In this document: piece after piece, positions 1 through 64,000 of the stretch
How positions within the stretch are numbered: the first letter of the stretch is position 1
Layout of the letters: every line of letters starts with the position of its first letter
Assembly (NCBI GenBank): GCA_002453155.1
Contig: DKGG01000011.1
Span: 32,190 to 96,189, forward strand
Direction: 5' to 3'
Origin: Bdellovibrionaceae bacterium UBA6776
GTDB lineage: Bacteria > Bdellovibrionota > Bdellovibrionia > Bdellovibrionales > UBA1609
DNA: 64,000 bases
The notes under the pieces: generated by a model
Databases searched by the model: none
Seen by the model: only the letters and a program-made list of their open reading frames with translations
Told to the model about the DNA's origin: nothing
Position numbers and translations under genes: made by a program

Positions 1-18
1 CGCGCTCTTTCAAATTTT

Positions 19-1143
19 GTGAAAGTTCATAGTCAAGTAAAGGAAATTGAGCTTGAAAAAGAGGGATTTGAGATCGCCTCCCTGCGTTCAAAGAACTATT
101 CTCAAAAAATTCTTTCTAAAAAAATTGTCTTCGAAAGAAAGTTAGCTGGGGCGAGGGCAAAAATCTTCTATGACATTTCTTTCAAAGAGATTCTCTACAT
201 TCCAATTCTCTTCTTTTTAATTTATCTCATCTTACGATTTTCAATTAAAAATCTAATGACTCGATTCGGTCGATCCATTTTGAATCCTTTGACGGATTTT
301 TCTCTTTCTATTGGAGGCGCAAGCAGCTTGGAGGAAATCCAGGGACTCACACATTCAAAAGGCAAAATTTTAGAGCTGGATGCGCTTATCGAAAAGCTCT
401 CTCTTTTGGGTTTTAGAGTTTCCGAAGCTGAGCGCAAAGCCTCAAAAGTGAAAGAGCTTGAATTTGTGAATCGTATTTCAAAACAGGTCGCCCATGACAT
501 TCGCTCGCCATTAACGGCTATCGAGGCGATTGTTAAATCTAAGGGTGGATTGGATGTTCAAAAATTGAGTTTGCTAGAAATGGCTGCGGGTCAAATCAAG
601 GAAATTGCGGAGGACTTGTTGGGACAAAGCAGATCTCCTCTCTCAATTTCATCAGAGAGGGTAAAAAGTCAAAATTCACAATCTTTAGGAAAGGAATCAT
701 CGGACTCGATAATTTCAGCAGTGGAAAAAGTGATAGAAGCAAAAAAGTTGGAATATTCTAAGAGAAAAATTAAATTTGTTCTCTATCAATACGCTACCAC
801 TAAGTTGGGGGTTTGCTGTCAGATAGAAGAGCTTATTCGTGTTCTTTCGAACCTGATTAATAATTCTGTTGAAGCAATGCCCAATGGAGGACTTATTTCT
901 GTGGACGTGTTGTGTGAAGCCGATGAATTCATGATTGAAGTGAGAGACACGGGGATCGGAATTTCAAGGGAACATTTGGATCAGCTCTTTCAAGAAGGAG
1001 CGACTTTTGGCAAAGAAAATGGTAATGGTTTGGGTCTCTTTAGTGCCAAAGTGCGAGTTGAAGAGTGGGGTGGAAGGCTCGCAATAAACTCCGAGCCGAA
1101 CAAAGGATCTCGTGTACGAATTGCTTTGAGACCTGTCGCCTAA
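19..1143 (+). CDS. Sensor histidine kinase (HisKA + HATPase_c). The frame is open back to base 1, so the N-terminus may lie upstream of the window.
   Basis: H-box VAHDIRSPLTAIEAI; ATPase boxes NLINNSVEAMPNGG, DTGIGI, GNGLGLF; one TM segment ILYIPILFFLIYLIL. Confidence 0.85.
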   Translation: MKVHSQVKEIELEKEGFEIASLRSKNYSQKILSKKIVFERKLAGARAKIFYDISFKEILYIPILFFLIYLILRFSIKNLMTRFGRSILNPLTDFSLSIGGASSLEEIQGLTHSKGKILELDALIEKLSLLGFRVSEAERKASKVKELEFVNRISKQVAHDIRSPLTAIEAIVKSKGGLDVQKLSLLEMAAGQIKEIAEDLLGQSRSPLSISSERVKSQNSQSLGKESSDSIISAVEKVIEAKKLEYSKRKIKFVLYQYATTKLGVCCQIEELIRVLSNLINNSVEAMPNGGLISVDVLCEADEFMIEVRDTGIGISREHLDQLFQEGATFGKENGNGLGLFSAKVRVEEWGGRLAINSEPNKGSRVRIALRPVA

Positions 1144-2033
1144 GACCCAAGCGCAGATTGGAGGGCGGTGGCCAGGTGGTCGGTGGTGGTGCGTAGACGG
1201 GCCGACGAGGAAAAAGGCAAGGGGGACAACATCGACACCGGCACTCCCATGGACGACCATTGGGGCAACACCTGAACCAGCTTCTTCGCCCTCAAATAAG
1301 GTTCGCAAAGAAATGTGGGGGCCAAAGCAATTCCTCCGCCGGCAACCGTCGCGGCCAACAAACTAGACATCTGATTGCTGGCAATTCGAGGGCGGATAGG
1401 AACTTGCACCGACTTCGACTTGCTCTTTAGCTTCCACCCACTGGAATTCAAAGTGCTGGATAAAGCCAAACAATCTTGAGACTCCAAATCCTCAACTTTT
1501 GAAATCCGTGGCCGTCCATCCAAATATTTGGGCGAAGCCACCAGCATCAATTTCAACTCGCCAATCTTTTTGACTTTCAATGAGCTTTCCTTCAATCGAC
1601 CAATGCGAACAGCAAGGTCGTAGCCGTCGGCCACCAAATCCAAAACGTCGTCCGTGTAATTCAATTCAAATTTCAATCCGGGATGTTTGTGGCAAAGTTC
1701 TGCAATTGCCGGAGCAATAATATGGGATCCCAAATCTTCGGACGCCGTCAATTTGATCTTCCCGGTGATCAGGTTGTCATTTCCGTAAAGGGATTTCCGC
1801 GCATTCTCTATGACTTCAAGAGGCCCAACACAGGTGTCGTAAAATTCCTTACCCGCGGCGGTTAAAGTTTGGCTGCGAGTGGTTCGTACCAGCAACTGAG
1901 TTCCAGTGTCTTTCTCTAAACGAGAGAGGGCCTTGCTCACTGTGGACTTGGGAAGCCTCAACTGTTGAGCGGCCTTGGTAAAACTGCCGTTTTTAACCAC
2001 TTGGACAAAGATTTGAACCAGATCAAGATCCAT
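1140..2033 (-). CDS. LysR-family transcriptional regulator
   Basis: N-terminal HTH MDLDLVQIFVQVVKNGSFTKAAQQLRLPKSTVSKALSRLE plus LysR substrate-binding domain. I chose the ATG at 2033 rather than the ORF-track start at 2147. Confidence 0.9.
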   Translation of the reverse strand: MDLDLVQIFVQVVKNGSFTKAAQQLRLPKSTVSKALSRLEKDTGTQLLVRTTRSQTLTAAGKEFYDTCVGPLEVIENARKSLYGNDNLITGKIKLTASEDLGSHIIAPAIAELCHKHPGLKFELNYTDDVLDLVADGYDLAVRIGRLKESSLKVKKIGELKLMLVASPKYLDGRPRISKVEDLESQDCLALSSTLNSSGWKLKSKSKSVQVPIRPRIASNQMSSLLAATVAGGGIALAPTFLCEPYLRAKKLVQVLPQWSSMGVPVSMLSPLPFSSSARLRTTTDHLATALQSALGS

Positions 2034-2160
2034 ATTGTTTCCTATTTGAAACATTGTATTTCGTTTGATGCCACTAATCAACAGTGGGTTTTTGATCGAT
2101 ACTGATTTTAGAAACAGCTCGGCGAAGTGGAAAGCCGTCAAACCCAAAAAGGAGAACTTT

Positions 2161-2754
2161 ATGAAACTGATCTTGTTAACAGCAGCCCTTCTAGCAACCT
2201 CTGCAGCCTCCGCAGAAACTTACACCATCGATACAGAAAAAAGCCACATTGACTGGAAGGCCGGAAAAAAGATCGGCAGCTTCCACAATGGAAAAATCCA
2301 GATCAAAAACGGAAAGGTCGAAACCGATAAAAAAGGCCAAGTTTCCAAAGCCGAAATCGCAGTGGATATGTCTACTATCACCAATGAAGATCTTAAAGAC
2401 AGTCCTGAATACCAAACCAAATTGGTGGGCCATCTTTCCAGTGAAGATTTCTTCCATGTGGAAAAATATCCTGAGTCTACATTTAAATTGAAAAGCATCA
2501 AGTTGAAGCCCGGATCCAAAGATCAGTACCTTGTAAAGGGTGATCTTACGATGATTGGAGTGACCAAGCCTGTTGAGTTTCCTGCAGAAATCAGTGCAGA
2601 TAAAAACAAATTGGAAGGTTCTGCGACTTTGACCATCGAACGTTTGAAGTGGGGTCTTAAATACGGATCTGGAAGCATTTTCAAATCGTTGACCGCAGAT
2701 AAAATCATCAATGACAGCTTCGAGTTAAAATTGAACCTTGTTGCGAAAAAATAA
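2161..2754 (+). CDS. YceI-like periplasmic polyisoprenoid-binding protein
   Basis: Signal peptide MKLILLTAALLATSAASA followed by the YTIDTEKSHIDWKA..GSFHNG pattern typical of YceI; GGAG Shine-Dalgarno upstream of the ATG at 2161. Confidence 0.85.
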   Translation: MKLILLTAALLATSAASAETYTIDTEKSHIDWKAGKKIGSFHNGKIQIKNGKVETDKKGQVSKAEIAVDMSTITNEDLKDSPEYQTKLVGHLSSEDFFHVEKYPESTFKLKSIKLKPGSKDQYLVKGDLTMIGVTKPVEFPAEISADKNKLEGSATLTIERLKWGLKYGSGSIFKSLTADKIINDSFELKLNLVAKK

Positions 2755-2811
2755 ATTTTAAACTTCGATTCTCTGGCCTTCTCCGTTAATCTTTTTGTGA
2801 GGGGGCAAGAG

Positions 2812-3177
2812 ATGACCAATAAAGAAATCGTTCAAAGAATGTATCAGGCCTACATTGAGGGAAATCGAGAAGCCATTGAACCCTTAATCGCGTCGAATTT
2901 TAAATTCACAAGCCCCTTGGACAATGCCATTGATCGAACCACCTACTTTCAACGCTGTTGGCCCAACAGCCAATGGATCAAAGATTTTCGATTTGTCCAC
3001 TTGGTAGAAAATGGAGACCAAGTCTTCGTCACCTATGAGGGAGTCACCAACGAGGGGGAAGGCTTTCGAAACACCGAGATCATCACTCTTAAAGATCACA
3101 GGGCCATTGAAGTTGAGGTTTACTTTGGCTGGAATGTGCCTCACAAGGCCAAGCCTGGGGAATTTCTAAATTCTTAG
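2812..3177 (+). CDS. SnoaL/NTF2-like fold small protein
   Basis: About 120 aa beginning MTNKEIVQRMYQAYIEGNREAIEPLIA.NF, typical of the SnoaL-like family; GGGGG/AGAG just upstream of the ATG. Confidence 0.6.
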   Translation: MTNKEIVQRMYQAYIEGNREAIEPLIASNFKFTSPLDNAIDRTTYFQRCWPNSQWIKDFRFVHLVENGDQVFVTYEGVTNEGEGFRNTEIITLKDHRAIEVEVYFGWNVPHKAKPGEFLNS

Positions 3178-3231
3178 AAAAGGCCGAAAAGAGGACTCGT
3201 CACTATCTGGGATCGGTGCTAGAAAATCCCC

Positions 3232-4857
3232 ATGATTCATTTTTCAAATGTGACCAAAAATTATGGCAATAAGGTCCTTTACAAGGGCGCGAACTTTCAA
3301 CTGAATGCGGGCGAGAAGGTGGGACTTGTTGGACCCAACGGGGCGGGTAAGACCACTATCTTCCGATTAATTGTGGGTGAAGAGCGTCCCGATGACGGCC
3401 AAGTGGTCTACCCGGACAAGGTTCGCGTGGGTTACTTTTCGCAAAACCTCGAAGACATGAGCGGACGTACGGTGATTGACGAGGTCAAATCTGCAGCTGG
3501 AGATTTGATGGAAATCGAAGCTCGGCTGCCAGAGCTTGAAAAGAAAATGTGCGAGCCTTTAGATGAAGACGAAATGGCCCAAGTTCTTGAGGAATACGGT
3601 CACCTGCAAAGTGAGTTTGAGAGCAAAGGGGGATATGAACTTTCCTCGAAAGCGGCCGAAATCATCACGGGTCTTGGCTTTCCTCCAGAGTTTCACTTGC
3701 GTCCCACGGAAAGTTTCAGTGGGGGATGGAAGATGCGAATTGCATTGGCGAAAATCCTACTGATCAATCCTGATGTGCTTTTAATGGATGAACCTACGAA
3801 CCATTTGGATTTGGAATCGATCATTTGGTTGGAATCTTGGATCAACCAGTATGAAGGTGCTTTGTTGATGACAAGCCATGATCGGGAATTCATGAACCGC
3901 TTAGTGACAAAGATCGTCGAGGTGGCCCATCAAACCGTGACGGTCTATGGAGGCAATTACGACTTTTATGTGCGCGAAAGCGAAGTCCGTCGCGAGCAAT
4001 TGATCGCTGCAGCCAAACGTCAGGAAGAAATGCTGGCCAAGGAAGAAGAATTTATTGCGCGGTTTGCGGCTCGAGCTTCTCATGCGGCGCAAGTTCAGTC
4101 GCGGGTAAAGAAGATCGAAAAGATTGATCGCATTGAGGTTCCTCAGGAAGAACGGGCCATTCAGTTTGTCTGGCCAGAGCCACCACGAAGTGGGGACGAG
4201 GTTTTTAAATTTAAAGATCTCAAAAAGTCCTACGCTTTAGAAGATGGAAAAGAACTTCCGGTGTTTTCAAATTTAACAGGAACGGTCAAAAGGTTGGATC
4301 GAATTGCCGTGACCGGAGTCAACGGAGCCGGAAAATCCACGCTTTTAAAAATCATTACCGGGCAAATTGACCCTTCTGATGGTGAAGGGCAGCTGGGAGC
4401 CAGTGTGCTATTGGGCTATTTCAGTCAAAACTCTTTGGATCTGCTCGACAAAGACAAAACCATTTTGGAAGAGCTGCAAAGTCGCTTTCCCACTCAAAAT
4501 TTAGGATATTTGCGAAACTTGCTCGGGGCTTTTAAGTTTTCAGGAGATGAAGTGGACAAAAAGATCTCGGTGCTCTCCGGAGGAGAAAAAAGTCGTGTGG
4601 TCCTCGCCACCATCTTGGCAAAGCCAGTAAACTTTTTGGTTCTGGATGAACCTACCAACCATTTGGACATTCAATCTCGAGAGGTTTTGTTGGATGCCAT
4701 CAATGAATTTCCAGGAACAGTGATGATCGTAAGCCATGATCGGCACTTTTTAAGACATGTGACCAATCGTGTGTTCCATTTGGATCATCATGAACTTCAT
4801 ATTTACGACGGAACTTGGGATGAATATCAGCGCAAACTCGAAAGCCTAGCTCAATAA
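3232..4857 (+). CDS. ABC-F family ATPase (two tandem ABC domains, no TM domain)
   Basis: Two Walker A motifs (GPNGAGKTT, GVNGAGKST), two signature motifs (FSGGWKMR, LSGGEKSR), two Walker B motifs (LLMDEPTNHLD, LVLDEPTNHLD) and an inter-domain linker. Confidence 0.9.
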   Translation: MIHFSNVTKNYGNKVLYKGANFQLNAGEKVGLVGPNGAGKTTIFRLIVGEERPDDGQVVYPDKVRVGYFSQNLEDMSGRTVIDEVKSAAGDLMEIEARLPELEKKMCEPLDEDEMAQVLEEYGHLQSEFESKGGYELSSKAAEIITGLGFPPEFHLRPTESFSGGWKMRIALAKILLINPDVLLMDEPTNHLDLESIIWLESWINQYEGALLMTSHDREFMNRLVTKIVEVAHQTVTVYGGNYDFYVRESEVRREQLIAAAKRQEEMLAKEEEFIARFAARASHAAQVQSRVKKIEKIDRIEVPQEERAIQFVWPEPPRSGDEVFKFKDLKKSYALEDGKELPVFSNLTGTVKRLDRIAVTGVNGAGKSTLLKIITGQIDPSDGEGQLGASVLLGYFSQNSLDLLDKDKTILEELQSRFPTQNLGYLRNLLGAFKFSGDEVDKKISVLSGGEKSRVVLATILAKPVNFLVLDEPTNHLDIQSREVLLDAINEFPGTVMIVSHDRHFLRHVTNRVFHLDHHELHIYDGTWDEYQRKLESLAQ

Positions 4858-5298
4858 ATTTTTTGCGAAGCCTCCAGCACCCATTGCAAAAAGAAATCCG
4901 AGGCTCCTCACTCCCCAAAGCAAAGTTCGCAGCCAATTGGTTGAAACCAGACGGCGCCATGCGGTCTGGTCGAATCCTTTTGCCAAGCGGTTGTGGGCGG
5001 GAACACTCACAAGAAAAGTCAGGGCCCACAAAGAACAAACTCCAATCGCATTCAGCACCCACCAGGGTTCGCCCCACCGGGAAAGCCACAGTGCTGAAAC
5101 CAACTCAAGAATCATGGCGGGGCCGGCGATAGAGCCCAAGGCTTTGGTGTGTTGCCCATGAAAATTTGAAAACTCTTCGATCTTGATCTGTGCAAAGCAA
5201 GGGTAATGAATCCGCTGAATGATCAAAATCACTCCAGTCATAAAAAAGCAAGAAGCCGTTTGAATCGTTAAAGCCCACGAATCCATAGAGGAAATCAT
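4846..5298 (-). CDS. DUF1772-like integral membrane protein
   Basis: Four predicted TM helices with length and pattern like DUF1772. Its start overlaps the upstream stop in an ATGA overlap at 5295-5298. Confidence 0.6.
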   Translation of the reverse strand: MISSMDSWALTIQTASCFFMTGVILIIQRIHYPCFAQIKIEEFSNFHGQHTKALGSIAGPAMILELVSALWLSRWGEPWWVLNAIGVCSLWALTFLVSVPAHNRLAKGFDQTAWRRLVSTNWLRTLLWGVRSLGFLFAMGAGGFAKNLLS

Positions 5299-5702
5299 TT
5301 CTGGTGCAGTTCACAATAAGGACTGTCCTCACAGGATTTTCGCGGAAGCAGGGGGCGCACCTGTGCGAAGAGGGCGTAAAAGATTTTTAAAACCATATTA
5401 ATCGGTTTAAAGCGAGCAATTGGAACCAAGAAATTGAGGCTTGGAAGCTCTTTCCAGATAGCGATAAATGCGTTCACACCCACTTTGAGTTCGCCGTCTT
5501 TTCCGCGCACATGCATGTTGCGGTGAATTTCTTGAGGATCCAGTTCTTCCTTCGTGGCATCAAAACTCATCGAGGTGATGTCGACAAATAAGAGATTTTC
5601 GCTTCCCTTCATCCCTTTGTAGTGTTCGATTTCCCTCGAGCAGAGATGGCAAAGTCCGTCATAATAAACCGTGGTCTTTAGATCAGAAGAATTTCGATTC
5701 AT
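5295..5702 (-). CDS. Thiol-disulfide oxidoreductase, DCC family (DUF393)
   Basis: Motif VYYDGLCHLCSREIEHY. I chose the ATG at 5702, which is preceded by AGAGGTG. Confidence 0.8.
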   Translation of the reverse strand: MNRNSSDLKTTVYYDGLCHLCSREIEHYKGMKGSENLLFVDITSMSFDATKEELDPQEIHRNMHVRGKDGELKVGVNAFIAIWKELPSLNFLVPIARFKPINMVLKIFYALFAQVRPLLPRKSCEDSPYCELHQK

Positions 5703-5716
5703 AACATTCACCTCTT

Positions 5717-6400
5717 TTAGTCTTTCCATTTGTAAGTGATTGTCACATCTTGTGAGCCACCCCGATCATCCAAGAGATTAGATCTGCCTTTGAAAGTTTT
5801 TAAACGCATGGTCTTTCGATCATAGACAACATTCAGCTCACCGGCGAACAGACGGATAAACCAACTGCTGGGCTGAATTCCGTACTTCAACTCAGAGTCT
5901 GTGGAATCGTCCTTTTGGTAGCCGGTCAAAGAATAAAAATCCATTTTGCTCAATACGCCAAATTTGAAATCCACAGGCTTTCTAGACAACTGGTCTGCAT
6001 GGCTTCGAATAAAATTGTCGAAGCCTTGGCTGGCAACCATAAGTCCGCTTTTTGAAATTGATTTCTTTGCGATTTGTTTGTCATTCTTGAGTTCTTCAAA
6101 AACGATTTTTCCATCACTGTTCTCTAAGACAATCTTAGTATTGAATCTTGTGTCTTCAAAGACCGTCTTTGGAACCAATGGATCTTTCGAAAAATCAGAA
6201 GTCATGGTGGCAAAGATTTCCCCATTGGGTTTTTTATACTCAACTCGAATCAAAGAATTAGATCCAGATTTGTCTTTTTGGATCTCGTGAGTTTCCAGAT
6301 AAATAACTTCTCCCTTGGAATTTCGTGCCTCTCCAAGAAGGGTGTCTCCAAAAGCCAAGGTCGGAAAAATAAACATCAAAGACAAAATTTTACTTTTCAT
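5717..6400 (-). CDS. Secreted hypothetical protein
   Basis: Signal peptide MKSKILSLMFIFPTLAFG; no family recognised; lies inside a tightly packed operon. Confidence 0.6.
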   Translation of the reverse strand: MKSKILSLMFIFPTLAFGDTLLGEARNSKGEVIYLETHEIQKDKSGSNSLIRVEYKKPNGEIFATMTSDFSKDPLVPKTVFEDTRFNTKIVLENSDGKIVFEELKNDKQIAKKSISKSGLMVASQGFDNFIRSHADQLSRKPVDFKFGVLSKMDFYSLTGYQKDDSTDSELKYGIQPSSWFIRLFAGELNVVYDRKTMRLKTFKGRSNLLDDRGGSQDVTITYKWKD

Positions 6401-6929
6401 TGGAGCCACCCTTGATAAAGACCAAGGTCACTTCGCCCAGATAAACGCCGAACTTAGACATTTTAGATTTGTTCAACATGATTTTGTCGTCCATCAGGTA
6501 CATCCAGTCATCAAATTTGACATGGTAGTTGGAGTCTCCAACGGGGAGGTCCAAGGTGTACTTCCAATGAAAGGCATTCCCGGCAGACTCTCCGTGGGCT
6601 TCGCCAATCACATCACTTGCCGTGCCGGTGTATTTTCCCTCAGCGGTTTTCTTCAGGGTCCAAACTCTTTTCGACTTTGTCCCGTCAGAATACTCGAAAG
6701 ATTCATCCAGAATTCCAGTGTCGCCGGTCCAAGTTCCCTTCATCAAAACTTTAAAGCGCTTAACAATCATTCCCGAGCGATCTTGAAAAAAACCATGGGC
6801 TTCGAGATTTCCATTCAAATAGTCCTCGAGAACAAGTTTCGGAGATTCGTTTTTATAATCCTTTACCGAAACGGATGAACAACCTGTCAGTAGAGCGATC
6901 GTGCTTGCCATAATTAAAAGTCCTTTCAT
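6390..6929 (-). CDS. DUF3833-family lipoprotein
   Basis: Lipobox LLTGCSS; pattern DYLNG.L.A.G.FQDRSG.....F.V.M.G.W.GD.G.LDE.F.YSDG resembles DUF3833. Confidence 0.7.
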   Translation of the reverse strand: MKGLLIMASTIALLTGCSSVSVKDYKNESPKLVLEDYLNGNLEAHGFFQDRSGMIVKRFKVLMKGTWTGDTGILDESFEYSDGTKSKRVWTLKKTAEGKYTGTASDVIGEAHGESAGNAFHWKYTLDLPVGDSNYHVKFDDWMYLMDDKIMLNKSKMSKFGVYLGEVTLVFIKGGSNEK

Positions 6930-6948
6930 GGTCTGAAGTCTCCAATCT

Positions 6949-7875
6949 TCAATTGAGTTCCTTAAGTGTAGTTTCTAAATCGCTAAAGTTCCGCAAAACG
7001 GTCAGTGAATTCTGTGGCGGGTTTCCAAGGGGAGCCTGATGACCTGCCCAATAGATATGAATATGAGTTCCAAATTTTTTCTGAATTTGACTCAGATAAG
7101 ATAAGGGCTCCAACTTAGCGCCAGATTTTTTTGAAACGGTGGAGACAAGAACCACGTGAGAAGCTTCAAATCGAAGGGCAGTTTCCGAAAGATCCTGCGC
7201 CGGGGTGTGGGGGCCAAGATACAAAGACTCAAATCCATAAGAACGAATCATCAGATGGGCAAGAAGGAGGCCAATCTCATGATGGTCTCCCTCTGGAGTG
7301 GCAAGAACAAATCGCGAACGTTTGCTTTTTTCGCCTTTCGATTTGGAATTCAATTTTGTCAGATTGGAATAAATTTTTTCCTTAAGAAGCGCAGAAAGGA
7401 TGTGTTCCTGTGAAGTGCTAACCCATCCGGCATGGACATTTTTCGAATGTTCCTGGAGAAGGGGCAGAAAGAAATCATGGATCAGCTGAATTCCACTTTT
7501 AAAATGCAAAGATTTGATCAGTTGTTCCAGCTCCGACCATTTTTGAAGAGACAGAAGTTCCAAACACTCCGTGACCAGTGGCGAAGGGTTGATCTTTGAA
7601 TGGGACAAATTTTCTTTTTCAATCTCTTCAAAGAGAGCTTTCAGTTTATGATTTTTAAGGGATGCAAGATTGCCAATTTTAAAGCCACGCTTTGTGAGTT
7701 CACGAAGCAAGAGGGCTTTTTCCACATCCTTTTTAAGATATTCTCGCCGACCGGTGGAACTTCTTTGGGGTTCAAAGGCGGCATAGCGATTTTCCCATCC
7801 GCGCAGGGTGAACTCAGAAAGCCCGGTCAATTCGATCATCTGTCTGATGGAGTAGGTTTCCACAGGTTTCATCAC
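6949..7875 (-). CDS. MerR-family regulator with C-terminal B12-binding domain (CarH/LitR-like)
   Basis: MerR HTH YSIRQMIELTGLSEFTLRGWENRY; cobalamin motif EGDHHEIGLLL (DxHxxG); W-x9-LH (WSELEQLIKSLH) resembles the CarH Wx9EH motif. Confidence 0.8.
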   Translation of the reverse strand: MMKPVETYSIRQMIELTGLSEFTLRGWENRYAAFEPQRSSTGRREYLKKDVEKALLLRELTKRGFKIGNLASLKNHKLKALFEEIEKENLSHSKINPSPLVTECLELLSLQKWSELEQLIKSLHFKSGIQLIHDFFLPLLQEHSKNVHAGWVSTSQEHILSALLKEKIYSNLTKLNSKSKGEKSKRSRFVLATPEGDHHEIGLLLAHLMIRSYGFESLYLGPHTPAQDLSETALRFEASHVVLVSTVSKKSGAKLEPLSYLSQIQKKFGTHIHIYWAGHQAPLGNPPQNSLTVLRNFSDLETTLKELN

Positions 7876-7901
7876 TTTATTTTATAAAGAGCGCTCCGTA
7901 T

Positions 7902-7921
7902 TGTATAGAATAATCTATACA
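7902..7921. promoter_or_regulatory. Perfect 8-bp-arm palindrome TGTATAGA-N4-TCTATACA, a candidate operator
   Basis: Seen directly, 27 nt upstream of the CarH-like start codon in the divergent intergenic region. Confidence 0.35.
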
Positions 7922-8040
7922 CAGATTCGGTGGGGCAGTAAGGTATTGATATTAAATTGGAAATCAGACAGGATTTAAGGCCAATTTGTTTCAATTTAAG
8001 CCGTTCCAATTTTGAATGAGAATTGGAAGATGGGGGAGAC

Positions 8041-8601
8041 ATGAAGATACAGTGCAATTGCGGGCAATTCGAAGCGGAGCTGACAAACTTTCCCAAGAAT
8101 TCACCCGGTCGGCTGATGTGCTACTGCGACGATTGCCAAAAGCTTTTAAACAAAATCAACCGGGCAGATCTTTTGGACTCTTATGGTGGAACCGAAGTCA
8201 TTCCCGTTTATCCGGATGAGTTTCAAATTTTAAAAGGCCAGGAGTTTCTTCGGTGCAATCGTTTAAGCAAGAATGGAATAAATCGATGGACAGCGAATTG
8301 TTGCAATTCTCCCATCGGAAACACTCGAGCCAAATTTCCTTGGTTTGGAATCTTTCACAGTGCCTTTACGGTGAAAGACAAATCTTACCTGGAAAATTTA
8401 GGACCTGTTCGCAGTCGAATCATGGGAAAGTATGCAAAGGGAAATCCGCCATTTAAGATTCCAGATAAAATTGGCGTGGGCGACGTTATGGTCGTGGCCC
8501 CATTTTTAATGAAAGGAATGCTTTTTAAAAAATACAAGAATTCTCCGTTTTTCAAAGAAGACGGTGTGACCCCAATCTCCGAACCCGTGATTTTGAGGTA
8601 G
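8041..8601 (+). CDS. Cys-rich GFA/CENP-V-like (DUF6151-like) protein
   Basis: Cys pattern IQCNCGQFE..MCYCDDCQ..WTANCCNSPIG is typical of the GFA zinc-binding fold. Confidence 0.6.
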   Translation: MKIQCNCGQFEAELTNFPKNSPGRLMCYCDDCQKLLNKINRADLLDSYGGTEVIPVYPDEFQILKGQEFLRCNRLSKNGINRWTANCCNSPIGNTRAKFPWFGIFHSAFTVKDKSYLENLGPVRSRIMGKYAKGNPPFKIPDKIGVGDVMVVAPFLMKGMLFKKYKNSPFFKEDGVTPISEPVILR

Positions 8602-8619
8602 AACGGTGAAATCTAAGTG

Positions 8620-8931
8620 TCAAAGCCCCTTGGCATTTTTTAGCAACTGAACCAGGTCTTTGAGTTGGACGTTCGATTCCAGTGGGTGGCGAAGAGTTTT
8701 CTTCGAAACGATTTTATAGCGATTGGATCGGCCAATCTTTTCTCTTTTGACATAACCCGCGTCTTCCAAGTCTTGAATGATTCCCAAAACAGAGCGCTCG
8801 GTGATTCCAACTTTTAGCGCGATTTCTCGAACGACCAGATTTTCATTTGCTGCCAAAAGAAAATACACGTGTCCGTGGTTGCTAAAAAATGTCCAGTTGA
8901 TCTCATCGTGATTCGCCACACACCCTCCCAT
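8620..8931 (-). CDS. Winged-helix (ArsR/MarR-like) transcriptional regulator
   Basis: VREIALKVGITERSVLGIIQDLEDAGYVKREKIGRSNRYKI. I chose the ATG at 8931. Confidence 0.7.
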   Translation of the reverse strand: MGGCVANHDEINWTFFSNHGHVYFLLAANENLVVREIALKVGITERSVLGIIQDLEDAGYVKREKIGRSNRYKIVSKKTLRHPLESNVQLKDLVQLLKNAKGL

Positions 8932-8947
8932 TGACTCTAAGTTACTG

Positions 8948-9017
8948 AAAATGCATGAAAAAATATATCTGAAATATAATACATGAAATAAAATGCATGA
9001 ATTATATTGCATGCAAT
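8948..9017. promoter_or_regulatory. Cluster of ATGCATGAA-type motifs, a candidate operator array
   Basis: Identical 12-mers AAAATGCATGAA at 8948-8959 and 8990-9001 (42 bp apart); TAATACATGAAA at 8977-8988; 12-bp palindrome ATTGCATGCAAT at 9006-9017. Confidence 0.35.
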
Positions 9018-9053
9018 GGGGTGGGCTGATAGAGTGGTTTTAAAGGAGAAACG

Positions 9054-10547
9054 ATGGAATTCACTGGGTACTTTTTGCCGGCACTTATACTTTTTCCTAT
9101 TTTAATCAATAGGTTAGCTAAACATTTCCCACGGCTCCTCTTGAGCCCAGTTTTGCTCTTAAGCCCCATCATCTTTGTCTATTTGACCGGCTTCAGTTTC
9201 TACCTTCATGAGCCCATAGAACTCACTCTCTATCAGTTCTCGACTTATTTTTCCCTGGGCGTGAGATTGGATGTTCTCTCGGGTTTGATCGCGATGACAG
9301 TTTCAACAATTGGAGCCGTAGTTGTCCGGTATTCTGTCAGATACCTAGAGGACGATCCTAAACGAATTCAATTCCAGAGGAATCTGTCATATACATTGAG
9401 TTTTGTTCTCTTCATGCTGATGTCCCCGAATTTGTTACTCTTTTTTGCAGCCTGGACGGGAACCTCTTACTTTTTACATCAGCTCCTCACACATTTTTCT
9501 CAAAGAGACGGAGCCCTTCGGGCCGCCCGCCAAAAATTCTGGGTCAGTCGCTTGGGCGATGTCTTTATTCTTTCTTCTGGTGCTGTGCTGTTCTTTGTTT
9601 TTAAAAGTTTAGAATTCCAGACACTGTTCTTGGCCGTTAAAAATCCGACCATCCTGGCAGAAAATGCATTTCTAATTAATCTTGCATCACTACTCCTCGT
9701 TTTTGGAGCGATGACGAAATCAGCTCAATTTCCATTTCACTATTGGTTGCCAAGGACGATGGAAACACCGACTCCAGTATCTGCGATCATGCACGCAGGA
9801 ATTATCAATGCCGGAGGATATCTCGTCATTCGCATGAGTCCAATCTTGGCCACAACTCCGGTCGCACTTTCTGTTTTGGCACTTGTCGGTGGGTTTACTG
9901 CATTCTTTGGGACATTGGTTATGTTTGCTCAAACCAATGTGAAAAAAAGTTTAGCCTATTCCACAATTGCTCAAATGGGCTTTATGATGCTTCAATGTGG
10001 ACTTGGCGCATTTTCCATAGCGACAGTACACATTGTTGGCCACGCCTTTTACAAGGCTTATGCTTTTTTAAGTTCGGGAACGGCCACAGACTTTGGAAAG
10101 TTGAATCGGTATTTCCCAAAAGTAAATTCCGAAAGCCCCTTTGGAATCGTCTTGATTCTAGGGTTATCTTCAGTTGCCTTCTTTTGGGGAACTCTCCACT
10201 ACTTAAACTCGAACATATTGAATGAATCTGGAGTTGCCATTCTTCTTTTGGTTCTCGCCTTGGCCGGTTCGCAAATCATCATAAATTCTAAAAAAAACAT
10301 AGACGGAGTTTCCATGGTGATCCTGATTGCTGGTCTTTATATTGGTCTTTCTGCAAGCGTTAAATTTCTACTTGGTGGAAGTGTTGCCGCGCAAGTCGCT
10401 GGAGAGGGATTGCTTCGAAATTCCACCTTTGCAATTTGCGCGTCCTTATTTGTCGGACTCTATTTCATTCAGAATAGCCTCGATAAAATTTCAGCCACTA
10501 AGATCGGAAAAAGAGTCTATGTCCGCGCATTGAAAGGAGGCTTCTAG
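9054..10547 (+). CDS. dabB: DabB: proton-conducting membrane subunit (NuoL/MrpA-like, PF00361) of a DAB inorganic-carbon pump
   Basis: Polytopic protein containing KSAQFPFHYWLP..ETPTPVSAIMHAG..NAGGYL, typical of PF00361. Its stop overlaps the start of a DUF2309 gene. Confidence 0.8.
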   Translation: MEFTGYFLPALILFPILINRLAKHFPRLLLSPVLLLSPIIFVYLTGFSFYLHEPIELTLYQFSTYFSLGVRLDVLSGLIAMTVSTIGAVVVRYSVRYLEDDPKRIQFQRNLSYTLSFVLFMLMSPNLLLFFAAWTGTSYFLHQLLTHFSQRDGALRAARQKFWVSRLGDVFILSSGAVLFFVFKSLEFQTLFLAVKNPTILAENAFLINLASLLLVFGAMTKSAQFPFHYWLPRTMETPTPVSAIMHAGIINAGGYLVIRMSPILATTPVALSVLALVGGFTAFFGTLVMFAQTNVKKSLAYSTIAQMGFMMLQCGLGAFSIATVHIVGHAFYKAYAFLSSGTATDFGKLNRYFPKVNSESPFGIVLILGLSSVAFFWGTLHYLNSNILNESGVAILLLVLALAGSQIIINSKKNIDGVSMVILIAGLYIGLSASVKFLLGGSVAAQVAGEGLLRNSTFAICASLFVGLYFIQNSLDKISATKIGKRVYVRALKGGF

Positions 10548-13051
10548 TGATAGAGCTACTGAAGTCAGGGAAAGAGCAAGGCGGAGACGAAATTCATCAA
10601 AAGCAAAAGGAAAGAGAAAGTCAGCAAATCAGTGGAAGGACGGTCTCTTTATTGAAAAAACTAAAAGAGGTCCGTCAAAGGCTCAGTCCACTTTGGGATG
10701 TTCGCGATTATGTGGCTGTGAACCCGTTTTTCGGATTTCGTCAAAAAACTTTCCTTGAGACCGCGAGGTACATCAATGAAGTTTCAAATTTGAATCTCTA
10801 TCCTAAAAAATCCTTTTTCAAAAAGAAGTACCAAAACGGCGAAATCACTCGAGAAGACTTGCAACTAGCAATTGATCAGTTCTTAGACGTTTCAGCCACA
10901 AGAGATCGCAAAAAAATCGATGTGAGTGATCTTCTGGAATTCATCCACCAGAATTCCTCAGAGAATAACCTTCAAAAAATTTTCGCAGTCAGTGATCGCT
11001 TTGATTGCGAAAATGAAAGCAAAGTGACAGAGCGAATCGCGAATGAAATTTCTCTTTGGGCCTCTGCATATTTTGACGAAACGCAAGCGGTTTGGTCCAT
11101 GCCCAAAGAGGGATTGCGTTTTTATTCTTGGTGGAAATCTTTGGCTCAGTTTGACAGTGCGACATTTGAAAACGGAGTTTCTGTCAAAGAATGGGCAAGA
11201 ACTCTACCAGAGGATCCGGAAAAAGCACTGGAAGAATTGACTCAGATCCTCATGGAAAAAGCAGATCTAAGTGCAGAGTCCTTGGGAGATTATTTTTATC
11301 GCCTTCTGTTTTCGATCCTTGGATGGGCTTCTTTCTTTCAACGAATCGAATTTGAGGCAGATCGCTCCGGAGATTTTACTGAACTTAATGCTAAAGGGGG
11401 ATTGATCGATATTCTTGTCGTAAGAATGACCTACGATATTCTTTTCATCGATCAAATTTCAGATCGGACCCTGAAATCTAAAGTTTTGAAGCATCAAGTT
11501 GATAAGGAATTGGAATTCCAGAATGTTTGGCTTGAAGCTGCTGAAATTGCCTATCGAAATAAGATTGAAAGACTTCTGATCAGTTCTCGGTCCAATCGAA
11601 ACTTTAAGAATCACTATGATGCTCAAATGGCATTTTGCATTGATGTTCGCAGTGAAGTGATGCGCAGGCATATTGAAAGTCTGGCTCCAAACATTCAAAC
11701 AATCGGATTTGCAGGATTTTTTGGAATGCCCATTTCCTTTAAGGCCTTTGGTCATCACGGAGCTGATCAAAACTGCCCCGTCCTTCTCAATGCGCCGGTT
11801 CAGGTTTGTGAAGAAGCCACGAGCTGCGAAGAAGACCTTAGCCAAAAAAAGAGCGCATTTGTTGAACGAAAGAGTCATTTAAAAAGTATCCAGTACTCTG
11901 CAAATTCGGGATTTTCGTTTGCTGAAACTCTGGGCTTTGGATACGCATGGAAGATCTTAAAGTCAGGTTTAGGTTTATCCAAACCAAACATCAACTTGCG
12001 AGACATGGGTCTTTCTGTGTCGGACAAAAGGAAACTTCATTTGAATCTTATCGAGATTCCTTTGAAAACCAAAGTTAGACTGGCACACTCCGCGCTCAAA
12101 AATATGTCATTAACATCCAATTTCGCAAAATATGTATTTTTCTTTGGGCATGGAAGTGAATCAGCAAACAACCCCTACGAATCTGCATTGGATTGTGGAG
12201 CTTGCGCCGGTCACAACGGACATGCCAACGCGAAGCTTCTGGCCGCAATTTTGAATGAAAGCCAGGTTCGACAAGAACTTCGAGCAATGGGCATTGAAAT
12301 TCCCAATGAAACTGTATTTCTGGCGGGTTGGCACAATACGACTAAGGACATTTTAGAATTCGATAGGATCGAGTCCCTGAGCTCGGAAGAACTTTTAGAC
12401 CTCGAGAAGTATTCAAAGATCTTTGAAAAGGCAGGCGAAAACAGTCGCACGGAGCGAGCGCAGATTCTTCCAGGTGCAGCTAAAGATAATGGCCGTGAGC
12501 TTGAAGAGGAATTTCGTTTAAGGGCCAATGATTGGTCTGAACTTCGACCGGAGTGGGGTTTGGCAAGAAATGCGTGTTTCGTCGTTGGACGAAGGGAACT
12601 CACTCGAAATTTAGATCTCGAGGGGAGAGCTTTCCTTCACGATTATGACTTTGCAAAGGATTCCGATCTTTCCGTGTTGGAGTTGATCATGACGGCTCCT
12701 ATGATCGTAACAAACTGGATCAACATGCAGTATTATGCCAGCACCATAAACCCCGAGAAGTTTGGGACTGGAAATAAAACTCTGAACAATGTGATGGGTG
12801 GAATAGGTTGTATTCAGGGTAACGAAAGCGATCTTTTAGGGGGCCTTTCGGAACAGTCTGTTTGGTATCAGGGTGAATATTTTCACGAGCCGCTTCGGCT
12901 TCAAGTCTTTATAGAAGCAGATTTGTTTTCCATTCAACAAATCGTCGAACGACACGAGATGGTTCGAGATTTAATCTCTAATAACTGGCTTAAAGTGATA
13001 TCAATCCACCCTGAAACGGGGGAAATGAATCCCTTTCAACGCAAATTATAG
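10547..13051 (+). CDS. dabA: DabA: DUF2309/UPF0753 protein, the carbonic-anhydrase-like subunit of the DAB pump
   Basis: 834 aa. Contains AFCIDVRSE and GHGSES..ALDCGACAGH, consistent with the Cys/Asp/His/Cys metal site of DabA. GTG start overlaps the dabB TAG (TAGTG). Confidence 0.85.
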   Translation: MIELLKSGKEQGGDEIHQKQKERESQQISGRTVSLLKKLKEVRQRLSPLWDVRDYVAVNPFFGFRQKTFLETARYINEVSNLNLYPKKSFFKKKYQNGEITREDLQLAIDQFLDVSATRDRKKIDVSDLLEFIHQNSSENNLQKIFAVSDRFDCENESKVTERIANEISLWASAYFDETQAVWSMPKEGLRFYSWWKSLAQFDSATFENGVSVKEWARTLPEDPEKALEELTQILMEKADLSAESLGDYFYRLLFSILGWASFFQRIEFEADRSGDFTELNAKGGLIDILVVRMTYDILFIDQISDRTLKSKVLKHQVDKELEFQNVWLEAAEIAYRNKIERLLISSRSNRNFKNHYDAQMAFCIDVRSEVMRRHIESLAPNIQTIGFAGFFGMPISFKAFGHHGADQNCPVLLNAPVQVCEEATSCEEDLSQKKSAFVERKSHLKSIQYSANSGFSFAETLGFGYAWKILKSGLGLSKPNINLRDMGLSVSDKRKLHLNLIEIPLKTKVRLAHSALKNMSLTSNFAKYVFFFGHGSESANNPYESALDCGACAGHNGHANAKLLAAILNESQVRQELRAMGIEIPNETVFLAGWHNTTKDILEFDRIESLSSEELLDLEKYSKIFEKAGENSRTERAQILPGAAKDNGRELEEEFRLRANDWSELRPEWGLARNACFVVGRRELTRNLDLEGRAFLHDYDFAKDSDLSVLELIMTAPMIVTNWINMQYYASTINPEKFGTGNKTLNNVMGGIGCIQGNESDLLGGLSEQSVWYQGEYFHEPLRLQVFIEADLFSIQQIVERHEMVRDLISNNWLKVISIHPETGEMNPFQRKL

Positions 13052-13071
13052 ATTCAATAACAGGAGGACTT

Positions 13072-13494
13072 ATGGAGCTAGACGTAAAAGCAATTTCACA
13101 AAGGAAATATGACTTCGTTTGGAGTGATCCCATGCACACCACTTCCGTACAGGTTACTCTCCCAAACTTGGCCCAGCTCGAATGTTCCGTTTGGGGGGAT
13201 TGGGGAAAGATGTATGAGTTCAGGCTCACCGAGGTGGAGTTTGTCACAATCAAATATAATTTTGAGGAAACCAATTACTCGCAAAGGATTTTACAGATTG
13301 AATCTCCAATGGCTGCAAAGGAAAGAGAAATGTTTCCCTTTTTCTTGACCATTGAAGATAGGGAAAAAGGACTGAGGTTTCAGATCTACCTGAGAAAAGA
13401 TTATGAAATGGGCAAGGTAGAGGTTCTTCGTAGAGAAGATCGTGTGAAGCTCTTTGAAAGAAAGGATTCTGAAATCTTCTCTCGAATGGCTTAG
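13072..13494 (+). CDS. Hypothetical protein
   Basis: 140-aa ORF 20 nt after dabA with AGGAGGA upstream; no family recognised. Confidence 0.55.
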   Translation: MELDVKAISQRKYDFVWSDPMHTTSVQVTLPNLAQLECSVWGDWGKMYEFRLTEVEFVTIKYNFEETNYSQRILQIESPMAAKEREMFPFFLTIEDREKGLRFQIYLRKDYEMGKVEVLRREDRVKLFERKDSEIFSRMA

Positions 13495-13497
13495 GTC

Positions 13498-14370
13498 GTG
13501 AATTTGCATCATCCCTACAGGGGAGTACACATAGCGTTGAGTACTATGCATGGAAAAGAGCAGATTCTGGGTCCGCTTTTTCAAGAAATTTTTAATGCCA
13601 AGGTTCTGGTTCCCCAGGATATGAACACGGATATATTCGGGACTTTTTCTGGAGAAGTGCCTCGTAAAAAAGACATTAAGGATGTTTTGAGAAAAAAGGC
13701 CGACCTTGGAATGAGGATTTCCGGTCATAAATACGGAATTGCAAGTGAAGGAAGCTTTGGACCACATCCATGGATTCCCTTTGCTTCCTGCAATCAAGAA
13801 TTTTTAATCTTTAAAGACCTTGAGAGGGATATTGAAGTATTTTCGACGGTCATCAGTTTGAACAGTCGAGCTGATTCGATTCAGATTCAGAAATTGAGTG
13901 AAGCTCAAGATTTTTTCCGAAAAATTGGCTTCGGATCTCAAGGTGTCATTGTGAGGCCCCCAGAGAATCTAAAAAATTGTGAAAAATATATTTTTAAAGG
14001 CCTGCGGGAATTTCGGGATGTAGAAAGTGCTTTTCTCCAGATCAAGCGAGATCTAAATGTTCAAAAGATCGTTATTGAGACCGACAATCGATGTCATATG
14101 AGTCCTCGGCGTCAAAAAGTCATATTTAATTCAGGACAACTTCTTGTTGAAACGCTATGCTCACTTTGTCCTGAGTGCGGCGTTCCTGGATTTGAGATGT
14201 TCGATTATTTAAGGGGCCTGCCTTGCTCAGAATGCGGAACAAGATCTGACAAACCCCAAAAGGAACTTTGGCGGTGTCCAAGTAAAAACTGCACTTATCA
14301 AGAAGAGCGAGGGCGATTGGACGGACTTCAAAGTCTGGACCCCTCAGAGTGTGATGAGTGCAATCCTTGA
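13498..14370 (+). CDS. DUF6671-like protein with C-terminal Cys-rich zinc-ribbon region
   Basis: STMHGKE..GTFSGEVPR..ASEGSFGPHP pattern; C-terminal CSLCPECG..CSECG..CPSKNC..CDECN. Confidence 0.6.
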   Translation: MNLHHPYRGVHIALSTMHGKEQILGPLFQEIFNAKVLVPQDMNTDIFGTFSGEVPRKKDIKDVLRKKADLGMRISGHKYGIASEGSFGPHPWIPFASCNQEFLIFKDLERDIEVFSTVISLNSRADSIQIQKLSEAQDFFRKIGFGSQGVIVRPPENLKNCEKYIFKGLREFRDVESAFLQIKRDLNVQKIVIETDNRCHMSPRRQKVIFNSGQLLVETLCSLCPECGVPGFEMFDYLRGLPCSECGTRSDKPQKELWRCPSKNCTYQEERGRLDGLQSLDPSECDECNP

Positions 14371-14668
14371 AAGTCGCGAGAAAAAGCTAAGAGAGGCCAG
14401 TATGGAAAAGTACCTCAGCGAAGTAACCCAAATATACCTTAAGTCGGGAAAGCCATTTCCTAGAGACCGTGAAAAGCACCTTCAAGAAAGGAATTTTAAG
14501 ACAAAATATAAACTCTACGACCTGGATGAAAAGAAATTTTCAAAGGCGACAAAGGCAGGCTACAGCGAAAAATTTTCCAATGAGCTCGGAGAAAGCTCAG
14601 ATTCTAAGTTCAGTGTGTCCGTGGCTACTGGCAGTGGGGATCTGGAGATTAAAAAGATTCAACAATAA
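14351..14668 (+). CDS. Hypothetical charged protein
   Basis: ORF overlaps the previous stop; no family recognised; the start could instead be the ATG at 14402. Confidence 0.4.
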   Translation: MMSAILESREKKLREASMEKYLSEVTQIYLKSGKPFPRDREKHLQERNFKTKYKLYDLDEKKFSKATKAGYSEKFSNELGESSDSKFSVSVATGSGDLEIKKIQQ

Positions 14669-14810
14669 CTTGTGGGTTCAGATTTCTTGAAGGCGTCTGA
14701 GCTTACCGACATAGTTCCAGTGAAAAAAGTATCAGTATCTTTGATTCTAAATTTTAAGAGTGATTTCTTCTGTGGAAATGATAACTAAGAAATAGGAAGA
14801 GGGGGTATTC

Positions 14811-15215
14811 ATGAAAAAATTAATGGTCGTTGGAATGTTGATCGCATCTGTTTTTGGCGTTGGTGCCAGTGCGGACATCATCAATTGCAGTTTTACCGAA
14901 CCGTTTTACACAACCACTTACAGCATGGTTCAGCAAAGCCTGACGGTAAAGGACATCGAAGGCAACGTGTCGGTAATTCCAAATGTGTCCTTTCAAATTA
15001 TGGGACCTGCTCATTTTGAACTTTGGGATGCCGATCGAAATGTGCTTCAGGTTTTGATGCTGAATTACAGTGGATCTGATGGAATGAGTGATAACATTTA
15101 TCCTTATGACGTGAAGTCATCAGGCAAGGTCTATAACCCTGGTGCAAACGGCGGAATTGGAGGCTGTACTTCCAACTTTCTTCTCATTCCACCAAATCCT
15201 GAACCTGGGAACTAA
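14811..15215 (+). CDS. Secreted hypothetical protein
   Basis: Signal peptide MKKLMVVGMLIASVFGVGASA; GAGGGGG Shine-Dalgarno; followed by a strong terminator. Confidence 0.65.
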   Translation: MKKLMVVGMLIASVFGVGASADIINCSFTEPFYTTTYSMVQQSLTVKDIEGNVSVIPNVSFQIMGPAHFELWDADRNVLQVLMLNYSGSDGMSDNIYPYDVKSSGKVYNPGANGGIGGCTSNFLLIPPNPEPGN

Positions 15216-15241
15216 GACTCCATAAAAGAAACTTGTTTTTT

Positions 15242-15279
15242 AAATCTCACACTCTGAAAATGGGTGTGAGATTTTTTTT
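15242..15279 (+). terminator. Rho-independent terminator
   Basis: Stem AAATCTCACAC/GTGTGAGATTT followed by a T8 run. Confidence 0.8.
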
Positions 15280-15294
15280 ATGAGGGGAGCAAAA

Positions 15295-15663
15295 GTGAAG
15301 TACTTGGGTATTTTTTTGATGTTTTTAGTTTCTTGCACACAAAAAGACGCTCCCAAAATGTCCGTTGAAGAATACGACAAAAACACTCAGCTGATACTTC
15401 AAGTCTCTGAGAAGTTTATGGACGATCCCGATGTAGAAAAGCTCCATAAAGTGATTGTGGATTTTCAATTTTCCCGTGCAGTCACTTGTGATGATGTGGA
15501 CGGAGAGTGCCGCAAATACAGCAACTTCCTGCAAATGCTGATCGATGATTCTAAAAACGGTGAGTTTTCTCCCGAAGAGCGAGTCGCTCATGTCAAAGCT
15601 TTTGAAGATTTAAAAAAGTCCATCAAATCCAGTCGCGAAGTTTTGGAAAAATTAAACAACTAG
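15295..15663 (+). CDS. Lipoprotein, hypothetical
   Basis: GTG start after AGGGGAG; lipobox FLVSC. The ORF-track ATG at 15280 lies inside the terminator T-run. Confidence 0.65.
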   Translation: MKYLGIFLMFLVSCTQKDAPKMSVEEYDKNTQLILQVSEKFMDDPDVEKLHKVIVDFQFSRAVTCDDVDGECRKYSNFLQMLIDDSKNGEFSPEERVAHVKAFEDLKKSIKSSREVLEKLNN

Positions 15664-16769
15664 CCTTCAACCAGTTTTAAAAAGGAATGGATCATTCCTT
15701 TTAGCTTTGCTGAACCGGCACTTAAATTTTGAGCTGAATCTGCGATTTCGTTGGCAGCCACAGAGTTTTTTTGTGTGGTGGATTCCATTTCATAAATCGA
15801 CTTCACCATTTCGGAAATTCCCTTTTCTTGCTCCAGTGATGCTTGCTCGATGGTGACCATTTTCTCCTCCATCTGAACAGAAGTTTGGGCCAATTCGTCG
15901 AGCATTTGCTTCGTTGCAGAGATAGCTCTAGAACTCTCGACAATTCTTTCCTCAGAAGATTTCACCAAGTCATTTGCTTTACTCTGGCTTTCCTTAACGA
16001 CGGAACTAACCTCTACAATGCTTTGTTCGACAATTTCAAAAATATCGGCTGCGGCGGACCCACTCATTTCTGCCAAATTTCCAATTTCTTGGGCCACAAC
16101 AGCAAAACCTTTACCATGTTCTCCGGCGCGTTCAGCTTCAACAGAGGCATTGAAAGACAGCAATTTCGTTTGAAAGACGATATCGTGAATGGCCTTGGTT
16201 TTTTCCTGAATTTGAGAAATGATTTCTACAATGTTCGCAAATTTCTGATTATTTTCGCGAAGTTGATCCACAGATCCTTTCGTACTGGATTCCAATTTTT
16301 CGACAGAGGCAGCTGCCGACTGAGCGACTTCACCTCCTTCAAGAGCCTTTTTCCGATTGGATTGAGCCAAATCTTTTGCAGCGGTGACCGCGTTGATGTT
16401 TTGGCTGACCATGGATTTTAACTCCTCGGTTGAGGAAGAGGCCTCCGCCAAAAAGGAACTTTGCTCCATAACAGCACTTGCTACCGCTTCACTGAGATCG
16501 GCCAAGGCTTTGGAAGTACGTTCGACAGAATCTCCCTCTGGCGTAAGCTCCATTTTCACCAACGCTTTGAGGTCTCGGATCAGCATGCGTTTAACCAACC
16601 AGAAGGAGATCACGCCAATCATAGATCCAGCGATTACACAGCCGAGGCTAAACCAAAGCTTGAGGCCGGGAAGAAATTCCACAAAAAATCCCGCATAAAT
16701 CGGAAAGATTAGGCCCATTAAAATTCCAAAGGAAAGCATGCTCAGTTGAAGGCGTCGAAGAATAGACAT
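15660..16769 (-). CDS. Methyl-accepting chemotaxis protein with minimal sensing region
   Basis: Two N-terminal TM helices, then an MCP signalling domain (EAERAGEHGKGFAVVAQEIGNLAEMS). Confidence 0.9.
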   Translation of the reverse strand: MSILRRLQLSMLSFGILMGLIFPIYAGFFVEFLPGLKLWFSLGCVIAGSMIGVISFWLVKRMLIRDLKALVKMELTPEGDSVERTSKALADLSEAVASAVMEQSSFLAEASSSTEELKSMVSQNINAVTAAKDLAQSNRKKALEGGEVAQSAAASVEKLESSTKGSVDQLRENNQKFANIVEIISQIQEKTKAIHDIVFQTKLLSFNASVEAERAGEHGKGFAVVAQEIGNLAEMSGSAAADIFEIVEQSIVEVSSVVKESQSKANDLVKSSEERIVESSRAISATKQMLDELAQTSVQMEEKMVTIEQASLEQEKGISEMVKSIYEMESTTQKNSVAANEIADSAQNLSAGSAKLKGMIHSFLKLVEG

Positions 16770-16863
16770 AGAGTCAAATTTTATTGAGTCTTTTGAGAAT
16801 TGTCACATTTTGTATGTTCGGTACAATGACTGAGGTCCAGAAGGATCAATTGGGGAGTTCACC

Positions 16864-17649
16864 TTGGGTGTAGCCGTTTCACAGCCCGCGATATTTTTAG
16901 GTCATGGTTCCCCCATGAATGCCATCAACGAGAACGATTACACACGGGCGCTTAAGGGATGGAAGAAGCCAGAGCTTCCACCGAAGGCGATCCTGGTGAT
17001 TTCAGCCCATTGGGAAACCGAAGGGACCTGGATCACGGGAATGGACCACCCGCAAACCATCCATGACTTTTTTGGATTTCCTAAAGCGCTCTTTGAGGTT
17101 CAGTGCCCAGCTCCTGGGGATGGGAAATTGGCTCAAAAAATTGCGACCGATTTGCCAGATCAAAATATCCAAGTGGATCAGGAAGCTTGGGGCTTGGATC
17201 ATGGAACTTGGGCCGTCCTCTGTCACATTTATCCTGAGGCAAACATTCCGGTGCTTCAGTTGAGCTTGGACAAAAAGAAATCGCTCAAAGAGCATTATGA
17301 ATTGGGAAGACAGCTCAATTATTTAAGAGATGAAGGTGTGATGATTTTAGGAAGTGGAAATATTGTTCACAACCTTAGAGCCATTGACTGGAATCTCAAT
17401 GCAAAACCCCATCATTGGAATGTGGAATTTGATGAGTGGGTGGCCAAACATCTGGAAGATAAAAATTTTCAGCCCCTGGTGGAATCTCCTTTGAAGTCTG
17501 AGGCGGGTCGTTTGAGCATTCCCACTCTAGAGCACTATTTGCCTCTCTTGTATGTGATTGGGGCTGCGGACCCAAGGGATTCTTTGGACTACCTCTTTGA
17601 GGGCTACCAAAATGCGTCTATGTCCATGCGCTGTTTGAGTTTTGGATAG
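16864..17649 (+). CDS. Class III extradiol dioxygenase (4,5-DOPA dioxygenase, YgiD-like)
   Basis: PAIFLGHGSPMNA..ISAHWET..TIHDFFGFP..CPAPG closely follows the YgiD pattern; TTG start after GGGGAG. Confidence 0.85.
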   Translation: MGVAVSQPAIFLGHGSPMNAINENDYTRALKGWKKPELPPKAILVISAHWETEGTWITGMDHPQTIHDFFGFPKALFEVQCPAPGDGKLAQKIATDLPDQNIQVDQEAWGLDHGTWAVLCHIYPEANIPVLQLSLDKKKSLKEHYELGRQLNYLRDEGVMILGSGNIVHNLRAIDWNLNAKPHHWNVEFDEWVAKHLEDKNFQPLVESPLKSEAGRLSIPTLEHYLPLLYVIGAADPRDSLDYLFEGYQNASMSMRCLSFG

Positions 17650-17719
17650 ACATTAGAAAAGAGGATTTCATGGCGACGGTTGCAATTGGAAAAATCGGCT
17701 AGAAGCTTTTAGCGATGGC

Positions 17720-18259
17720 GTGCTTGCCATTGTCATTACGATTATGGTTTTGGAACTGAAAGTTCCCCATGGGGATTCCTTTGAAGTGCTTCAAAATCTT
17801 TTTCCGGTCTTTTTAAGCTATATTTTGAGTTTTGTTTACATCGCGATCTACTGGAACAACCACCATCATATGATTCACACTTGCAAATCCGTCACCGGTG
17901 GAATTTTGTGGGCAAATCTTCATTTGCTCTTTTGGCTTTCATTGGTTCCATTTTCCACGGGTTGGATGGGGGAAAATCATTTCACGTCCGTCCCAACACT
18001 TCTTTATGGATTGAATCTTCTTTTTGCGGCACTTGCTTACTTTGTTTTGCAAAGGACGATCATTCACAGTCAGGGAAAGAATTCCATTCTTAAGAAGGCC
18101 ATTGGATCCGATTGGAAGGGAAGAGTCTCTCCTTTGATCTACAATGCAGCCATTGCCGCGTCCCTTTGGACCCCTATGGTGGCTCTGCTTCTTTATGCCT
18201 TGCTGGCATTGATCTGGATTGTGCCGGATCAAAGAATCGAAAAGGTTTATCGGCAATAA
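17720..18259 (+). CDS. TMEM175/DUF1211-type potassium channel; N-terminus unresolved (see findings)
   Basis: LAIVITIMVLELKVP and multiple TM helices. The conserved RLEAFSDG is encoded in frame upstream of the listed GTG start, with no ATG in that frame. Confidence 0.8.
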   Translation: MLAIVITIMVLELKVPHGDSFEVLQNLFPVFLSYILSFVYIAIYWNNHHHMIHTCKSVTGGILWANLHLLFWLSLVPFSTGWMGENHFTSVPTLLYGLNLLFAALAYFVLQRTIIHSQGKNSILKKAIGSDWKGRVSPLIYNAAIAASLWTPMVALLLYALLALIWIVPDQRIEKVYRQ

Positions 18260-18315
18260 TGTCGAATTTCCTCTAAGGAATAAAGTAAAGAAGGAATTAC
18301 CAAGCAAAGATCTGC

Positions 18316-18597
18316 GTGATTCCAAGGACTTCTCTTGCTAGGTTCAATCCCATAGTGGGGGCCCCAGTGAGTCGCAATATCAAAGCCGTTATTTTTGGAA
18401 TTTTAATGATCAGTCTTTCTTCGGCAGCCCGTGAGGGCCTGATGGAAGGCGCTTTTATCAATGAATTCACTCCCTATCATCAAGTGTTGGTTCGAGAGGC
18501 CAAGGACTTACAAGACTTCTATGTTTCTGACTACTTGGGAATGTGGGAAGACCAAGATCTAAATGTCCTTCGCCGATGGTGGGCCGTTCGTCTATGA
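18316..18597 (+). CDS. Hypothetical protein
   Basis: ORF only; ATGA overlap with the next ORF suggests coupling. Confidence 0.35.
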   Translation: MIPRTSLARFNPIVGAPVSRNIKAVIFGILMISLSSAAREGLMEGAFINEFTPYHQVLVREAKDLQDFYVSDYLGMWEDQDLNVLRRWWAVRL

Positions 18598-19004
18598 AAA
18601 ACCTCAGAGGAATTAAGGTGATTGGAGTCGTAAATTTGGTAGCAGCTCTTGTCCACCTCCTGTTTTGGGCGTTGGCCCTGTCTCAATTGGTGCCAATCCT
18701 TCAAAGTCCTATGGAGTCCGCTTTGGCAACGACCATGGGAATTGGAGTTGCTGATCTTCTTATTTCGGTGCCCTTATTGTTGATAGGATCACTGGGTTTA
18801 ATGAAAGGAAGGACTCTTGGGTGGATGTCAGCACAAATGGCCCATGTTCTTTATTTTTATTCGATGACTTTTGTAAGTGTGAGGGATTTTTTGGTGGGTG
18901 AATTTTCACCGGGAACCTTTGTCTTTTTGCCCTTCATGCTCTTTGCGGTTTGGGCCACCCTCTATCTTTGGAAGAAAAGATTCTATTTTTTCACTGTGTC
19001 TTGA
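18594..19004 (+). CDS. Integral membrane protein, hypothetical
   Basis: Four hydrophobic helices; I chose the ATG at 18594. Confidence 0.55.
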   Translation: MKNLRGIKVIGVVNLVAALVHLLFWALALSQLVPILQSPMESALATTMGIGVADLLISVPLLLIGSLGLMKGRTLGWMSAQMAHVLYFYSMTFVSVRDFLVGEFSPGTFVFLPFMLFAVWATLYLWKKRFYFFTVS

Positions 19005-19034
19005 TTTTAAGGCATTTCTTATAACAATGGACCT

Positions 19035-20384
19035 ATGAAAATTTCGAATCCCTCGTTTTCACTGGCAAACATCATTGGAGAAACTCAAGAGCTGATTCGC
19101 CGTCAGCTTTGGGCAAAGATCATTTTATTTCTGATTTTAGGGGTGGCCACCGGATTTGTGCTGAGTCCCGAGATGGGTTGGGTCTCGTCAAAAATTTCAG
19201 GTGTGATTTCCGATTGGTTGGCCCTGCCCGGTCGGATCTTCTTGATTCTTATGCAAATGATCATTCTGCCCTTGGTTTTGACCTCTGTGATTCTTGGAGT
19301 GGTAAATTCAGAATCCATAGATTCTTTAAAAAGAATTGCCCTTCGACTTTTTCCGTATTTTGTCGCAACCACAGCCACCGCAATTGTCATCGGATTTGTA
19401 GCAGCTCAAACCATTGCTCCGGGGCACTACATGGATCGAAGTAAGTTCCAACAGACTGCGGAGACACAAGTGGAAACCTCATCCATTGATGGGATTTCTC
19501 AAAGTCGGTCTGTGACCGAATCCATCACGTCGGTCCTTCCAAAAAATCCATTGGGCTCCATGTTGGAGGGGAATCTCTTTCAAATCGTTCTATTTTCGCT
19601 TCTTATTGGAATTGCACTGTTAAGCCTTCCAAAAGATCAGGCAGAGCCCTTGGTTGTACTCTTACAGTCGGTTCAAAGACTGACCATGACCATTGTCAAC
19701 TGGGCCATGTATTTGGCTCCAGTTGCAGTGTTCGGGTTGATGGCAGAACTTTTGTCACAGGTGGGGTTTGAGGCCCTCAGGGGGATCGGTGCTTATGCCT
19801 TTACCGTGGTTGTTGCACTGATTGGGATTCTTCTTTTTTATATGTTGCTTATTTTTTTTGGTGCTCGTAGAAATCCGTTTCAATTTTTAAAATCAGCCCG
19901 AGCGGTTCAACTGTTGGCGTTTTCAACCTCCAGCTCAGCAGCGGTGATGCCGCTCACGATTGAAACCGCAGAAAAGGAATTGAAGGTTTCCCCAGAAATT
20001 TCAAGATTTGTAATTCCCCTTGGGACGACCATCAACATGGATGGAACCGCGGCTTACCAGGGAGTGGCGGCCTGTTTTATCGCTCAGGTTTATGGAATGG
20101 ATTTGTCGATGGGTCAGATTGCACTGATCGTGGTGTCTGCGACAGGAGCGTCCATTGGGGCTCCTGGAACTCCCGGAGTGGGAATTGCGATCTTGGCAAG
20201 TCTTCTCAAGGGCATTGGTGTTCCCAGTGAAGGAGTGCTTTTGATCATAGGAATTGATCGACTGTTAGATATGTGTCGAACGGTTGTGAACGTGACCGGC
20301 GATTTGACCGCAAGTGTGTTTTTTAATCGACTTATTGGGCCTATCGATGACTCTGATTTTTCTAAAGCTAAAAAAAATTTATAG
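19035..20384 (+). CDS. Dicarboxylate/amino acid:cation symporter (DAACS/SLC1 family)
   Basis: Family-typical segments SSSAAVMPLT, NMDGTA, and VNVTGD near the C-terminus. Confidence 0.9.
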   Translation: MKISNPSFSLANIIGETQELIRRQLWAKIILFLILGVATGFVLSPEMGWVSSKISGVISDWLALPGRIFLILMQMIILPLVLTSVILGVVNSESIDSLKRIALRLFPYFVATTATAIVIGFVAAQTIAPGHYMDRSKFQQTAETQVETSSIDGISQSRSVTESITSVLPKNPLGSMLEGNLFQIVLFSLLIGIALLSLPKDQAEPLVVLLQSVQRLTMTIVNWAMYLAPVAVFGLMAELLSQVGFEALRGIGAYAFTVVVALIGILLFYMLLIFFGARRNPFQFLKSARAVQLLAFSTSSSAAVMPLTIETAEKELKVSPEISRFVIPLGTTINMDGTAAYQGVAACFIAQVYGMDLSMGQIALIVVSATGASIGAPGTPGVGIAILASLLKGIGVPSEGVLLIIGIDRLLDMCRTVVNVTGDLTASVFFNRLIGPIDDSDFSKAKKNL

Positions 20385-20388
20385 AATA

Positions 20389-23079
20389 CTAGGGATCGAG
20401 AAGTCCAATGACTCTCTGATTGAAATCCGAAAAAAAGATTCGATTTCCCCATCCGGTAATTCCAGTGGGGTAGTATAAGGATTTTGGAGTCATTTCTCCA
20501 TTATTTGGTATATTTTTATTGTACTGTGAAGTTCCAATCCTTCTGTCAACATCTTGGCCATTTGCAGTTGGTATAGAATCGAATATACTCAACCGATGGA
20601 AGCTGAGGCTCGCAATATAAAGACGTCCGTCTTTAGAGATGTACATGCTCATGGGACTACCTATTCCATGAGTATAAAGTCCGCCACTACGACTGGTAAA
20701 GTCAGGCTGACCAATGACGACGTCTGCGGCCTGATGATTCGTGGAAGGAATTGAATTCCATACAAGAACTCGATAGTTCAAATTGTCGGCAACCAGCAGC
20801 TTTCCTTGGTAGACTTTAACATCCTCTGGTGAATAGAGAGACTGCGAATCAGTTGGGTGGGCATTTGACGAAAAGTCAGGCTGGCCAACAACCACATCTG
20901 CGGCCTGAAAATTTCCAGTAGGAAAAGAATTCCAAATAAGCACTCTATGATTTCCCTTGTCAGAAACAAACAGACGAGAGCCATCCCAAAAAACAGCGCT
21001 TGGAGAATGTAGACTTGAAGCTGAAATTCCACCGCTGTTGGCTGTCGCCGATGTAAAACTAGATTGGCCCAACACAAGGTCAGCAGGTTGGAAGTTTGTA
21101 GTTGGGATGGAGTTCCAAATCAAAACCCGATGGTTGATTTGATCCGCAAGCAGAAGTTTGCCATCTTCGGTAACTTGAATTCCCCCGGGATTGAAAAAGC
21201 TTTTTGCATCAGGTGGTGCGCTTCCGCCTCTGGGCATGCTGCCTGTGAAATCACTTTGACCTAGAACCACTTGAGGGACGGAGCCACTTTTTAAGTGAGT
21301 CTTATCCCAAATCAAAACTCGATGTAAGAGTTCATCGCTAACCGCAAAATAGCTGCTATTAGAGCTCAAGCGAGTCACTGTTCCGAAAGAAGTTGCACTT
21401 ACCGCGGGAACATTTGGTGAACTGGAAGTGAAGTCAGGCTGGCCATAAACTTTTTGAAAATTTTCACTATTTGATGAGGGTAAACCATTATACATTACAA
21501 TACGGTGATTGGTTTGATCGGTGATAGCTAAATTTCCATTGATATTTGAGATCGAAATTGGGACGCGAAGTTTGTTGTTGGTCGTGCCCATATTAAATGA
21601 CGTTGGCAAGGTTTGAGTAAGATGAAGATTAGCGGGTTCCCCATTCCCCGTAGGGAAGGAGTTATAGATCAAGGCTCTTCGACCGCCACTATCTAGGACA
21701 GCAAGAGAGTCTGAAATGGTAGTCACATCACTTACCGACTTGAATTGGGAAAGTGATGTAGACGAAGTGCAAGATGTAAAATTCGATTTCCCCAACACCA
21801 GATCTGCTGGTGTTCCATCACCGGTTGGAATCGAGTTGTAGACTAAAACTCTGTCATTGTTGTAATCAGAAATAATAAGCTTCCCGTTATAGACGTGAAT
21901 TCCTTGTGGACCGTTCAATTGAGTTGCCGAACAGCCCGCAGAGACATTTGTTTTAGACGTTTGACCGACGACCACATCTGGAGTCGTCATTGACGAGGGA
22001 ATAGAATTCCAAATGCTAATTCTATTATAGCCAAATTCAGAAACAAGAAGCTTTCCGCCTGAAAATGCTACGTCCATCGGAAACTTGAGTCCACCCTGAT
22101 CCTTTAGTGAAAGTGATGTCGAGAATGAGTTGAAATCAGTTTGGCCAATAACAACATCTGCAGGTTGATTGTTGGTTGTTGGCAAAGAATTCCAAATGAG
22201 TACTCTATGATTTCCCTTGTCCGCAACTGCAAGCCGAGTTCCATCCGAGGCTATGCGATAGGGATCCCTTAAGGAAGAAGAATTCGGTGGAATAACTTCT
22301 AAGGACTCCGATAAATTTTTCTGACCTAAAACGAAGTCGGGTGCTACGCCCACATCGGGAGTTTTGCCTATGAATCCTAATATTCGGTTGTTCATACTAT
22401 CAACAACATAGATAAGATTTCCAACTGACAAAATATCAGCAGGATAATAGAGGCCTTTCACAAGATTTTTATTCTTATTTCGAGAAGTCTGGCCCAGCAC
22501 CATTGTTTTCAAATCTGGTTGAGCAATGACTGTTGGAAAGCTTTCACATTTAACCACGTAAGGAGAAGTTGCCTCGTTGTAGCTAACATTTATACTTATG
22601 AGATTGTCTCCGCGTTTAATCGCAACATTTGATTTTGTTCCAACAAGATAAGCGTTGGTCATAGGGATTTGAGAGAAATTCGAGTCGAGACTTGGGCAGG
22701 TTCCTGAAGACGACTTAGAGGCGAAGATCCTCAAAGAATGTCTCGTCTCAGCGGAAACGTTGAGAGTTAGTTCTTGACCATTGGCGAAAACAAAGCCCTT
22801 GTACTTGGCAAAATGTACGGTTTCTCCATTGGAAAGTTCACAAGAAAACTTATTGTCCTCAATCTTACTGCTCCTCGCGGTTGCCAGAAAGCAATTTAAC
22901 TCTGAAAACTCCTTAGGATCATCAAGAACTTCCGAATCTAGTGAGGAGTTTTTCTGAGCGGTTGTCTTGGGTAAGATGAGTGAGAGCGAAGTCTTGTCCT
23001 CTGCGCCACGGGTACATCCCGATAGGGAAGGCATCAAGGCAACAATAAAGAAAAGATGCAAAATGATACGTCCAAACAT
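20389..23079 (-). CDS. Large lipoprotein with about 12 NHL-type beta-propeller repeats
   Basis: Lipobox LSGC; twelve units of the form NHRVLIWNSIPT.N.QPADVV.GQ.DFTS. Confidence 0.85.
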   Translation of the reverse strand: MFGRIILHLFFIVALMPSLSGCTRGAEDKTSLSLILPKTTAQKNSSLDSEVLDDPKEFSELNCFLATARSSKIEDNKFSCELSNGETVHFAKYKGFVFANGQELTLNVSAETRHSLRIFASKSSSGTCPSLDSNFSQIPMTNAYLVGTKSNVAIKRGDNLISINVSYNEATSPYVVKCESFPTVIAQPDLKTMVLGQTSRNKNKNLVKGLYYPADILSVGNLIYVVDSMNNRILGFIGKTPDVGVAPDFVLGQKNLSESLEVIPPNSSSLRDPYRIASDGTRLAVADKGNHRVLIWNSLPTTNNQPADVVIGQTDFNSFSTSLSLKDQGGLKFPMDVAFSGGKLLVSEFGYNRISIWNSIPSSMTTPDVVVGQTSKTNVSAGCSATQLNGPQGIHVYNGKLIISDYNNDRVLVYNSIPTGDGTPADLVLGKSNFTSCTSSTSLSQFKSVSDVTTISDSLAVLDSGGRRALIYNSFPTGNGEPANLHLTQTLPTSFNMGTTNNKLRVPISISNINGNLAITDQTNHRIVMYNGLPSSNSENFQKVYGQPDFTSSSPNVPAVSATSFGTVTRLSSNSSYFAVSDELLHRVLIWDKTHLKSGSVPQVVLGQSDFTGSMPRGGSAPPDAKSFFNPGGIQVTEDGKLLLADQINHRVLIWNSIPTTNFQPADLVLGQSSFTSATANSGGISASSLHSPSAVFWDGSRLFVSDKGNHRVLIWNSFPTGNFQAADVVVGQPDFSSNAHPTDSQSLYSPEDVKVYQGKLLVADNLNYRVLVWNSIPSTNHQAADVVIGQPDFTSRSGGLYTHGIGSPMSMYISKDGRLYIASLSFHRLSIFDSIPTANGQDVDRRIGTSQYNKNIPNNGEMTPKSLYYPTGITGWGNRIFFSDFNQRVIGLLDP

Positions 23080-23235
23080 CTCTTTGTTATCGGTATATCT
23101 TTATGATGCCTGAAATCAAGTTCAGAAATCTTGCTTGAGGACGATTCAAATTGAGGCGATTGTCTCATATTTCTAAAATGGACCGAGACGAAGTTTGTAG
23201 ACAGTTGGGAAATTACTCATCTGAGTGAGGAATAA

Positions 23236-23742
23236 ATGATTGCATTGATTGTAGGTTCTACAGGAGCTGGAAAAACGACCTATTCTAAAAAGATTGGAGA
23301 AAGCTGGCCCGGAGTGGTCTATTCCATCGACAACTGGATGAAGAATCTTTATGGGCAAGACATGCCGAAGGATCCTCCATCAAATTGGTATTACGAAAAT
23401 CAAGAATGGTACGTCGACCGCATCGAGCGCTGCCAAAATCAAATCCGGGAATTGACCCTGGAAGGGGCTTTGAAAGGATACAATGCAATTTTAGACTTGG
23501 GCTTCACTACAAAAGATCATCGAAAGTCATTTATCGATTTTTTTTCAAAGCATGGTGTTTCAACGGAGATTCACTATTTAAATATTTCGATCGAAGAACG
23601 AAAGCGTCGTGTTCAAGAAAGAAACTCCACCAAAGGGGAAACCTTTGTAATGACCGTCGACGATACTTTGTTTGATTACATGGAAAGTATTTTTGAACCA
23701 CCCTCTGAAGACGAAGGCGCGGGAATTCGAACCATTGAGTGA
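23236..23742 (+). CDS. Small P-loop kinase-like ATPase (AAA_33/zeta-like fold)
   Basis: Walker A GSTGAGKTT at the N-terminus; 168 aa. Confidence 0.7.
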   Translation: MIALIVGSTGAGKTTYSKKIGESWPGVVYSIDNWMKNLYGQDMPKDPPSNWYYENQEWYVDRIERCQNQIRELTLEGALKGYNAILDLGFTTKDHRKSFIDFFSKHGVSTEIHYLNISIEERKRRVQERNSTKGETFVMTVDDTLFDYMESIFEPPSEDEGAGIRTIE

Positions 23743-23886
23743 ACAGCGGCGGTGGCATTGACGATTGAAAGAAATCTATTCCTTTGTCGGATTTTTGTTA
23801 GAAAAATAAGTTTTCTGAAAAATTGTATTGAAAATTAAAAAAGAATCACCGAGTATAAATTCAAGTCTATGAAAGGAGGCGTTCAA

Positions 23887-24006
23887 ATGATGAATACAAG
23901 AATCACCACTCGTACAAATGCGACGGGATCAGTGACTTTAAATGCGGACGTCTCTTTTGGAGCAGATCTTCACGATCTTTCCAACAGCATCTGTCCGATC
24001 AAATAG
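23887..24006 (+). CDS. Unannotated small ORF, 39 aa (MMNTRITTRTNATGSVTLNADVSFGADLHDLSNSICPIK)
   Basis: AGGAGG at 23874-23879, 7 nt before the ATG; not in the ORF track because it is under 60 aa; sits at the head of the ABC/DUF1854 operon. Confidence 0.45.
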   Translation: MMNTRITTRTNATGSVTLNADVSFGADLHDLSNSICPIK

Positions 24007-24149
24007 CGGATCCTCAAATAATATAAATCATTAAAATTATTAAGAAATTTCACGAAATGTGGGTTTGAATTTCGTCCTACGGATGATTTTTATTTCCACT
24101 CCTTTTTGAAATTTCATCAATCAACTCTTTTCTCAAAGGAGATTAAGTC

Positions 24150-24416
24150 ATGGCTGCGATTGCCAGAAAACAAAATACGGAAGTGCTCGAAGTCCAATCT
24201 TTAAAAAACGACGAGCTGGAAAAACTTAAAATAAGAAGCGTTTGGGTGAAGTTATGGAGTTGGAAGACTCCGGTTCAAATGCTCAAAAATTTCGTGGTTG
24301 TCTTCTTTGGAAGAGAACCACTTCTGCGAAAAACAGCGCCAGGTCAAAGAAGTGAAGAGATTAATTCTCGCACCGAACTGGCGAGACTGGATCAGTTTGG
24401 AGGACTGAAATGGTAA
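24150..24416 (+). CDS. Hypothetical 88-aa protein
   Basis: AAGGAG Shine-Dalgarno; its stop overlaps the ABC transporter start (ATGGTAA); no family recognised. Confidence 0.5.
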   Translation: MAAIARKQNTEVLEVQSLKNDELEKLKIRSVWVKLWSWKTPVQMLKNFVVVFFGREPLLRKTAPGQRSEEINSRTELARLDQFGGLKW

Positions 24417-26707
24417 TGATTAAAACAAAGCAAGAAGGCGCAGACAAGAAACCGGGTCTGACAAATTCTGCATTGATAGAAAGGTACACGGACCAAGCGT
24501 CGGAGTTGCCATCTTCTTTGAGAAAAGAGTTGAACGGTAGAGGATATGTTCTTTTGTTTGCATATGCAGACTTGAATATGAATTTTCAACTTCAAGGATC
24601 ATGGTTGATTCTTTTGGATCAAGGACTTGTTCTTGCCCATGCGAATCAAAATGAAGAGTGGAATCTCAAGCAGGTTCCACTCTCCGAGATCTCAAAGACC
24701 GAGGAAAGGCAGGCTTTAAGTTGCAACACTTTAAAGGTGCTTGGATCTGAAGGACAAATTCACTTTGTGGTGAGGTATTCCCATCGGCAATCCAGATGTA
24801 TGGCTTTGCTTCGGACTTACCTGGAAGAAATTCTTTCGGGGAAAGAGTCCACTCAAAGACTGTCCAAGGATGCGGATGAAATCTATCGCGACCAAGTTTT
24901 GATGCCGGTCAAGGAAGCTCAGGCCTCCATTACGGGAAATCAACTGTCAGTGGTTTGGAGATTATTGGGATATTTAAAACCCTTTAAAGCTCAAGTGATT
25001 CTTGGGATGGGTGCTGCGATCCTGATGACGGGCGTGAGTTTAATACCTGCGTATTTGACGGGATATATTATAGATCAAGTCATTCAACCATTTGAAGGTG
25101 GAGTGCTCCAAAAGGAGAGCGCGCTCCGATTGATGTGGTTTGCAATTGCAGGTTTGGTTTCGACGTATCTTTTTCGAGAATTCTTCGGATGGATTCGTCT
25201 TCGAACCATGTCTGTGCTGGGTGAATATGTGGCGCGCGATTTACGGGATCAGGTCTACTCCCATTTGCACAAGCTTTCCTTGAGCTTCTTTTCAAGCAAG
25301 CAAACGGGAAGTTTGATCAGTCGGGTGGGCTCGGACACCGATCGCATTTGGGACTTCGTGGCCTTTGGTGTGGTGGAAGTGACAACTTCAATCATGATGT
25401 TGGTGGGGCTTTCCTCAGTCTTGATGTACTTGGATTGGAAGTTGGGATTGGTTGTTACCCTTCCGGTGCCGGTGCTTCTTTTTGCCATTTACTGGCATGG
25501 AGAGCACATGCAGTCCCTTTTTATCCGTGCTTGGAGGAAATGGTCTGATCTGACCGACTGTTTGTCGGACACCATTCCGGGAATTCGCGTGGTGAAGGCC
25601 TTTCACAGGCAGGATTATGAGACAGAGAAGTTTCAATCGCGAAATGCCGCGGTGGTTTCGGAGTTCACACAGATTCATCAAGCATGGACCAGCTTCTGGC
25701 CGGGACTCATGCTCTCCATTCAGGTGATTGTTATCACGGTTTGGATGATTGGTGTGCCTCGAGTGATTGAAGGCAGTCTGACCGCGGGTGTGTTTGTGAG
25801 CTTCACACTGTATTTAACGATGTTCACTCAGCCCTTGGAAATCATCGGGCAAATGGCTCGAATGATCAACCGAGCGACCAGCTCGGCCCATCGGGTGTTT
25901 GAAGTTTTAGATACAGAGCCTCAGATTACGGAAATTCAGAATCCCATTGAGATTTCCAACCTCAAGGGCTGTGTGGAGTTTAAAAATGTAAGCTTTAGTT
26001 ACGATGGTGTGAGAAAGGTCATTAAAAACCTCAGCTTTTCCGTGAAGCCAGGTGAGATGATTGGATTGGTGGGGCCTTCGGGCGGAGGAAAAACCACAAT
26101 CACCAATTTGATTGCCAGGTTTTTTGAAGCGAATCAGGGCCAAATTCTGATCGATGGAATCGATGTGAAGGATTTGGATCTGGGATCTTTTCGAAAGCAA
26201 ATTGGCTTGGTGTTGCAAGAGCCATATCTGTTTCACGGAACGCTTTTGGAGAACATTCGCTATGCAAAGCCGGAGGCAACACTGGAAGAAGTCGTTGCGG
26301 CGGCTCGAGCCGCGAATGCACATGACTTTATCTGCAAGCTTCCCAATGCCTACGACACCATTGTGGGCGAAAGAGGGCAGACGCTTTCTGGCGGAGAACG
26401 TCAAAGAGTGTCCATTGCGAGAGCCATCTTGAGCAATCCACCCTTGTTGATTTTGGACGAGGCTACAAGTGCAGTCGATACGGAGACCGAGCGAAAAATC
26501 CAAGAAGCTTTGGATCGCCTGGTCTCGGGAAGAACTGTATTTGCAATTGCTCACCGTCTATCAACTTTGGCCACCGCAGATCGCATCTTTGTGATCAAGG
26601 AGGGCGAGTTGATTGAAGAGGGGCCGCATAAGGATCTGGTTCAGGTTCAAAAGGGTGTCTATAAAAATTTGGTGGATATGCAAAACCAGCTTGCATATCT
26701 ATCGTAA
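24410..26707 (+). CDS. ABC exporter (fused TMD-NBD) with a roughly 185-aa N-terminal cytosolic extension
   Basis: Six TM helices; Walker A GPSGGGKTT; signature LSGGERQR; Walker B LILDEATSAVD. Confidence 0.9.
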   Translation: MVMIKTKQEGADKKPGLTNSALIERYTDQASELPSSLRKELNGRGYVLLFAYADLNMNFQLQGSWLILLDQGLVLAHANQNEEWNLKQVPLSEISKTEERQALSCNTLKVLGSEGQIHFVVRYSHRQSRCMALLRTYLEEILSGKESTQRLSKDADEIYRDQVLMPVKEAQASITGNQLSVVWRLLGYLKPFKAQVILGMGAAILMTGVSLIPAYLTGYIIDQVIQPFEGGVLQKESALRLMWFAIAGLVSTYLFREFFGWIRLRTMSVLGEYVARDLRDQVYSHLHKLSLSFFSSKQTGSLISRVGSDTDRIWDFVAFGVVEVTTSIMMLVGLSSVLMYLDWKLGLVVTLPVPVLLFAIYWHGEHMQSLFIRAWRKWSDLTDCLSDTIPGIRVVKAFHRQDYETEKFQSRNAAVVSEFTQIHQAWTSFWPGLMLSIQVIVITVWMIGVPRVIEGSLTAGVFVSFTLYLTMFTQPLEIIGQMARMINRATSSAHRVFEVLDTEPQITEIQNPIEISNLKGCVEFKNVSFSYDGVRKVIKNLSFSVKPGEMIGLVGPSGGGKTTITNLIARFFEANQGQILIDGIDVKDLDLGSFRKQIGLVLQEPYLFHGTLLENIRYAKPEATLEEVVAAARAANAHDFICKLPNAYDTIVGERGQTLSGGERQRVSIARAILSNPPLLILDEATSAVDTETERKIQEALDRLVSGRTVFAIAHRLSTLATADRIFVIKEGELIEEGPHKDLVQVQKGVYKNLVDMQNQLAYLS

Positions 26708-26772
26708 AGGAGAGTGAACGATGCGTATTTATTTAGAACTGTAGTTAATTTTTTTAATTAAGGAGATTTCAA

Positions 26773-27246
26773 ATGAGAGAAACTTTAAAATTGAAATGGA
26801 ATGAGCAACGTTCGGAAATGTTTCTCATTCAAGGAGAAAATACGGAAGTTGCAGTGAAACTGCATCCGTGTTTTCCATGGAGATATCCAAGTTCTCATTT
26901 GAGCGTGAGAAATCACGAGGGTGAAGAGCTTGGCTATATCAAGGATATGGACGAACTTTCTGAAGATTCTCAAAATGCAGTGAAAAGGTCTTTGGCCGAA
27001 GCCCTGTTTAATTTTGAAATCTTGGATGTTTTGAAGGTGGAAGAGGATTTTGAATTGAGAAATTGGCTGGTGGTTACTTCTCAAGGAGAGCGAACCTTTC
27101 AAACCAAATTGACCGATTGGCCAAGAAGGCTTCCCTCAGGAAGTTATGTCATTCGGGATGTTCATGGGGACCTTTTTGTGATTCGCAATGCAGAGAGTCT
27201 CTCCAAATCGTCTCTAAAGAAAATGAAAGCCTTTATGGACAATTAA
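26773..27246 (+). CDS. DUF1854-family protein
   Basis: LHPCFPW..LGYI.D...L....W.V.T..GERTF......W.RRL..G.Y.I.D..GDLF.I matches my recollection of the DUF1854 pattern. Confidence 0.75.
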   Translation: MRETLKLKWNEQRSEMFLIQGENTEVAVKLHPCFPWRYPSSHLSVRNHEGEELGYIKDMDELSEDSQNAVKRSLAEALFNFEILDVLKVEEDFELRNWLVVTSQGERTFQTKLTDWPRRLPSGSYVIRDVHGDLFVIRNAESLSKSSLKKMKAFMDN

Positions 27247-27262
27247 TTTTCTTTAATCTTGG

Positions 27263-27308
27263 GAAAGCCCTCGAGTCTTAGTTAAGATTCAGAGGGCTTT
27301 CATTTTTC
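27263..27308 (+). terminator. Rho-independent terminator
   Basis: 10-bp stem GAAAGCCCTC/GAGGGCTTTC followed by ATTTTT. Confidence 0.75.
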
Positions 27309-27325
27309 GGAGATCGGGGGATGGG

Positions 27326-27979
27326 ATGAGAAAATTTTTGTCGAGTTCTTTGTTTTCGATGGCTTTTTTGAGCGCAATGAGTTTTGCGCAAGAGGTTTCC
27401 ACCAATCAGACTTCAGTTTCAAAATGTCGATTTACTTTTGTTTCGGTGGATGAAATCAAAAGCGGAAAGATCTCAGAACCTGCTCTCAAAGAACTTGGAC
27501 TTGCTGCCCATGGGGCGCTCAAAACCTCCTATAATTTTGCAAACAAGTTGGATCATTACACTTTGGGACTGGTGTCCTATATGTTGACCGGGGGGTCATA
27601 CTCTTTAGACCAAATCGAGCCTAATGAATGGGGAAAACTAAAACTCAGTGGACGCCTGGTTTATGCAGGTTCCAAATTGTTCAGTCATCAACCGATTCGG
27701 GGTGCAAAACTGATTTTTAAGGAAGATGAGAAGACTTTGGAGCTTCATACGGGTGCGCACGGAGAGTTCCAATTTTTAATGTCTGATCTGGTTCCTTACA
27801 GTCGAGTTCGCGTCATTCCGGGATTGATTTATGAAAGTGGGCGGAAATGGGTAAAGAGTTTTAAACTTCCACTGCAAGGTCATGTGAACTCAAAGATCTG
27901 CCAAGGGGACTTTAAGCTGATGGAAACTCCCATTCGACCTATTTTGTTGATTGCCACTCCTATTGACCAAGGTCTTTGA
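27326..27979 (+). CDS. Secreted hypothetical protein (possible carboxypeptidase-regulatory-like beta-sandwich)
   Basis: Signal peptide MRKFLSSSLFSMAFLSAMSFAQE. Confidence 0.6.
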   Translation: MRKFLSSSLFSMAFLSAMSFAQEVSTNQTSVSKCRFTFVSVDEIKSGKISEPALKELGLAAHGALKTSYNFANKLDHYTLGLVSYMLTGGSYSLDQIEPNEWGKLKLSGRLVYAGSKLFSHQPIRGAKLIFKEDEKTLELHTGAHGEFQFLMSDLVPYSRVRVIPGLIYESGRKWVKSFKLPLQGHVNSKICQGDFKLMETPIRPILLIATPIDQGL

Positions 27980-28082
27980 TGTCTCATTTTAGCTTAGGAC
28001 CAGCGTCCAATTGTAAAGCAAGTTTTCTAGATCGATAAGATCAATCCTTAAGTTTTGACCGCCAATTTGTCGAGTTAAAACT

Positions 28083-30458
28083 ATGGTTGAAGCAATACTT
28101 ATGATTATGCTCTTGCTGGTGGCAGGATTTGTCGGAACCCGTGTGGCCAACACGGTCCGAATGCCACACAGTGTGTTTTTGGTCTTTATTGGTGTGGCTG
28201 CTGGATTGGCCATTCGGCACTTTGATCCGCACCAAGTGGCAAGTCTGGAACATTTATTTCCAGAGATCATTTTATTTGTTCTTTTGCCCCCTTTGATCTT
28301 TGAATCCGCATACAACTTTGATTTGAAAGATCTCAAAAAAGACCTTTTCCCCATCAGTTTTTATGCAGTGATTGCTCTGTGCGCATCGACGGCTATTATT
28401 GGCTTTTCCATGCACTATTTATTTCATCTTTCATTGATTCCAAGTTTGACCTTTGGAGCTTTGATCTCTGCTACCGATCCAGTTGCTGTGGTCGCCCTGT
28501 TCAAAAAAATTGGCGCCCCGAAAAGACTGAATGCTTTGATCGAAGGAGAAAGCCTTTTAAATGATGGTGCTGCCATTGTTCTTTTTCGAGTCCTTGTGGG
28601 ATTTGTAGCGGTCACCACCTTTGAGTCCAGCATGATTACCGAGGGCATGCAGCAGTTTATGATTGTTGCCTTTGGGGGCGCACTGGTCGGTCTTGGGTTT
28701 TATTATGCGACGTCCTTGCTTTTAAAAATCACTTCGGACTCGTCGGCTCAATTGGGACTGACCATCGCTTCTGCCTACTCCACATTTATTGTGGCCGACC
28801 ACTTTTTGCATGTCAGTGGAGTGATTGCCACCATGGTGGTTGGGTTGCTGTTGGGGCACCGAGCGCGACTTGAGTTCAATAAGGAAGCGCTTCATGGAAT
28901 GCATTACATTTGGGAATTTCTTGCGCTTGCTGCAAATACCATTGTCTTTTTTGGTGTGGGTCTTAGTGTGGACCCGGTTGGACTTAAGGAAAGCTATCAT
29001 TTGATTCTTCCCACATTGGGATTGGTCTATTTTGCAAGAGCCTTTGTGGTCTATGGATTTAGTCCGTTGGTCAATGTACTCCGATTGTCAGAGCCGATCT
29101 CTTTTGGATATCAGACCTTGATGATCTGGGGAGGCCTGCGTGGAGGATTGGCTTTGGCACTTGTCCTTCTACTTCCACATGATTTTCCACATCGCCAGCT
29201 TTTTCTTTCATTGGCTTCGGCTGTGGTATTGTCGTCGTTGTTTGTCAATGCATTGACCATCGAGCGAATGATGGGTTGGTTGGGGTTAAAAGAATTGTCT
29301 GACAGAGACAAACGGTCTTATCTTCAGTCCCTGAAGAAAGTGATTTCGGCTTCAATCAAACCTTTTGAAGAGGGGAAAAGCCAAGGTCTGTACTCCTCTG
29401 ATATTGTTCAACATCAGCAGAACTTGCTTCAAAACTATTGGGAGCAGAAGGAATCTGGCATTCAGGGAACTTTGAAATCTTCTGAAAATCAAATTCTCGA
29501 GGAACTTCAACAAGCCCTTCTTGAAGAAAAAGCCCTTTACAATCACAATTTGGCTGAGGGATTTCTGTCGAAGAAAGCTTATATTTCTTTGACGGAATCT
29601 TTTGAAAAGCGAAATGAACTTTTAGAAGAAGAAAAGTTAGAAGTTCTTAAAGCATTTCCTTTTGGGAAGATCATGGAGTCGAAAAAATCGGGACTTTCTC
29701 TTTTTACTTCCCATTCTAAATTTTTGGCCTTGAAGTTGGAGACTTTGCTCCATTTAAAGTTGGCTCTAGAAGAATTGTCTCAAAAACCCTTTAAAGATGA
29801 AGTCAAAGATGTTTTGGCTCATTGGATGGAACGGGCAGAAAAAAGTCTTGAAAAATTTTACGGAGCCTATCCAGACGAGACGGCTTCGGTGCAAACCCAA
29901 TACATCTCGGGAGCCGTCAGCTCAAAGGCAGAGTCAAAAGTGCATCATCTTGTTGAAGAGCAATTGATTTCAGCGGCGGTTGCAACGCGATTGAAGAAGG
30001 ATTTTGAAACTATGCATGAATTGCAGATTGAAGAGTCTAAAAAACTTCTCAATCCTTCTATGTCTTATCTACTCAAACGGGTTCCCATTTTTGGAAAAGC
30101 GCCCAATGCTTTGATTGAAGAAATTTGTTCGAAAGTTCACAAGCAAAGCTTTCGGACGGGAGAAACCGTAGTGACTGAGGGCGAAGAGGGGCACTCTTTC
30201 TACCTTGTGACTTCAGGAATTCTAGAAGTGACCAGTCAATTTCTAGAGGAATCCCAAATGAGACCTCGACTCTATGTGGGGGATTTCTTTGGAGAGTTGT
30301 CACTTCTTTTAGGAAAACCTCGAGGTGCGACTGTCACAGCGGTGGCCGATGCACAGCTCTTAGAGCTTCATGAAAAAGACTTCCATGAAATTCTAGAGAA
30401 ATACCCTGAGATCAAATCTGAAGTGATGTCCGTGGCGGAGCTTCGCCAGTCTGCGTAG
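28083..30458 (+). CDS. CPA1 (NhaP-type) Na+/H+ antiporter fused to a C-terminal cyclic-nucleotide-binding domain
   Basis: N-terminal 400 aa polytopic with ATDPVAV and ESLLNDG motifs; C-terminal cNMP motif GDFFGELSLLLGKPRGATVTA. Confidence 0.85.
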   Translation: MVEAILMIMLLLVAGFVGTRVANTVRMPHSVFLVFIGVAAGLAIRHFDPHQVASLEHLFPEIILFVLLPPLIFESAYNFDLKDLKKDLFPISFYAVIALCASTAIIGFSMHYLFHLSLIPSLTFGALISATDPVAVVALFKKIGAPKRLNALIEGESLLNDGAAIVLFRVLVGFVAVTTFESSMITEGMQQFMIVAFGGALVGLGFYYATSLLLKITSDSSAQLGLTIASAYSTFIVADHFLHVSGVIATMVVGLLLGHRARLEFNKEALHGMHYIWEFLALAANTIVFFGVGLSVDPVGLKESYHLILPTLGLVYFARAFVVYGFSPLVNVLRLSEPISFGYQTLMIWGGLRGGLALALVLLLPHDFPHRQLFLSLASAVVLSSLFVNALTIERMMGWLGLKELSDRDKRSYLQSLKKVISASIKPFEEGKSQGLYSSDIVQHQQNLLQNYWEQKESGIQGTLKSSENQILEELQQALLEEKALYNHNLAEGFLSKKAYISLTESFEKRNELLEEEKLEVLKAFPFGKIMESKKSGLSLFTSHSKFLALKLETLLHLKLALEELSQKPFKDEVKDVLAHWMERAEKSLEKFYGAYPDETASVQTQYISGAVSSKAESKVHHLVEEQLISAAVATRLKKDFETMHELQIEESKKLLNPSMSYLLKRVPIFGKAPNALIEEICSKVHKQSFRTGETVVTEGEEGHSFYLVTSGILEVTSQFLEESQMRPRLYVGDFFGELSLLLGKPRGATVTAVADAQLLELHEKDFHEILEKYPEIKSEVMSVAELRQSA

Positions 30459-30526
30459 TCTGGATTCAATCCAGACTAGTCAGTGAAAGTCTTTCCTTCT
30501 AAGATCAAAGGCGGAGGAAGACTTAT

Positions 30527-31162
30527 ATGAATACTTTAGATCTTATTTTTTACACGAATCCGCAATCTCGGTCTCGCATTGTTCGTTGGATGCTTGAAGA
30601 GCTTCAAGTTCCTTACCAGGTAGAACTCTTGGAGTATGGAACTTCAATGAAATCAAAAAGTTATTTGGCGGTGAATCCCATGGGAAAGGTCCCAGCGATT
30701 TCCCATAGGGGCAAGATTGTTACAGAATGTGCGGCAATCTGTGCGTATTTGGCCGATGCTTTTCCAGAACAAGCTTTGGCCCCGGATTTGAAAGATCGAG
30801 CCCAATATTATCGGTGGATGTTTTTTGCTGCGGGACCTCTCGAATCCGCAGTGACAAATGAAGCCTTGAGATTTCAGGTTCCCTCCAGGCTTGAGAGAAT
30901 GGCCGGGTACGGAAACTTTGAACACACGGTAGAAACTTTGGCCCATGCTGTGAGTCGATCCAATTATGTGGCTGGTGATCGTTTTTCTGCGGCGGATGTT
31001 TATGTGGGATCTCATGTGGGTTGGGGTTTGGAATTTGGAACCCTTCCAAAACGAACAGAATTTGTTTTGTATTTTAACCGTTTAAAAGATCGACCCGCAT
31101 ACAAGCGTGCCAATGACTTGGATGATGAACTGACAAAACAACTTGGAAGCGGGAACGTCTGA
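30527..31162 (+). CDS. Glutathione S-transferase
   Basis: N-terminal thioredoxin-like and C-terminal helical GST domains (NPMGKVPAI). Confidence 0.85.
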   Translation: MNTLDLIFYTNPQSRSRIVRWMLEELQVPYQVELLEYGTSMKSKSYLAVNPMGKVPAISHRGKIVTECAAICAYLADAFPEQALAPDLKDRAQYYRWMFFAAGPLESAVTNEALRFQVPSRLERMAGYGNFEHTVETLAHAVSRSNYVAGDRFSAADVYVGSHVGWGLEFGTLPKRTEFVLYFNRLKDRPAYKRANDLDDELTKQLGSGNV

Positions 31163-31338
31163 TTTAAGTGAGATTTGCCATTCCCAAAACCCTTCATTTT
31201 TTTTCGGTTGATTTCAATGCAGGAGTGACTCGTTGGAAAAAATTGCAGGAGCAGGGGATTGACGCCAAAAGGTCCGATGGTTTGCGGGCCGGAGATGCCG
31301 AGGCTTTTCTCCTGACCCGCACTTAAAAGGAATCAAAT

Positions 31339-31722
31339 CTATTTCATGGAATGAAGGCCGATCATATTGCCTTCACTGTCTTGAACCAGTGCGATGTGTC
31401 CGTAATGTCCAATAGAGAATTTCGGCTTTACGATTTTTCCACCGAAGTCCTCAACTCGAGAAGATTCTTCCGCACAATCTTGGCAACTGAAATAGACGAT
31501 GGTTCCAGAGGAAGATGGACCATAGCCCTTCATTTGAACTAAGGCTCCATTTGCGCCGTAGGTTTCCATATTCCCTGAAAAACCAACCATTTGAAGGTCT
31601 TGGACAGAATCCGGAGTTTCCATTTTATCCAATTTGATTTTAAAGACACCTTCGTAAAAAGTCTGTGCACGGTCCATGTTGTCCACATAGATCTCAAACC
31701 ATCCCACGGCATTTGTTTTCAT
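31339..31722 (-). CDS. VOC (glyoxalase/bleomycin-resistance) family protein
   Basis: 127 aa; pattern WFEIYVDNMDRAQTFY..G....DSEGN.IGLH. Confidence 0.8.
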   Translation of the reverse strand: MKTNAVGWFEIYVDNMDRAQTFYEGVFKIKLDKMETPDSVQDLQMVGFSGNMETYGANGALVQMKGYGPSSSGTIVYFSCQDCAEESSRVEDFGGKIVKPKFSIGHYGHIALVQDSEGNMIGLHSMK

Positions 31723-31771
31723 TGCATTCTCCTTTTTCTAAAGCCTAAAGTTTCAATGGGTCAAACTCAAG

Positions 31772-32650
31772 TTAAGTGGACATTGGCCGCTTGTGGACTT
31801 CAGCAGTTTTCATCGCTAACCCTTCAGCCTTCAAGTTGCCGAAGAACCGAACCAAATCCTCATAAATTCGATCTTTATGAGTGGCAAACATTCCATGGTA
31901 AGCATCTTCATAGAAGCGCGCTTCTGACCCTACAATTAATTTGTCCGCTTCCTTTGCAGAGGCATCTATGGGAACGGTTTTGTCTTTTCCTCCGTGGATG
32001 ATCAGTGTGGGGACATTGATTTTTGCACAGTCTCTGCGAAAGTCCGTTTTTCCAAAGGCATCTACACACTGATAGGTGGCTTCAGGAGAGGCCATCAATG
32101 CAAGTTGCGAGGTGTACCTTAAAAATTCTTGGGAAACTGCTTGGTGAAGTGTGGAAACTCCATAAAAGTCTTTTGCGAACTCCGCCAGAAAGTCGGGGCG
32201 ATCTTCAAGAAGCTTTTGTTTGATGTCTTCAAAAACATCTTCATCGACCCCTGTAGGGTTGTCTTTGGTCTTGAGCATAAATGGCAAGATGGATGAAATC
32301 AGAGCAATCTTTTCGATGCGTTCGGTCCCATATTTTCCAACGTATCGAGCCACTTCGCCACCACCCATTGAAAATCCCACCAAGCTGAATTTTTGCAAAT
32401 CCAAAGCATTGATCAGATCATTCAAATCAGAAGCAAATTGGTCATAATTGTATCCTTCAAAAGGATGGTCTGAGCGTCCAAATCCTCGGCGATCATAACT
32501 GATCACTCGAAATCCAGAGTGCGCAAGACGCCTTGCTTGGTACTCCCACATGTCTAAATTGAGCGGCCATCCATGAATCAAAATCAAGGGGTGACCCTTT
32601 CCCCAATCGTTGTAGTAAAGGCGAACTCCATCTTTTGTTTTTAAATACAT
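31772..32650 (-). CDS. Alpha/beta hydrolase (non-haem haloperoxidase/arylesterase-like)
   Basis: TKDGVRLYYNDWGKG.PLILIHGWPLN..W; nucleophile elbow GFSMGGGE. Confidence 0.9.
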   Translation of the reverse strand: MYLKTKDGVRLYYNDWGKGHPLILIHGWPLNLDMWEYQARRLAHSGFRVISYDRRGFGRSDHPFEGYNYDQFASDLNDLINALDLQKFSLVGFSMGGGEVARYVGKYGTERIEKIALISSILPFMLKTKDNPTGVDEDVFEDIKQKLLEDRPDFLAEFAKDFYGVSTLHQAVSQEFLRYTSQLALMASPEATYQCVDAFGKTDFRRDCAKINVPTLIIHGGKDKTVPIDASAKEADKLIVGSEARFYEDAYHGMFATHKDRIYEDLVRFFGNLKAEGLAMKTAEVHKRPMST

Positions 32651-32674
32651 GACATACTCCTTGAGTGAGTTGAG

Positions 32675-33526
32675 ATGTACACATTATCATTTGCGAACAA
32701 ACCCTTCTCTTTGGAATCCGCAATTGCGGTGGAGTCTTTTGTGAAATATTCGAAACAATTGTTGGTTCTTTTGTCTGTGTCGGTGTGTATGAATTTTTCT
32801 TCATTTGCGGAGGAGGTTCAGGAACAGGAAGAATCTGTTCAAACGGATTCTCCTTCCAACCCGCCCACACCTTCCGCAGTTGAGAAGGCTGCGGAATCGG
32901 TGAAAAATGCAACTCAAAGTTTTTCGAATGAATTGTCCAGCACAAAATTGAGACGGGAAAGCTCGAAGTATGTTCTTTTGGCAAACTATTCGCCGATGGA
33001 TCTGATCATTCCCAGTAAATATGGAGTTTCATTGGGATGGAGTCCGTCTGTCAGCAAAACTTGGGAGTTGGAATACCTGAGAGGATCTGTTTCCATTCCA
33101 TTTCTGGTGAAGGACTTGGGACAAATGTCAGATGAGAGAATTTCGTTGATGGCGCGATCTTACTCTTCGCGAAACAGCTTTAATATCAGTTATGGATTGA
33201 CGTATTTTGATTTTTCAATGCATTTGGGGGACCAATTGTTGAACCGGGTTTCGGGGGGAACCTATCCTTCAATGGATTTGGTTCGGCTCCAATCCCTAGG
33301 ATTCAATTTGGGGATTGGAAACCGCTGGGTCTTTCGCCACAACATCACGTTGGGAGTGGATTGGCTGGCTTGGTCTCAGCCGGTGGTGATGCTCAGCGAA
33401 AAATCCGTTTTTCTGGACCACGCAACCAACTCTCAAGACCGGGATGATGTGAGCAACGCCATGGATGTGATTTCTTATTTTCCCCGGCTGACACTCTTAA
33501 AGCTTCAGTTCGGGATGGTTTTCTGA
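32675..33526 (+). CDS. Putative outer-membrane beta-barrel protein
   Basis: Internal signal-like segment LLVLLSVSVCMNFSSFA (the start may be the GTG at 32741); C-terminal LKLQFGMVF ends in Phe. Confidence 0.5.
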   Translation: MYTLSFANKPFSLESAIAVESFVKYSKQLLVLLSVSVCMNFSSFAEEVQEQEESVQTDSPSNPPTPSAVEKAAESVKNATQSFSNELSSTKLRRESSKYVLLANYSPMDLIIPSKYGVSLGWSPSVSKTWELEYLRGSVSIPFLVKDLGQMSDERISLMARSYSSRNSFNISYGLTYFDFSMHLGDQLLNRVSGGTYPSMDLVRLQSLGFNLGIGNRWVFRHNITLGVDWLAWSQPVVMLSEKSVFLDHATNSQDRDDVSNAMDVISYFPRLTLLKLQFGMVF

Positions 33527-33641
33527 CCTGGGACAAATGCCTTAAGTCCTTAAAATCTCTAGAATGTAGGTCAAATGTTTGATGATTTTTTGAAAGAATT
33601 CGACGATTCTAAGTTCACCTAATGAGTAAGGAGATCAAAAA

Positions 33642-34418
33642 ATGAAGACCTCAAAAGCCTACGACTTGCCCCTCAGAATTTTTCATTGGGCCTTTGCCCT
33701 GCTCTTTGTCTTTTCCTTTTCCGTGGGAAAATTTGTCGACGATGATTCCTGGTTGTATGCCTACCATATGCTGTCGGGAATGACGATGGTGTTCATGGTT
33801 CTCCTGCGTATCGGATGGGGCTTTTGGGGATCTTGGACCTCAAGATTTTCGTCCTTTCAGTTGGCCCCAAAGAAGCTGATCGAATATTTCACCTCTATGT
33901 TTTCTTCAAAAACGACTCGACACTTGGGACACAATCCCGCTTCCAGTTGGGCTGCCTTGGTGATGTTTGGACTGACTCTTTTGATTGGAACAACAGGTGG
34001 ATTGATGATTTTTGGCTTTGATAAACACTTCTTTAAAGAGGTTCATGAAATCTTGGCCATGGGATTTGCCATCCTTGTGGTTGGCCATATTGCTGGGGTG
34101 CTGTTTCATCAAATGAAGCACAAAGACGGAATGATGTTTAGTATGGCTACAGGGAATAAGGCCGGCGTTTCAGGAGAAGATGAAATTTCGTCCGATCACA
34201 AAGGTGTTGCAGTTGTTTTTGTGGCTGCAGTTTTGGTTTTTGGAAGTTATTTGCTGACAAACTTTGATTCCAATACCGGCAAGCTTCATGCCTTTGGCAC
34301 TCAACTGCAATTGGGTGAGGATGAAGGTCATGAGCACGAGCACGAAGGAAAGAGTGAAGGATACAATGAAGGTGATCATGGTGGTGGCGAGGACTTTGAT
34401 TACGACGGCGACGATTAG
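33642..34418 (+). CDS. Cytochrome b561-type membrane protein (PF01292-like) with a His/Asp/Glu-rich tail
   Basis: LPLRIFHWAFALLFV start; four TM helices with conserved His; tail GEDEGHEHEHEGKSEGYNEGDHGGGEDFDYDGDD. Confidence 0.75.
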   Translation: MKTSKAYDLPLRIFHWAFALLFVFSFSVGKFVDDDSWLYAYHMLSGMTMVFMVLLRIGWGFWGSWTSRFSSFQLAPKKLIEYFTSMFSSKTTRHLGHNPASSWAALVMFGLTLLIGTTGGLMIFGFDKHFFKEVHEILAMGFAILVVGHIAGVLFHQMKHKDGMMFSMATGNKAGVSGEDEISSDHKGVAVVFVAAVLVFGSYLLTNFDSNTGKLHAFGTQLQLGEDEGHEHEHEGKSEGYNEGDHGGGEDFDYDGDD

Positions 34419-34420
34419 AA

Positions 34421-34963
34421 ATGAATAAAAAGGAACGTCTGTTTATTTCGATAATTTTGCTTTTGATTGCTGGGTTTACCACATTTGACCTTATGACCGA
34501 TCTCAAAGAAGGAGTGGCATGGTGGCATGCCGCCGTTGAGGGTGGGGTCGCCCTTGTTGCAACAATAGGGGTGTTTTTTCTTTTACGAGGAACTTTTCAA
34601 CTTCAAAAGTCCTTGCAGCAAGAAAAGACACTTTCTGAAAAACTGTGGAAAGAATCTTTTCAATGGAAAGAAAATTCTAAAAGATACATTGAAGGACTCA
34701 GTCAATCGATCGAACAGCAATTGAATGAATGGAGTTTGACCCGTTCAGAAAAGGAAGTGGCATTTTTATTGATTAAGGGATTGAGTTTAAAAGAAATTGC
34801 GGAGCTTCGATCGACCTCTGAAAAGACCACCCGAACTCAAGCGACCTCCATATACTCTAAATCGGGTGTGTCAGGTCGTTCCCAATTGGCGGCATTTTTT
34901 CTTGAAGATCTACTGCTTCCGCAAAGCTCAGAGCTTTCTAACTCTCAAAAGGTTGAACTTTAA
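34421..34963 (+). CDS. Membrane-anchored LuxR-family regulator (no receiver domain)
   Basis: Two N-terminal TM helices; C-terminal LTRSEKEVAFLLIKGLSLKEIAELRSTSEKTTRTQATSIYSK. Confidence 0.8.
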   Translation: MNKKERLFISIILLLIAGFTTFDLMTDLKEGVAWWHAAVEGGVALVATIGVFFLLRGTFQLQKSLQQEKTLSEKLWKESFQWKENSKRYIEGLSQSIEQQLNEWSLTRSEKEVAFLLIKGLSLKEIAELRSTSEKTTRTQATSIYSKSGVSGRSQLAAFFLEDLLLPQSSELSNSQKVEL

Positions 34964-36239
34964 CAGAATAGATTTTGGCCAATACACTGAGCAGAACATA
35001 CAAACCTACGATGTAAGCCAGTTGCTTGGGATCCGCGTGAGCCTCATAGGCAAAAATCAACAAGGCTGCAATTCCGAGCAAAATCATCGCCAGAACCGTT
35101 AAAACTATGTGAGATTTGGTTTTGTCTCGAATGTGAAAGTTGGCATATGCCATTAAAAAAGACACCACAATAAATGTGATACTGCCGAACTCAACGATCA
35201 TTCGGAGGCCACCCGTCAATATGAACAAATAAGAAAGGGCACACATTGCCACAACGGAAAAATGGGGAATGTGACCTTTGCTTCTTTTTGCAAGGAATGG
35301 AGGAAAGACACCATCCTTTGCAATCACTGCCATCAACCGTGAGGCGCCGAAAATCGTGCCATTGATAGCGCTTGAGGTGGCGAGCAAAGCACCAAGAATC
35401 ACCACACCATATCCCCAGGGACCCAATATGTTTGAAGCCCCAGCAGCTAGGGCAAACTCTTTGTCACGAATGATAAATTCTTCGGGAATGGTATGAATGG
35501 CAGCCAATGAAAGAACCACATAGATAAGAGTGGCGCTCGCTATGGCCCAATAGATAGAGGAGGGTACGTTTTTTTCCGGATTTGAAACTTCTTCGTAAGC
35601 ATGAATGACCAACTGAAAGCCTTCGTAAGCCACAAAGGTGATGGCCGCCACGGTAATCACTCCGGACAGAGAAAAATCAGCATAGAGGTTGGAAAACGTA
35701 TGAGGTTCATTGCCTTTAAACAAGAAAAGTCCAGAAATGACGGCCAAGATGAGCACTTTGGTATACACCATAAAGTCTTCAACGCGTCCCATGCCGGTCA
35801 CACTAAGGAGATTGATGCCACCAAACAAAACGATAATGGAGAAAGCAATATATTGAATCAAGCCAGGGGGCTTGTCGGCGAAGAAGGAAGACGTGTAAGA
35901 GGCAAAAGTAAAAGCATAGAGTGCCAAAGTGCTGATATATCCAAAAACAATCAACCATCCAATGGCAGCAATGGCGTAGGTATGGTTTGGAAATGTTTTT
36001 TTAAAGAAAGAGTAGGTAGCGCCTTCGTCTTTGTAGTACGTCGCCAATTTTGAATAGGAATAGGCTGCACAGAACGCTAAGAGCCCTCCAAGGAATATCG
36101 CAATAGGAGTTGCGCCGCCCACCATTTCTACAGAAATTCCTAAGATCGAAAATATCCCACCGCCAATCATTCCTCCCAAGGCAATGGCAATCAGTTCAAT
36201 TTTTCCCAAAGGTTTGTTTTTAGCTCTAGAAATTTTCAC
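34938..36239 (-). CDS. APC-family amino acid permease
   Basis: 12-TM profile; N-terminal LIAIALGGMIGGGIF motif. Confidence 0.85.
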   Translation of the reverse strand: MKISRAKNKPLGKIELIAIALGGMIGGGIFSILGISVEMVGGATPIAIFLGGLLAFCAAYSYSKLATYYKDEGATYSFFKKTFPNHTYAIAAIGWLIVFGYISTLALYAFTFASYTSSFFADKPPGLIQYIAFSIIVLFGGINLLSVTGMGRVEDFMVYTKVLILAVISGLFLFKGNEPHTFSNLYADFSLSGVITVAAITFVAYEGFQLVIHAYEEVSNPEKNVPSSIYWAIASATLIYVVLSLAAIHTIPEEFIIRDKEFALAAGASNILGPWGYGVVILGALLATSSAINGTIFGASRLMAVIAKDGVFPPFLAKRSKGHIPHFSVVAMCALSYLFILTGGLRMIVEFGSITFIVVSFLMAYANFHIRDKTKSHIVLTVLAMILLGIAALLIFAYEAHADPKQLAYIVGLYVLLSVLAKIYSVKVQPFES

Positions 36240-36332
36240 AGGTGGTCTTCTCCCACGAATTCTCCACGAACATTTGCTTCTCCTTCATTAATTTTTTTAA
36301 AACAGAAGATGAAGTCACAAGAAAGGAGTCCC

Positions 36333-37055
36333 ATGTCCGATTGGATTCAAATCGTAGTCTATACCTGGCTGGCAGGACTGACAATGGGTCTTGGGGGAAG
36401 CTTGGCGACAATCGAACGCATTCAGCCCCAATGGTTGGAAAAAGAATTTCGTCATGGTGTTATTGCCTTTGGAGGAGTAGCTCTCTTTTCTGCCGTCAGT
36501 TTGGTGTTGGTTCCGAAGGGAATCGAGAATCTCACAATGGCCGGAGCCACTTTGTCCTTTTTAAGTGGAGCTTTCTTTTTTGCAGACCTGTCGTGGATTG
36601 CAAATCATTCGGGTTGGTCCATTTTGAACTTGATTGCCATGCTTGCGGACTACGTTCCGGAAGCTATTGCCCTGGGGGCAACCTTGAGCACAGAAAGTCA
36701 AACTGGATATATTTTGGCATTTTTAATTGGTCTCCAAAATTTTCCCGAAGGCTTTAACGCTTATCGAGAGCAAATTCACTCCAAACGGGCAAAAGCATGG
36801 CAGGTTCTAACAGTTTTGTTTGCGCTTTCTTTGCTGGGACCGCTTGCGGGAATTTTGGGTTATTCGTTTTTGACCGGACACCCAAAGGTGCTCGGGATGA
36901 TTATGCTCTTTGCCAGCTCTGGAATTCTCTACCTGGTCTTTAGGGACCTCGCGCCGCAGGCAAAGCTCAAAAACACTTGGCTTCCTCCTATGGGCGCCAT
37001 ACTTGGCTTTCTCTTGGGATTGATGGGACACCTGTTCTTGCTTCAGTGGAAATAA
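36333..37055 (+). CDS. ZIP-family metal transporter
   Basis: Polytopic; LIGLQNFPEGFNA resembles the ZIP HNxPEG motif. I chose the ATG at 36333, after AGGAG. Confidence 0.7.
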   Translation: MSDWIQIVVYTWLAGLTMGLGGSLATIERIQPQWLEKEFRHGVIAFGGVALFSAVSLVLVPKGIENLTMAGATLSFLSGAFFFADLSWIANHSGWSILNLIAMLADYVPEAIALGATLSTESQTGYILAFLIGLQNFPEGFNAYREQIHSKRAKAWQVLTVLFALSLLGPLAGILGYSFLTGHPKVLGMIMLFASSGILYLVFRDLAPQAKLKNTWLPPMGAILGFLLGLMGHLFLLQWK

Positions 37056-37074
37056 GGGGATAGGTCTCTTTCTC

Positions 37075-37776
37075 ATGGAAATTCAAAAGCAGATTCGAAA
37101 ACTTGGCGATCCTGTGAGGGCAAAGCAGGCTCAGAGATTTTTTAAAACGGGAAAGGGCGAGTATGCCGAAGGGGACATCTTCCTCGGAATTTCGGTCCCA
37201 GAAATTCGAAAATTGACGAAGCCTTTTCAAGACCTCAGTCTGACGAATTTGCAAAAGCTTACAAAATCTAAATATCACGAAGAGCGTTTGGCAGGTCTTA
37301 TTTTGTTGGTTCATAAATATGAGTCGGCTCCATCTGAAAGTGAAAAAGAGCAGGTCTTTAAAACTTATGTTGGCCTTTTTCCTTACATTAACAACTGGGA
37401 TTTGGTTGACGTTTCTTGCCATCGAGTTGTGGGAGCCCATTTGGAAAATCGAAGTCGAAAAAGACTTTATGCTTGGGCGAAATCTGAGGATTTATGGATT
37501 CGAAGAATTTCAATGGTGAGCACCCTTTGGTTTATTCGAAAGGGCGACTTGGAAGACGCATTTTCCATTGCCAGAATTCACTTAAATGACGAGCACGATT
37601 TGATGCACAAAGCAGTGGGCTGGATGTTGAGAGAGTGTGGAAAGAAAGATTTAAAGAAACTTGAAAATTTCTTAGACAGTTGGTCTTCAAAAATGCCTCG
37701 AACATCCCTGCGCTACTCCATAGAAAAGATGTCTGAGCGCAAAAGAAAATTTTATCTCACGAAAGATAAAAACTAA
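37075..37776 (+). CDS. DNA alkylation repair protein (AlkD-like HEAT-repeat family)
   Basis: IRKLGDPVRAKQAQRFFKTGKGEYAEGDIFLGISVPEIRKL is typical of PF08713. Confidence 0.8.
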   Translation: MEIQKQIRKLGDPVRAKQAQRFFKTGKGEYAEGDIFLGISVPEIRKLTKPFQDLSLTNLQKLTKSKYHEERLAGLILLVHKYESAPSESEKEQVFKTYVGLFPYINNWDLVDVSCHRVVGAHLENRSRKRLYAWAKSEDLWIRRISMVSTLWFIRKGDLEDAFSIARIHLNDEHDLMHKAVGWMLRECGKKDLKKLENFLDSWSSKMPRTSLRYSIEKMSERKRKFYLTKDKN

Positions 37777-38101
37777 AAACAAGCAGGACGGACAAGCATC
37801 CGCCCTGCTAGACCTCAAACAAGATGCAAATGAAGTCAATCCCTCTCAGATCTATCTGCTCTTTGATTTTGAGCTTGAGATGGAGCTGATTTTTTATTTT
37901 TCTTGTTTGTCTCGGGCTGCCGATTTTCCTTAGGTGTGGAAACTCTATGGCTGTCGGTGTTTTTTGTTCGTTGGTTGGTAGGCATTGCGCCCTCCTTTCA
38001 TAGGGTTGCTACAAACTTAAAACGCTTTCGCCCCGTGATCCTAAAGAAGGGGTGGAGAAAATATTTCTTTTTTCGCACAATTGAGTTTCAAGGAGTTTTT
38101 T

Positions 38102-39330
38102 ATGAGAACTATCAATTGGGATACGGAAGTATTGATCGTTGGAGCCGGACCTACGGGTTTAACGGCCGCAATTGAATTGGCGCGCCTGGGAATTCAATTT
38201 CGAATTGTTGAAAAAAGACCTCGGAGATCCATCCATTCAAAAGCTTTAGGCATTCAAAGTGGAAGCTTTGAACAAACAATGGAGTTCAAGTTTTACGGAT
38301 CTGCTGGTTGCGAAAGGTTATAAAGTTCAGGAGGCTACTCTCCATATTTACAGGGAAAAGGAAGTTCATGTTCACTTTGGGGACATATCAAGTTCATTTC
38401 CTTACATTCTGGTGCTTCCTCAAAGTGAAACGGAAAGACAGATGGAGGAATGGCTCCAAAAAAAAATTTCAGTCTCAAGTGGACAGAGAGACAGAATTTT
38501 TAGACGTGCAAGAAAGCGATCAAAAATTGAATTTTAAACTGAAAGGCCCTGAGGGTGAAATTCAACAGGGAACTTGTCGGTATTTGATTGGTGCCGGAGG
38601 AGCCCACAGCGCCGTACGTAAATCGTTGGGACTTAAATTTGAAGGTGGCGACTACAACAATGAATTCATGCTGGGTGATGTGCATGTGAAGTCACCACAG
38701 AGAATGAAAGGCCTTCATGCCTTCTTTACAAAGGAAGGAATATTGGCATTTTTCCCGTTTGATGATTCAGGAAATTTTAGAGTGATTTATGGAGATTTTA
38801 AAAATTTTGATGCCGCTAAAAAAGATCTCACGTTGGAGGAGCTTCAATTTAAAGTGGATCAGGTGGGACCCAAAGGAATTGTCTTGTCAGATCCCAGTTG
38901 GCTCAGTCGTTTTCGTATTCATCACCGCATGGCTCCTTGTTTTCAAATGGGCTCAATTTTTTTGGCCGGGGATGCTGCTCACATTCACAGTCCCATCGGT
39001 GGACAAGGAATGAACACCGGGATTCAAGACGCCCTCAGTCTGTGCTTTAAAATTTACCTTAACCTCAGAAGAGGGGCCCCATTTGAGCTGTTGAAAGGCT
39101 ACGAGCAGGAGCGGCTGCCGATCGCCAAGGATGTTTTAAGGGCAACCGATTTGGCCACTCAATTTGCGTTGTCCAATTCGTTGTCCACACGAATGGTAAA
39201 AAAGTGGCTGCTGCCATTTCTTATCGAGCACACGCCACTTCAAAAGAAAATGGCCGAAACCATCTCGCAATTGGCGATTTCACGAAGAGATCAAAAGATC
39301 CGTTCTAATCTTAAGATTCAATATCCTTAG
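38102..39330 (+). pseudogene. FAD-dependent monooxygenase disrupted by two frameshifts
   Basis: The family-consistent sequence runs across three frames: VLIVGAGPTGLTAAIEL..KALGIQS (frame of 38102), EALNK..FTDLLVAKGYKV..PYILVLPQSETE (frame of 38259), then GAGGAHSAVRK..GDAAHIHSPIGGQGMN (frame of 38308). The shifts are near 38258-38264 and in the A9 run at 38458-38466. Confidence 0.7.
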
Positions 39331-39734
39331 TTTTTCAAACGGGTGTGCAAAAGATCTGCAAGGGCTCGGAAAGCATCAATTTCTGTAAAAATGCCTACCA
39401 ATTTGTGGTTGTCCATAACAACGGCACAGCCATATTTTTTTTCAGCCATTTCTGTGACAACTTCATCCAAAGGCGCATTGGGTGAGACAGAGTAAGGATC
39501 TGGAGAGTAAGCCTCTTCCACGGTTTCGGTTTTGGGGTCCACATCTTTAAACGTCATCACCAGATTAACGTCTCGATCAGATAAAATTCCAACCAAGGAT
39601 CCGGCTTTTAAAACAGGAAGGTGGCGAATTTTCAGCTCTTGCATCAACTCTAAGGCCTTTTCGAGCGTTTGGTCATTGCCAATGGATTTCGGAACGTAGG
39701 TCATATATTTTTGAATGTTAGGAATGGCTTTCAT
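39327..39734 (-). CDS. CBS-pair domain protein
   Basis: Two CBS motifs (RHLPVLKAGSLVGILSDRD; GCAVVMDNHKLVGIFTEID). Confidence 0.85.
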   Translation of the reverse strand: MKAIPNIQKYMTYVPKSIGNDQTLEKALELMQELKIRHLPVLKAGSLVGILSDRDVNLVMTFKDVDPKTETVEEAYSPDPYSVSPNAPLDEVVTEMAEKKYGCAVVMDNHKLVGIFTEIDAFRALADLLHTRLKN

Positions 39735-40018
39735 AGATTCTCCTTTATTTAAGCCAACAAGAGCTCTGGCTTCTTGTGGAAGGTTTCGATTGTTATACTG
39801 TCAAAGACTGTGCCACATTTGAGTCAACGGAATTGAGTATTGAGGTCAATTGAGGACAGCCTGTCTCCTTCGCTGAAAATATTAATGGAAAAAGTGTCCA
39901 CAATTCTGAGGCGATTTTTTGAATTCACAATGCCTCAGGAAGGATTTGAAAAAGAGTTTGAGATGGTTTTATAAAAGATCATTGGCAATTAAAAATTACC
40001 CATTTGAGGAGAGTGGAA

Positions 40019-40363
40019 ATGAAAAATTATCCTGAACAGTACCAAGAGCTTTGCACATGGATGGAGACTTTGGGCCAAAAAATTCCGGGGCCCATGACGG
40101 GGTTTTCAAAGTTGCATGAATCTGCAATTGCGCCAGGTGCACTGGACAGCAAGGTCAAAGAGTTGATTGCACTTGCCATTGCGATCACCGTTCGCTGTGA
40201 TGGCTGCATTGCTTTTCATGTTCACGATGCTTTGAGTGGGGGAGCAACTCCTGAAGAGATTGCAGAAACTGTAGGTGTGGCAGTGATGATGGGTGGCGGG
40301 CCTTCTGTGGTTTACGGAATCGAAGCCATGCAGGCTGTTCAGCAGTTTGAAGCTCAAAAATAA
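40019..40363 (+). CDS. Carboxymuconolactone decarboxylase/AhpD-like family protein
   Basis: KELIALAIAITVRCDGCIAFH (CxxC) and EEIAETVGVAVMMGGGP. Confidence 0.85.
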   Translation: MKNYPEQYQELCTWMETLGQKIPGPMTGFSKLHESAIAPGALDSKVKELIALAIAITVRCDGCIAFHVHDALSGGATPEEIAETVGVAVMMGGGPSVVYGIEAMQAVQQFEAQK

Positions 40364-40366
40364 AGA

Positions 40367-41074
40367 TTATTGGGCAGGGTCGTCGGCGTCTTGAAGACCT
40401 GATTGAAAGTGGCGATCCTGCAATTGATCCACCAAAAGATCCAGAAAATTCAAATGATCAAGGTGTTGGTTGAGTCCTGCCAGAACAAGAACTTGGTGTG
40501 AATTTGCACGAGAGTTTTTCAATAGAAATTTGTGGAGACTCAGTTCAGGAAAAGTTTCTTGCAGCCACTTATTTAGAATCTGCAAATTTTGATCAGAGAT
40601 TTCGGTCCATCCTAAAGAAAGATTGATCCATGACGATTTGCTTTGGGGGCTGTGATTGATATTAATCGCCACAGGTTCAACGGGGCTGATATTAAACGGA
40701 CGTCCCCAAAAACTATTGAAATGAACTTCTTTTCCTCGGGTTTTTCTTGTCACGTAAGCTCTGCCATCCCAATGGGTGCGCCCGATGATGCGCTTCCAGC
40801 GTTGAATGGGCTGCAGCCGGTAGATCAGTTGATCGGTTTTTTTCTCGGACTCTAAAAACGAAGGATCAAAGCCTGTTAAAATCCCAAAAATTTGATTTTG
40901 GACAAATTCAAACTCAGGTCCATTTTCTTCCAGATGGGAAAGGATGTCCTTTGACAGTTCTAGCAGCTCTTTGTGAGAGGGCGGAGATTTCAAAAGTCCC
41001 GCGCAAGGTTCCTCGCTGAAAGCACGCAAGGGAATAAAAGAAGTAAAAAGTGCGATCCAAATAAGCAATTTCAT
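40367..41074 (-). CDS. Secreted hypothetical protein
   Basis: Signal peptide MKLLIWIALFTSFIPLRAFS starting from the ATG at 41074. Confidence 0.55.
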   Translation of the reverse strand: MKLLIWIALFTSFIPLRAFSEEPCAGLLKSPPSHKELLELSKDILSHLEENGPEFEFVQNQIFGILTGFDPSFLESEKKTDQLIYRLQPIQRWKRIIGRTHWDGRAYVTRKTRGKEVHFNSFWGRPFNISPVEPVAININHSPQSKSSWINLSLGWTEISDQNLQILNKWLQETFPELSLHKFLLKNSRANSHQVLVLAGLNQHLDHLNFLDLLVDQLQDRHFQSGLQDADDPAQ

Positions 41075-41215
41075 GGCGTCTACGGAGTTAGACCTGCCCT
41101 TGATTGAAGTCAAAATATATCGATTTTTAAAACGGACTTCCGCATATTTTACAGGGATATATGGCCCCTGAGGGCTCGATGAGGTAAGCTTTTTTTTTCA
41201 ACGAAAGGAATTCCC

Positions 41216-41563
41216 GTGGAAACTCCACTTTGCCCCAAATGCCAATCGGAACACAGTTACGAAGATCGCGGGAATTTGGTTTGTGCCCTTTGTGCCCACG
41301 AATGGAATCCCAAAGAGGAAAAGGCTGTTGCTGAAGCTGCAGCTCCGGTTTTTAAGGACGCCTATGGAAACATCCTTCAAGACGGAGATACAATTACCGT
41401 CAATAAAGATCTCAAGATCAAAGGATCTTCATCGGTTGTAAAAGTGGGAACCAAAGTGAAAAACATTCGTTTGATGGATTCCGGGGACGGGCATGACATT
41501 GCCTGCAAGATTCCTGGAATTGGCGAGATCAATTTAAAATCAGAATTTGTCAAAAAAGCTTAG
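41216..41563 (+). CDS. phnA: PhnA/YjdM zinc-ribbon protein
   Basis: CPKCQSEHSYED..LVCALCAHEW N-terminus; C-terminal DGD.ITV.KDLK.KG....VK.GTKVKNIRL..GDGHDI.CKI. Confidence 0.85.
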   Translation: METPLCPKCQSEHSYEDRGNLVCALCAHEWNPKEEKAVAEAAAPVFKDAYGNILQDGDTITVNKDLKIKGSSSVVKVGTKVKNIRLMDSGDGHDIACKIPGIGEINLKSEFVKKA

Positions 41564-42432
41564 GAAAATTGGTCGATCAATTCTTGAGTGGTCTTCCCCA
41601 CACCTTCCTCAATACGGTAATAGAGTTTAGGTTTAAAGGTATGGCGGTTTTTCAATTCGGATTGGAGGGGAATCAGCAAACCCTTCTCCATCTCTTTTTC
41701 CATCATGTATTCCGGCAGCCAACCAAAGCCAAGCTTCTGTTCAATGGCCAATTTTTTTGAGGTGAAATCATTTACAGTAAATGAAGTTTCAAATGAAATA
41801 GACTCGGTACTGAGTCCCAATTGACCATAGGTTTCTCTGACTTTGATATAAGTTTCTTTCTGAAGGTCGTTGACGGACCACTTGGCTCCTTTTTCGTGAT
41901 TCAAAGCGTGATCTTTGTGAGCCACCAAATGCATTCGAATGGGAGGGAGTGAAATGGACTCTACCTGGGGCAAGGTGAAGGGCAAAATCGTAACCATGAG
42001 ACTTCCCGGTTCGGACAAAAACTTAGCTTTGACCTCGTCTAAAAATGCAGCTTCGATGCGAAACTCTGTAGGCACTTTTGATTTTTGCAAAAACGAAAGG
42101 GCTTTGGCGATGGATCGAAAATCAATCACACCATCATAGAACAGCTGTAGCTTCGCTTCCCAACCCGATTGCAAATGATTGCAGGCCTCTTCCAAATCTT
42201 TTGTAGCTTTTAAGATGCGGCGACAATGCTTCAAAACAATCTCGCCTTCAGGACTCAGTTGGTTGCGGTAACCTTTGCGATCAAAAAGCTGTAGGTTCAA
42301 TTGGGACTCCAAACCTTTTAAAAGGTACATGACCGCAGAATGCCCCTTACGAAGCTCTTGCGCGGCCTTTTGCAAAGTTCCCCTGCGGGCCACAGCGTCT
42401 AAGGCTTTGGCCTGGTCGATCGTTATCTCCAT
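41560..42432 (-). CDS. LysR-family transcriptional regulator
   Basis: HTH IDQAKALDAVARRGTLQKAAQELRKGHSAVMYLLKGLE; divergent from hppD. Confidence 0.9.
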   Translation of the reverse strand: MEITIDQAKALDAVARRGTLQKAAQELRKGHSAVMYLLKGLESQLNLQLFDRKGYRNQLSPEGEIVLKHCRRILKATKDLEEACNHLQSGWEAKLQLFYDGVIDFRSIAKALSFLQKSKVPTEFRIEAAFLDEVKAKFLSEPGSLMVTILPFTLPQVESISLPPIRMHLVAHKDHALNHEKGAKWSVNDLQKETYIKVRETYGQLGLSTESISFETSFTVNDFTSKKLAIEQKLGFGWLPEYMMEKEMEKGLLIPLQSELKNRHTFKPKLYYRIEEGVGKTTQELIDQFS

Positions 42433-42548
42433 GAAATTACAATAAACTATGTCGAAATATCTGACAAAATATATCTAATTTCTGCGCTATATTTTGACAA
42501 TTTAACCTTTTATCCTAAGGAAACAGGGCGTATGTGAAGGAGGACGGA

Positions 42549-43583
42549 ATGAGTCAAAATCCCTTGGGGTTAAATGGAATCGAGTTCGTGGAGTTTTCAA
42601 CCAATGAGCCGGAAAAGTTACACCAGCTTTTTTTGGACTTTGGATTTTCAAAAGTGGCCAAACACAAAGAGAAGAACATCGACCTTTATGGTCAAAACAA
42701 CATTCATTTTCTTTTGAATTATGAAAAAGACTCCTTCGCGGACCAATTTCAAGAGTCACATGGTCCATCCATCTCCTCCATGGGATGGAGATTTAAAAAT
42801 CCCGAGCAGGCTTACAAGTTGGCTCTTCAACGGGGGGCGCAGGCCTGCGAAGAAGGGGATTATCAAATTGGAAATCATAAGGTTCCTGCGATTTACGGAA
42901 TTGGCGACAGCTTGATTTATTTTGTAACCAAAGACCGATTTTCTTACGAAGATTTGGGTTTCGAAAAACTTCAAGACCCCATTGTTGTTCCTGAAAAGGG
43001 ATTTTTGATGATCGACCACCTGACCAACAATGTTTACAAAGGAACCATGGAAAGATGGGCGGCCTTTTATAAAGATGTTTTTGGATTCGAGGAGGTTCGC
43101 TATTTTGACATTAAAGGGCAAAAGACCGGCTTAACCTCCTATGCATTAAAATCTCCCTGTGGACTTTTCTCTATTCCGATCAATGAAGCGGATGAGGCGA
43201 AATCTCAAATCAATGAATATTTGGATGAATACAAGGGACCCGGGGTTCAGCACTTGGCCTTTTTAACTCGAGATCTGTTGAAATCCCTTCACGCCCTTGA
43301 AAACACAGGAATTCAAACCTTAGACATTGCACCAGACTATTATGCCAGTGTTTTTCAAAGAGTTCCTGAAGTGAAAGAAGACAAGTCAGAAATCGAACGC
43401 TTGAACGTGTTGGTGGATGGCGATGAAAAAGGTTACTTGCTGCAAATTTTTACGAAGAATGTGGTTGGTCCCATTTTTATTGAAATGATCCAAAGGGAAA
43501 ACCATCTGTCGTTTGGAGAGGGAAACTTTCAGGCTCTTTTTGATTCGATTGAAAGAGATCAAATTCGTCGAGGAGTTTTATAA
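42549..43583 (+). CDS. hppD: 4-hydroxyphenylpyruvate dioxygenase
   Basis: NPLGLNGIEFVEF start; GPGVQHLAF; YLLQIFT; FIEMIQR..FGEGNF.ALF.SIE.DQ.RRG. Confidence 0.9.
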   Translation: MSQNPLGLNGIEFVEFSTNEPEKLHQLFLDFGFSKVAKHKEKNIDLYGQNNIHFLLNYEKDSFADQFQESHGPSISSMGWRFKNPEQAYKLALQRGAQACEEGDYQIGNHKVPAIYGIGDSLIYFVTKDRFSYEDLGFEKLQDPIVVPEKGFLMIDHLTNNVYKGTMERWAAFYKDVFGFEEVRYFDIKGQKTGLTSYALKSPCGLFSIPINEADEAKSQINEYLDEYKGPGVQHLAFLTRDLLKSLHALENTGIQTLDIAPDYYASVFQRVPEVKEDKSEIERLNVLVDGDEKGYLLQIFTKNVVGPIFIEMIQRENHLSFGEGNFQALFDSIERDQIRRGVL

Positions 43584-44128
43584 TGATTCAAATTCAGCAA
43601 ATCCATCATGTGGCCTACCGATGCAACGACGCAAAGGAGACCGTTGAGTTTTATAAAAAATATCTCAATATGGATTTGTTGGTTTGTATTGCAGAGGACA
43701 AGGTTCCTTCAACCAAAGAGCCGAATCCCTACATGCATGTGTTTTTAGATGCGGGCCAAGGAAACATTTTGGCTTTTTTTGAACTGACGGGCCAAGAAGA
43801 AATGGGGTTCGATCCTAAAACTCCCAGATGGGTTCAACACATTGCCTTTCAGGTGAAGGACGAGGCCGCATTGCTTGCGGCCAAAGAAGAGCTGGAGAGT
43901 CGGGGCATTGAAGTTTTGGGAGTGACCGAGCATGGAATCATTCGATCCATCTACTTCTTTGATCCCAATGGCCATCGTGTGGAGTTGACTTGTGTGACCG
44001 GCACTCCTGCACAGCTCAAGAACCTAAAGGAGATTGCTCCACAAATGCTCGAAGAATGGAGTCAGACGAAACAGCCGCCTCGACAGGCGGCTTGGCTTCA
44101 TGAGGGAGAGTTTAAAAATCTCAAATAA
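43583..44128 (+). CDS. VOC-family (extradiol dioxygenase/glyoxalase fold) protein, translationally coupled to hppD
   Basis: IHHVAYRCNDAKETVEFY..VQHIAFQV..FFDPNGHRVEL; start overlaps the hppD stop (TAATG). Confidence 0.8.
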   Translation: MIQIQQIHHVAYRCNDAKETVEFYKKYLNMDLLVCIAEDKVPSTKEPNPYMHVFLDAGQGNILAFFELTGQEEMGFDPKTPRWVQHIAFQVKDEAALLAAKEELESRGIEVLGVTEHGIIRSIYFFDPNGHRVELTCVTGTPAQLKNLKEIAPQMLEEWSQTKQPPRQAAWLHEGEFKNLK

Positions 44129-44142
44129 TTTGCAGCAGAAAG

Positions 44143-44535
44143 TTAAGATAAACTTTGAATGGCTTGTTCGAGGTTCTTTTCGGCGGCGGAGATCTCTTCA
44201 GATTTTCCCACGTCCTTTAAGAACTCAAGCATGGCTGTGGGTCTCATTGCTTCGATCTTAACTTTTCCAGACTCAACTTCTGTAACGGCGATGTTGCATG
44301 GAATGAGTAGGGCCACATCTGTGGACTGCTTGTAAGCGTTGTAAGCAAGCTTTGGGTTGCAGGCGCCAAGAATCACGCAAGGGTTCATGGTTTCACCCAA
44401 CTTTTCTTTAATTTTTTGATCGAAATCGATTCGAGTGAGAATTCCAAAGCCCGCAGGCTTAAGTGCCTCTTGAAGTTTTTCACAAACTTGAGCGACATTT
44501 CCATCTACTGTTTTTGAAATTGCAAGAGAACTCAT
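44143..44535 (-). CDS. DUF302-domain protein
   Basis: GFGILTRIDFDQKIKEKLG....CVILGACNP..A; I chose the ATG at 44535, after GGAGG. Confidence 0.8.
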   Translation of the reverse strand: MSSLAISKTVDGNVAQVCEKLQEALKPAGFGILTRIDFDQKIKEKLGETMNPCVILGACNPKLAYNAYKQSTDVALLIPCNIAVTEVESGKVKIEAMRPTAMLEFLKDVGKSEEISAAEKNLEQAIQSLS

Positions 44536-44681
44536 TTTAAACCTCCGAAAAAAAGAAATGGATTCAATGAACAAACATATTATATAGATAGTGAAAGTAA
44601 ATCTATGAGTGACGCAGTCTTAACGCGAGGACTTGCTCACGTACCAAGGACAGTGGAATTTTTTTTCAATCGGAGCAAAGC

Positions 44682-45035
44682 ATGAATTCAAATTTCTTAT
44701 TTTACATTGGTGCTGGATTGATCGGAGCCTTTTGGCTCAGTCGATTTTTAAAAATGAAGAAAAACAGGCAGCGAGTGCCTCAGCTTTTAAACCAAGGTGC
44801 TGTCATTTTGGATGTCCGAACTCCCGCAGAGTATCGGCAGGGGAGTCATCCTAAAAGTATTAATATTCCTCTCGATGAGCTTTCGGGCCGCTTTGAAGAG
44901 TTGAGCAAGGACAAGCCTGTGATTCTTTGCTGTGCTTCCGGCGCAAGAAGTTCCCAGGCAGAATCTCTCTTGCGCGCGAAAGGATATGATCAGGTTCTGA
45001 ACGTGGGTCCATGGAGAAACACTCTTACCAATTGA
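44682..45035 (+). CDS. Rhodanese-domain sulfurtransferase with an N-terminal TM anchor
   Basis: ILDVRTPAEYRQGSHP.SINIP and active-site loop ILCCASGARS. Confidence 0.85.
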   Translation: MNSNFLFYIGAGLIGAFWLSRFLKMKKNRQRVPQLLNQGAVILDVRTPAEYRQGSHPKSINIPLDELSGRFEELSKDKPVILCCASGARSSQAESLLRAKGYDQVLNVGPWRNTLTN

Positions 45036-45213
45036 CCTTGCCTTTGTGCTGATCCGAGACCTTTCGGCCGTGGGATTTCTTAATCATCACTGTCATACGA
45101 AGATTGATAATTAAGAATCTTAAAAGTTGCCAAGGCAAAAACGACCGCAAAAAAAGTGTACCTTTGGTGGGTCGGGGAGCTGGGTATTTCTTCGCATCAT
45201 TGAGAGAACTCAT
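45025..45213 (-). CDS. Possible small membrane protein (62 aa)
   Basis: ATG 6 nt after an AGGAG that overlaps the SQR-like stop codon; one hydrophobic segment; otherwise unsupported. Confidence 0.3.
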   Translation of the reverse strand: MSSLNDAKKYPAPRPTKGTLFLRSFLPWQLLRFLIINLRMTVMIKKSHGRKVSDQHKGKVNW

Positions 45214-45222
45214 CTTTTTCTC

Positions 45223-46677
45223 CTATTCCGGAATGATCCACCAAAGTGGAAGTGCTTTGGCCTTATAAATAAAAGCATAGTGAAGAAGCTTTTTAATCCA
45301 ATGACCTGCGGATCCAATTTCGCCGGTGGTGTGTGTGAGGCTTCGGCCATATTCTGGATATTTCTTAAAGTCTTGCACAATGGGGTACATGGTCATTGAG
45401 ACCGCACTTCCAATCAATGCATTGGCTCCGGCAGAGGCTACGCAGGCCGCTCCCAATTCAGACATAGACCCTTCATAGGTGGGCTGATCTGATTTGTTTT
45501 TAATCATTTGAGTGATGGAGTTTGCCACCAAACGTGCCATGACGGCCGAAGGCATTCCGGTTCGAGGTGGTGAGGGCGTAATGGGAACGCCATTCGCACT
45601 CTTTCGAGGTTTTGAAATGGGATGGGGAGGAGCGAAGGCAATTCCAATGGCAAAAATGTTCTTATATTTAGTTTGGTAAGTCTTCGGCCAATCCTCTGGA
45701 CCCCACTCCTCATAAGGCTTTCCAGAGTAATCCGCATCCACCTTCATAAATCCGCCGGCATTAAACAATTCGGAACTGATGTCTTTGTTGTTCTTGTCAA
45801 AGGCCATCAAGGGCACACCTGTAAAAGGCGGTAAAAGCATGGCAAAATCAAAAGAAAGCTGATCTTTTTTGCCATCCAAAGTTTCATACTCAATAGTGCT
45901 TTCATCTACACGGTGGACGTGAGCCCCAGTGATCCAATTCACATCCCGCTCCACAAAGAGCGATTCTGCAAAAACTTTGCTGGGCGTTACGAAGCCTCCG
46001 TTTTTGAGATGAAGTCCGCCCACTCCGAAGTCCCCCAACTCGGCTTCATTGGTAAGGAACACCAACTTGGCTTTGTCGCGAACGCCTTTTTGTCTCAATT
46101 CGAATTCCAAATTGAAAATGTACTCGAAAGCGGCGCCTTCGCAGGTGCAAAGTCCATGGCCCGTTCCTACAACCAAGGTTTTCTCTTTTCCAGACTTCAT
46201 TTCTTGGATCAGATTTTTAAGGGCATGGGCTGTTTCTTCGGCGTGGTCCGCGGTGCAAACAGAGTAGGTGTGACCGTTGTCCGGGCCGAGGCCTGGTGTG
46301 GCTCCAAAGTTGAGTTTCGGTCCGGTGGCGTTAATCAAGAAGTCATATTCTTCTTCAATGACGGTGCCGTCTTTGTCGAATTCTGTGGAGACCGCTTTTA
46401 CATAAGGCTTTGAATGAGTCGCATCTCCCTCGGGATAGATCTCCATGGCACGAGCTTGATGAAATTGAATTCCGGCCCGCTTGTAGACTTTCTTAAGATC
46501 AAAGGTCACGTCCTTTGTGGTCATCTCGCCAACGCCCACCCATATATTAGACGGGATCCAATTCCACAGTTGATTTGGACTAATGACTGTTACTTGATGC
46601 TTTCGGGAAAGCTTTTTCCTTAAGATAAGGGCCGCTGTGTGGCCGGAAATACCCGCTCCCATAATGAGGATCTTCAT
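45223..46677 (-). CDS. FAD-dependent pyridine-nucleotide-disulfide oxidoreductase, sulfide:quinone oxidoreductase-like
   Basis: MKILIMGAGISGHTAAL Rossmann start; overall SQR-like layout; sulfur-related genomic context. Confidence 0.7.
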   Translation of the reverse strand: MKILIMGAGISGHTAALILRKKLSRKHQVTVISPNQLWNWIPSNIWVGVGEMTTKDVTFDLKKVYKRAGIQFHQARAMEIYPEGDATHSKPYVKAVSTEFDKDGTVIEEEYDFLINATGPKLNFGATPGLGPDNGHTYSVCTADHAEETAHALKNLIQEMKSGKEKTLVVGTGHGLCTCEGAAFEYIFNLEFELRQKGVRDKAKLVFLTNEAELGDFGVGGLHLKNGGFVTPSKVFAESLFVERDVNWITGAHVHRVDESTIEYETLDGKKDQLSFDFAMLLPPFTGVPLMAFDKNNKDISSELFNAGGFMKVDADYSGKPYEEWGPEDWPKTYQTKYKNIFAIGIAFAPPHPISKPRKSANGVPITPSPPRTGMPSAVMARLVANSITQMIKNKSDQPTYEGSMSELGAACVASAGANALIGSAVSMTMYPIVQDFKKYPEYGRSLTHTTGEIGSAGHWIKKLLHYAFIYKAKALPLWWIIPE

Positions 46678-46848
46678 GATGGCCTCCTTATTTAGACCTG
46701 ATCTCAAAATTATAGGCCTCAAAAAATCCACTTGCAATTGATTTATATAACTATTAGTTTATAAATATATGTACTAATGATGCCGATAGGTAGATGAGTC
46801 CGGAAAAACAAAGGCTTAAAAGGCACGGGCAGGAAACGAGGGGGCAAG

Positions 46849-47220
46849 ATGCCAAAAAGAAAACAAAAAAAAATGACTCAAACCAAGACGATTTATGACC
46901 TGCAGGCAGAAATATGCTCCGCTTTGGCGAATCCGGTTCGCCTCCATATATTAGACCTGCTTGCGGAAGGAGAGAAAACTTCCACGGACCTTCTGGAGGT
47001 TTTGGAAATTCCCAAAGCCAACCTTTCCCAGCATCTGTCTGTTTTGAAAGACGCGGGAATCATTCAATCTCGCAAAGAAGGCCTTTATCACTATATGAGC
47101 TTGGCGATCCCAAAGATCAAAGATGCCTGCAGTTTGGTTCGCAGCGTCCTTGCGGAAAAGATTGTCCTTGAAGAAAAGAAAAATTCTGAACTGATTCGTG
47201 AGCTCAAGGCTCAGAGGTAA
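46849..47220 (+). CDS. ArsR/SmtB-family regulator with two Cys (BigR/SqrR-like arrangement)
   Basis: EICSALANPVRLHILDLL..LSQHLSVLKDAGII; second Cys in KDACSLV. The start may be the second ATG at 46873. Confidence 0.85.
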   Translation: MPKRKQKKMTQTKTIYDLQAEICSALANPVRLHILDLLAEGEKTSTDLLEVLEIPKANLSQHLSVLKDAGIIQSRKEGLYHYMSLAIPKIKDACSLVRSVLAEKIVLEEKKNSELIRELKAQR

Positions 47221-47223
47221 AAC

Positions 47224-48561
47224 ATGAATAAAAAAGTATGGTTGAGTATAGTCTTAACATTGAGTTCCTTAAGTGCAGGTGCTCAGACCTTAAGTTTTGA
47301 TGAAGTCTGGAAGGACATTCAGAAATCTTCTTTGGCCATCAAAGCTTCAAATCTACAAGTTGAAGCCATGGAGGATTCAAAAAGTAGGGCTTCTAGGCAT
47401 TGGCTTCCCCGTGTTTACTTGGATGGAAGAAGCTACACCACCAATGATCCTGGAAATTCCTTTTTTGGAATTTTGTCCCAACGATCTTTGCAGCAAGCGG
47501 ATTTCAGTCCAGATGCCATCAGCCACCCGGATGCAAAGAACTATATGAGAGGTGCTCTTGGAGTGGACTTTGCCCTTTTTGAAGGGGGGATGAAATCGGC
47601 CCAAGTGGACGTTTTTAAAGAATCTTTGGATGCACAAAAACTTCAAAAAAATCAGATCCAGTTGGATCAGTTTGTGGAAGTAGGGAAGTCCTATGGATCG
47701 ATCTCTACTTTGGAACGGCAAAAGGAAAAGCTAAACACTCTTTCCGACCAACTTCAGAAAATGATTCGCGGCTATCAATTGGGTTCCAAATCGAATCCGG
47801 TGGGCTATTCGGGTCTTTTGGGAATGAAAGCTTTGGGCAATCGATTGAGTGCAATGTTGTCAAATTATGAAGCTCAATTGAAATCTCATTATGGAGTCCT
47901 TCGAGAATTGGGTCTTGAAAGGACCACATGGAAACCCGAGTCCATTGAGGTTCGCGAGTTCGTTCAAAGTCATTTTTCCTCTCAAAAGAGTGACGGCGAT
48001 TCTTTTGGACTAAAAGCGCAAAATCATCAAGCCAAAGCTGCTGAGCACATGTCAAAGATGGAAAGAGCAAGATATCTTCCTCGCGTGGGACTGTTTGCAG
48101 AGAACTCCATGTTCCATGGGGATCGCGACACCGCCAATGCCTATACGGCAGGAGTTTATGTGCAATGGAGTCTATTTAATCCTGACGACTATGGTCGCTA
48201 CGGAGAAGCGCGGTTGAAAGCCATGGCTGCAAAGGCAGGAGTGGAAGCTTTAGGGCAACAAGAAAGAGCCGCGGTCCTTTCAATGAACGAGCAAAAGGAA
48301 GCCCTGGAAAATGGACTGAAGCTTGTCAATGAGAGTGATGACCTTTTGGTGGAACAAACAAAAACCACTCAAACACTTTTTAGAAACGGATCCATCAGTG
48401 CCTTGCAAATGGTTGAGGTTCTTAATCGTCGTGTGGATTTGATCGATCAGCAAAGTCAAATGGAGCTGGGCCTACTTCAGGTTTCTGGCGAACTGCTTAA
48501 AAAAGAACAAGTGAACTTAGAGGCCAAAGTTGTGGGAGGAAAACACTATGATGCAAGATAA
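47224..48561 (+). CDS. TolC-family outer membrane efflux protein
   Basis: Signal peptide; two-repeat helical/beta architecture; typical N-terminal LSFDEVWKDIQKSSLAIKAS. Confidence 0.85.
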   Translation: MNKKVWLSIVLTLSSLSAGAQTLSFDEVWKDIQKSSLAIKASNLQVEAMEDSKSRASRHWLPRVYLDGRSYTTNDPGNSFFGILSQRSLQQADFSPDAISHPDAKNYMRGALGVDFALFEGGMKSAQVDVFKESLDAQKLQKNQIQLDQFVEVGKSYGSISTLERQKEKLNTLSDQLQKMIRGYQLGSKSNPVGYSGLLGMKALGNRLSAMLSNYEAQLKSHYGVLRELGLERTTWKPESIEVREFVQSHFSSQKSDGDSFGLKAQNHQAKAAEHMSKMERARYLPRVGLFAENSMFHGDRDTANAYTAGVYVQWSLFNPDDYGRYGEARLKAMAAKAGVEALGQQERAAVLSMNEQKEALENGLKLVNESDDLLVEQTKTTQTLFRNGSISALQMVEVLNRRVDLIDQQSQMELGLLQVSGELLKKEQVNLEAKVVGGKHYDAR

Positions 48562-51500
48562 TCAATTGGGCTTTGCCGGAAAATTGGGAAAAGCATTTGT
48601 CCATTCCAAGTTAACTCCTGTGATTGCCATTGCCAGTCTTTTGCTGGGTGTGATGGCGGTCTACCTCACTCCAAAAGAAGAAGAACCGCAAATTTCGGTT
48701 CCGATGATTGACATTCGAACTCCGGCTCCGGGTTTCACTCCAGAGGAAACCGAAAGAAAGGTGACCGAACCCATCGAACGCGCAGTCTGGGGATTGGATG
48801 GAGTGGAATATGTCTATTCTTCCAGTCAAGCTCATGGAAGCTTAGTGACTGTACGGTTTAAGGTGGGCGAACCCATGGAGCCCAGTCTTGTGAAAATTCA
48901 TCACAAGCTGATGACCATTCGCCATGAGCTTCCGGAAGCTTCGCGAAACTCCATTGTGAAGTCATTCTCTATTGATGACGTTCCCTTCTTGGTTTTGACC
49001 TTTAGCTCTCCGGAGATGGACGACTTTGAACTTCGAACAGCTGTGGCTCCATTGGCGCGGGAGCTTTCGAGCACTCCTGATCTTTCAAAAGTGGAAGTGC
49101 TTGGCGGGCGAAAAAGAGCCGTTCGCGTGATCGCTGACCCTAAAAAAATGGAACGCTACGGAGTTTCTCTTCTTTCTATTGTTCAAGCCTTAAAGGCCAA
49201 TGATGCCTTGGCTCCGGCGGGTAAAAACTGGAGTGACGAAGAAGTGGTCGACGTGGAAGTGGGAGGACGTCTTCACAGCGCGGACGAAGTTCAAAACTTG
49301 GCGATCGGCCAAAGAGCGGGACGAGTGGTCTTTGTCAAAGATGTTGCTGATGTTGTGGATGGGCCCGAACAATTGATTCGAAGTTCGGTTCTTGTTGAAG
49401 AAGGAAAAAAGCCAGTCAACGCGGTTTCGATTGTGTTCTCAAAACGCAAAGGGACAAATGTTGTGACCTTGGCCCGTCAAATTCTGAATCGTGCAGAGAC
49501 CTTTTTAAAGGAACAGCCGGCAAAGTTAGAAATGAGCGTGGTTCGTGATTATGGATCTACTGCTTCTGACAAATCCAATGAATTGATCGAGCATTTGCTT
49601 CTTGCCACCTTTTCAGTTGCGGTACTGATTGCAATTTTTATGGGAATTCGTGCTTCATTGGTTGTTGCAATTGCAATTCCTGTGACTCTGGCACTGACCT
49701 TGGCCATCTATTATTTCATGGGGTACACACTTAACCGAGTGACTTTGTTTGCATTGATTTTTTCAATTGGGATTTTGGTGGATGATGCAATTGTCGTGGT
49801 TGAAAATATTGAACGCCATTTGAAGAAAAATTTAAAAGACAGTTTTGTGAAGGTCACTATCGATGCGGTTAGCGAAGTTGGGAACCCGACAATTCTAGCG
49901 ACGTTTACTGTAATTGCGGCGATTCTTCCTATGGCTTTTGTACGGGGATTGATGGGGCCCTACATGAAACCCATTCCTGTGGGTGCAAGTTTTGCGATGA
50001 TTTTGTCTTTGATTGTTGCTTTTGTGGTGACCCCTTGGGCGGCAGTGAAGCTTTTAAAGCGGCATGAGCACAAAGAAGAAGATCACAAGATCAGTCGTTT
50101 GGATCAAATTTATCAAAGAGTCATGGAGACTTTGCTCTCTACAAAGAAAGCGGCCCTTGGTTTTGGTGCATTTACCATTGTTTTGCTTCTTGCTTCTATG
50201 AGTTTGGTGGCCTTCAAAGCAGTCAAAGTGAAGATGCTTCCTTTTGACAACAAAGAGGAATTTCAAATTGTGGTGGACTATCCCTCAACCACATCTTTTG
50301 AACAGGGAAAAACCTGGTCTGTGGAGCTTGCCGAAAAAATTCTTGAGAATGAAAATGTGGAGGCCGTTCAGGTTTTTGCTGGAGAACCAGCACCATTTTC
50401 TTTTTCCGGAATGGTAAAGCATACTTTCCTTCGAGGAGCAGATTTTCAAAATGATCTGCATGTGGTTCTTTCTGAAAAGGGTCATAGAGATCTTTCCAGT
50501 CATGAAGTGATAGAAAGTTTAAGACCTCTTGTGAAAGAGTTTGGGGAGTCTCACAAAGCCATCACAAAGGTTTTGGAAATTCCACCGGGGCCTCCCGTGT
50601 TGGCGACCATGATGGCAGAGGTCTATGGTCCCAGTGCCAAAGTCAGAGATCAGGTGGCTGGAGAAATCGAGCAGATCTTTGCCAATGAACCGAGCGTTGT
50701 CGATCTTGATACAACCATGAGATTGGGACGTCCCCGTCGGTTTTATGAATATGATCAAGCCCAGGGGGGATTGTTGGGAACCAAGTCCGCCGAATTGATG
50801 GTCCTCGGTCACTTGATGTTCTCTGAAACTCCAGTGACCACCTTGGCAGCGGTGAATGCTCCTGAAGAGGTCAGTGTGGATTTGTCCTTAGAGAATTCTG
50901 TGCGATCGAGTGCAGATCCTTTTCAAGGATTGCGAGTTCCATCTTTTGAGACGGGAACCGTGGAGGCTGATAAAGTTTTGAAGGCGCCTCGTGAAATTCC
51001 AAATAAGACACTCTATCGAAAAAATCTAAAGCCAGTGTCCTATGTTATGAGTGAGCTTTCCGGAGAAGAAGAAGCGCCGGTTTATGGAATTCTAAAGTTG
51101 GCGCCTCAAATTAAGTATCCTCTTCAGACCGCAGAAGTTCCTTGGGACACAACCTCACCTGTCGTGAAATGGGATGGAGAATGGTTTATCACCTACGAGG
51201 TCTTTCGAGATTTAGGAGGTGCCTTTGCCGTGGTGATGGTGCTGATCTACATCTTGGTATTGGGATGGTTTAAAAGTTTTACGGTTCCTTTGATCATCAT
51301 GGCTCCAATACCAATCAGTTTGATCGGGATTCTTCCAGGCCACGCAATTTTGGGATCCTACTTTACGGCGACGTCTATGATTGGGTTTATTGCTGGAGCT
51401 GGAATTATTGTGAGGAACTCGATCATTTTGGTGGACTTTATTGAGCATCAGTTGGCACGTGGGATGGGATTGAAACTGTCTGTCATCAGTGCCGGTGTGC

Positions 51501-51730
51501 TTCGATTTCGTCCCATGCTTTTAACAGCAGCTGCGGTCGTGGTCGGAAGTTCCGTGATGCTTGCAGATCCCATCTTTCAAGGGTTGGCAGTCAGTCTGAT
51601 CTTTGGGGAAATTGCTGCGACCATTTTAAGTCGTTTTGCGGTGCCTATTCTTTACTACTGGTTTGTCGGAAAAACCCGTCAAGCTGTCATTCAATCTGAA
51701 AATTCTTTGAAGGAAGGAGAAATTTTATGA
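48548..51730 (+). CDS. RND efflux permease (HAE-1/AcrB-like)
   Basis: 12-TM/two-loop layout; TM4 motif SIGILVDDAIVVVENIER; start overlaps the TolC stop by 14 nt. Confidence 0.9.
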   Translation: MMQDNQLGFAGKLGKAFVHSKLTPVIAIASLLLGVMAVYLTPKEEEPQISVPMIDIRTPAPGFTPEETERKVTEPIERAVWGLDGVEYVYSSSQAHGSLVTVRFKVGEPMEPSLVKIHHKLMTIRHELPEASRNSIVKSFSIDDVPFLVLTFSSPEMDDFELRTAVAPLARELSSTPDLSKVEVLGGRKRAVRVIADPKKMERYGVSLLSIVQALKANDALAPAGKNWSDEEVVDVEVGGRLHSADEVQNLAIGQRAGRVVFVKDVADVVDGPEQLIRSSVLVEEGKKPVNAVSIVFSKRKGTNVVTLARQILNRAETFLKEQPAKLEMSVVRDYGSTASDKSNELIEHLLLATFSVAVLIAIFMGIRASLVVAIAIPVTLALTLAIYYFMGYTLNRVTLFALIFSIGILVDDAIVVVENIERHLKKNLKDSFVKVTIDAVSEVGNPTILATFTVIAAILPMAFVRGLMGPYMKPIPVGASFAMILSLIVAFVVTPWAAVKLLKRHEHKEEDHKISRLDQIYQRVMETLLSTKKAALGFGAFTIVLLLASMSLVAFKAVKVKMLPFDNKEEFQIVVDYPSTTSFEQGKTWSVELAEKILENENVEAVQVFAGEPAPFSFSGMVKHTFLRGADFQNDLHVVLSEKGHRDLSSHEVIESLRPLVKEFGESHKAITKVLEIPPGPPVLATMMAEVYGPSAKVRDQVAGEIEQIFANEPSVVDLDTTMRLGRPRRFYEYDQAQGGLLGTKSAELMVLGHLMFSETPVTTLAAVNAPEEVSVDLSLENSVRSSADPFQGLRVPSFETGTVEADKVLKAPREIPNKTLYRKNLKPVSYVMSELSGEEEAPVYGILKLAPQIKYPLQTAEVPWDTTSPVVKWDGEWFITYEVFRDLGGAFAVVMVLIYILVLGWFKSFTVPLIIMAPIPISLIGILPGHAILGSYFTATSMIGFIAGAGIIVRNSIILVDFIEHQLARGMGLKLSVISAGVLRFRPMLLTAAAVVVGSSVMLADPIFQGLAVSLIFGEIAATILSRFAVPILYYWFVGKTRQAVIQSENSLKEGEIL

Positions 51731-51921
51731 GCATTCAACATCAAATTCGTGCCTTTGCAGGAACCTTTGTATTAGCGAGTTTGGCTTTGGCCCATTATCA
51801 TTCGGAATATTGGCTGTTCTTTACAGCCTTTGTTGGATTCAATTTGTTGCAGTCCAGCTTCACAAATTTTTGCCCCTTGGAAATGATTTTAAGAAAGCTA
51901 CAGCCCGCGAAAGTAAATTGA
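51727..51921 (+). CDS. DUF2892 (YgaP C-terminal-like) two-TM protein
   Basis: IRAFAGTFVLASL..FVGFNLLQSSFTNFCP; ATGA overlap with the RND stop. Confidence 0.75.
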   Translation: MSIQHQIRAFAGTFVLASLALAHYHSEYWLFFTAFVGFNLLQSSFTNFCPLEMILRKLQPAKVN

Positions 51922-51945
51922 TTTTTTTCAAGTGGTTTAAAGTTT

Positions 51946-51972
51946 AGGGATCTGTTCCGTATACAGATCCCT
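51946..51972 (+). terminator. Terminator-like hairpin
   Basis: 10-bp stem AGGGATCTGT/ACAGATCCCT with a 7-nt loop; only a weak T tract follows. Confidence 0.45.
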
Positions 51973-52004
51973 GAATTTCTGAGGTTCTATGGTCTCCTCT
52001 AGTA

Positions 52005-52072
52005 AATACACCCATCCATGGCCTCACAAGAATTTTCCTTTCAGGAAAATCGCCTCTTGTTTCCATGAGGTC
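52005..52072 (+). repeat. Foldback-repeat family, copy 0 (core only)
   Basis: CCCATCCATGG..TTTTCC-TTTCA-GGAAAATCGC..GAGGTC. Confidence 0.75.
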
Positions 52073-52084
52073 TATTCCTGTGTG

Positions 52085-52191
52085 TAAGTTGCTATTTCCC
52101 AAATCCATATTTCATAGAACCGGACACACTCATCCATGAGTTCTTCCAGCATTTGCCTTTCAGGCAAAGCGCATCCCGCTTGGTAGAGGTC
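52085..52191 (+). repeat. Foldback-repeat family, copy 1 (left arm + core)
   Basis: The arm at 52085-52119 matches the copy-2 arm at 30/35 positions. The core matches the copy-2 core apart from about 8 substitutions. Confidence 0.8.
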
Positions 52192-52203
52192 GGTTTCTGC
52201 GCA

Positions 52204-52348
52204 TAAGTTCTTACTTCTCAAATCCATATTTTATAGAAGCGGACACACTCATCCATGAGTTCTTCCAGCATTTGCCCTCCGGGCAAAACGCATCCTGCTT
52301 GCTGGAGGTCCTTTTCTATAAAATATGGATTTGAGAAGTAAGAACTTA
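52204..52348 (+). repeat. Foldback-repeat family, copy 2 (complete: 35-bp perfect inverted arms + 75-nt core)
   Basis: 52204-52238 is the exact reverse complement of 52314-52348. Confidence 0.9.
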
Positions 52349-52360
52349 CACACAGCAGGA

Positions 52361-53161
52361 TCAGCCTTTGTGGAGGTTGTGAGAGGCACACAATACTTGA
52401 AGGTTGTTCCTTCGCTGGTCGCCACCAAGTCTGACTGGAAAAATGTGATCGATTTGTAAGAACTGTCGAGATTCGCAACCTGGATATTGGCATTTGTAGT
52501 CCGCTGTCGTTAACACATCATTTCGCAGGCGCTTGGAAATTTGACGGGGATTCTTTGATTTTGGTGCACAAAACTCTTTTGTCTCAGTGGGTTTTGGAGA
52601 TTTCCTCTGAATGTTTTCATAAGATTTGAGTTCTTTTTCAATCAAGTCCATCAATAGGCTTTCCGCATTGTGCTTATGAGACTTCAGTGCTTTCAATCTC
52701 TCTAATTTTTCATGCTGTTCATGGGACAGCTCCAGTCTCAAATGCACTTTGTCTAAATACTCGGTCTTTTTGATCTTTATGGTCGGTGTGGGTTTCAAAA
52801 ACATGGCCTTTACTTCACGAGAAGATTTATTTTCCATAGACTTCAAAACTTTTCTTTTTTCCGCCACCGGCTTTTTTCGAAGATGCTTGAAAGCAGTGGT
52901 CACTGCAGACAGGGTCAGGCTTCCCTGATCAATTTTCTGTTTGATCTCAGGAACTTCCTTGGCCAAGCGGACACAGGCTTGTCTTTGGTAGGCAGTGGCC
53001 TCGGAGTATCCAAGTCCGCGAACCAAGTAATCGAAAAGAGAATGGTGACCCATCTCTAGATACTTTCTGCAGTTTTCCATTTCTTGAAGCTTATTTAGAA
53101 TTTCAGAAGTGATTCGTTTTTCTTTCTGGCGCAGCTCTAGAAGCTCATCGTGAATTTTCAT
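52361..53161 (-). CDS. HNH endonuclease with a DUF222-like helical N-terminal region
   Basis: C-terminal CQYPGCESRQFLQIDHIFPVRLGGDQRRNNLQVLCASHNLHK (HNH motif). Confidence 0.85.
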   Translation of the reverse strand: MKIHDELLELRQKEKRITSEILNKLQEMENCRKYLEMGHHSLFDYLVRGLGYSEATAYQRQACVRLAKEVPEIKQKIDQGSLTLSAVTTAFKHLRKKPVAEKRKVLKSMENKSSREVKAMFLKPTPTIKIKKTEYLDKVHLRLELSHEQHEKLERLKALKSHKHNAESLLMDLIEKELKSYENIQRKSPKPTETKEFCAPKSKNPRQISKRLRNDVLTTADYKCQYPGCESRQFLQIDHIFPVRLGGDQRRNNLQVLCASHNLHKG

Positions 53162-53424
53162 AGGTCCTCTTTCTTTTGAAAGAACATTACCATGGGTTTT
53201 TATTTTCTAATTTTACGCCTTAGTTTTGTTTTTGAGGAAGCTTTTGCAGTCGAGAACATCCGTTCTTGGAGTTCAAATTTAACGAGTACAGTAAGCCCGA
53301 GAATTGTTTTAAAGATGATCCTACAAATGATTTCAATTTAACGATTCGCTTAAACGAAATCGAAAAAAACAACGTCAAACATAGTTTCTAAAAAGATTAA
53401 GTTTCGCCGCAACGTTTAGTAGGC

Positions 53425-54515
53425 AACTAAAACTTGAGTGTCCGTAACCAGTGCGACTCCTGCGGAATTGAAAAAGGGTCACCCCTGACCTATTAATCAA
53501 GTTCGCAAAAATTCAACTAAAAGGAGTTTGTACTATGGTTAAGTACTCAAGGGTGACTTACGAGCAAAGATGCCAGATCTACGTATTGTTGCAAGCAAAA
53601 ACCAAGGTTCTTGAAATTTCAAGGCTTGTTGGGGTTCACAAAAGTACAGTTTACAGGGAGTTGAGGCGAAATTCCTACGCGACTAAAAATCCATACTCAT
53701 CAGTACGGATGTATGAGCCCAATAAAGCTCATGCGATGGCTCGACGAAGGTTTTTAGATCGTTGTCATAGAAAACTGTCAGTTACAGGTCTTGTGGAGAC
53801 TCAGGTTATAAAGCTTTTGCAAAGGGGCTGGAGCCCTCAATTGATTGCCGGAAGAATAGGTCTTGAGACTCGCAAGAAGCTTTCTCATATGACGATCTAT
53901 CGGTTTACGAAAAAGAACGCTTATTTAAAAAGATACTTACATCACAAAGGTCGTAGATATCCCTACCGACCGACGAGCACCAATCAAGGTCCGAAGCCTA
54001 AGTGGTGGCGCTCTGTGCACGAGAGGCCCTTGGCTTGTCAGGAGAGATCTGAGCTTGGACACTGGGAGCGAGATTTGATGTATGCAAAAGATAGAGCTCC
54101 GATATTAGTCTGTACAGATCGAAAATCGAGATATGTAACATGCTTAGAGTTGAACACTTCAGGTTCACAGGAAACGCAAGAGAAGACAGCGATTTTGCTA
54201 AAACCATTTCCTGTTCACTCAGTGACCAATGATCAAGGAAGTGAATTTAAATCCAGAAATCCCATGGGGTGCCCCGTTTACTTTTGTGATCCCAGAGCAC
54301 CTAATCAAAGAGGTACGGTTGAGAACACAATAGGTGTGATGAGGCGATTTATAAAAAACTCCACAGATCTTAGTGAAGTGAACTTAGAACAAATTGAAAT
54401 ATGGATGAACTTGAGGCCTCGCAAGGTCCTTGACTACAAAACACCCTATGAGGTTATGTTCGAAGAATCAGTCGCACTGGTTGTGTGAAACTAAGAAACT
54501 TGAGTGTCCGTAACC
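53425..54515 (+). mobile_element. IS30-family insertion sequence (outer limits given; minimal element 53446-54482)
   Basis: 13-bp terminal inverted repeat AACCAGTGCGACT (53446-53458) / AGTCGCACTGGTT (54470-54482). A roughly 25-bp direct repeat AACTAA(G)AAACTTGAGTGTCCGTAACC lies at 53425-53449 and 54489-54515. Confidence 0.7.
53535..54488 (+). CDS. IS30-family DDE transposase
   Basis: N-terminal HTH (RCQIYVLLQAK..ISRLVGVHKSTVYRELRRN); catalytic motifs GHWERDLM, TNDQGSEF, QRGTVENTIG. Confidence 0.9.
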   Translation: MVKYSRVTYEQRCQIYVLLQAKTKVLEISRLVGVHKSTVYRELRRNSYATKNPYSSVRMYEPNKAHAMARRRFLDRCHRKLSVTGLVETQVIKLLQRGWSPQLIAGRIGLETRKKLSHMTIYRFTKKNAYLKRYLHHKGRRYPYRPTSTNQGPKPKWWRSVHERPLACQERSELGHWERDLMYAKDRAPILVCTDRKSRYVTCLELNTSGSQETQEKTAILLKPFPVHSVTNDQGSEFKSRNPMGCPVYFCDPRAPNQRGTVENTIGVMRRFIKNSTDLSEVNLEQIEIWMNLRPRKVLDYKTPYEVMFEESVALVV

Positions 54516-54564
54516 CGCACGCTTCGTTTGCCACCCCTCTTTCGAGGGTCAGGTTTCGAGTGTT

Positions 54565-54688
54565 TTTTCAAGATCTAAAACCCATAATTCCTGACCCGAC
54601 CGTCCATAGACTCACCATCGTTTTCCTTTCAGGAAAATCGCATCCTGCTCGATTGAGGTCTGTCACTATGGATTTTAGATCTTGAAAA
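54565..54688 (+). repeat. Foldback-repeat family, copy C (22-bp arms with 1 mismatch, 80-nt centre)
   Basis: Arms TTTTCAAGATCTAAAACCCATA / TATGGATTTTAGATCTTGAAAA; core CCGTCCATAG..TTTTCCTTTCAGGAAAATCGCATCCTGCT..GAGGTC. Confidence 0.8.
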
Positions 54689-54773
54689 TAGACATCCATG
54701 AAACTTCTGTTCAAAAAAAATATAGGCGCCTATAAAAGTGATGCTTTTGAAATGTTTCGGGGGATTCTGCTAT

Positions 54774-54889
54774 CAAGTTCAACGATCCACAGAATAGGAT
54801 CTCCGGCAAGCAGGATGCGTTTTGCCGAAGTGCAAATGCCGGAAGAGTTCATGGATGAACGTATCCTATTCTGTGGATCGTTGAACTTG
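54774..54889 (-). repeat. Foldback-repeat family, copy B (27-bp perfect arms, 62-nt core in inverted orientation)
   Basis: 54774-54800 is the exact reverse complement of 54863-54889. The reverse complement of the centre reads TTCATCCATGAACTCTTCCGGCATTTGCACTTCGGCAAAACGCATCCTGCTTGCCGGAG. Confidence 0.85.
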
Positions 54890-54920
54890 AAAGTAAGCTT
54901 CCTCGAAATCTAATGCTTGT

Positions 54921-54944
54921 GAGCCCATGGATGGGCGTGTTTAC
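54921..54944 (-). repeat. Partial repeat: inverted copy of the 5' end of copy 0
   Basis: The reverse complement GTAAACACGCCCATCCATGGGCTC matches 52001-52024 (GTAAATACACCCATCCATGGCCTC) at 21/24 positions. Confidence 0.6.
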
Positions 54945-54990
54945 TTGAAGTGATTGTTAACCTGAAAAATTTGCTGTAGATGAGGAAAGA

Positions 54991-55028
54991 ACCCATGGAT
55001 GTCAGAGTCCAGCACGATTGAGGTCTAC
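54991..55028 (+). repeat. Partial repeat fragment (CCATGGATG + CGATTGAGGTCT)
   Basis: CGATTGAGGTCT is identical to the 3' end of the copy C core. Confidence 0.5.
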
Positions 55029-55099
55029 TAAAGTAAATCTTCTTCCTTCAAAGAGCTACAGAAATAAAACTAGAAAGAAACTCGACCAAATTCCACCAA

Positions 55100-56326
55100 T
55101 CAGTCTTGAAGCATCCGGTGGTGAAAACGTTTTTCTAGGGAAAGAATAAAAATGCAAATCAAACTGGCGCCGCCAAAACTCAATACCAAGGGGAGAATGC
55201 TCTCGTGATAGTACTTCCCAAGGAAAATTCCAATGGCCACAGATATTGTGCTTTGAACAAACCCAATCAAGGCAGACCCCACTCCGGCCACATGGCCTAA
55301 GGGCTCCATGGCCAGGGCGTTTAAATTCCCGAACAAAAATCCCACCGAAAAGAAAGTCAAAATCATATAGATCATAAAAACCATCAAAGGAGGTGGAGTC
55401 GAGGGAAGGTAATTGGTTAAATAGAGTGCAAAAAGATTAGAGATCAATGCCATCCACAAAAAAGCCCCAAGAATCAAACGCCGCATACCTAAAGCCATCA
55501 CCAGGCGGGAGTTGAAAAAAGAAGCCCCACCAATGGAAAGCGCTAGAATCCCAAACATCAGAGGAAAGAGCTTCTCCATATGAAAAATTCGCGAGAAAAT
55601 TTCTTGAGCAGAGCCCAGGTAACCCACAAAGATTCCAAATAAAATTCCCGAAACAATCATGCAAGAAACCGTCGTAGGTTGTCGAAAAGTCTCTTTAACT
55701 CCAAAAACTAACTGCTTGGCGGTGAACCCTCTTCTTAATCCCGGCGGTAGAGTTTCATGTTGGCGAATTGCAAACCACGCCCATAAACTCAAGGCGACCA
55801 CACACAAAAGAATAAAAATGGCTCTCCAATGAAAGAAATAAATCACTCCCTGACCCAGAGTGGGAGCCAATGCCGGCACCAAAATGAAAATGGTCATCAC
55901 CATAGAGGTGATCTGTGCCATCGCGTTCCCTTTGTACTCATCCCGAATCAATGCCAACGAAATGATTCGAGGAGCTGCTCCTCCAAAACCTTGAAGGAAT
56001 CGGCCGATGAGAAACCACTCAAAACTTTGAGTCATTCCCGCCAGAACGGAACCCATGGCAAAAATCGCAACGCCCCAATAGATGGGTGGCTTTCGGCCGA
56101 AGATGTCTGAAAGCTGACCAAAAATCAGCTGTCCAAATCCAAAACCCAAAAACAAAATGGCAATGACCATTTGCAATTGATCGGGTGTTTGAAGTCGAAA
56201 GTCTCTATGAATGGCGTTGAATGCAGGGAGCATGCTGTCAATGGACAGGGCAATCAATGATGTCATCAGCGCCATCAGAGTTACAAACTCGGGACGCGAC
56301 AATTTGGTGGGCGAATTCTGAGTCAA
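55100..56326 (-). CDS. MFS transporter, Bcr/CflA-like drug efflux
   Basis: 12 TM helices; N-terminal LIALSIDSMLPAF and GQL.DIFGRKP motifs. Confidence 0.9.
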   Translation of the reverse strand: MTQNSPTKLSRPEFVTLMALMTSLIALSIDSMLPAFNAIHRDFRLQTPDQLQMVIAILFLGFGFGQLIFGQLSDIFGRKPPIYWGVAIFAMGSVLAGMTQSFEWFLIGRFLQGFGGAAPRIISLALIRDEYKGNAMAQITSMVMTIFILVPALAPTLGQGVIYFFHWRAIFILLCVVALSLWAWFAIRQHETLPPGLRRGFTAKQLVFGVKETFRQPTTVSCMIVSGILFGIFVGYLGSAQEIFSRIFHMEKLFPLMFGILALSIGGASFFNSRLVMALGMRRLILGAFLWMALISNLFALYLTNYLPSTPPPLMVFMIYMILTFFSVGFLFGNLNALAMEPLGHVAGVGSALIGFVQSTISVAIGIFLGKYYHESILPLVLSFGGASLICIFILSLEKRFHHRMLQD

Positions 56327-56329
56327 AAT

Positions 56330-56776
56330 TTAGGAATCTTTCACAGAGGGGATGCCACAAAATTGAATCAAATTGAGTCCAACTTCTGGATTGGGCTTTC
56401 GAACCACATCCATATTCAAGGGACGGAAATTGATTTCACAGGTCACAGCGACTATTGCAGAAAACAAGTGTCCTCCAAAACATTTAAAATCAGGCCCACC
56501 CAATACGGTATGAATGTGAAAAAACGGTTCACCCTCTAAAAATGAAAGATTTCCCTCAAGGCTTAAAAGTTCCACTTCGTCCTTAAAGAGTTTTCGATCG
56601 TAAGACTTTGAGTGCAAATGAAAGAAGCCCAACTCACAATCTTTTAAGGCTCCAATTCCACTCAAATGCCCGGACTTAAGGGATTCAGCTTTGGCGAACT
56701 TTTGGAGAGAGCCAAACAAATCTTCATCTTTATCAATGCGAATAAAATAGCGGTCTTGGTCTTTAAAATATTCCAT
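56330..56776 (-). CDS. PPC (DUF296) domain protein
   Basis: G.LSGIGAL.D.ELGFF......Y....F....ELLSLEGNLS......FFHIH..LGG.....GGHL. I chose the ATG at 56776 to avoid overlap with the divergent gene. Confidence 0.75.
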   Translation of the reverse strand: MEYFKDQDRYFIRIDKDEDLFGSLQKFAKAESLKSGHLSGIGALKDCELGFFHLHSKSYDRKLFKDEVELLSLEGNLSFLEGEPFFHIHTVLGGPDFKCFGGHLFSAIVAVTCEINFRPLNMDVVRKPNPEVGLNLIQFCGIPSVKDS

Positions 56777-56865
56777 AAAGAGGAAGTAGGGATTGGCTTG
56801 CAGATTGTCAATAAAAGCTTCCGTTAGTATTGCTTCGGTCTTAGGAAAGTGATGGTATAAGGGGC

Positions 56866-58209
56866 ATGAAATCAAAATTGTGCTCAATCTTACCCGTGGT
56901 TTTCATTTTAATGGTGGCAATCAATCCTGTTTTGGGGACTTTTGCGGCTCATGCGCAGCCATCAAAGACGCAAGGCGCTTCGGACTCGCAAATTGAGTCT
57001 GAAGTGACGGCACGTTTGTCTTCCACCGATTGGTTTCCCAACTTGCGCGTGCAGGTCAAAAACGGCTTGGTCTTTTTAGATGGAGAGATTCCCTCGCAGG
57101 AAAAAAAGGACTGGGCAGAAAAACTCATTCTAAAAACTCCCGGAGTCATCGACATCGTAGATCGGTCGGAAACCACGTTACAGCCCCATGAAATTTTGAG
57201 TCCTGCTGCCGAAGAAACTCGAAAGCTCTTGCAACGATTTCATCGCTTGGTTCCCTATTTGGTTTCCTCCGTTTTGATCTTGATTGTTTTTGGCCTTCTT
57301 TCTTATTTCGCTCACAAGATCCTTTTGTCCGTCATTCAAAAACGCTTGAAAAGCATTCTTATGGCTCAGGCCCTGGCAAAAGTATTTGCACTTTTCTTTT
57401 TAATGATTGGCTTGTACTTGGCCCTAAAATCCAGTGGTCTTTCGGGCTTGGCCTATACGGTTCTTGGAGGTACGGGCTTTATTGGACTTGGAGTTGGTCT
57501 TGCTCTTAAAAACAGTTTGGAAAACTACGCCGCGGGAATTTTGATCAGTGTTCGAGAGACTTTTCGAAAAGGAGAGATCATTCAAATCAATGGGATTGAA
57601 GGCGTTGTCCAAGCGGTGACCTCCCGAGGGACCTCTCTGATGGACTATGAAGGGAACCATATCATCATCCCCAACTCAGAGGTTTTTAAATCCACCATAA
57701 AAAATCTGACCCGAAATCCAAATATGCGCGCGGATTTTGGAGTTGGAATTGGCTATGATGACTCTGTGGACAAAGCTCGTAAGGTGATTCGTGAAACCTT
57801 GGCGAAAATGGACACACTTATTTTGAAAGATCCAGATCCCTTGGTTACAGTAGACAATCTGGGTGCGGCCACAGTGAATTTGCGAATTTACTTTTGGTTT
57901 GACGCCATCAAATACAGCAAACTGAAAATTCAGTCGTTGGTGATTCAAAAGGTGAAAGAGGCTTTGATGGACGCTCAAATTTCTATGCCTGACGATGCCC
58001 GCGAAGTTGTCTTCACCAGTCCGCTGCATGTGGTTCAATCTGCTGAAAAGGATGTGCCGGCAAAAGCTCCTGATAAAATCAATAAAAGCGAAACTCCTTC
58101 CATGGTGGATTTTCATGGGGAGGACCTGTCCAGCGAATGGAACCAGGTTAAAAAACAGGCTCTCATGTCAGAGGCTTCAGAAAAGGGTGAAGACCTTTTG
58201 GGTCAGTGA
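56866..58209 (+). CDS. BON-domain + MscS-family mechanosensitive channel
   Basis: Signal peptide; BON-like VTARLSS....NLRVQVKNGLVFLDGEIPS; MscS core GEIIQINGIEGVVQAVTSRGTSL. Confidence 0.85.
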   Translation: MKSKLCSILPVVFILMVAINPVLGTFAAHAQPSKTQGASDSQIESEVTARLSSTDWFPNLRVQVKNGLVFLDGEIPSQEKKDWAEKLILKTPGVIDIVDRSETTLQPHEILSPAAEETRKLLQRFHRLVPYLVSSVLILIVFGLLSYFAHKILLSVIQKRLKSILMAQALAKVFALFFLMIGLYLALKSSGLSGLAYTVLGGTGFIGLGVGLALKNSLENYAAGILISVRETFRKGEIIQINGIEGVVQAVTSRGTSLMDYEGNHIIIPNSEVFKSTIKNLTRNPNMRADFGVGIGYDDSVDKARKVIRETLAKMDTLILKDPDPLVTVDNLGAATVNLRIYFWFDAIKYSKLKIQSLVIQKVKEALMDAQISMPDDAREVVFTSPLHVVQSAEKDVPAKAPDKINKSETPSMVDFHGEDLSSEWNQVKKQALMSEASEKGEDLLGQ

Positions 58210-58216
58210 GTGAACG

Positions 58217-58645
58217 ATGATTGTAACAGTAGGATCTCGAAATTTTGAAATTGCAGAGTCGGAGTTTCAGTTCTCTGCAGTTCGAAGTCGCGGTCCTGGG
58301 GGCCAAAACGTAAATAAGGTCAGCTCTGCGGCCCAACTGCATTGGGCTTATTTAAGTTCGCCAGGCTTAAGTGAGTCTCAAAAAAAAATCTTAAAGACAA
58401 AGTTAAAAAATCACATCAACGTCAAAGATGAAATTTATCTTCGAAGTGATGCTTATCGTGACTTTCCAAGGAATAGAGAGGAATGCATCCAGAAGCTTCA
58501 AGAGATGATTGAAAAGGCTCTGCACAAACCGAAACCTCGGAAGAAGACGAAACCCACCAAAGCCAGCCAACGAAAAAGAGTAGAGTCCAAAAAGCGAAAG
58601 GGCCAATTGAAATCCAGTCGCGGAAAAGTCAGCTACGACGGCTAA
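58217..58645 (+). CDS. arfB: Alternative ribosome-rescue factor ArfB (peptidyl-tRNA hydrolase, GGQ domain + basic tail)
   Basis: RSRGPGGQNVNKVSSA plus a Lys/Arg-rich C-terminal tail. Confidence 0.85.
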   Translation: MIVTVGSRNFEIAESEFQFSAVRSRGPGGQNVNKVSSAAQLHWAYLSSPGLSESQKKILKTKLKNHINVKDEIYLRSDAYRDFPRNREECIQKLQEMIEKALHKPKPRKKTKPTKASQRKRVESKKRKGQLKSSRGKVSYDG

Positions 58646-59181
58646 AAAGAAGATCCCGGCTGTTTTAAAAATTCGACTTCCTCGGGAGTAGAAATCCTTC
58701 CAAGAATTTCGTTGCGATGAGGGTAGCGACCAAAGCGGTCTATAATCACTTTGTGTTTTTTCTCAAAATCCAAATTGAAGTCCAATCCAGGTCGGGAAAA
58801 CAGCTTTATGGCTTCCTCATGAATTAACGAAGACTCACTGTGCATGTAGGGCATCAACAAAAAGGCCTGTTTTTGGGGAGGAAGTTCACTGAGGGCTCCA
58901 CCCAAAACCGCCTCTTGGGATAAGATCAATGCCAAGCTGTCTTGTGCAAAAGATTCCGGCTTCCCGCGAAAGATGTTCCTAGAAAACTGATCCAAAACAA
59001 GGATTTCTGCCAGTCGCCCTTCTGCAGAGGTTCGCCAATTAAAAAGTTCTCCGCGAGCCGCCGCCAGCAAGGTGGGCAAAAACCTTTCGGCAATTTGGGC
59101 ATCCAAATCAGGATTTTTCTCCCACCATTGTTTTGAGTTCAACTCTTGGAACCAAAAGGTTATTATAGATTTTGAAGTCAT
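58642..59181 (-). CDS. DUF924-family protein
   Basis: FWF......WW.KNPDLD..I..RF and LDQFSRNIFRG patterns. Confidence 0.8.
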   Translation of the reverse strand: MTSKSIITFWFQELNSKQWWEKNPDLDAQIAERFLPTLLAAARGELFNWRTSAEGRLAEILVLDQFSRNIFRGKPESFAQDSLALILSQEAVLGGALSELPPQKQAFLLMPYMHSESSLIHEEAIKLFSRPGLDFNLDFEKKHKVIIDRFGRYPHRNEILGRISTPEEVEFLKQPGSSF

Positions 59182-59267
59182 CCTCGGATTATAGCGATCT
59201 TAGTGGAAAGATCAAAACCGAAGACAGCAATTGCCTTGGGATTGTCCAATGAGCGATGATTGCTTTT

Positions 59268-59738
59268 ATGAAAAAAGAAGATCTCCTCAAGAAACTGATC
59301 CAAAAGGTGACCGAAAATTTGGAGTCCCTCACTCAGTCGGCTTTGGATGCGAAGGCTGCAGCAACAGACGAAGAGGCAAAGCCAGAAAACAAATACGACA
59401 CTCGTGCGTTGGAGTCCTCCTACTTGGCAGAAGCCCAATCGGTTCGGGTGGGGGAGCTCAAAAGGGCTCTTCATGGGCTTCAAAACTTTCAGATGAAAAA
59501 TTTTGAATCCATCCAGAAGATTGAAGTTGGAGCACTGATCGAAGTGGATGTGGAGGATCTTGGAACAAGGCGGTGGTTTTTTCTGCCCTTTGCTGGAGGC
59601 GAGAAAGTCGAAAATGTATTCGTCGTCACTCCCGAAGCTCCTTTGGGGAAAAAGCTTCTGGGGCTTTCGGTAGGAGACGTTTTTGATCACAATCTTCAAG
59701 GTCAAATGAGAGAGTGTGAGATCACGAAAGTGCTCTAG
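59268..59738 (+). CDS. GreA/GreB C-terminal-domain-like protein
   Basis: KPENKYDTRALESSYLAEAQ and ..VVTPEAPLGKKLLGLSVGD resemble this family. Confidence 0.6.
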   Translation: MKKEDLLKKLIQKVTENLESLTQSALDAKAAATDEEAKPENKYDTRALESSYLAEAQSVRVGELKRALHGLQNFQMKNFESIQKIEVGALIEVDVEDLGTRRWFFLPFAGGEKVENVFVVTPEAPLGKKLLGLSVGDVFDHNLQGQMRECEITKVL

Positions 59739-60423
59739 TGCGGGCTCTTTCCAACGCCAATTGAACCGTCTTTGCCAAAATCTCGTCTGTGGGTTCGTGG
59801 GCAGCCTCAGGAAAGCTCGAAAAAGTTCCTTGATGTGACTTTGGCAATTTCTCGAAACATTCTCGAGCGACTTGAGGATCTACAGTTTCGTCAAGATCGC
59901 CGTGGAGTCCATCCACGATCAGCTTGGAATTCCATTTTGGATTATTGATCTTAAACTGACTGCCCACTCCAATAAGGTGATCCACGCAATCTAAAGACTC
60001 GGCCATGTGTCCAGCCGCATAACCACCCTGGGAGTAACCAATCAAAGTGCAAGGCGTTTTCTCATAGCCCAAGTGGACCACGAGGTTTCGAAGGTAATCT
60101 TTGCAAACTTCGTAATCGATAAAATACGTCTTTTTATCCATGTCAAAAAAATACCAGGAGTAACCCACGTAATGTCCCCAAGATTTTTTTACGGGAATGG
60201 GAAAGGGACCATTGGGAGCAAGCACGGTGCATTCTTCTGGAAAAAGACTTCCAAACCAGGACATCATTTTTTTTCCGGTGTAAAGATAACCATGGCACAA
60301 GATGTAGATGCGGTTTGAGTCAGAACCTTTTCTGAGGTGGTAGCTCAATCTGGTGAGGCTTGGCTGAAAGAACTCTTGTTCAGGCTCTAAATCTGAAGGC
60401 TTTGTCACGTGAACCTCCTCCAT
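59722..60423 (-). CDS. Alpha/beta-fold esterase (phospholipase/carboxylesterase-like)
   Basis: Nucleophile elbow LIGYSQGG. I chose the ATG at 60423 to avoid overlapping the divergent GST. Confidence 0.7.
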   Translation of the reverse strand: MEEVHVTKPSDLEPEQEFFQPSLTRLSYHLRKGSDSNRIYILCHGYLYTGKKMMSWFGSLFPEECTVLAPNGPFPIPVKKSWGHYVGYSWYFFDMDKKTYFIDYEVCKDYLRNLVVHLGYEKTPCTLIGYSQGGYAAGHMAESLDCVDHLIGVGSQFKINNPKWNSKLIVDGLHGDLDETVDPQVARECFEKLPKSHQGTFSSFPEAAHEPTDEILAKTVQLALERARTRALS

Positions 60424-60505
60424 TGAACGCAGGGTTAAAAGATGACCATAAATCCATTCAGTGATAATTTCATTTTTTAAATTCTCTTTCGAGGAAGGAC
60501 TTGAA

Positions 60506-61159
60506 ATGTCTGAGCCTATCCAATTGTATTCTTTGGCAACTCCCAACGGACAGAAAGTTTCCATTGCTTTGGAAGAAATGGAGCTTCCCTATGTGGCTCA
60601 TCGAATTGACATTATGAAAGGTGAGCAATTTGCACCGTCATTTAAAAAAATCAATCCCAACTCGAAAATTCCAGCGATCATAGATCCAAAGGCCGACGGC
60701 GGCGAAGATTTTTGCATTTTTGAATCTGGAGCCATTTTAACCTACTTGGCGGATAAGTCCGGAAAATTCCTTTCTGATGATCCTTTTGTTCGCAACAGGA
60801 CTTTGCAGTGGCTCTATTTTCAAGTGGGAGGAGTGGGCCCAATGTTTGGGCAATTTGGTCATTTTTATAAGTATGCTAAAGAAAAGTGCAAGGATCCTTA
60901 TCCTTTAGAAAGGTACACCAAGGAAACCCAACGTCTTTTGGGTGTGATTGACGACCGACTCTCAGAAAATTCTTACCTGGCGGGCGAAGAGTTGAGCATT
61001 GCGGATTTTGCGACCTTTCCGTGGGTGGTTTGTTTGGATGTTCACTATCAGGCAGAAGATCACCTCAAACTGAATCAGTTTAAAAATGTGCAAAATTGGG
61101 TCGCAAAACTCAAAAGTCGTCCCGCCTTGCAGCGGGGCCTTGAAGTCTGCCCCATCTAG
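60506..61159 (+). CDS. Glutathione S-transferase (Nu-class, YfcG/YghU-like)
   Basis: IQLYSLATPNGQKVSIALEE..L.Y....D.....QF...F..INPNSKIPAI.D. Confidence 0.85.
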   Translation: MSEPIQLYSLATPNGQKVSIALEEMELPYVAHRIDIMKGEQFAPSFKKINPNSKIPAIIDPKADGGEDFCIFESGAILTYLADKSGKFLSDDPFVRNRTLQWLYFQVGGVGPMFGQFGHFYKYAKEKCKDPYPLERYTKETQRLLGVIDDRLSENSYLAGEELSIADFATFPWVVCLDVHYQAEDHLKLNQFKNVQNWVAKLKSRPALQRGLEVCPI

Positions 61160-61312
61160 AGCAGGAGCGGATCTTAAGGCTTTCATGAAAAAGAATCGCT
61201 TCAGGCTCTTGGTCTAAAAATTTACACATTTTCGAAAACTCTCTTCCAATAAAAAAAGTCCCATTTCCCCTATTCTGAGAGTGGACATTACGGTCACTGC
61301 GAAGGGAGGCAC

Positions 61313-61789
61313 ATGGAGTCCATATTTCAAGTTTTAAAGAAAGATCACGACCTCCAAAGAGAGATTCTAAATGACCTTGTTGATGAAAATTTAAGTGCCG
61401 CACGTAGAGACGAACTTTACGAAAGGCTGCGTTTTGAAATCAAGCGCCATTCGAAGTTCGAAGAAAAATATTTTTATAGAGTTCTTATGAAGGATGAGCG
61501 CACACGAAATCATGTTCGGCAGTGTGTATCGGATCATCATGTGATGACTGAGATCCTCGAGGACTTGGACTCTCTTTCGCGAGAATCTAATGGTTGGCGA
61601 ATGAAAGTCAAAACACTGCGAGACATTTTTAGTCATCATTTGGACCGGGAGGAAAAATCGCTCTTTGAAAAAGCGAAAGAGGTTTTGGATCCCGCACAGA
61701 TGTCACAAATGGCAAATCGATTTCGATTTGGTTCACCCAATGAAATTGAGTTGTTCGGTCTCGCGTCCTTCAACATTTTTGGAAAATAG
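61313..61789 (+). CDS. Hemerythrin HHE cation-binding domain protein
   Basis: LKKDHD..REIL...., H.K.EE..FY, DHH..., HHLDREE histidine/glutamate pattern. Confidence 0.75.
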   Translation: MESIFQVLKKDHDLQREILNDLVDENLSAARRDELYERLRFEIKRHSKFEEKYFYRVLMKDERTRNHVRQCVSDHHVMTEILEDLDSLSRESNGWRMKVKTLRDIFSHHLDREEKSLFEKAKEVLDPAQMSQMANRFRFGSPNEIELFGLASFNIFGK

Positions 61790-61811
61790 ATTTTAAAGAA
61801 AGGAGCTCATC

Positions 61812-61982
61812 ATGAGTCAAAAGAATTATTTGGAAGAAAATAAACGAAAGCAAGAAGCCATCAAAAGAGAAAACGAATTTTTAAAAAAAGAAGTGATGGA
61901 CAAGGGCGTGGACCGAGTTTCAACCGCTCAAAATATCCAATCCAATATGGAGAGATTGGTTGAGGATGGAGATTCAAAGTAA
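61812..61982 (+). CDS. Unannotated small ORF, 56 aa, highly charged and helical
   Basis: AAGGAG 6 nt upstream of the ATG; MSQKNYLEENKRKQEAIKRENEFLKKEVMDKG..; under 60 aa so absent from the ORF track. Confidence 0.5.
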   Translation: MSQKNYLEENKRKQEAIKRENEFLKKEVMDKGVDRVSTAQNIQSNMERLVEDGDSK

Positions 61983-61986
61983 ATCT

Positions 61987-63363
61987 CTAAATCCAAGAAA
62001 TTTGAAAACTGGGATGGGGTTCTTTTTCTAGAAAACGAATCAATGCGCCTCTCTCAAGGAGGACTTCCCTAACGATACTTAACCCAAGCCCAAGATTTTT
62101 TTCTCTGGAGGAGAATTTTGTGTCGAACAATTGACTCCAATAAGCTTCGGGTATCGGCGGGCCCGAGTCTGAAAAGAGAAGATTGATCTGGTCTTTATTT
62201 TTTGAAACTTTCACGAAGATCTTTCGGTCTCCATCAAATTGTTCAAGTGCATTGATCGAATTTTGAACAAGATTGCCAAAGACGACGATGCCTTCCGAAT
62301 GGGACAACCGCACAGCCAAATCTTCAGGACACTGAATTTGAAATTGAATGCGATTTCGAGTCATTGAGAAGTGGTAAATCTCGAAAACCAGATTTAAAAT
62401 TTTTAACAAATTGATATTTTGATTCGGATCGTAGGCTTTGTTGTCCAACTTCATTCGGTTGGTATAATGGCAAATCAACTCTGACATTCCATCTGTGATT
62501 TTTTCTGTCTTTGAATTTCGAAGGTTTGCAGGGATCTGATTTTTCAGTTCTAAAATCAACGATTTTAAATCATGGCGCAATTGTTGGGCGATTCTTCCCG
62601 CTTCGGAAAGGCGGGCCAATCGGGACACTTCATCCGAGAGATTTTGAATTTTATACCAATGCTCAGAGAACAAATAAATTTGAAAGCGATAACTTTCAAA
62701 GACAAAGCCCAGGTATCCCAAGGGAACCAAAAAGGAAAAGGTTGTCGAGCCGGTGCCCATCAAGTTGTCATTAAAAACAGTGGTCAACGTGGTCAAGATT
62801 CCCAAGGTCAATAAAGGCTCTTTCCTTCGCTCTTTGTACAGTCGCTGAAGAAAATAAAGGTTTCCACAAAGAGCAAATGATCCAGAAGCGGCAAGGATCA
62901 GTCCGCCTTGAGGCTTTAGATTCCGCATTCCAAAAAAGGAAGCCATTTTCGGATTGGGATGAATCTGAGGGGTCAGCTCATAGAGCAGAGATACATTATC
63001 CAACAGAAGGGGCAGAAAGTAGATGAAGGTTCCAAAGAAAAAAAAGAACAGGATGACAGATGTGAAGAACCTGGTGATTCGATTTTCCCAGTTCAATATT
63101 TTTGAGATCGTTTTGAAGTAGAGATAAACAGATCCAGACCCACAGAGAAAGGCCACAGGCATTCCCATTTTGAGTTTCCACGCCGAAGGCTCACCGGTGC
63201 TGACCCATAATGCAATGTAACAATAAAATGCGTTGAGCAGAGAAAGGATGGCATTGGTTAAGGCGAGGGGAATGCGTGACTTGAACCAAATTCCCAAGGC
63301 AAAAGCAAAAAACAGAAGGTAGATTCCACTCACTGTGGTTGTGAATATGGCCCAAATATCCAT
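61987..63363 (-). CDS. Sensor histidine kinase with a polytopic (about 6-7 TM) N-terminal sensor region
   Basis: H-box AQQLRHDLKSL; ATPase boxes GNLVQNSINA, DSGPPIP, GLGLSIVREV. Confidence 0.8.
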   Translation of the reverse strand: MDIWAIFTTTVSGIYLLFFAFALGIWFKSRIPLALTNAILSLLNAFYCYIALWVSTGEPSAWKLKMGMPVAFLCGSGSVYLYFKTISKILNWENRITRFFTSVILFFFFFGTFIYFLPLLLDNVSLLYELTPQIHPNPKMASFFGMRNLKPQGGLILAASGSFALCGNLYFLQRLYKERRKEPLLTLGILTTLTTVFNDNLMGTGSTTFSFLVPLGYLGFVFESYRFQIYLFSEHWYKIQNLSDEVSRLARLSEAGRIAQQLRHDLKSLILELKNQIPANLRNSKTEKITDGMSELICHYTNRMKLDNKAYDPNQNINLLKILNLVFEIYHFSMTRNRIQFQIQCPEDLAVRLSHSEGIVVFGNLVQNSINALEQFDGDRKIFVKVSKNKDQINLLFSDSGPPIPEAYWSQLFDTKFSSREKNLGLGLSIVREVLLERGALIRFLEKEPHPSFQISWI

Positions 63364-63415
63364 TGGCTTGATTCTTTAATTGTTCCTTAGTTTAAAATTC
63401 GGTAGCTTCATTGTT

Positions 63416-64000
63416 ATGGATAAAATCTTATTTGTTGATGATAACCTTCAATATGTTTCAGATTTTGCGCAGCGCCACCGGGTGGCTTTTGATGTCCATG
63501 GCATCAACGCATCGAAACTCTTAAAAGGTCAACACCAAGTCAGCTTTGACAGCTATGATGCCATTTTGGTGGACCTTTTGATGCCAGAGATTGATGGTTT
63601 GAGTCTTTGGAAAGATCTCAGAGAAAACTCAAAAGATGTGCCCCTTGGCTTTTTGATCTCTGTCAATTACGAGCCTAAGTACAGAGAGATGGCGTTCAAG
63701 CTGGGGATGGAAGATTATCTTCACAAAGAAATGTCTGACGAAGAAATTTACTTGAGAATTCGAAATCGCATTCAGTCTCGTCGAGAAGCAAAGAGTGGTC
63801 ATGGATCGCCCCGCCAGTTCAAAAACATGGAATTTTCACCCAATGATTTTACCTGCACCATTGAGGGCGAACGTATTGGATTGACCAAGACGGAATTTCG
63901 AATTTTGCAAGAGGTGCTTTGTTCCCCAGGGGGAAGAATCCATCGAGCCGAGCTGATGGAAAAAGTGTGGTCCAATCGCTCCGTTGTAAAACAGACTTTG
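63416..64000 (+). CDS. OmpR/PhoB-type response regulator (3' end runs off the window)
   Basis: Receiver domain ILFVDDN..YDAILVDLLMPEIDG; winged helix LTKTEFRILQEVL; the frame stays open to base 64000. Confidence 0.85.
   Translation, partial: MDKILFVDDNLQYVSDFAQRHRVAFDVHGINASKLLKGQHQVSFDSYDAILVDLLMPEIDGLSLWKDLRENSKDVPLGFLISVNYEPKYREMAFKLGMEDYLHKEMSDEEIYLRIRNRIQSRREAKSGHGSPRQFKNMEFSPNDFTCTIEGERIGLTKTEFRILQEVLCSPGGRIHRAELMEKVWSNRSVVKQTL

Follow-up and report, generated by a model that had tools for sequence, protein, structure and literature searches.

Foldback repeats with a conserved three-branch fold accompany a multi-copy HNH endonuclease gene in marine Bdellovibrio-like bacteria and may be its cis-acting modules

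A nest of short foldback repeats around an HNH endonuclease gene, at 52001–55028 of a 64-kb window (the whole stretch of DNA that we analyzed) from a marine Bdellovibrio-like bacterium, points to an undescribed selfish element composed of a gene plus its repeats, rather than to a stand-alone RNA or an ordinary transposon. We put the probability at about 50% that the repeats are cis-acting DNA modules of a selfish multi-copy HNH element from the DUF222-HNH (REP13E12-type) superfamily. The foldbacks would then probably act as recognition or repair sites of this element.

A repeat finder, nhmmer and a covariance model (CM R1) delineated five core copies (A–E) and two fragments in the patch, and nhmmer detected no further copies in the remaining 61 kb of the window. 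The repeat unit is ~120–150 bp long with a structured center of 62–77 nt, and the pattern of its conserved blocks matched 5/5 cores, compared with 0 matches in 100 shuffles. Copy A (52008–52078, plus strand; nhmmer E = 2.8e-18; CM R1 42.2 bits over model positions 27–100) is a core only, without a partner arm, and belongs to a CACAAGA/TCTTG helix subtype. Copy B (52078–52196, plus strand; CM R1 72.5 bits) comprises a left arm and a core; with copy C it forms a 119-bp tandem duplication of the arm-plus-core unit, B coming first (direct repeat D1: 119-nt spacing, 80% identity). Copy C (52197–52355, plus strand; inverted repeat I1; CM R1 138.5 bits) is a complete foldback with arms at 52197–52244 and 52308–52355 and a core at 52245–52316. 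Its 48-nt arms are 90% complementary, with 35 nt perfect, its DNA fold has an energy of -45.1 kcal/mol (z = -14.7), and its end lies only 5 nt from the HNH stop codon. Copy D (54560–54693, plus strand; inverted repeat I7; CM R1 105.2 bits) is a complete foldback of the CACCATCG/CGATTG subtype (arms 54560–54596 and 54657–54693: 37 nt, 81%; DNA fold z = -7.1), and has a counterpart, 87.7% identical and in the same relative place, in a strain variant of the locus (L118). Copy E (54755–54908, minus strand; inverted repeat I5; CM R1 125.7 bits) is a complete foldback of the CCGGCA/TGCCGG subtype, inverted with respect to D (arms 54755–54800 and 54863–54908: 46 nt, 85%, with 28 nt perfect; DNA fold z = -14.0). 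Between this inverted pair, a perfect 14-bp palindrome, PAL (TATAGGCGCCTATA, 54721–54734, no strand), was read from the sequence; it is related to motif X of the HNH unit (see below), and a motif scan found it again between inverted core pairs at two other loci (L134 and L145). Fragment F (54899–54953, minus strand; nhmmer E = 2.9e-4; CM 15.7 bits, E = 0.6) consists of a left flank and the 5' half of an A-like core; it overlaps the outer end of a copy E arm and forms inverted repeat I2 with the A region. Fragments G (54976–55027; repeat family D3, weak nhmmer matches) comprise a CATCCATGGG piece on the minus strand and a core 3' end, TCCAGCACGATTGAGGTCT, on the plus strand.

Three complete copies, two partial ones and at least two fragments had been predicted, and all were recovered in place. 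The eight predicted occurrences of CATCCATG or its complement came to seven exact ones in the patch; copy D carries CGTCCATA instead. As had been proposed, no copy lies in a credible gene, the overlapping ORFs being merely 51–91 aa long and unsupported, and the gene neighborhood (RND pump, YgaP-like, HNH, IS30 transposase, MFS) was read correctly.

Each element forms a Y-shaped hairpin, in which a long stem of variable sequence carries a conserved three-branch core. CATCCATG, initially viewed as a free motif, comprises the ATCCAT loop and the C-G pair that closes it in a covarying 4-bp hairpin, and CGCATCCTGC is a second mini-hairpin that resembles it. The core displays two near-identical small loops, C-ATCCAT-G and C-ATCCT-G, together with a TTTGCC/GGCAAA hairpin. 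In a consensus structure built from 34 full copies, 95.1% of pairing cells were paired as opposed to 73.4% in shuffles, double changes occurred at 33 of 41 pairs (covariation score 0.567 versus 0.19), and pairing fell to 31–49% in slid registers. Both partners had changed in 307 of 1355 cells and one partner alone in 14, and covariation extends to every helix, the 4-bp ATCCAT hairpin included. The fold is maintained through compensatory change.

The arms are not unrelated between copies but alignable, yet fast-evolving: their mean pairwise identity is 0.51 (minimum 0.12) compared with 0.78 for the core, while 92% of arm positions pair within a copy. The invariant columns of the 34-copy alignment are all central, none of them at the outer ends. 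Cores 3' of three HNH paralogues are identical at 69 of 71 positions (97%), whereas dS of those paralogues is 0.8–1.6; core evolution is far slower than that of synonymous sites in the neighboring genes, a pattern of constraint that concerted evolution could mimic. Both strands fold equally well in DNA folding, and the orientation of the core switches inside the same arms (L126 compared with L140 and the window), both in favor of DNA over RNA.

The HNH endonuclease gene (52361–53161, minus strand; 266 aa), assigned by Pfam PF01844 and by homologues, has a C-terminal HNH motif (aa 224–265; 25.4 bits against a cut-off of 21.4), and CxxC...DH...N...CxxHN is invariant in 35 homologues. The structure model of the protein has a pLDDT of 84, and the HNH domain is nearest to nicking or structure-specific HNH enzymes (Gme nicking HNH, 4H9D, and ZRANB3). 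Far from being an orphan, as originally thought, the gene is one member of a multi-copy family on which purifying selection acts: paralogues share 70–93% amino acid identity with a dN/dS of 0.06–0.14, and one MAG has at least five of them by locus tags. Paralogues in the window lineage are old (dS at least 0.8), and hence a recent burst is not indicated there.

A profile search returned 1,284 DUF222-HNH cluster representatives at E 1e-30 or better. The window protein itself gave no direct Pfam match to DUF222; the link is transitive via a protein with full-length homology to it, P0196, which scores 27.4 bits against a DUF222 threshold of 24.4 and aligns to the family profile, at 99.95% probability, across 244 columns. 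The N-terminal helical domain appears distantly DUF222-like, which would place this compact protein in the DUF222-HNH (REP13E12-type) superfamily. The HNH unit, ~1.15 kb in length, consists of motif X, a promoter-like box, a 5' UTR and the ORF. Unit alignment and a motif scan placed the conserved 5' UTR and ribosome-binding block TAAAAACCCATGGTAATGTTCTTTCAAAAGAAAGAGGACCTATG at 53162–53214 and motif X CTACTAAACGTTGCGGC at 53406–53422, both on the minus strand. Motif X precedes every HNH paralogue, ~245 nt 5' of the HNH start (roughly 225–260 nt across paralogues), and a TTGAC -35-like box comes after it; the 300 nt 5' of the HNH gene are conserved only at motif X and the ribosome-binding block.

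An IS30-family insertion (53430–54515, plus strand; transposase 53535–54488), recognized by Pfam HTH_38/rve and direct repeat D6, is flanked by a 20-bp direct duplication AAACTTGAGTGTCCGTAACC at 53430–53449 and 54496–54515. It sits in module M of the HNH unit, both junctions aligning to one uninterrupted stretch of L118, and its ends are unrelated to the foldback arms. Although named along with the nest in the original prediction, it is a secondary insertion with a 20-bp target duplication, and its transposase was seen only at the window locus among the loci compared. IS30 entered the nest later and is unrelated to the repeat system.

A metagenome scan yielded 85 core matches in 27 loci, amounting to 57 distinct copies in 21 non-redundant nests, whose hosts are close relatives (marine Pseudobdellovibrionaceae MAGs). 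The nests come from contigs of several assemblies, four contigs carry two nests each, and the window locus was assembled independently, in identical form, in at least five data sets. The scenario of a motif found nowhere else does not hold, since many loci in related genomes carry it. An HNH paralogue ORF or the HNH-unit 5' motif lies beside 15 of the 21 nests; five others are cut by the end of the locus, and one is a solo foldback (L141) with no HNH gene within 2.8–4.6 kb. The nearest core is 309–373 nt before the start codon in 8/8 units and 45–211 nt after the stop codon in 7/8; a foldback is absent downstream of one HNH paralogue (L147). This adjacency at fixed distances favors a link to the HNH protein, which among the three readings of the original prediction is by far the best supported; the MITE-like element and the structured small RNA fit poorly. 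HNH relatives at 54–65% identity carry other repeats (74-nt arrays, 38-bp TIRs) and no foldback, and those at 45–51% identity have few repeats or none; the protein family thus does not always have this foldback as its partner.

Several loci bear signs of mobility and gene conversion. In one case (L133 + L132), two direct repeats of 302 bp, 96.4% identical and each consisting of a pair of foldbacks, bracket an HNH unit of 1155 bp (1457 bp if one flanking module is counted). In three loci of relatives (L150–152), the ORF and ~260 nt upstream are 97–100% identical and the flanks 60–90%. Strain mosaics switch at ORF edges, with L118 diverging beyond 53214 and L158 at 52375. Contigs of several assemblies end inside the nest, and the mosaic contigs could be assembly chimeras. 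No empty site or allele, cleavage site or donor/recipient pair was found.

From these observations, we infer how an HNH element of this kind might spread. Each module of ~120–150 bp would adopt, in single-strand or cruciform form, a long stem with a three-branch core. The HNH protein would recognize the folded module, or the nearby GGCGCC-centered motif X/PAL, and nick or cut there. Repair of the break from a gene-bearing copy would carry the HNH unit from module to module in a homing- or gene-conversion-like manner, and slipped, unequal or hairpin-templated repair may produce the tandem arm-plus-core units, inverted pairs, flipped cores and fragments. A bolder version, in which DUF222-HNH genes spread via structure-specific recognition of folded DNA modules, is rather doubtful. 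On DNA that is single-stranded or extruded as a cruciform, the nuclease would read the Y shape and the two C-ATCC(A)T-G loops of the foldback and cut there, and hairpin-templated repair of the break would copy the gene and regenerate or invert the arms. If true, this would be a new type of prokaryotic mobile element, whose cis sites are defined by fold, like attC and parvoviral hairpins, and whose driver is an HNH nuclease in place of an integrase, HUH enzyme or transposase.

We consider it unlikely that the repeats specify a structured non-coding RNA, that is, a transcribed core with or without arms that acts on or with the HNH protein or mRNA, for instance by stabilizing or terminating the HNH transcript at its 3' end, or by serving as a guide, a scaffold or an antitoxin-like repeat RNA. 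A strongly covarying multi-helix fold with conserved loops would suit an RNA, as would the foldback that, at the window locus as well as at L140 and L126, starts 5 nt past the HNH stop codon, the sense-oriented tandem arrays 5' of HNH units (L123, L128, L144, L127, L146 and L131), and the weak partial matches of the HNH domain to IscB and Cas9 HNH models. However, G-U pairs are not in excess (G.T 17 versus A.C 32, weakly skewed in the opposite direction; p = 0.04, from related, non-independent copies) and the orientation of complete foldbacks relative to HNH varies, both of which argue against an RNA. Moreover, one-sided changes are rare (14/1355 cells, against 307 both-sided), no promoter-like or intrinsic-terminator signals were found flanking the copies, perfect duplex arms of 28–35 bp are atypical of bacterial sRNAs, and Rfam gave no matches. 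The HNH protein also lacks the RuvC/PLMP domains of IscB and the Nop domain of TasH, its Foldseek alignment being to the HNH domain only.

A MITE-like non-autonomous transposon, moved in trans by a transposase encoded elsewhere, appears improbable too, even though the many dispersed copies are small, lie in either orientation and have inverted terminal arms. Permissive intergenic 'safe havens' would then collect the copies along with HNH genes and IS30, consistent with nests between convergent genes that also attract IS30 and with the solo copy L141 between convergent genes. Nevertheless, the termini are unconserved (arm identity as low as 0.12, mean 0.51), the solo copy L141, the one copy judged, has no flanking direct repeat and its palindrome fades weakly into the flanks, and a transposase-end model has no need of covarying short internal helices. 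Tandem arm-plus-core units are not transposition products, IS30 occurs at one locus only and its ends do not resemble the arms, and independent insertion would not be expected to keep the copies at a fixed distance from the HNH start and stop codons. It is very unlikely that the repeats are a functionless by-product, either palindromic scars of local duplication, inversion or recombination around a repeated gene or an assembly artifact. Copies that cluster in the nest and occur nowhere else in the 64-kb window, contigs of several assemblies that break inside the nest, and the debris-like fragments F and G would fit such an origin; yet there are 21 independent nests on contigs from several assemblies, at least five data sets gave the window locus independently, the core is 97% conserved beside saturated synonymous sites, and compensatory changes occur in every helix.

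Comparison with known systems found no sequence similarity of the foldback to known elements and no plasmid or phage match. In agreement with the original prediction, no part of the window reached the gathering threshold of any Rfam 15 family; when E was relaxed to 10, the long arms matched generic miRNA hairpin models alone, all far below threshold. Like REP/BIME, ERIC, Correia and RU-1/2/3 elements, the foldback is short, non-coding, intergenic, palindromic, multi-copy and found in either orientation. REP/BIME (REPtron) units are imperfect palindromes of 20–40 nt with a conserved head tetranucleotide and a RAYT gene, and integron attC sites have outer R''/R' core sites (RYYYAAC/GTTRRRY), cassette ORFs and the IntI integrase. 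The nest contains neither a RAYT gene nor an integrase, its units are 120–150 nt long with a structured center of 62–77 nt, and no invariant column lies at an outer end; with conserved features that differ in this way, the earlier exclusion of REP, BIME and attC stood. Unlike bacterial MITEs and interspersed palindromes, the foldback conserves an asymmetric center and not its termini, shows compensatory pairing, forms tandem arm-plus-core arrays and is tightly tied to one protein gene. It resembles attC and parvoviral T/Y terminal hairpins in size (57–145 nt), long stem, small internal hairpins, presumed recognition by fold, and an asymmetric center that occurs in both orientations within the same arms (flip/flop). 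By contrast, no integrase or HUH Rep is nearby, R'/R'' are absent, and the copies are chromosomal and internal; the analogy is solely architectural.

With TasH and IscB/omega-RNA, the nest shares a small HNH protein beside tandem structured repeats, and a weak HNH-domain similarity. In TasH, HNH is N-terminal and Nop C-terminal, and the 36-nt units contain box C/D and two 8–12-nt spacers (PMC12045711). TIGR-Tas (TasH) was rejected, as the Foldseek match to TasH 9w04 covers 53 HNH-domain columns, the domain order is reversed and our units are 119–150 nt. IscB has RuvC and PLMP domains and an omega-RNA of ~200 nt or more 5' of the gene; the NCBIfam IscB model matched aa 207–265 only, at 31.8 bits against a cut-off of 175, and HEARO gave no match. 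Type III toxin-antitoxin systems (ToxIN-like) have ~36-nt tandem RNA repeats directly 5' of an endoribonuclease toxin gene, whereas our units are at least 119 nt, lie on both sides and in both orientations, and accompany a protein with an HNH DNase-type fold.

Free-standing HNH homing genes are similar in that a small HNH gene occupies some, not all, copies of a repeat site, the ORF varies less than its flanks in relatives, and mosaics switch at the edges of the gene. They differ in that the putative landing pad here is a non-coding structured repeat rather than a host or phage gene, and in that the paralogues are old and all under purifying selection. DUF222-HNH genes have reportedly been known as repeated since the M. 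tuberculosis genome (REP13E12). PMC10589994 cites Gordon et al. (1999) for the REP13E12 / DUF222-HNH repeated elements of Mycobacterium. REP13E12 and the window element are both multi-copy units of ~1.2–1.5 kb whose sole gene is an HNH endonuclease with a helical N-terminus. However, the window protein is much shorter (255–266 aa) and has no DUF222 match of its own, the host lineage is marine Bdellovibrionota, and the element comes with nests of structured foldbacks. To our knowledge, such nests are undescribed for REP13E12.

For annotators, the nests account for the broken contigs and mosaic assemblies of these marine MAGs. This lineage couples a compact 255–266-aa protein to a well-defined, strongly covarying DNA structure, a candidate cis site. 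Should the nuclease prove structure-specific, the pair would represent a mobility mechanism of a new type and the enzyme a small nuclease that is programmable by fold; otherwise, the foldback would be a clean new bacterial interspersed repeat in which pairing rather than sequence is conserved.

Direct reading of 51.5-55.6 kb of the window, together with a repeat finder, bore out the original prediction that one repeat family occupies this patch. Five cores, here called copies A-E, were found: A (52008-52078, + strand) is a core only, B (52078-52196, +) is an arm plus core, and C (52197-52355, +), D (54560-54693, +) and E (54755-54908, -) are complete foldbacks, in which long-stem arms surround a conserved three-branch core. 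They are accompanied by fragment F (54899-54953, -) and fragments G (54976-55027), and B and C form a tandem duplication of arm plus core, 119 bp in length. An nhmmer profile built from the five cores recovered all five (E 1e-18 to 1e-22) and no further core in the remaining 61 kb of the window; moreover, the conserved-block pattern matched 5/5 cores versus 0 in 100 shuffles. CATCCATG, previously counted eight times in the patch, has seven exact occurrences there, and 13 in the whole window versus 2.45 expected. The neighbouring genes are as earlier described: an RND pump (48530-51730), a YgaP-like gene (51727-51921), an HNH gene (52361-53161, -), an IS30-family transposase (53535-54488) and an MFS transporter (55100-56326, -). 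We also noted a hairpin, AAGTTTAGGGATCTGT / ACAGATCCCTGAATTT, at 51940-51978, 19 nt past the YgaP-like gene, which probably terminates the RND operon and does not belong to the repeat family.

The family is not limited to this patch. A strict core pattern found 27 stretches in a metagenome collection, in which nhmmer identified 85 cores; 79 of these could be extracted with flanks (57 distinct), and merging duplicates and two contiguous chunks left 21 non-redundant nests, or clusters of copies. Copies in these nests are never evenly scattered but form tandem runs, inverted pairs or mixtures of both, with a tandem period of ~119 nt (five units in locus L123, three each in L128 and L139). Independent assemblies from Tara, Red Sea and other data sets contain the identical window locus, and database entries for its HNH, IS30 and MFS proteins come from marine MAGs under the names Bdellovibrionaceae or Pseudobdellovibrionaceae bacterium. 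By contrast, copy C had no match in plasmid and phage collections (distant BLAST), and the strict core pattern had none in viral contigs. A scan of a genome collection with an overly loose pattern returned 117 chance matches (L001-L117), none of which was confirmed by nhmmer. Nothing in the whole window reached Rfam gathering thresholds, and at E up to 10 the patch yielded sub-threshold miRNA-hairpin noise on the arms only. The foldback family is confined to one lineage.

Next, a consensus fold was derived from an alignment of 34 distinct full copies. The arms form a long outer stem; the other parts are a short helix, GGAC/GTCC, a 4-bp hairpin with loop ATCCAT, a 6-bp helix stacked on a 7-bp hairpin (TTTGCCC/GGGCAAA) and, on the 3' side, a bulge that folds as a mini-hairpin, GC-ATCCT-GC. 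The core thereby displays a pair of nearly identical loops (C-ATCCAT-G and C-ATCCT-G), and CATCCATG, originally read as a motif by itself, is the ATCCAT hairpin loop plus its closing pair. Pairing was found in 95.1% of alignment cells versus 73.4% with partners shuffled, and fell to 31-49% when partners were slid by 1-3 columns. Both sides had changed in 33 of the 41 pairs, the covariation score was 0.567 versus 0.19, and covariation was present in every helix. As single-stranded DNA, copies C, D and E folded with z-scores of -14.7, -7.1 and -14.0, respectively, and the opposite strand of C folded equally well (z = -12.5). Mean pairwise identity between copies was 0.51 in the arms versus 0.78 in the core; the arms are homologous across copies and fast-evolving, with 92% paired within each copy. 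Pairing, but not sequence, is kept in the arms. The cores just downstream of three HNH paralogues (window, L140 and L126) are identical at 69/71 positions, while the adjacent genes have diverged to dS of 0.8-1.6, hence the core changes far slower than neutral sites, which reflects either selection or continual homogenisation. Within the same arms, the core of L126 has the opposite orientation to that of L140 and the window. The foldback is a real, structured and constrained repeat family.

It is also physically coupled to a multi-copy HNH gene. This gene had been described as an orphan, but tblastn with the window protein detected paralogues of 67-93% identity at 15 of the 27 metagenome loci (one additional locus hit at 36%), and a scan for the conserved 5' motifs of the HNH unit added three arrays that reach the end of their locus (L123, L128 and L149). 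An HNH unit lies in or abuts 15/21 nests; for a further 5/21, the available sequence ends within 500 nt, and the last, L141, is a lone foldback that lies between convergent genes. The core nearest to the start codon is 309-373 nt upstream in 8/8 HNH units, and that nearest to the stop codon is 45-211 nt downstream in 7/8; in the window, a foldback arm begins 5 nt past the HNH stop. Aligned units share a conserved 5' end consisting of module M, motif X (GCCTACTAAACGTTGCGGC) and a TTGAC box, followed by a variable leader and a conserved block around the ribosome-binding site. An inverted copy of motif X lies past the stop codon in L127 and L131. In L133 and L132, contiguous chunks of one contig, an HNH unit of 1155 bp sits between 302-bp direct repeats that are 96.4% identical, each being a pair of foldbacks. 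A resemblance of the HNH 5' UTR to a degenerate core, seen by eye, received no support from nhmmer. In L137 (30-365 and 673-2237), a far more distant HNH-like fragment (36% over 112 aa) adjoins three foldbacks of a distinct subtype, and shares an 88-kb contig with another HNH nest.

In the window's HNH protein, Pfam matches the C-terminal HNH motif only, and the NCBIfam models for IscB and Cas9d match only partially, through their HNH parts and below threshold. IscB and TIGR-Tas, considered after these weak hits, fit neither in domain content nor in array anatomy. The family has 205 close members, and a profile search retrieved 1,284 cluster representatives at E <= 1e-30, mostly full-length (260-350 aa). 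One representative, P0196, clears Pfam's DUF222 cut-off, and its alignment with the family profile spans 244 columns at 99.95% probability. Through this transitive link, the window's gene is probably a compact member of the superfamily DUF222-HNH, which in mycobacteria is known as the REP13E12 repeat (PMC10589994). In the AlphaFold model (pLDDT 84), the N-terminal domain is helical and includes a beta hairpin, and the HNH domain comes after it. Foldseek with the whole model against PDB and BFVD recognised the HNH domain alone, with the Gme nicking HNH (4H9D) as the best PDB structural match, and no structural match to the N-terminal domain; the best PDB sequence match is the structure-specific HNH of ZRANB3. 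HNH paralogues are under strong purifying selection (dN/dS 0.06-0.14 at dS 0.8-2.2).

More distant relatives of the HNH protein lack the foldback nearby (nhmmer and covariance model), including L150-152, where one sample has three loci encoding the same protein (65% identity). There, the ORF and ~260 nt upstream are 97-100% identical with all ORF differences synonymous, whereas the flanks are 60-90% identical. These units have terminal inverted repeats of 38 bp (L151 3251-3288 and 5071-5108) or 23 bp (L150 3180-3202 and 5063-5085), ~1.86 kb apart, then 74-nt tandem arrays after the HNH gene (L150 5143-5463; L151 5165-5614; L152 about 1740-1820). Inside each 74-nt unit is TTTATAGGCGCCTACGAAGCTGTGCGTTAAAAAA, an 86% identical copy of which lies within the ORF, in the region coding ISKRLRN. 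We noted that each 74-nt unit resembles a degenerate version of an 85-nt segment from within the HNH ORF. Upstream in L151 (2971-3187), the HNH 5' region occurs once more, together with the first ~eight codons, a layout that looks as if one HNH unit had landed in another. In the window's lineage the same motif family occurs in three places: motif X, which is upstream of every HNH paralogue; a stretch inside the window's HNH ORF (52516-52533, coding SKRLRN); and PAL (TATAGGCGCCTATA), a perfect 14-bp palindrome related to motif X at 54721-54734, exactly between the inverted pair D/E. PAL recurs between inverted foldbacks at L134 (about 154) and L145 (about 13437). This GGCGCC-centred motif is a more widely shared cis feature than the foldback.

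HNH relatives at 54% identity have other repeats, those at 51% an 8-nt microsatellite only, and those at 45% none; the protein family thus sits repeatedly, but not always, in lineage-specific repeats. Microsatellite-like arrays with 8-17-nt units adjoin HNH relatives in several lineages (L151 2427-2992; L150 3553-3683; L152 1789-1998; L162 2589-2708). Hairpins with ATCCAT or ATCCT loops, the same as in the window's core, number two in L153-155 and none in L150-152. Both are in L153, upstream of the 54% identical relative: GAGCC-ATCCT-GGCTC (about 3209-3223, -) and AAAA-ATCCAT-TTTT (3938-3951, +; 59 nt ahead of the start codon). Two were found versus 0.12 expected, which is suggestive only.

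How, then, did the nests arise? A MITE seems an unlikely identity for the foldback. The IS30-family element (53430-54515) was rejected as its autonomous partner: among the collections searched, the transposase was seen at the window locus alone, and the two junctions match a single unbroken stretch of a strain variant, L118, where they overlap in an unusually long 20-bp direct repeat (AAACTTGAGTGTCCGTAACC). The element, which lies in the leader region of the HNH unit, inserted later, into that unit's module M. A search for an empty site via the YgaP-like neighbour returned the same occupied locus or truncated contigs only. L118 and the window share 99.97% identity up to 53214, a position 53 nt ahead of the HNH start, past which (L118 around 9948) L118 carries a different sequence that includes a D-like copy (87.7% identity) and other genes. 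Similarly, L158 matches the window from 52375 (L158 around 1841), 14 nt ahead of the stop codon, and past this point has the flank of another HNH paralogue. Such breaks at the edges of the HNH ORF fit recombination or conversion among paralogous units. The mosaic junctions could instead be assembly chimeras at repeats; five contigs end within the nest (window 52173, 52216, 52440, 52494 and 54694).

That the foldback acts as a structured RNA is improbable. Upstream of HNH units, every tandem run is sense, and the window's downstream run is antisense, which fits transcription; however, the resulting inverted arrangement around the HNH gene would also suit terminal inverted arrays, and so does not discriminate between RNA and DNA. 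Against an RNA, G.T pairs are not favoured (17, versus 32 A.C mismatches), and changes on one side only account for 14 cells versus 307 with changes on both sides. Moreover, complete foldbacks point either way with respect to the HNH gene, and their flanks have no promoter-like or terminator-like signals. We tentatively judge a DNA-level structure more likely. Functionless debris, set beside the slowly changing cores, is highly improbable.

We favor, at a probability of roughly 0.5, a reading in which the nuclease would recognise either the folded module or the X/PAL motif next to it, and break repair would spread the HNH gene and shape the nests. The foldback was rejected as a member of Rfam, REP/BIME or attC families, or of TIGR-Tas or IscB systems, whose defining features were tested and are lacking. 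The known kinds with which we classified it are selfish HNH repeat elements and bacterial interspersed palindromes. A structure-specific mechanism, if true, would make the foldback/HNH element more novel than those kinds.

Follow-up and report, generated by a model that had tools for sequence, protein, structure and literature searches.

A branched palindromic repeat with compensatory base changes adjoining a multicopy HNH endonuclease gene

Why should a short repeat beside a nuclease gene change its sequence from copy to copy and still keep its ability to pair? The question is raised by a locus of Bdellovibrionaceae bacterium UBA6776, within a window of 64,000 nucleotides (the whole stretch of DNA that was analyzed), where copies of one repeat lie on both sides of a gene for an HNH endonuclease. 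A first-pass annotation had pointed out compensatory changes in two stems of this repeat and read them as a selected secondary structure, of RNA or single-stranded DNA, rather than repeat decay. Every stem and hairpin sequence it named was located in the window. The positions it gave span only the three copies on one side of the gene (copies 0 to 2), while the other two, copies B and C, lie 2.3 to 2.6 kb off, beyond the HNH gene.

To the left of the repeat region, an RND efflux operon with a YgaP-like gene runs out at 51921, and to the right lies an MFS transporter gene on the minus strand (55100-56326). The region holds five copies, three in tandem at 52001-52334 and two at 54573-54885. The tandem group makes up a 119-bp repeat of about 2.5 units (52005-52355, TRF score 361), each unit combining a core of about 70 nt with a 48-nt arm. 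Copy 0 (52001-52076, plus strand) is a diverged core without arms, of the ACAAGAA/TCTTGT type, that scores 40.6 bits with the covariance model described below, over model positions 17-93, and folds as RNA at -18.9 kcal/mol (z = -3.5). Copy 1 (52103-52215, plus strand, 85.9 bits), a member of the 119-bp tandem, is made up of the core and a 5' arm only, and its outer stem is partly decayed, with TTGGTA replacing TGCTGG. Copy 2 (52197-52355, plus strand) is a complete palindromic element, scoring 128.7 bits at 52222-52334. Its core sits between 48-nt arms (52197-52244 and 52308-52355) that are 90% complementary, giving a palindrome of 159 nt whose outer end is 5 nt from the HNH stop codon, and its DNA fold (-53.7 kcal/mol, z = -15) reproduces all five helices of the element. 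On the far side of the gene, copy C (54573-54684, plus strand, 90.6 bits) belongs to a CAATCG/CGATTG subfamily with 15-nt arms; its stem carries one disrupting A-to-C change in the window, and the allele of a strain variant, L001, has the perfect CAATCG/CGATTG stem. Copy B (54774-54885, minus strand, 108.6 bits) is complete, has 20-nt arms and is inverted relative to copies 1 and 2, being 83% identical to copy 2 on the opposite strand; copies 2 and B are the inverted outer pair of the window. The spacer between copies C and B contains the palindrome TATAGGCGCCTATA (54721-54734), a motif also found between the element pairs of loci L058 and L059/L076 and in 74-nt tandem repeats adjoining 65%-identical HNH genes. 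Past copy B, decayed fragments on the minus strand (54912-55020), including CCCATGGATGGG at about 54923-54936 and GATTGAGGTC near 55015, were recognized from weak blastn matches to the 5' end of copy 0 and from reading the sequence, and score under the covariance-model threshold.

Among these five copies the pairing partners change together. The inner hairpin is TTTTCC/GGAAAA in copies 0 (52033-52049) and C (54621-54637), TTTGCC/GGCAAA in copies 1 and 2 (52152-52168 and 52271-52287), and TTTGC/GCAAA in copy B (minus strand, about 54795-54872). The outer stem reads CTTCCAGCA/TGCTGGAGG in copy 2 and CTTCCGGCA/TGCCGGAG in copy B, ACAAGA/TCTTGT plus CCTCA/TGAGG in copy 0, and ATCG/CGAT plus CTCA/TGAG in copy C.

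Further copies were collected with a search pattern, AAANCGCATCCYGCNNNNNNGAGRTC, made up of a conserved unpaired block and parts of two 3' half-stems. For the first 43 copies this pattern fixed the unpaired CGCATCCYGC block, three A's and GAGRTC, so the conservation of those columns in this set is by construction; the covarying columns were left free. A collection of one genome per species gave 22 pattern matches, about the chance expectation, of which one is real (L021, in a Bdellovibrionales MAG), and a scan of a viral collection with the core pattern gave one match, attributable to chance. The metagenome collection was the productive one, with 61 loci matched and about 40 of them real, nearly all from marine (Tara) assemblies. 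A covariance model trained on 43 distinct copies then found 93 matches (75 distinct sequences) on the collected loci, many of them outside the search pattern, and the metagenome scan and model together brought the number of distinct copies to 71. The source populations are all uncultured and belong mostly to a few related marine lineages, and several loci end close to the elements. Across the 64-kb window the model found no copy beyond the five and none away from the single HNH gene. No match to Rfam 15 (including HEARO, ribozymes and sRNAs) reached its gathering threshold in the whole window; at E values up to 10, the stretch 51800-55300 gave only generic hairpin matches to miRNA models, far under threshold, and a search for tRNA and tmRNA genes found none. 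No description of the element turned up in the searchable literature, outside which most subscription journals fall.

Structurally, the element spans about 113-160 nt and is an imperfect palindrome able to fold as a branched hairpin with five helices. In the column numbering of alignment A2, the outer arms, P0, pair columns 3-17 with 93-107, and are followed by a GGA/TCC helix (columns 20-22 with 88-90). The 5' hairpin H1 (columns 26-30 with 35-39) carries the loop (A/T)TCC(A/T)T, in which TCC is invariant. H2 (columns 41-49 with 79-87) encloses both H3 (columns 50-56 with 60-66), which is the "inner hairpin" of the first-pass annotation, and a mini-hairpin, H4, of two pairs and the loop ATCCT. 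H4 lies inside a 12-nt stretch that would otherwise pass for a bulge, ACGCATCCTGCT; its two paired positions were also returned by RNAalifold, and it covaries, with G-C in 53 copies and A-T in 13. The five-helix layout, the long outer arms, the 5' hairpin and the mini-hairpin within the supposed bulge are all additions to what had been described before.

In a plain MAFFT alignment of the 43 distinct copies, 87.6% of cells are paired, compared with 74.2% after shuffling (0 of 500 shuffles reached the observed value) and 34-50% in controls in which the partner columns were slid. Both sides have changed in 24 of 39 pairs of this alignment, which was not fitted to the structure, and RNAalifold, run independently, returned the same helices. 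With 71 distinct copies the paired fraction is 87%, against 71% shuffled and 33-49% slid; all five measures beat 500 of 500 shuffles, including the two that are rarely exceeded in the null trials of the tool, and both-side changes are seen in 31 of 41 pairs, H4 included. Sequence relatedness can inflate shuffle tests, and the slid-partner controls keep that relatedness. For the inner five base pairs of H2 alone, at least nine versions with full complementarity occur (CAGCA/TGCTG, CCGCA/TGCGG, CGGCA/TGCCG, AATCA/TGATT, AATCG/CGATT, AAGAA/TTCTT, AAGCA/TGCTT, CTACA/TGTAG and CATTA/TAATG). All four combinations of the two commonest states occur in 79 of 120 pairs of base pairs, and 68 different combinations of pair states are found among 73 copies. 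The fold is also kept in two copies with very different arms. L021 has perfect, AT-rich arms of 84 nt (84/84), and L083, on an unrelated JGI metagenome contig, has GC-rich arms of 26 nt (26/26) and an insertion of about 85 nt at the apex of H3. The view that pairing is kept under sequence change by selection for structure, and not left over from repeat decay, is thus borne out by strong covariation in all helices across 71 copies. Neither of the outcomes that the first-pass annotation had named as speaking against it arose: covariation did not vanish as copies were added, and with at least nine versions of H2 and the 79 four-combination tests, two subfamilies inherited as blocks cannot account for it. 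That this is a conserved folding element with compensatory changes is solid.

The element keeps close company with the HNH gene. In the window this gene (52361-53161, minus strand) encodes 266 amino acids, with a Pfam HNH domain at residues 224-265, and tblastn with its protein found homologous genes of 67-93% amino-acid identity adjoining element clusters at more than 20 loci. The nearest element typically lies 29-34 nt past the stop codon and 283-350 nt ahead of the start codon, with one to five elements on a side. Where at least 1.6 kb of sequence was present on both sides of a cluster, an HNH gene was found within 1.6 kb in nine of ten cases; only the solo copy L021 departs from this, having no HNH gene within 3-5 kb. 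The association of elements with the HNH gene is solid as well, and a tie to a multicopy gene is something the first-pass annotation had not described. The arrangement around the gene varies, and may be direct, inverted or one-sided. At L051 the gene lies inside a perfect 39-nt inverted repeat, outside which a 307-nt inverted repeat (89%) holds the elements. At L054 and L053, which are contiguous since an intact 266-aa ORF spans their junction, a 302-nt direct repeat (96.4% identical), made up of an element pair, flanks the cassette. More distant HNH loci (51-65% identity) carry no such element and no comparable palindromes; other tandem repeats are found there.

Comparison of gene and element within this set gives a measure of constraint. 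The HNH paralogs differ from one another by a dS of 0.8-2.2 with a dN/dS of 0.06-0.14, and are therefore old, functional and under purifying selection. The elements just downstream of the same paralogs differ at 2-9 of 75 core positions (3-12%) and at 3-14 of 38 arm positions. Set against the dS of the paralogs, the core is either held far tighter than neutral sites, with a constraint about ten times tighter than that on the synonymous sites of the adjoining gene, or continually homogenized. The 5' region of the HNH unit (53162-53449, minus strand) is also conserved in an alignment of 11 paralog upstream regions, and is made up of a leader with a ribosome-binding site and a distal block. This block contains CTACTAAACGTTGCGGC, the reverse complement of which is read at 53406-53423 on the plus strand, and it recurs inverted downstream of the gene at L039 and L051, at the latter as the perfect 39-nt inverted repeat.

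Several other accounts of the unit and its borders were set aside. Insertion of the HNH cassette within a core, which would give occupied and empty sites, does not apply, as the cassette lies directly against the outer arm ends; looking up the MFS neighbor for an empty site returned the same context only. The 84-nt arms of L021 overlap the stop codon of cyoE, which prompted the idea that arms are copied from local host DNA, an idea rejected for the marine copies as their 48-nt arms are homologous across loci. The window also contains an IS30-family insertion sequence (53450-54496, plus strand), with its transposase at 53535-54488 (NCBIfam transpos_IS30, E = 1e-53) and a 19-bp direct repeat on its flanks (53431-53449 and 54497-54515). 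It entered the HNH unit later and lies outside the system. As a mobilizer of the unit it is rejected, being absent from the strain variant L001 (which carries different genes beyond copy C'), having ends unrelated to the arms and showing a 19-bp duplication of its own. A MITE, as a non-autonomous derivative of a DDE insertion sequence, would have terminal inverted repeats matching those of a resident IS, but the arms bear no relation to the ends of this IS30 copy (AACCAGTGCGACT and AGTCGCACTGGTT), and no consistent short duplication is found at arm ends. Nor do the elements look like intrinsic terminators: none of the five model-defined copies carries a terminator-like site, the only one in the repeat region being in the decayed fragments at 54923-54936, and no T-run comes after the 3' arms, the sequence there being, for example, GGATTTGAG.

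The protein has 205 homologues, which the source databases list as hypothetical MAG proteins from Bdellovibrionaceae or Bdellovibrionales, with several paralogs per MAG; at least five bear the locus tags of one MAG. A Pfam scan found the C-terminal HNH domain only. PF01844 matches all 22 of the 22 family members, and residues D238, H239, N253, H261 and N262 of the HNH domain are invariant. NCBIfam models give weak matches to the HNH parts of IscB (E = 7.6e-8) and Cas9d (2.7e-5), far under cut-off; the IscB model covers only residues 207-265 and scores 31.8 bits where the cut-off is 175. AlphaFold predicts (mean pLDDT 82.7) a helical N-domain with a small β-hairpin, followed by the HNH domain. 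PDB fold matches are confined to the latter, the closest being a Geobacter nicking HNH endonuclease, McrA and the HNH domain of Cas9. A direct scan for DUF222 (PF02720) was passed by none of 22 members, the best value being E = 0.037 for one member. The N-terminal 184 amino acids, however, reach 5577 clusters among 1.84 billion representative proteins, typically of 250-400 aa, and of ten distant relatives sampled, two score above the DUF222 threshold over the aligned part and end in an HNH domain. As DUF222 is reached through these intermediate relatives, the HNH protein is taken to be a short, divergent relative of DUF222-HNH proteins.

The reading we lean towards, with confidence a little short of even, is that the repeat is a structured cis-element of a selfish gene unit whose nuclease is distantly related to the DUF222-HNH family. 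The element would act as folded DNA, either as a hairpin on transiently single-stranded DNA or as an extruded cruciform. The protein of the unit is predicted to read the two TCC-bearing loops, and its HNH domain would nick or cut the element. Host repair or recombination between elements could then copy, move, invert or tandemly amplify the unit. Such amplification would have given rise, for one, to the 119-bp tandem array at 52005-52355, and the inversions, long flanking repeats and strain-level rearrangements (e.g., at L001) may be products of repair or recombination among elements. On a bolder reading, which we consider rather doubtful, the branched hairpin would be the DNA substrate of a previously unrecognized mobility or recombination mechanism in which a nuclease of DUF222-HNH type reads a three-way-junction fold at the ends of the unit. 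In a rarer variant, the fold may be the RNA partner of a minimal HNH-only nuclease.

It is also possible, though in our view unlikely, that the element is a structured non-coding RNA working with the HNH protein, either as a scaffold or guide like the HEARO/omega-RNA of IscB or as a tandem-repeat antidote like that of type III toxin-antitoxin systems. A multi-helix asymmetric fold with conserved loops and extensive covariation is typical of functional RNAs, the linkage to a nuclease gene is strict, tandem arrays adjoin that gene, and the best, if weak, NCBIfam matches of the HNH domain are to HNH parts of IscB and Cas9d. In addition, a T-G pair (CTTC/GAGG) is fixed in 36 copies, as would suit one RNA strand. 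The orientation of the element to the gene is not fixed, however: in our own tally of non-redundant loci, the nearest downstream element is opposite to the gene in six cases and in the same orientation in four, and the nearest upstream element is opposite in four and in the same orientation in six. The loops of an RNA would differ with orientation, whereas a protein acting on DNA sees both strands, so the occurrence of both orientations favors DNA. Functional RNAs also tolerate G-U much more than A-C, while G-T and A-C mismatches number 40 and 29 in the core helices (one fixed T-G left out) and 53 and 72 in the arms, which is no excess of G-U over A-C. A variable, guide-like single-stranded segment is absent, the variable parts being the self-paired arms; Rfam gave no match, HEARO included; and the protein has neither a RuvC nor a PLMP domain. 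A scan for promoters and terminators, rated uninformative, found no such signals at the elements. The closest structural matches of the HNH domain, to the nicking endonuclease, McrA and the HNH of Cas9, count on the DNA side too. On the strength of the two orientations, the lack of a G-U excess and the missing promoter-like and terminator-like signals, we infer that a folded DNA, hairpin or cruciform, recognized by the nuclease is to be preferred over an RNA. Recognition as plain duplex DNA is unlikely, since nine interchangeable stems would need nine matching proteins.

The element might instead have a life or host role of its own, as a REP/BIME-like or MITE-like palindromic repeat whose hairpins, for example, end or stabilize transcripts, and which the HNH cassette targets or recombines into as a landing site. 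This we regard as improbable, to much the same degree as an RNA. The intergenic clusters of mixed orientation do resemble BIMEs, and the solo copy L021 lies between convergent genes with no HNH gene nearby. The inner cassette of L051 has perfect 39-nt inverted repeats of its own with the elements outside them, the distance at the junction of cassette and element is fixed across subfamilies and orientations, and an element pair has been duplicated directly, over 302 nt, around one cassette. Against such a role, the elements are not dispersed, with none elsewhere in the 64 kb and almost all clusters adjoining an HNH gene. For a simple terminator or stabilizer the arms would be enough, with no need of a conserved branched core (3-12% divergence) and its invariant loops, and the hairpins are not followed by a T-run. 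Far less probable still is that folding is not selected at all, with the complementarity of the arms kept mechanically, by gene conversion within palindromes or by the co-evolution of two identical half-sites that a protein binds, and the compensations a by-product. Long arms are sometimes perfect (L021 and L083), suggesting recent copying from arm to arm, and shuffle tests can be inflated by related sequences. Yet the short internal stems of 5-7 bp, split by conserved unpaired blocks, covary independently of the arms and of each other, and the two-pair mini-hairpin covaries too. At least nine stem versions would call for as many co-evolved proteins, and slid-partner controls that keep relatedness fall to 33-49% paired.

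To return to the folded DNA site of a selfish unit, several observations count against this preferred reading too. HNH enzymes are not known to be transposases. A freshly spreading element would not be expected to have paralogs that are old (dS of about 1) and kept by purifying selection. Also to be counted here are the non-uniform arrangement, the fixed T-G pair, the solo copy L021, the element-free distant homologues and the origin of the copies in a few related uncultured populations.

Some features of this system are familiar from others. In the REP/REPIN-RAYT systems, palindromic single-stranded DNA hairpins flank a nuclease gene that is thought to act on them, and they occur in clusters and in tandem or inverted pairs that persist vertically (PMC3116915, PMC3337134). 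The element described here is likewise palindromic, clustered or paired, vertically persistent, and found on the flanks of a nuclease gene. REPs, however, are simple hairpins of 20-40 nt, dispersed by the hundreds with one RAYT per family, whereas here the elements are branched, 113-160 nt long and adjoin the gene. The RAYT protein is a Y1/HUH nuclease, whereas the enzyme here is an HNH nuclease related to DUF222-HNH proteins and its gene is multicopy. No Y1 transposase family was found among the listed neighboring genes, the flanked gene being HNH only. The ends of IS200/IS605 elements are imperfect subterminal hairpins, recognized in folded, single-stranded form by the nuclease that the element encodes, but these are short and simple, one per end, and the enzyme is a Y1 HUH transposase; here there are multiple branched elements and an HNH enzyme.

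A third point of comparison is the integron attC site, an imperfect palindrome of 57-141 nt whose structure rather than sequence is conserved and which is read as a folded single strand with extrahelical features. Such sites separate gene cassettes. The attC sites conserve R and L boxes at their ends, whereas here it is the center that is conserved, and the elements abut one another in mixed orientation without cassettes between them. No integron integrase (IntI) is present among the called neighbors at these loci. At the outer ends of the palindrome, where attC sites have R''/R' boxes of the consensus RYYYAAC and GTTRRRY, copy B happens to carry GTTCAAC and GTTGAAC; the arms of the other copies end in unrelated sequence (e.g., CTGTGTGTAAG and CTTACACACAG in copy 2). 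By analogy, then, the element would be most like REP/REPIN-RAYT or the hairpin ends of IS200/IS605 in its working, and attC-like in the way its structure defines it. It is not a member of any of the three because its enzyme, size, branched fold and non-dispersed distribution differ.

Among RNA-based systems, HEARO, the omega-RNA of IscB (RF02033), shares the combination of a structured element and an ORF for an HNH-containing nuclease, in many copies per genome. The present element differs in having no match to that covariance model, no fixed orientation, no guide segment and copies on both sides of the gene. The IscB architecture (PLMP, split RuvC, bridge helix and HNH) was not found in the protein, which has only the helical N-domain and HNH. 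A type III toxin-antitoxin system of the ToxIN kind was rejected, as a co-oriented upstream array with a period of about 36 nt is expected there, while here the period is about 118 nt and the array may be on either side and in either orientation; the ToxIN-like partner is an endoribonuclease, and here the domain is an HNH of DNase type.

A likeness in gene plan comes from Mycobacterium tuberculosis. Its REP13E12 sequences, which belong to the DUF222-HNH family, are like the present units in being repeats of about 1.3-1.4 kb that encode a DUF222-type N-domain and a C-terminal HNH, with several diverged copies per genome (PMC10589994, citing Gordon et al. 1999). Neither has a known mobility mechanism. 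The host phylum differs, and the present protein, at 266 aa, is the shorter one and does not pass the DUF222 model when scanned directly. A description of structured palindromes on the flanks of REP13E12 was not found in the searchable literature, which also gave no account of how DUF222-HNH genes spread or what target they cut.

Genes that combine a DUF222-type domain with HNH are very common, and are present as repeated units in important bacteria, M. tuberculosis among them. One branch of this family is now seen to carry, on both flanks, a delimited and constrained folded element, which provides a testable pair of protein and nucleic-acid substrate. Textbook covariation can evidently arise in a probable DNA element, which matters for the automated discovery of non-coding RNAs; if the element is an RNA after all, a new nuclease-RNA module would have been found. 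In this element, the cis-acting partner that was missing for a widespread, unexplained family of selfish nuclease genes may have come to light. If the DNA-substrate mechanism is true, it would be the first lead on how the very widespread DUF222-HNH ("REP13E12-type") selfish genes work.

Gene content on one side of the HNH endonuclease gene has been rearranged between strains. The HNH gene is identical in the window and in the strain variant L001; the genes beyond copy C', the L001 counterpart of folding-repeat copy C, are entirely different. L001 carries genes for a 354-aa protein, a hydrolase, a thiolase, and RNase Y at this position, while MFS, PCC, and MscS genes are present in the window instead. 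This comparison (L001 8000-9700 versus window 54685-55100) therefore puts the breakpoint of the rearrangement at the elements. The L001 sequence that follows C' matches the window sequence that follows copy B.

L001 also does not have the IS30-family insertion sequence found in the window, which spans 53431-54515 with its flanking direct repeats and encodes a transposase at 53535-54488. It went in at the outer boundary of the HNH unit's conserved 5' block. The direct repeat on either side is unusually long at 19 bp (AACTTGAGTGTCCGTAACC) and is reminiscent of IS1630-type members of the IS30 family, which generate long duplications.

The layout of the sequences flanking the HNH cassette is not uniform between loci. 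At L051 (7672-9784), two inverted repeats bracket the cassette, one of 39 nt that is perfect and one of 307 nt (89%), while a 302-nt direct repeat (96.4%) brackets it at L054 (6645-6946) with L053 (858-1159). One element stands alone, in a Bdellovibrionales MAG (L021, 2882-3122) where no HNH gene is present within 3-5 kb. This solo element lies at the apex of an 84-nt perfect inverted repeat, which separates a cyoE-like gene from a DUF4197 gene convergent with it. The repeat's left arm extends over the final 9 nt of cyoE. The perfect pairing of the arms suggests that one was recently copied from the other. A variant from a different metagenome (L083, 3236-3432) has perfect, GC-rich arms of 26 nt and retains the 5' hairpin H1, the enclosing stem H2 (CTACA/TGTAG), the mini-hairpin H4, and the GAGGTCC motif, with hairpin H3 lengthened by an insertion of approximately 85 nt.

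The 16-nt inverted repeat AAGTTTAGGGATCTGT / ACAGATCCCTGAATTT directly past the YgaP-like gene (window 51940-51978) does not belong to the folding-repeat family; it probably serves as the efflux operon's terminator. Elsewhere in the window, a 14-nt tandem repeat, AATGCATGAAATAT, occupies 8950-9017 (4.9 copies, 73% matches). In L098 (1462-1969), roughly 30 degenerate repeats of 14-16 nt (GTCGCTTCGCATTTTA) form a long array upstream of a more distant HNH gene, one of those with 65% identity.

The spacer between convergent element pairs carries a GC-cored palindrome, TATAGGCGCCTA(TA), in the window (54721-54734), L058 (154-165), and L059 (607-620). The same palindrome recurs in 74-nt tandem arrays adjoining HNH genes of only 65% identity (L097, 4164-4324; L098, 4187-4490), which are without the structured element. 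It may represent a second cis-site common to HNH units, such as an operator.

Follow-up and report, generated by a model that had tools for sequence, protein, structure and literature searches.

Hairpin-forming repeats at the ends of bacterial genes include the REP, BIME, and REPIN families, which are high-copy, extragenic sequences that occur as single units, as inverted pairs, or in mosaic and tandem arrays, and that can flank genes (PMC3116915). A REPIN combines conserved REP arms with a variable loop and carries a GTAG-type head, and the partner RAYT gene is single-copy. In MITEs, the terminal repeats are common to the copies and to a parent insertion sequence (IS). The insertion sequences IS1397 and ISKpn1 insert into REP loops, targeting palindromic repeats.

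A second group of hairpins originates from copying. In E. coli, an interrupted palindrome with a nearby break gives rise to a hairpin and then to an inverted duplication, an outcome that SbcCD and RecA prevent (PMC3315005). Template switching creates and maintains hairpins (PMC8794818, PMC10710096) and homogenises and expands the arms of inverted repeats (PMC13100816), and the template-switch or quasi-palindrome process as such is known (PMC7202029, PMC8794818, PMC10710096, PMC13100816). These events are sporadic and concern arbitrary inverted repeats, in which one arm was already present and the second is a reverse-complemented copy of it.

Two multicopy systems involve HNH domains. The REP13E12 / DUF222-HNH proteins of Mycobacterium tuberculosis are stand-alone proteins with a helical N-terminal part and a C-terminal HNH domain, encoded in repeated DNA. 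In the HEARO / IscB omega-RNA systems, a structured non-coding element lies beside an HNH-domain gene. The foldback described here, located 3' of an HNH gene of Bdellovibrionaceae bacterium UBA6776, belongs to a family that lacks the defining features of REPINs, MITEs, intrinsic terminators, HEARO/IscB, and DUF222-HNH, and that has features of template-switch hairpins. A full-text literature search found no published description of such a repeat family.

The foldback downstream of the HNH gene

The window analyzed is a 64,000-nt stretch of contig C40 (window coordinate = contig coordinate minus 32189). The original prediction had described a 35-bp perfect inverted repeat enclosing a 75-nt core and beginning 12 nt past the stop codon of an HNH gene, and all of this was exact on recheck. 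Positions 52204-52238 (TAAGTTCTTACTTCTCAAATCCATATTTTATAGAA) and 52314-52348 are exact reverse complements around the 75-nt centre 52239-52313, and the stop codon lies at 52361-52363 on the minus strand. The inverted repeat widens to 48-nt arms with 90% complementarity (Table 1), which leaves 5 nt between the extended arm and the stop codon. The left arm of an upstream "copy 1", said to carry five mismatches, was also present; 5 of 35 positions differ over 52085-52119, and when extended to 48 nt this arm matches the left arm at 81% and can pair with the right one at 85%.

RNA folding of the 176-nt foldback stretch gave -91.8 kcal/mol, compared with -41.0 +/- 4.1 kcal/mol for 200 shuffles (z = -12.3), none of which equaled it. 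The 35-bp perfect stem is typical of the repeat family to which it belongs; in other copies of the genome, perfect runs reach 37, 35, 33, 33, 32, and 31 bp. A canonical terminator scan detected nothing resembling a terminator on either strand of 52197-52355, and a T-run 3' of the stem was absent at the HNH foldback and after the stems of single copies. An intrinsic terminator was ruled out as the identity of the HNH foldback, since its stem has no trailing T-run. Ordinary terminators occur in this genome, for example behind the HNH paralogue C32 and behind the ygaP-like gene; the short hairpin after the latter is probably that gene's own terminator.

The foldback is part of a nest of repeats (Table 1). 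According to the coverage profile, similarity to other genomic copies begins at ~51975-51990, which marks the left border. Three cores (copies 0, 1, and 2) follow in direct orientation; arm copy 1 and core copy 1 together form a 119-nt tandem unit (direct repeat D1, period 119 nt), and core copy 2 scored 96.4 bits against the covariance model R1. An IS30-family insertion separates the leader of the HNH gene from the foldbacks upstream of it; it is single-copy by tblastn, and repeat coverage is zero over ~53500-54500. A 20-nt direct repeat around IS30 is not supported as a target duplication, because its left copy belongs to a repeated module extending ~12 nt past it and is therefore not adjacent to the IS30 end. 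Flank searches for an empty site found no gene order around the window locus shared with the relatives G001 or G019.

Table 1. Features of the repeat nest around the HNH gene, in window coordinates.
Feature	Position	Strand	Basis and remarks
Short G+C-rich hairpin	51947..51971	+	Inverted repeat I10; just after the ygaP-like gene 51727-51921 (PF11127)
Core copy 0, model positions 4-68	52008..52072	+	nhmmer G000:C40:84197-84261
Arm copy 1 (arm type 1), direct orientation	52078..52125	+	Inverted repeat I4
Core copy 1	52123..52191	+	nhmmer C40:84312-84380
Left arm of the HNH foldback	52197..52244	+	Inverted repeat I1; perfect part 52204-52238
Core copy 2, three hairpins, closing stem GAC/GTC	52242..52310	+	nhmmer C40:84431-84499
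Right arm of the HNH foldback	52308..52355	+	Perfect part 52314-52348; 5 nt short of the HNH stop
HNH nuclease gene, 266 aa	52361..53161	-	PF01844; HNH domain at residues 224-265
Leader of the HNH cassette	53162..53461	-	Similarity among paralogue loci
IS30-family insertion, single copy	53462..54495	+	NCBIfam NF033563, 182.7 bits; transposase ORF 53535-54488; borders approximate
Foldback, different arm type (arm cluster 2)	54560..54693	+	Inverted repeat I7; nhmmer C40:86782-86849; arms 54560-54596 / 54657-54693, core 54593-54660
Foldback, third arm type	54755..54908	-	Inverted repeat I5; nhmmer C40:87054-86988; arms 54755-54800 / 54863-54908 with a 28-bp perfect run, core 54799-54865 in opposite orientation
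Partial core, model positions 2-32	54910..54940	-	nhmmer C40:87129-87099; closes the nest on the right; the stop codon of the MFS gene 55100-56326 (-), Pfam MFS_1, lies ~160 nt further on

The core is a dispersed and structured repeat

Iterated nhmmer searches from the 75-nt centre recovered at least 126 copies of a ~68-nt core in the 2.9-Mb genome. The assembly consists of 69 contigs, and many cores lie at contig ends because the repeats break contigs; the counts are thus lower bounds. With ORFs called crudely as the longest ones of at least 100 aa, 102 of the 126 cores lie outside them, though such ORFs span 90% of the genome. In being high-copy, extragenic, hairpin-forming, and located at gene ends, the family resembles REP, BIME, and REPIN sequences, and its single, inverted-pair, and mosaic or tandem arrangements and its flanking of genes are also like theirs (PMC3116915).

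Besides its closing stem, the core consensus (CAGACACGCCCATCCATGGGCTCACCAGCATTTGCCCTTCGGGCAAAACGCATCCTGCTTGCTGGAGGTCT) has one hairpin and, after it, another stem that encloses two more. When 42 sequences from two genomes were aligned, 94.6% of the cells were paired, and 17 of the 25 pairs had changed on both sides; none of 500 shuffles was as good, and slid controls were at most 50% paired. The core was detected in 19 genomes, from 10 of 35 genera, when covariance model R1 was run with strict filters, scoring at most 44 candidates per genome, on 109 members of the bacterial family. Phage and plasmid collections gave no match to the core. Twelve metagenome contigs with the core pattern were 99.97-100% identical to this genome and contained no informative variants; through them, several foldback/HNH loci were reproducible in separately deposited assemblies. 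A unique flank pattern gave no match in metagenomes.

Rfam searches of the window and 13 related loci at permissive thresholds returned only spurious miRNA-precursor matches, which came from the long stems. A self-cleaving ribozyme or a tRNA-like core was rejected on the lack of an Rfam match and of a hammerhead core motif by eye.

At one locus that is orthologous between two species, their cores are 76% identical, compared with 75% for the flanking coding gene. The core also has invariant unpaired bases, namely a TCC loop and GAGG. Because the core is conserved like coding DNA and keeps these unpaired bases, a sequence-specific partner or function is needed, and a pure mutational by-product does not explain the conservation. 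Two candidate partners were rejected, since their presence does not track the cores: a reverse transcriptase, and the Y1 transposase (PF01797), with 14 matches in this genome and none in G019, which has at least 20 cores.

Arm sequences differ between loci and can include host gene ends

Long inverted repeats flank 76 of the 104 full-length cores in this genome. By sequence, the arms of these 76 elements form 37 unrelated clusters, of which 25 are singletons, and the arm type of the window has 13 members. The same core-arm architecture occurs in G019 and, with arms of 25-191 nt, in seven further genomes, and held wherever copies were fetched. All 20 cores found in G019 have arms; the perfect ones measure 104, 96, 83, 66, 54, 52, and 51 nt, and all differ in sequence. 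In G097, arms reach 191, 159, and 90 nt.

Two cases checked in these relatives reveal the source of an arm. At locus L058 of G019, the left arm opens with GCCTTCGACCCCAAGATGAAGAAATAA, which encodes the end of an ABC-transporter permease (...AFDPKMKK*), and a perfect 83-nt inverted copy, codons and stop included, lies across the core. The orthologous permease of the genome studied here (G000) is 62% identical and ends in ...AIDPKSK*, with no core alongside. At locus L067 of G097, the final 28 nt of rpoN lie within an arm of ~191 nt, the protein ending in ...ARRTVAKYRDVLGILPSSQRKKFF (...SSQRKKFF); the rpoN orthologue in G000 is 82% identical and ends in ...SSKRKKLF. A transposon cannot carry the conserved codons of a neighbor, and therefore one arm is native and the other its inverted duplicate. 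Host gene ends thus lie within arms in the relatives, with inverted copies beyond the core.

The arms also evolve in concert. A foldback lies between the same two genes in two species of one genus (G097 L069 and G095 L066). Its arms are 38-46% identical between the species, and within each species 86/90 and 47/50 positions pair (94-96%). In the arm subfamily of the window, mirrored derived bases average 2.8 per element, compared with 1.4 in mismatched-element controls, and the window copy has three; this signal is modest, at only twice the control.

These observations bear on the idea that the units are MITE- or REPIN-type elements, whose arms would be terminal inverted repeats and which would be moved in trans by a transposase such as Y1 (RAYT/IS200-like). 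High copy number, intergenic location, and hairpin shape are consistent with it, and one of the PF01797 matches lies directly beside a single foldback on contig C36. As many as 13 copies can have an arm type in common, which implies that duplication has sometimes involved whole units or longer segments. However, conservation is the reverse of that in MITEs and REPINs: it concerns the centre, and the ends differ from copy to copy and are partly host-derived. Neither a REP-like GTAG head nor a parent IS with the core was found; the sole transposase of the nest belongs to the single-copy, unrelated IS30, which was inserted secondarily. The Y1 genes do not track the foldback family, as the cores of G019 illustrate, and the flanked gene, an HNH nuclease with ~30 old copies, differs from a single-copy RAYT. 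We therefore regard a MITE- or REPIN-type origin as very unlikely. The arms have not travelled between loci as the ends of a transposon, for they are copy-specific, can include host codons, and stay complementary despite drift; the suggestion in the original prediction that the foldback is a transposition end is not supported in its classical sense for the same reason, since arms vary from copy to copy and can consist of host gene ends.

Foldbacks lie at gene 3' ends and probably pair as DNA

The foldback units are located at gene 3' ends. Single foldbacks lie between convergent genes in nine cases, between tandem genes in six, and between divergent genes in none, and arms intrude by more than 16 nt into coding sequence in 3 of 72 cases. 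Overall, 35% of arms start at most 15 nt from an incoming stop codon, as against 24% by permutation (P ~0.005); the enrichment is not significant in this genome alone. Arm length and distance to the stop codon are not correlated. A strict rule by which the arm spans from core to stop codon was rejected on these grounds: the enrichment is modest, length does not follow distance, and the result is null in this genome alone.

Location at gene ends and avoidance of coding sequence would be expected of a selected RNA element, such as a bidirectional terminator in the 3' UTR, an exonuclease barrier, an RNase III site, or a small RNA, in which folding itself is under selection. The conservation of the core at the orthologous locus, its strong covariation, and the extreme fold stability are further points in favor of this reading. 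Liang, Rudd and Deutscher are said to have found in 2015 that REP hairpins of E. coli located at most ~15 nt from a stop codon lower translation. The strand-specific predictions of an RNA function, however, gave null results in both tests. Relative to the incoming gene, the core has the same orientation in 22 cases and the opposite in 20, that is, its orientation is random; and relative to the sense strand of the sole incoming gene, arm mismatches are balanced, with 53 G-T versus 46 A-C. G-U pairs are near absent from the core (~1% of core pair cells). Together, the lack of a G-U bias and the random core orientation point to a DNA-level process, template switching or fold-back synthesis, and the pairing of the foldbacks looks like a property of DNA rather than of RNA. 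The RNA reading is further weakened by the missing T-run after the stem, while the genome has canonical terminators elsewhere, and by the absence of an Rfam family. Folding selection alone would also leave unexplained the perfect arms of 83-104 nt that contain a neighbor's codons. A selected RNA element consequently seems unlikely to us.

The HNH gene family is associated with cores but separable from them

The protein encoded 5 nt from the extended arm has an HNH domain at its C-terminus (PF01844; score 25.4 bits, cut-off 21.4), and its gene has ~30 paralogue loci in the genome, with protein identities of 68-90%. Twenty-one of these loci are matched over the full length without an internal stop; one of the 21, C35:5063, lacks a stop codon directly after the aligned end. 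Among 16 ungapped copies (113 usable pairs), the median dS was 1.26 and dN/dS 0.09. These values mark the copies as old, with purifying selection acting on each of them, which sets them apart from a recent IS burst. Searches of genome contigs with the HNH protein and alignment found only relatives of 43-48% identity, in MAGs of Bdellovibrionales and Pseudobdellovibrionaceae.

In its stand-alone form, C-terminal HNH domain, helical N-terminal part, and multicopy occurrence in repeated DNA, the protein resembles REP13E12 / DUF222-HNH. It differs in that PF02720 (DUF222) was absent, at E up to 1, from all eight paralogues searched, in each of which the HNH domain was present, and in being shorter, at 266 aa, old, and under purifying selection. 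The likeness to HEARO / IscB lies in a structured non-coding element beside a multicopy HNH-domain gene. Unlike that system, the element has no Rfam match, lies 3' of the gene in either orientation, and also occurs without the gene; the protein scored 31.8 bits against NCBIfam guided_IscB (cut-off 175) and has no RuvC part.

Similarity among the HNH loci defines a cassette made of a leader of ~55 or ~265 nt and the ORF. The proximal ~55 nt of the leader, with a promoter-like TGGTAATGT and the ribosome-binding site AAGAGGA, are common to nearly all paralogues, and the part out to about -265/-300 is common to one class of 7-12 copies. At the other end, similarity stops 0-5 nt past the stop codon, and the downstream sequences belong to several unrelated classes.

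The original prediction had linked the foldback to the HNH gene, as a recognition site for the nuclease or an mRNA 3' stabilizer, and had named the absence of foldbacks from other copies of the gene as evidence against the link. Paralogues were not generally devoid of them: a core lies within 500 nt of 25 of the 30 HNH loci, compared with 4.3% of all ORFs, and five loci are without one. This association thus stands, whereas its exclusiveness does not, the foldback being one member of a family of ~126 copies that is not HNH-specific.

An element dedicated to the HNH gene, forming one unit with it as a homing, nicking, or recognition site or as a private 3' stabilizer, would account for this enrichment and for several other observations. 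At five or more loci, among them the window locus and four other HNH paralogues with the same arm type, the arm starts in the same register a few nt past the stop codon. Core clusters that adjoin HNH genes are larger (mean 2.1 versus 1.5 cores; one-sided Mann-Whitney P = 0.009), and the cassette often has cores on both flanks. Against it, of the core clusters lying over 1.5 kb from a contig end, 16 are more than 1 kb away from any HNH gene; most of these are single foldbacks behind unrelated genes. G019, with the longest and most perfect arms, has a single distant HNH homologue (28-34%) without a core nearby; G020 has 12 cores and no HNH match, and G014 has 17 HNH matches and no core. The end of cassette similarity at the stop codon and the unrelated downstream classes point in the same direction, as do individual paralogues: C32 has an ordinary terminator in place of the foldback, and C56 and C44, the closest paralogues of the window gene (88%), have a different arm type, so the HNH gene and the hairpin have not descended together. 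An HNH-dedicated element is accordingly quite unlikely. The association in this genome is real but not obligatory, and the two families are separable. The foldback is not a dedicated HNH signal; the most it offers the HNH mRNA is a very stable 3' hairpin of a generic kind, 5-12 nt past the stop codon.

Because the right arm has the same register as at the four other paralogues, it would be the likelier template of the window foldback. Other mobile DNA also lies beside foldbacks, the single-copy IS30 here and an IS3-family element in G019. This gathering of mobile DNA (HNH cassettes included) at hairpin repeats resembles the targeting by IS1397 and ISKpn1; the insertions differ in lying beside complete foldbacks and not in loops, and targeting would here be deduced from co-location alone.

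Discussion

From the sequence comparisons, we conclude with moderate confidence that the HNH foldback is a member of a dispersed non-coding family, the arms of which were probably made or kept by DNA-level copying around a conserved core. The elements of Bdellovibrio-like bacteria consist of a ~70-nt core with three small hairpins and a short closing stem, and of long locus-specific inverted arms around it; the unit in the window measures 145-159 nt. The closing stem may allow a nascent or resected strand to snap back on itself, and DNA synthesis would then use one flank as template and place an inverted copy of it across the core. Repeated copying events, by template switching, quasi-palindrome correction, or fold-back priming, could homogenize and lengthen the arms, and the 35-bp perfect stem of the window would be the residue of such homogenization.

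The likeness to template-switch hairpins is close. In the relatives, one arm corresponds to sequence that was there before and the other to an inverted copy of it; arms would be homogenized and expanded, and the signature is DNA-level without G-U tolerance. Dependence on the status of a hairpin nuclease, a feature of template-switch and palindrome-duplication systems, would be a further likeness. SbcD (TIGR00619) was not detected in 10 of 10 genomes of the family and matched in 13 of 14 control genomes. In a lineage without a detectable SbcD hairpin nuclease, long hairpins could persist; the absence is permissive at best, because SbcD is equally undetected in relatives without cores. Unlike the sporadic events at arbitrary inverted repeats, the foldbacks have a conserved 70-nt core at the centre of more than 100 loci and in 10 genera, and the core is kept at orthologous sites, as if it nucleated the process.

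In this genome, the foldbacks would have become preferred neighbors of a separate, old, multicopy HNH cassette. They may act as landing sites or as portable homology for inserting DNA such as HNH cassettes and IS elements; alternatively, breaks at HNH cassettes may feed fold-back copying and so produce the co-location. That the core is a distinct element which brings no terminal repeats but nucleates fold-back synthesis and so makes its long stem from adjacent host DNA, with the foldbacks serving the spread of HNH and IS elements as landing pads or portable homology, is a tentative proposal. Its further parts, that the element is maintained at gene 3' ends in at least 10 genera and that core conservation reflects a protein partner or a host function, are offered jointly with it and just as tentatively.

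The analysis separates two things that resemble one system, a foldback repeat that is family-wide and an HNH family that is old, intact, and multicopy. The foldback repeat is an unusual genome repeat of Bdellovibrio-like bacteria and not a private signal of the HNH gene. For annotation, foldback repeats account for many contig breaks in assemblies of this group, and long palindromes may be tolerated in these genomes because SbcD is apparently lacking throughout the bacterial family, an explanation that can be tested. If the proposed copying is correct, the family would be a concrete, countable bacterial example of long perfect hairpins formed by copying and not by compensatory point mutation, with over 100 loci in a single genome and an occurrence in 19 genomes. 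"Covariation" in such elements would then be no proof of a functional RNA, and intergenic structure at gene ends could arise quickly.

A second palindrome family and candidate transposase partners

The genome of UBA6776 (G000) contains a second palindrome family, unrelated to the foldbacks formed by the conserved core and its long inverted arms. It comprises about 30 copies of a perfect palindrome of about 75 nt, CGCCAAAAGGTACCTGCTTCCTTTTCCGATATGC-nnn-GCATATCGGAAAAGGAAGCAGGTACCTTTTGGCG, in which a loop of 1-3 nt separates arms of 30-38 nt; a search of the contig carrying the window (C40) found no perfect copy. Six-frame searches of the 2.9-Mb genome with PF01797, the Y1 transposase family, gave 14 matches in open frames of 150-250 aa, and these proteins may be the RAYT/IS200-like partners of the second family. 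On contig C36, one PF01797 match directly adjoined a single foldback.

SbcD, the hairpin nuclease subunit, was sought with a single model, TIGR00619, which matched none of ten genomes of the bacterial family (G000, G002, G004, G008, G009, G012, G019, G020, G095, and G097); the same search matched 13 of 14 control genomes.

Insertions and decayed copies around the HNH genes

The single-copy IS30-family transposase gene in the window is flanked on both sides by a perfect 20-nt direct repeat, AAACTTGAGTGTCCGTAACC. Because the left copy is part of the repeated leader module, which extends about 12 nt beyond it, this repeat is unlikely to be a simple target duplication. Elsewhere in the genome, microsatellite-like runs, (GAGAACAA)n and (CAAACAA)n, take the place of the usual leader ahead of two HNH paralogues. 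Alongside the intact paralogues there are two decayed copies: one is split into two frames and contains a TAA; the second, a 3' fragment of 70 codons, has three stops and faces an intact paralogue head-to-head.

Coordinates of features in the window, in contigs (C) of UBA6776 (G000), and in the related genome G019
Feature	Location	Remark
IS30-family transposase gene	window 53535-54488	single copy
20-nt direct repeat	window 53430-53449; 54496-54515	either side of IS30-family gene
PF01797 matches (examples)	G000:C66:50047-50313; C46:20449-20670; C36:441-716	
Second palindrome family (examples outside the window)	G000:C38:87936; C2:588; C44:36681; C54:24410; C55:43505; C59:78700; C59:80529	
Microsatellite-like runs before HNH paralogues	G000:C53:1-76; C13:23553-23665	extend to contig ends
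Decayed HNH copies	G000:C53:131710-132508; C44:11689-11898	
Foldback-bracketed segment	~1267-5093 of L056 (G019:C11:182000-188500)	

Foldback-bracketed loci in a related genome

At locus L056 of G019, another member of the family, two foldbacks of one arm family, inverted relative to each other, enclose 3.7 kb. Within this stretch are a transposase of the IS3 family (rve, HTH_21) and a pair of Rhs/YD-shell C-terminal fragments with small ORFs downstream. Locus L055 contains a 0.5-kb version of this arrangement.

Metagenome contigs matching the assembly

Twelve public marine metagenome contigs (L084-L095; MDTD, MDTC, MDSW, and CEWK records) were 99.97-100% identical to contigs of UBA6776. Some of them span contig ends, and MDTD01023216.1 links C27, C6, and C19; the UBA6776 assembly could therefore be improved across its repeats using these metagenome contigs.

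Follow-up and report, generated by a model that had tools for sequence, protein, structure and literature searches.

The family of hairpin elements examined here, from marine Bdellovibrio-like bacteria, is best described as a conserved core, placed at the tip of a hairpin, with a stem written from the local DNA. The conserved unit is the central structured core only, of about 60-75 nt, and the arms on its two sides probably arise, grow and regain their match through fold-back or template-switch copying, as judged from comparison of the copies. The window analysed is a stretch of 64,000 nucleotides from Bdellovibrionaceae bacterium UBA6776, which corresponds to contig C40:32190-96189 of a genome of 2.9 Mb in 69 contigs. 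The original prediction, made from this window, held that the arms differ between copies while remaining complementary within each copy, and offered two options: selection for a hairpin, with every change matched on the partner arm, or regeneration of one arm from the other. Regeneration is the better supported of the two, by locus-specific arms of up to 104 nt at 100%, by mirrored coding DNA and by flips of the core; selection with matched changes is less supported, although wobble intermediates and a strand bias leave room for some of it.

It is usually through conserved inverted ends that intergenic repeats of bacteria are recognised. In the present family the ends are host DNA and it is the tip that is conserved, so that standard repeat or MITE finders would miss the family or split it wrongly. 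Its many independent copies provide a natural system in which the creation of arms, their homogenisation and the inversion of a spacer by templated copying can be read, with gene ends included among the templates. Such templated copying processes are the ones invoked for how RNA stems stay paired, and covariation in a long stem is by itself no proof of selection on an RNA. If the core does provoke the copying, this would represent a new route of self-installation for a selfish sequence, placing strong hairpins at the 3' ends of genes, with consequences for termination, mRNA stability and genome rearrangement.

In the window, a tandem array begins with copy 0 (52003-52074, plus strand; nhmmer match C40:84192-84263), a core without a matched arm pair, for which no partner arm was found among the flanks. 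Copy 1 (52078-52193, plus strand) consists of a left arm (52078-52125) and a core (52120-52193) and itself lacks a right arm; the left arm is able to pair at 85% with the right arm of copy 2. Copy 2 (52197-52355, plus strand) has arms of 48 nt at 90% (52197-52244 and 52308-52355) around a core at 52245-52307, and its right arm is separated by 5 nt from the stop codon of an HNH nuclease gene (52361-53161, minus strand; 266 aa, Pfam PF01844), one of about 25 paralogs found by tblastn. Between the HNH gene and the remaining copies lies an IS30-like transposase ORF (53535-54488, plus strand; HTH_38 and rve domains), an unrelated insertion. Copy C (54560-54693, plus strand), a member of an eight-copy subfamily, has arms of 37 nt at 81% (54560-54596 and 54657-54693) with the core between them, and copy B (54755-54908, minus strand), with arms of 46 nt at 85% (54755-54800 and 54863-54908), has its core inverted with respect to copy C. 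Two decayed core fragments (54901-54943 and 54976-55010, spanning 54901-55010 on the minus strand; partial nhmmer matches C40:87090-87132 and 87165-87199) are located beside the 3' end of an MFS transporter gene (55100-56326, minus strand). The IS30-like element is flanked by a perfect direct repeat of 20 nt, AAACTTGAGTGTCCGTAACC, at 53430-53449 and 54496-54515, a length unusual for a target duplication of the IS30 family.

The complementarity claimed for the three copies was recovered at the places given. Positions 52204-52238 of copy 2 are the exact reverse complement of 52314-52348 (35/35; expected in shuffles, 0), those of copy B at 54774-54800 and 54863-54889 match at 27/27 inside a perfect run of 28 nt, and copy C is matched at 21/22 in the stretch quoted. 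The divergence of arms between copies was likewise borne out, the 30 core-proximal bases agreeing at 14/22 to 18/24 aligned positions (about 55-70% alike), as was the opposite orientation of the core of copy B to those of copies 0-2 and C. As single-stranded DNA, every copy in the window folds on either strand into the same Y-shaped hairpin, with z of -7 to -15 against shuffles. A search of Rfam with 50000-57000, which includes all the copies of the window, returned only sub-threshold matches to miRNA precursors, which are explained by the long hairpin. Contigs assembled from four DNA runs over 51900-55100 gave identical same-strain pieces and cross-mapping paralogs only. None of the RNA runs covered the region, the two metatranscriptomes listed having no sequence words in common with it. 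The sole same-genus genome (G001; DNA identity about 75%) has an ortholog of the MFS gene of the window with neither element nor palindrome, and a search for an element site shared between the two genomes found none.

To cover the genome as a whole, copies were catalogued using a profile built from the five window cores as query and a threshold of E<1e-3. This identified 122 core matches in the window genome, about 105 of them full length and 102 full length with flanks. The cores are extragenic, often arrayed and located at contig ends, and form 53 clusters, many of mixed orientation. Runs masked by N amount to about 18.8 kb of the genome (e.g. C46:32692-33078, C46:89390-89779 and C44:28296-28573), several of them beside HNH cassettes or repeat arrays, and the catalogue is therefore a lower bound. 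Paired arms, typically of 25-50 nt, are present in 76 of the 102 full copies (about 75%); the remaining copies, without paired arms, occur in tandem arrays of the form arm-core-arm-core-arm. The comparison of arms within and between copies, proposed as a check of the original prediction, upheld it: the arm score within a copy has a median of 42, against a median of 14 (95th percentile 24) for the left arm of one copy with the right arm of another. Watson-Crick pairs constitute 2651 of the 3055 arm pairs in the window genome (87%), a mean that the perfect arms of copies 2 and B exceed.

In an alignment of the 76 copies, which had been selected for the presence of arms, 92% of the cells are paired, compared with 70% when shuffled and 36-50% when the partners are slid. 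Changes on both sides were observed at all 26 arm pairs and at 42 of the 48 pairs over the whole consensus. The six consensus helices all covary, including the short internal ones; they comprise the arms, a basal helix of 4 bp (GGAC/GUCC), a helix of 5 bp, a mini-hairpin of 2 bp that closes an AGGAU loop, and the hairpins UUUGCCC/GGGCAAA and GCCCA-UGGA-UGGGC. A conserved internal loop of 2-3 nt separates the arms from the basal helix in the copies of the window genome. Two invariant GGA motifs occupy the loops of small hairpins, GC-AGGAU-GC and GCCCA-UGGA-UGGGC (e.g. 52245-52307, read on the minus strand). The two core loops, CAGGAUG and AUGGAUG, resemble the CsrA-binding repeats of CsrB-type RNAs, the first reading like the repeated motif itself, and a CsrA gene is encoded in 5/5 genomes checked.

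Arms that match nowhere else in the genome belong to 51 of the 102 copies, and many of these are still 90-96% complementary. The other half of the copies have arms common to one to more than eight further copies and therefore constitute subfamilies. The HNH gene, whose paralogs are 68-89% identical, is closely associated with this pattern: 80 of the 122 core matches are clustered no more than 2.5 kb from an HNH copy, and 14 of the 25 HNH copies whose 3' end is intact have a core at most 160 nt downstream of the stop codon. Much of the sharing of arms is due to duplication of whole HNH cassettes. The contrast drawn in the original prediction with MITEs, whose ends are conserved between copies, is thus real, but was overstated for the window genome, in which about half of the copies fall into conserved-arm subfamilies produced by cassette duplication.

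Within subfamilies 179 arm changes affect one side, 74 of these giving wobble pairs, and 86 are double changes that compensate each other, while only about 10 compensated changes are expected from independent hits. The subfamily of copy C is marked by one-sided change (45 against 4 compensated). Copy 2 has four positions at which both arms are derived, and at two of these the siblings carry the change on a single arm, as U.G; the double changes of copy 2 fit one single copying from arm to arm. The single sibling of copy B, C46:140099-140170, has four arm mismatches. Some siblings of an HNH-proximal subfamily differ by mirrored blocks, an indel included. When HNH cassettes are aligned from the stop codon, the cassette of C28 has the same arms in the same position as those of C22, C53 and C40, and its core is inverted. 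The opposite orientation of copy B is possibly such a flip too.

The element was identified with its covariance model in 21 of the 109 genomes of the taxonomic family, representing 12 of 35 genera. A strict pattern scan of public genomes gave seven loci, all in Bdellovibrionales / Pseudobdellovibrionaceae MAGs, the pattern probably being too strict to gauge a wider spread. Across 63 copies drawn from 20 further genomes, arm pairing reaches 98% with hardly any wobble, and nearly every arm position shows all four Watson-Crick pair types; this alignment is model-fitted, consists of the best model matches and favours well-paired arms. In the window genome most arms carry mismatches, which softens the picture drawn in the original prediction. 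A model-free repeat finder gave arms of 66, 83, 85, 96 and 104 nt at 99-100% in the genome G090, and in 18 other genomes arms between 27 and 87 nt, of which about half are matched at 97-100% and the rest at 85-89%, with sequences that are all unrelated. The centre between the arms of the relatives is asymmetric and 51-68 nt long, the G+C content of the element (0.31-0.65) tracks that of the host, and GAC/GTC at the base is the sole part shared by the arm sequences listed for the relatives. Target-site duplications, proposed as a further check, were looked for as direct repeats outside the arms of five perfect-armed G090 copies, and none was found.

Stems of 83-104 nt that are perfect, nearly free of wobble and yet unrelated between copies are not the expected legacy of gradual compensation, which argues that the arms were generated by copying. 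The source of the copies can be traced where arms run into genes. On contig C10 of G090 (locus L073), the left arm (1440-1522) starts within the ORF of a 294-aa OppC-like permease and includes its last 27 nt (AFDPKMKK and stop), and the right arm (1585-1667) is its exact mirror, ending a single base short of the convergent gene's stop codon. Orthologs of the permease in 40/40 genomes align to the last or second-to-last residue, element-free loci included, and at element-free loci they end ...GDGLRDALDPKMK(T/GSV). Since the C-terminus is kept without the element, the coding arm is ancestral and the partner arm a templated inverted copy of it. Likewise, the right arm at G091:C109 holds NLKVGLQLVF and the stop codon of a 253-aa gene and is mirrored by the partner arm; the G090 ortholog of this gene (40% identical) ends FKVGLHLVF, 35 nt from its convergent neighbour, without an element. 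At the permease locus of G094 the studied core lies between arms of 87 nt (87%) that include MKK and the stop codon, and is inverted with respect to that of G090. A mirror image of the last codons of a host gene, 27-31 nt long, is beyond what point substitutions can write, and compensation point by point is thus excluded as its source. Within the window genome itself no arm clearly holding coding DNA was found; apparent cases in C47 (67/81) and C55 (66/74) were over-extensions of the local alignment, the real arms ending a few bases before the stop codons.

Other centres were observed at the same permease locus. In G091 (L078, G091:C216, 2419-2640) the centre is a different one of about 110 nt, with perfect locus-specific arms of 59 nt; this centre is multi-copy, with eight copies in G091 and four in G093. 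In G092 (L101, G092:C20, 2366-2637) a third centre of about 46 nt lies between arms of about 110 nt at 85%, which hold KMKK and the stop codon of the permease and its mirror copy. The locus in G093 has a spacer of 39 nt, in which no palindrome was found. Four species of one genus therefore have palindromes with three different centres at this locus. The gene on its far side differs in each species, and because of this no exact empty site can be aligned at the permease locus of G090.

It is proposed that one arm serves as the template from which the other is synthesised as its reverse complement, so that the arms would not be inherited terminal repeats. Likely routes would be a template switch within one molecule during replication, or priming from a fold-back in the course of repair, with the hairpin itself as the seed. 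The template would be whatever adjoins the core, making the arms locus-specific and allowing them to enter the end of a neighbouring gene. Repeated re-copying may convert several mismatches at once, mirror indels and occasionally invert the core between its arms, and we infer that arms have been regenerated repeatedly. The window genome would represent a later stage, in which arms were inherited with HNH cassettes to give subfamilies, decayed between re-copyings to 87% pairing, and underwent occasional re-copying (copy 2) and flips (C28). The support comes from sequence comparison throughout. The enzymology, whether a replicative switch or break repair, and the way in which the core arrives at new sites are the more conjectural parts of this proposal.

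The proposal draws on the quasipalindrome literature. Template switching (the Ripley model) is established as a process that creates and perfects hairpin stems, corrects several mismatches at a time, lengthens the arms and turns the spacer around (Mönttinen and Löytynoja 2022, PMC8794818), and all four footprints are seen here; PMC8604942 and PMC13100816 likewise support the mechanism. An arm that is a reverse-complement copy of the native flank was found in G090, G091, G094 and G092, and mirrored multi-base changes and indels, together with spacer inversion, were found as well. The known process differs in being sporadic and in acting on arbitrary inverted repeats, whereas the element studied has a conserved multi-copy core in 12 genera, and practically all its copies possess arms, as long as 104 nt. 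Two observations fit a simple form of it less well. The strand bias of the mismatches is not predicted by simple template switching and suggests that one strand is under selection or that mutation is linked to transcription. The conserved internal loop at the junction of the arms and the basal helix counts against copying that always starts at the core, because such copying would erase the loop.

These observations leave room for an alternative in which the whole element, arms included, is functional as a fold of RNA or of single-stranded DNA, for instance as a protein-binding RNA, a bidirectional terminator or a stabiliser of 3' ends, and its arm changes were fixed pair by pair through wobble. 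The covariation of all six helices, short internal ones included, and the wobble intermediates that siblings carry at some positions compensated in copy 2 are what such selection would leave. On the strand as first aligned, A.C/C.A mismatches outnumber G.T/T.G (139 vs 58) and pyrimidine-pyrimidine mismatches outnumber purine-purine (165 vs 42), so that mismatches favour G.U on the opposite strand, which is also the strand that folds better (mean -65.3 vs -58.5 kcal/mol, a difference of about 7 kcal/mol). Solo copies sit at the 3' ends of genes, 8 of 14 being flanked by convergent genes and none occupying a divergent promoter region, and 11 of the 14 HNH-proximal copies share one orientation to the gene, with 3 in the other. 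This alternative is nevertheless considered unlikely as the origin of the arms. It would have to produce by substitution the mirrored coding ends and the unrelated perfect arms described above; core flips reverse the sense of the RNA without loss of the copy, and the locus-specific flanks make a conserved promoter impossible.

Equally improbable is a second alternative, in which the core, as a small mobile module, enters the tips of palindromes that some general process has already produced at gene ends, the arms owing nothing to the core. The three different centres at the permease locus of one genus (the studied core in G090 and G094, 110 nt in G091 and about 46 nt in G092) and the occurrence in the window genome of a second core family with locus-specific arms are in its favour. 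However, out of 78 long palindromes in the window genome 21 hold the studied core, most others fall either into the second core family or into a single family with conserved arms, and few lack a repeated centre; core and arms also occur together in every one of the 19 G090 copies examined, all with arms of at least 43 nt. Perfect long palindromes without a spacer are moreover generally unstable in bacteria. The arms would in any case still need templated mirror copying, only the order of events being different. The original prediction had named unrelated host palindromes as a finding that would count against it, and this applies insofar as the distal arms are host DNA; at least where they are coding, they are mirror duplications of the flank and not palindromes that existed before.

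An ordinary MITE-like origin, with the arms as terminal inverted repeats of several diverged masters and perfect arms marking recent insertion, is hardly credible: the arms shared by about half of the window-genome copies, their frequent mismatches and the one-sided decay in the copy C subfamily would suit it, but it is already contradicted by the locus-specific arms, with half of the copies unique in their genome and many of these still highly complementary, by the different arms of each copy in the relatives, by host coding DNA in the arms and by the absence of target-site duplications, and no autonomous element with the same ends was found among the neighbouring and candidate genes examined.

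Comparison with known systems places the family apart from several of them. Bacterial MITEs such as Correia/NEMIS, ERIC and the Rickettsia RPE are small, non-coding, foldback and present in many copies, with solo copies located between genes, like the element studied, and their terminal inverted repeats are conserved family-wide, usually with target-site duplications. The inverted ends of the present element are instead shared only within subfamilies of the window genome and not across genomes, and target-site duplications are lacking. REP/BIME sequences and REPINs with their RAYT (Y1/HUH) are likewise extragenic, hairpin-forming, high-copy, clustered in both orientations and found at gene 3' ends; in the window genome the studied element is also associated with a nuclease-type gene of many copies. 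In REPs the stem sequence, with its conserved head motif, stays the same from copy to copy, whereas here the core is conserved and the stems are locus-specific. The extragenic, clustered, both-orientation arrangement of REPs was found in the family, and a head motif or shared palindrome was not, the arms being unrelated in 20 genomes and only the 60-75 nt centre conserved. Integron attC sites are recombination hairpins of conserved structure and varied stem sequence, with R/L boxes at the base of the stem, a variable centre and cassette arrays near an integrase. The element differs from attC in its conserved centre and in stem ends that are arbitrary host DNA. The mycobacterial DUF222-HNH '13E12 repeat' genes are a multi-copy small HNH gene, a feature shared with the family of the window genome, where the hairpins flank the HNH gene, but the hairpin family also exists without HNH. 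By the features tested, the family is not REP/REPIN, MITE or any Rfam family.

Candidate mobilisers were examined through their distribution. HNH homologs are present in 50 of the 109 family genomes, among them 16 of the 21 that carry the element. There is none, however, in G036, where the element reaches at least 12 copies, and G090, with at least 20 copies, encodes a single distant homolog; G040, conversely, encodes five close homologs but lacks the element. This rules out HNH as an obligatory partner, though the two are linked in the window genome. Nine weak matches to PF01797 (Y1_Tnp) above the cut-off were found in the window genome, in ORFs of 150-180 aa that are possibly RAYT-like (C36:267-797 and further ones in C66, C46, C45, C69, C62, C26, C7 and C31). 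Only the C36 copy adjoins a hairpin element (C36:993-1111), and a search for PF01797 in the element-bearing genomes G090, G091, G094, G043, G056 and G058 gave no matches; Y1/RAYT is thus ruled out as the mobiliser by distribution. Neither HNH nor Y1 genes strictly co-vary with the element, and the neighbouring IS30-like and IS3 genes are unrelated insertions. At G090 C11:182800-187600 (L099), two inverted copies of one subfamily bracket 3.6 kb whose sole contents are an IS3 transposase and a pair of C-terminal Rhs/YD-shell fragments; this may be an orphan toxin-cassette region that rearranges readily.

A more tentative extension of the copying proposal, which we regard as possible without expecting it to hold, is that the studied cores and at least two further core families of the lineage form a distinct class of selfish elements at the tips of gene-end hairpins. 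Such elements would need no dedicated transposase and might spread and become entrenched by forcing fold-back or template-switch synthesis, which would write a mirror of the native flank, an inverted rather than a direct target duplication.

A second family of the same architecture is present in the window genome (C31:75930-76040, C66:29703-29799, C47:146549-146635 and C23:22252-22368), with an asymmetric centre of about 35 nt, GCRAGTTCCGCARC..GTGAGGACTGTTCGAAGA, and near-perfect arms of 28-40 nt that are different at each site. In contrast to the studied family, a conventional palindromic repeat of about 75 bp, located at no fewer than 25 sites (among them C38:87936-88014, C2:588-664 and C44:36681-36757), has conserved arms, CGCCAAAAGGTACCTGCTTCCTTTTCCGATATGC, around a 3-nt centre, ACC or GGT.
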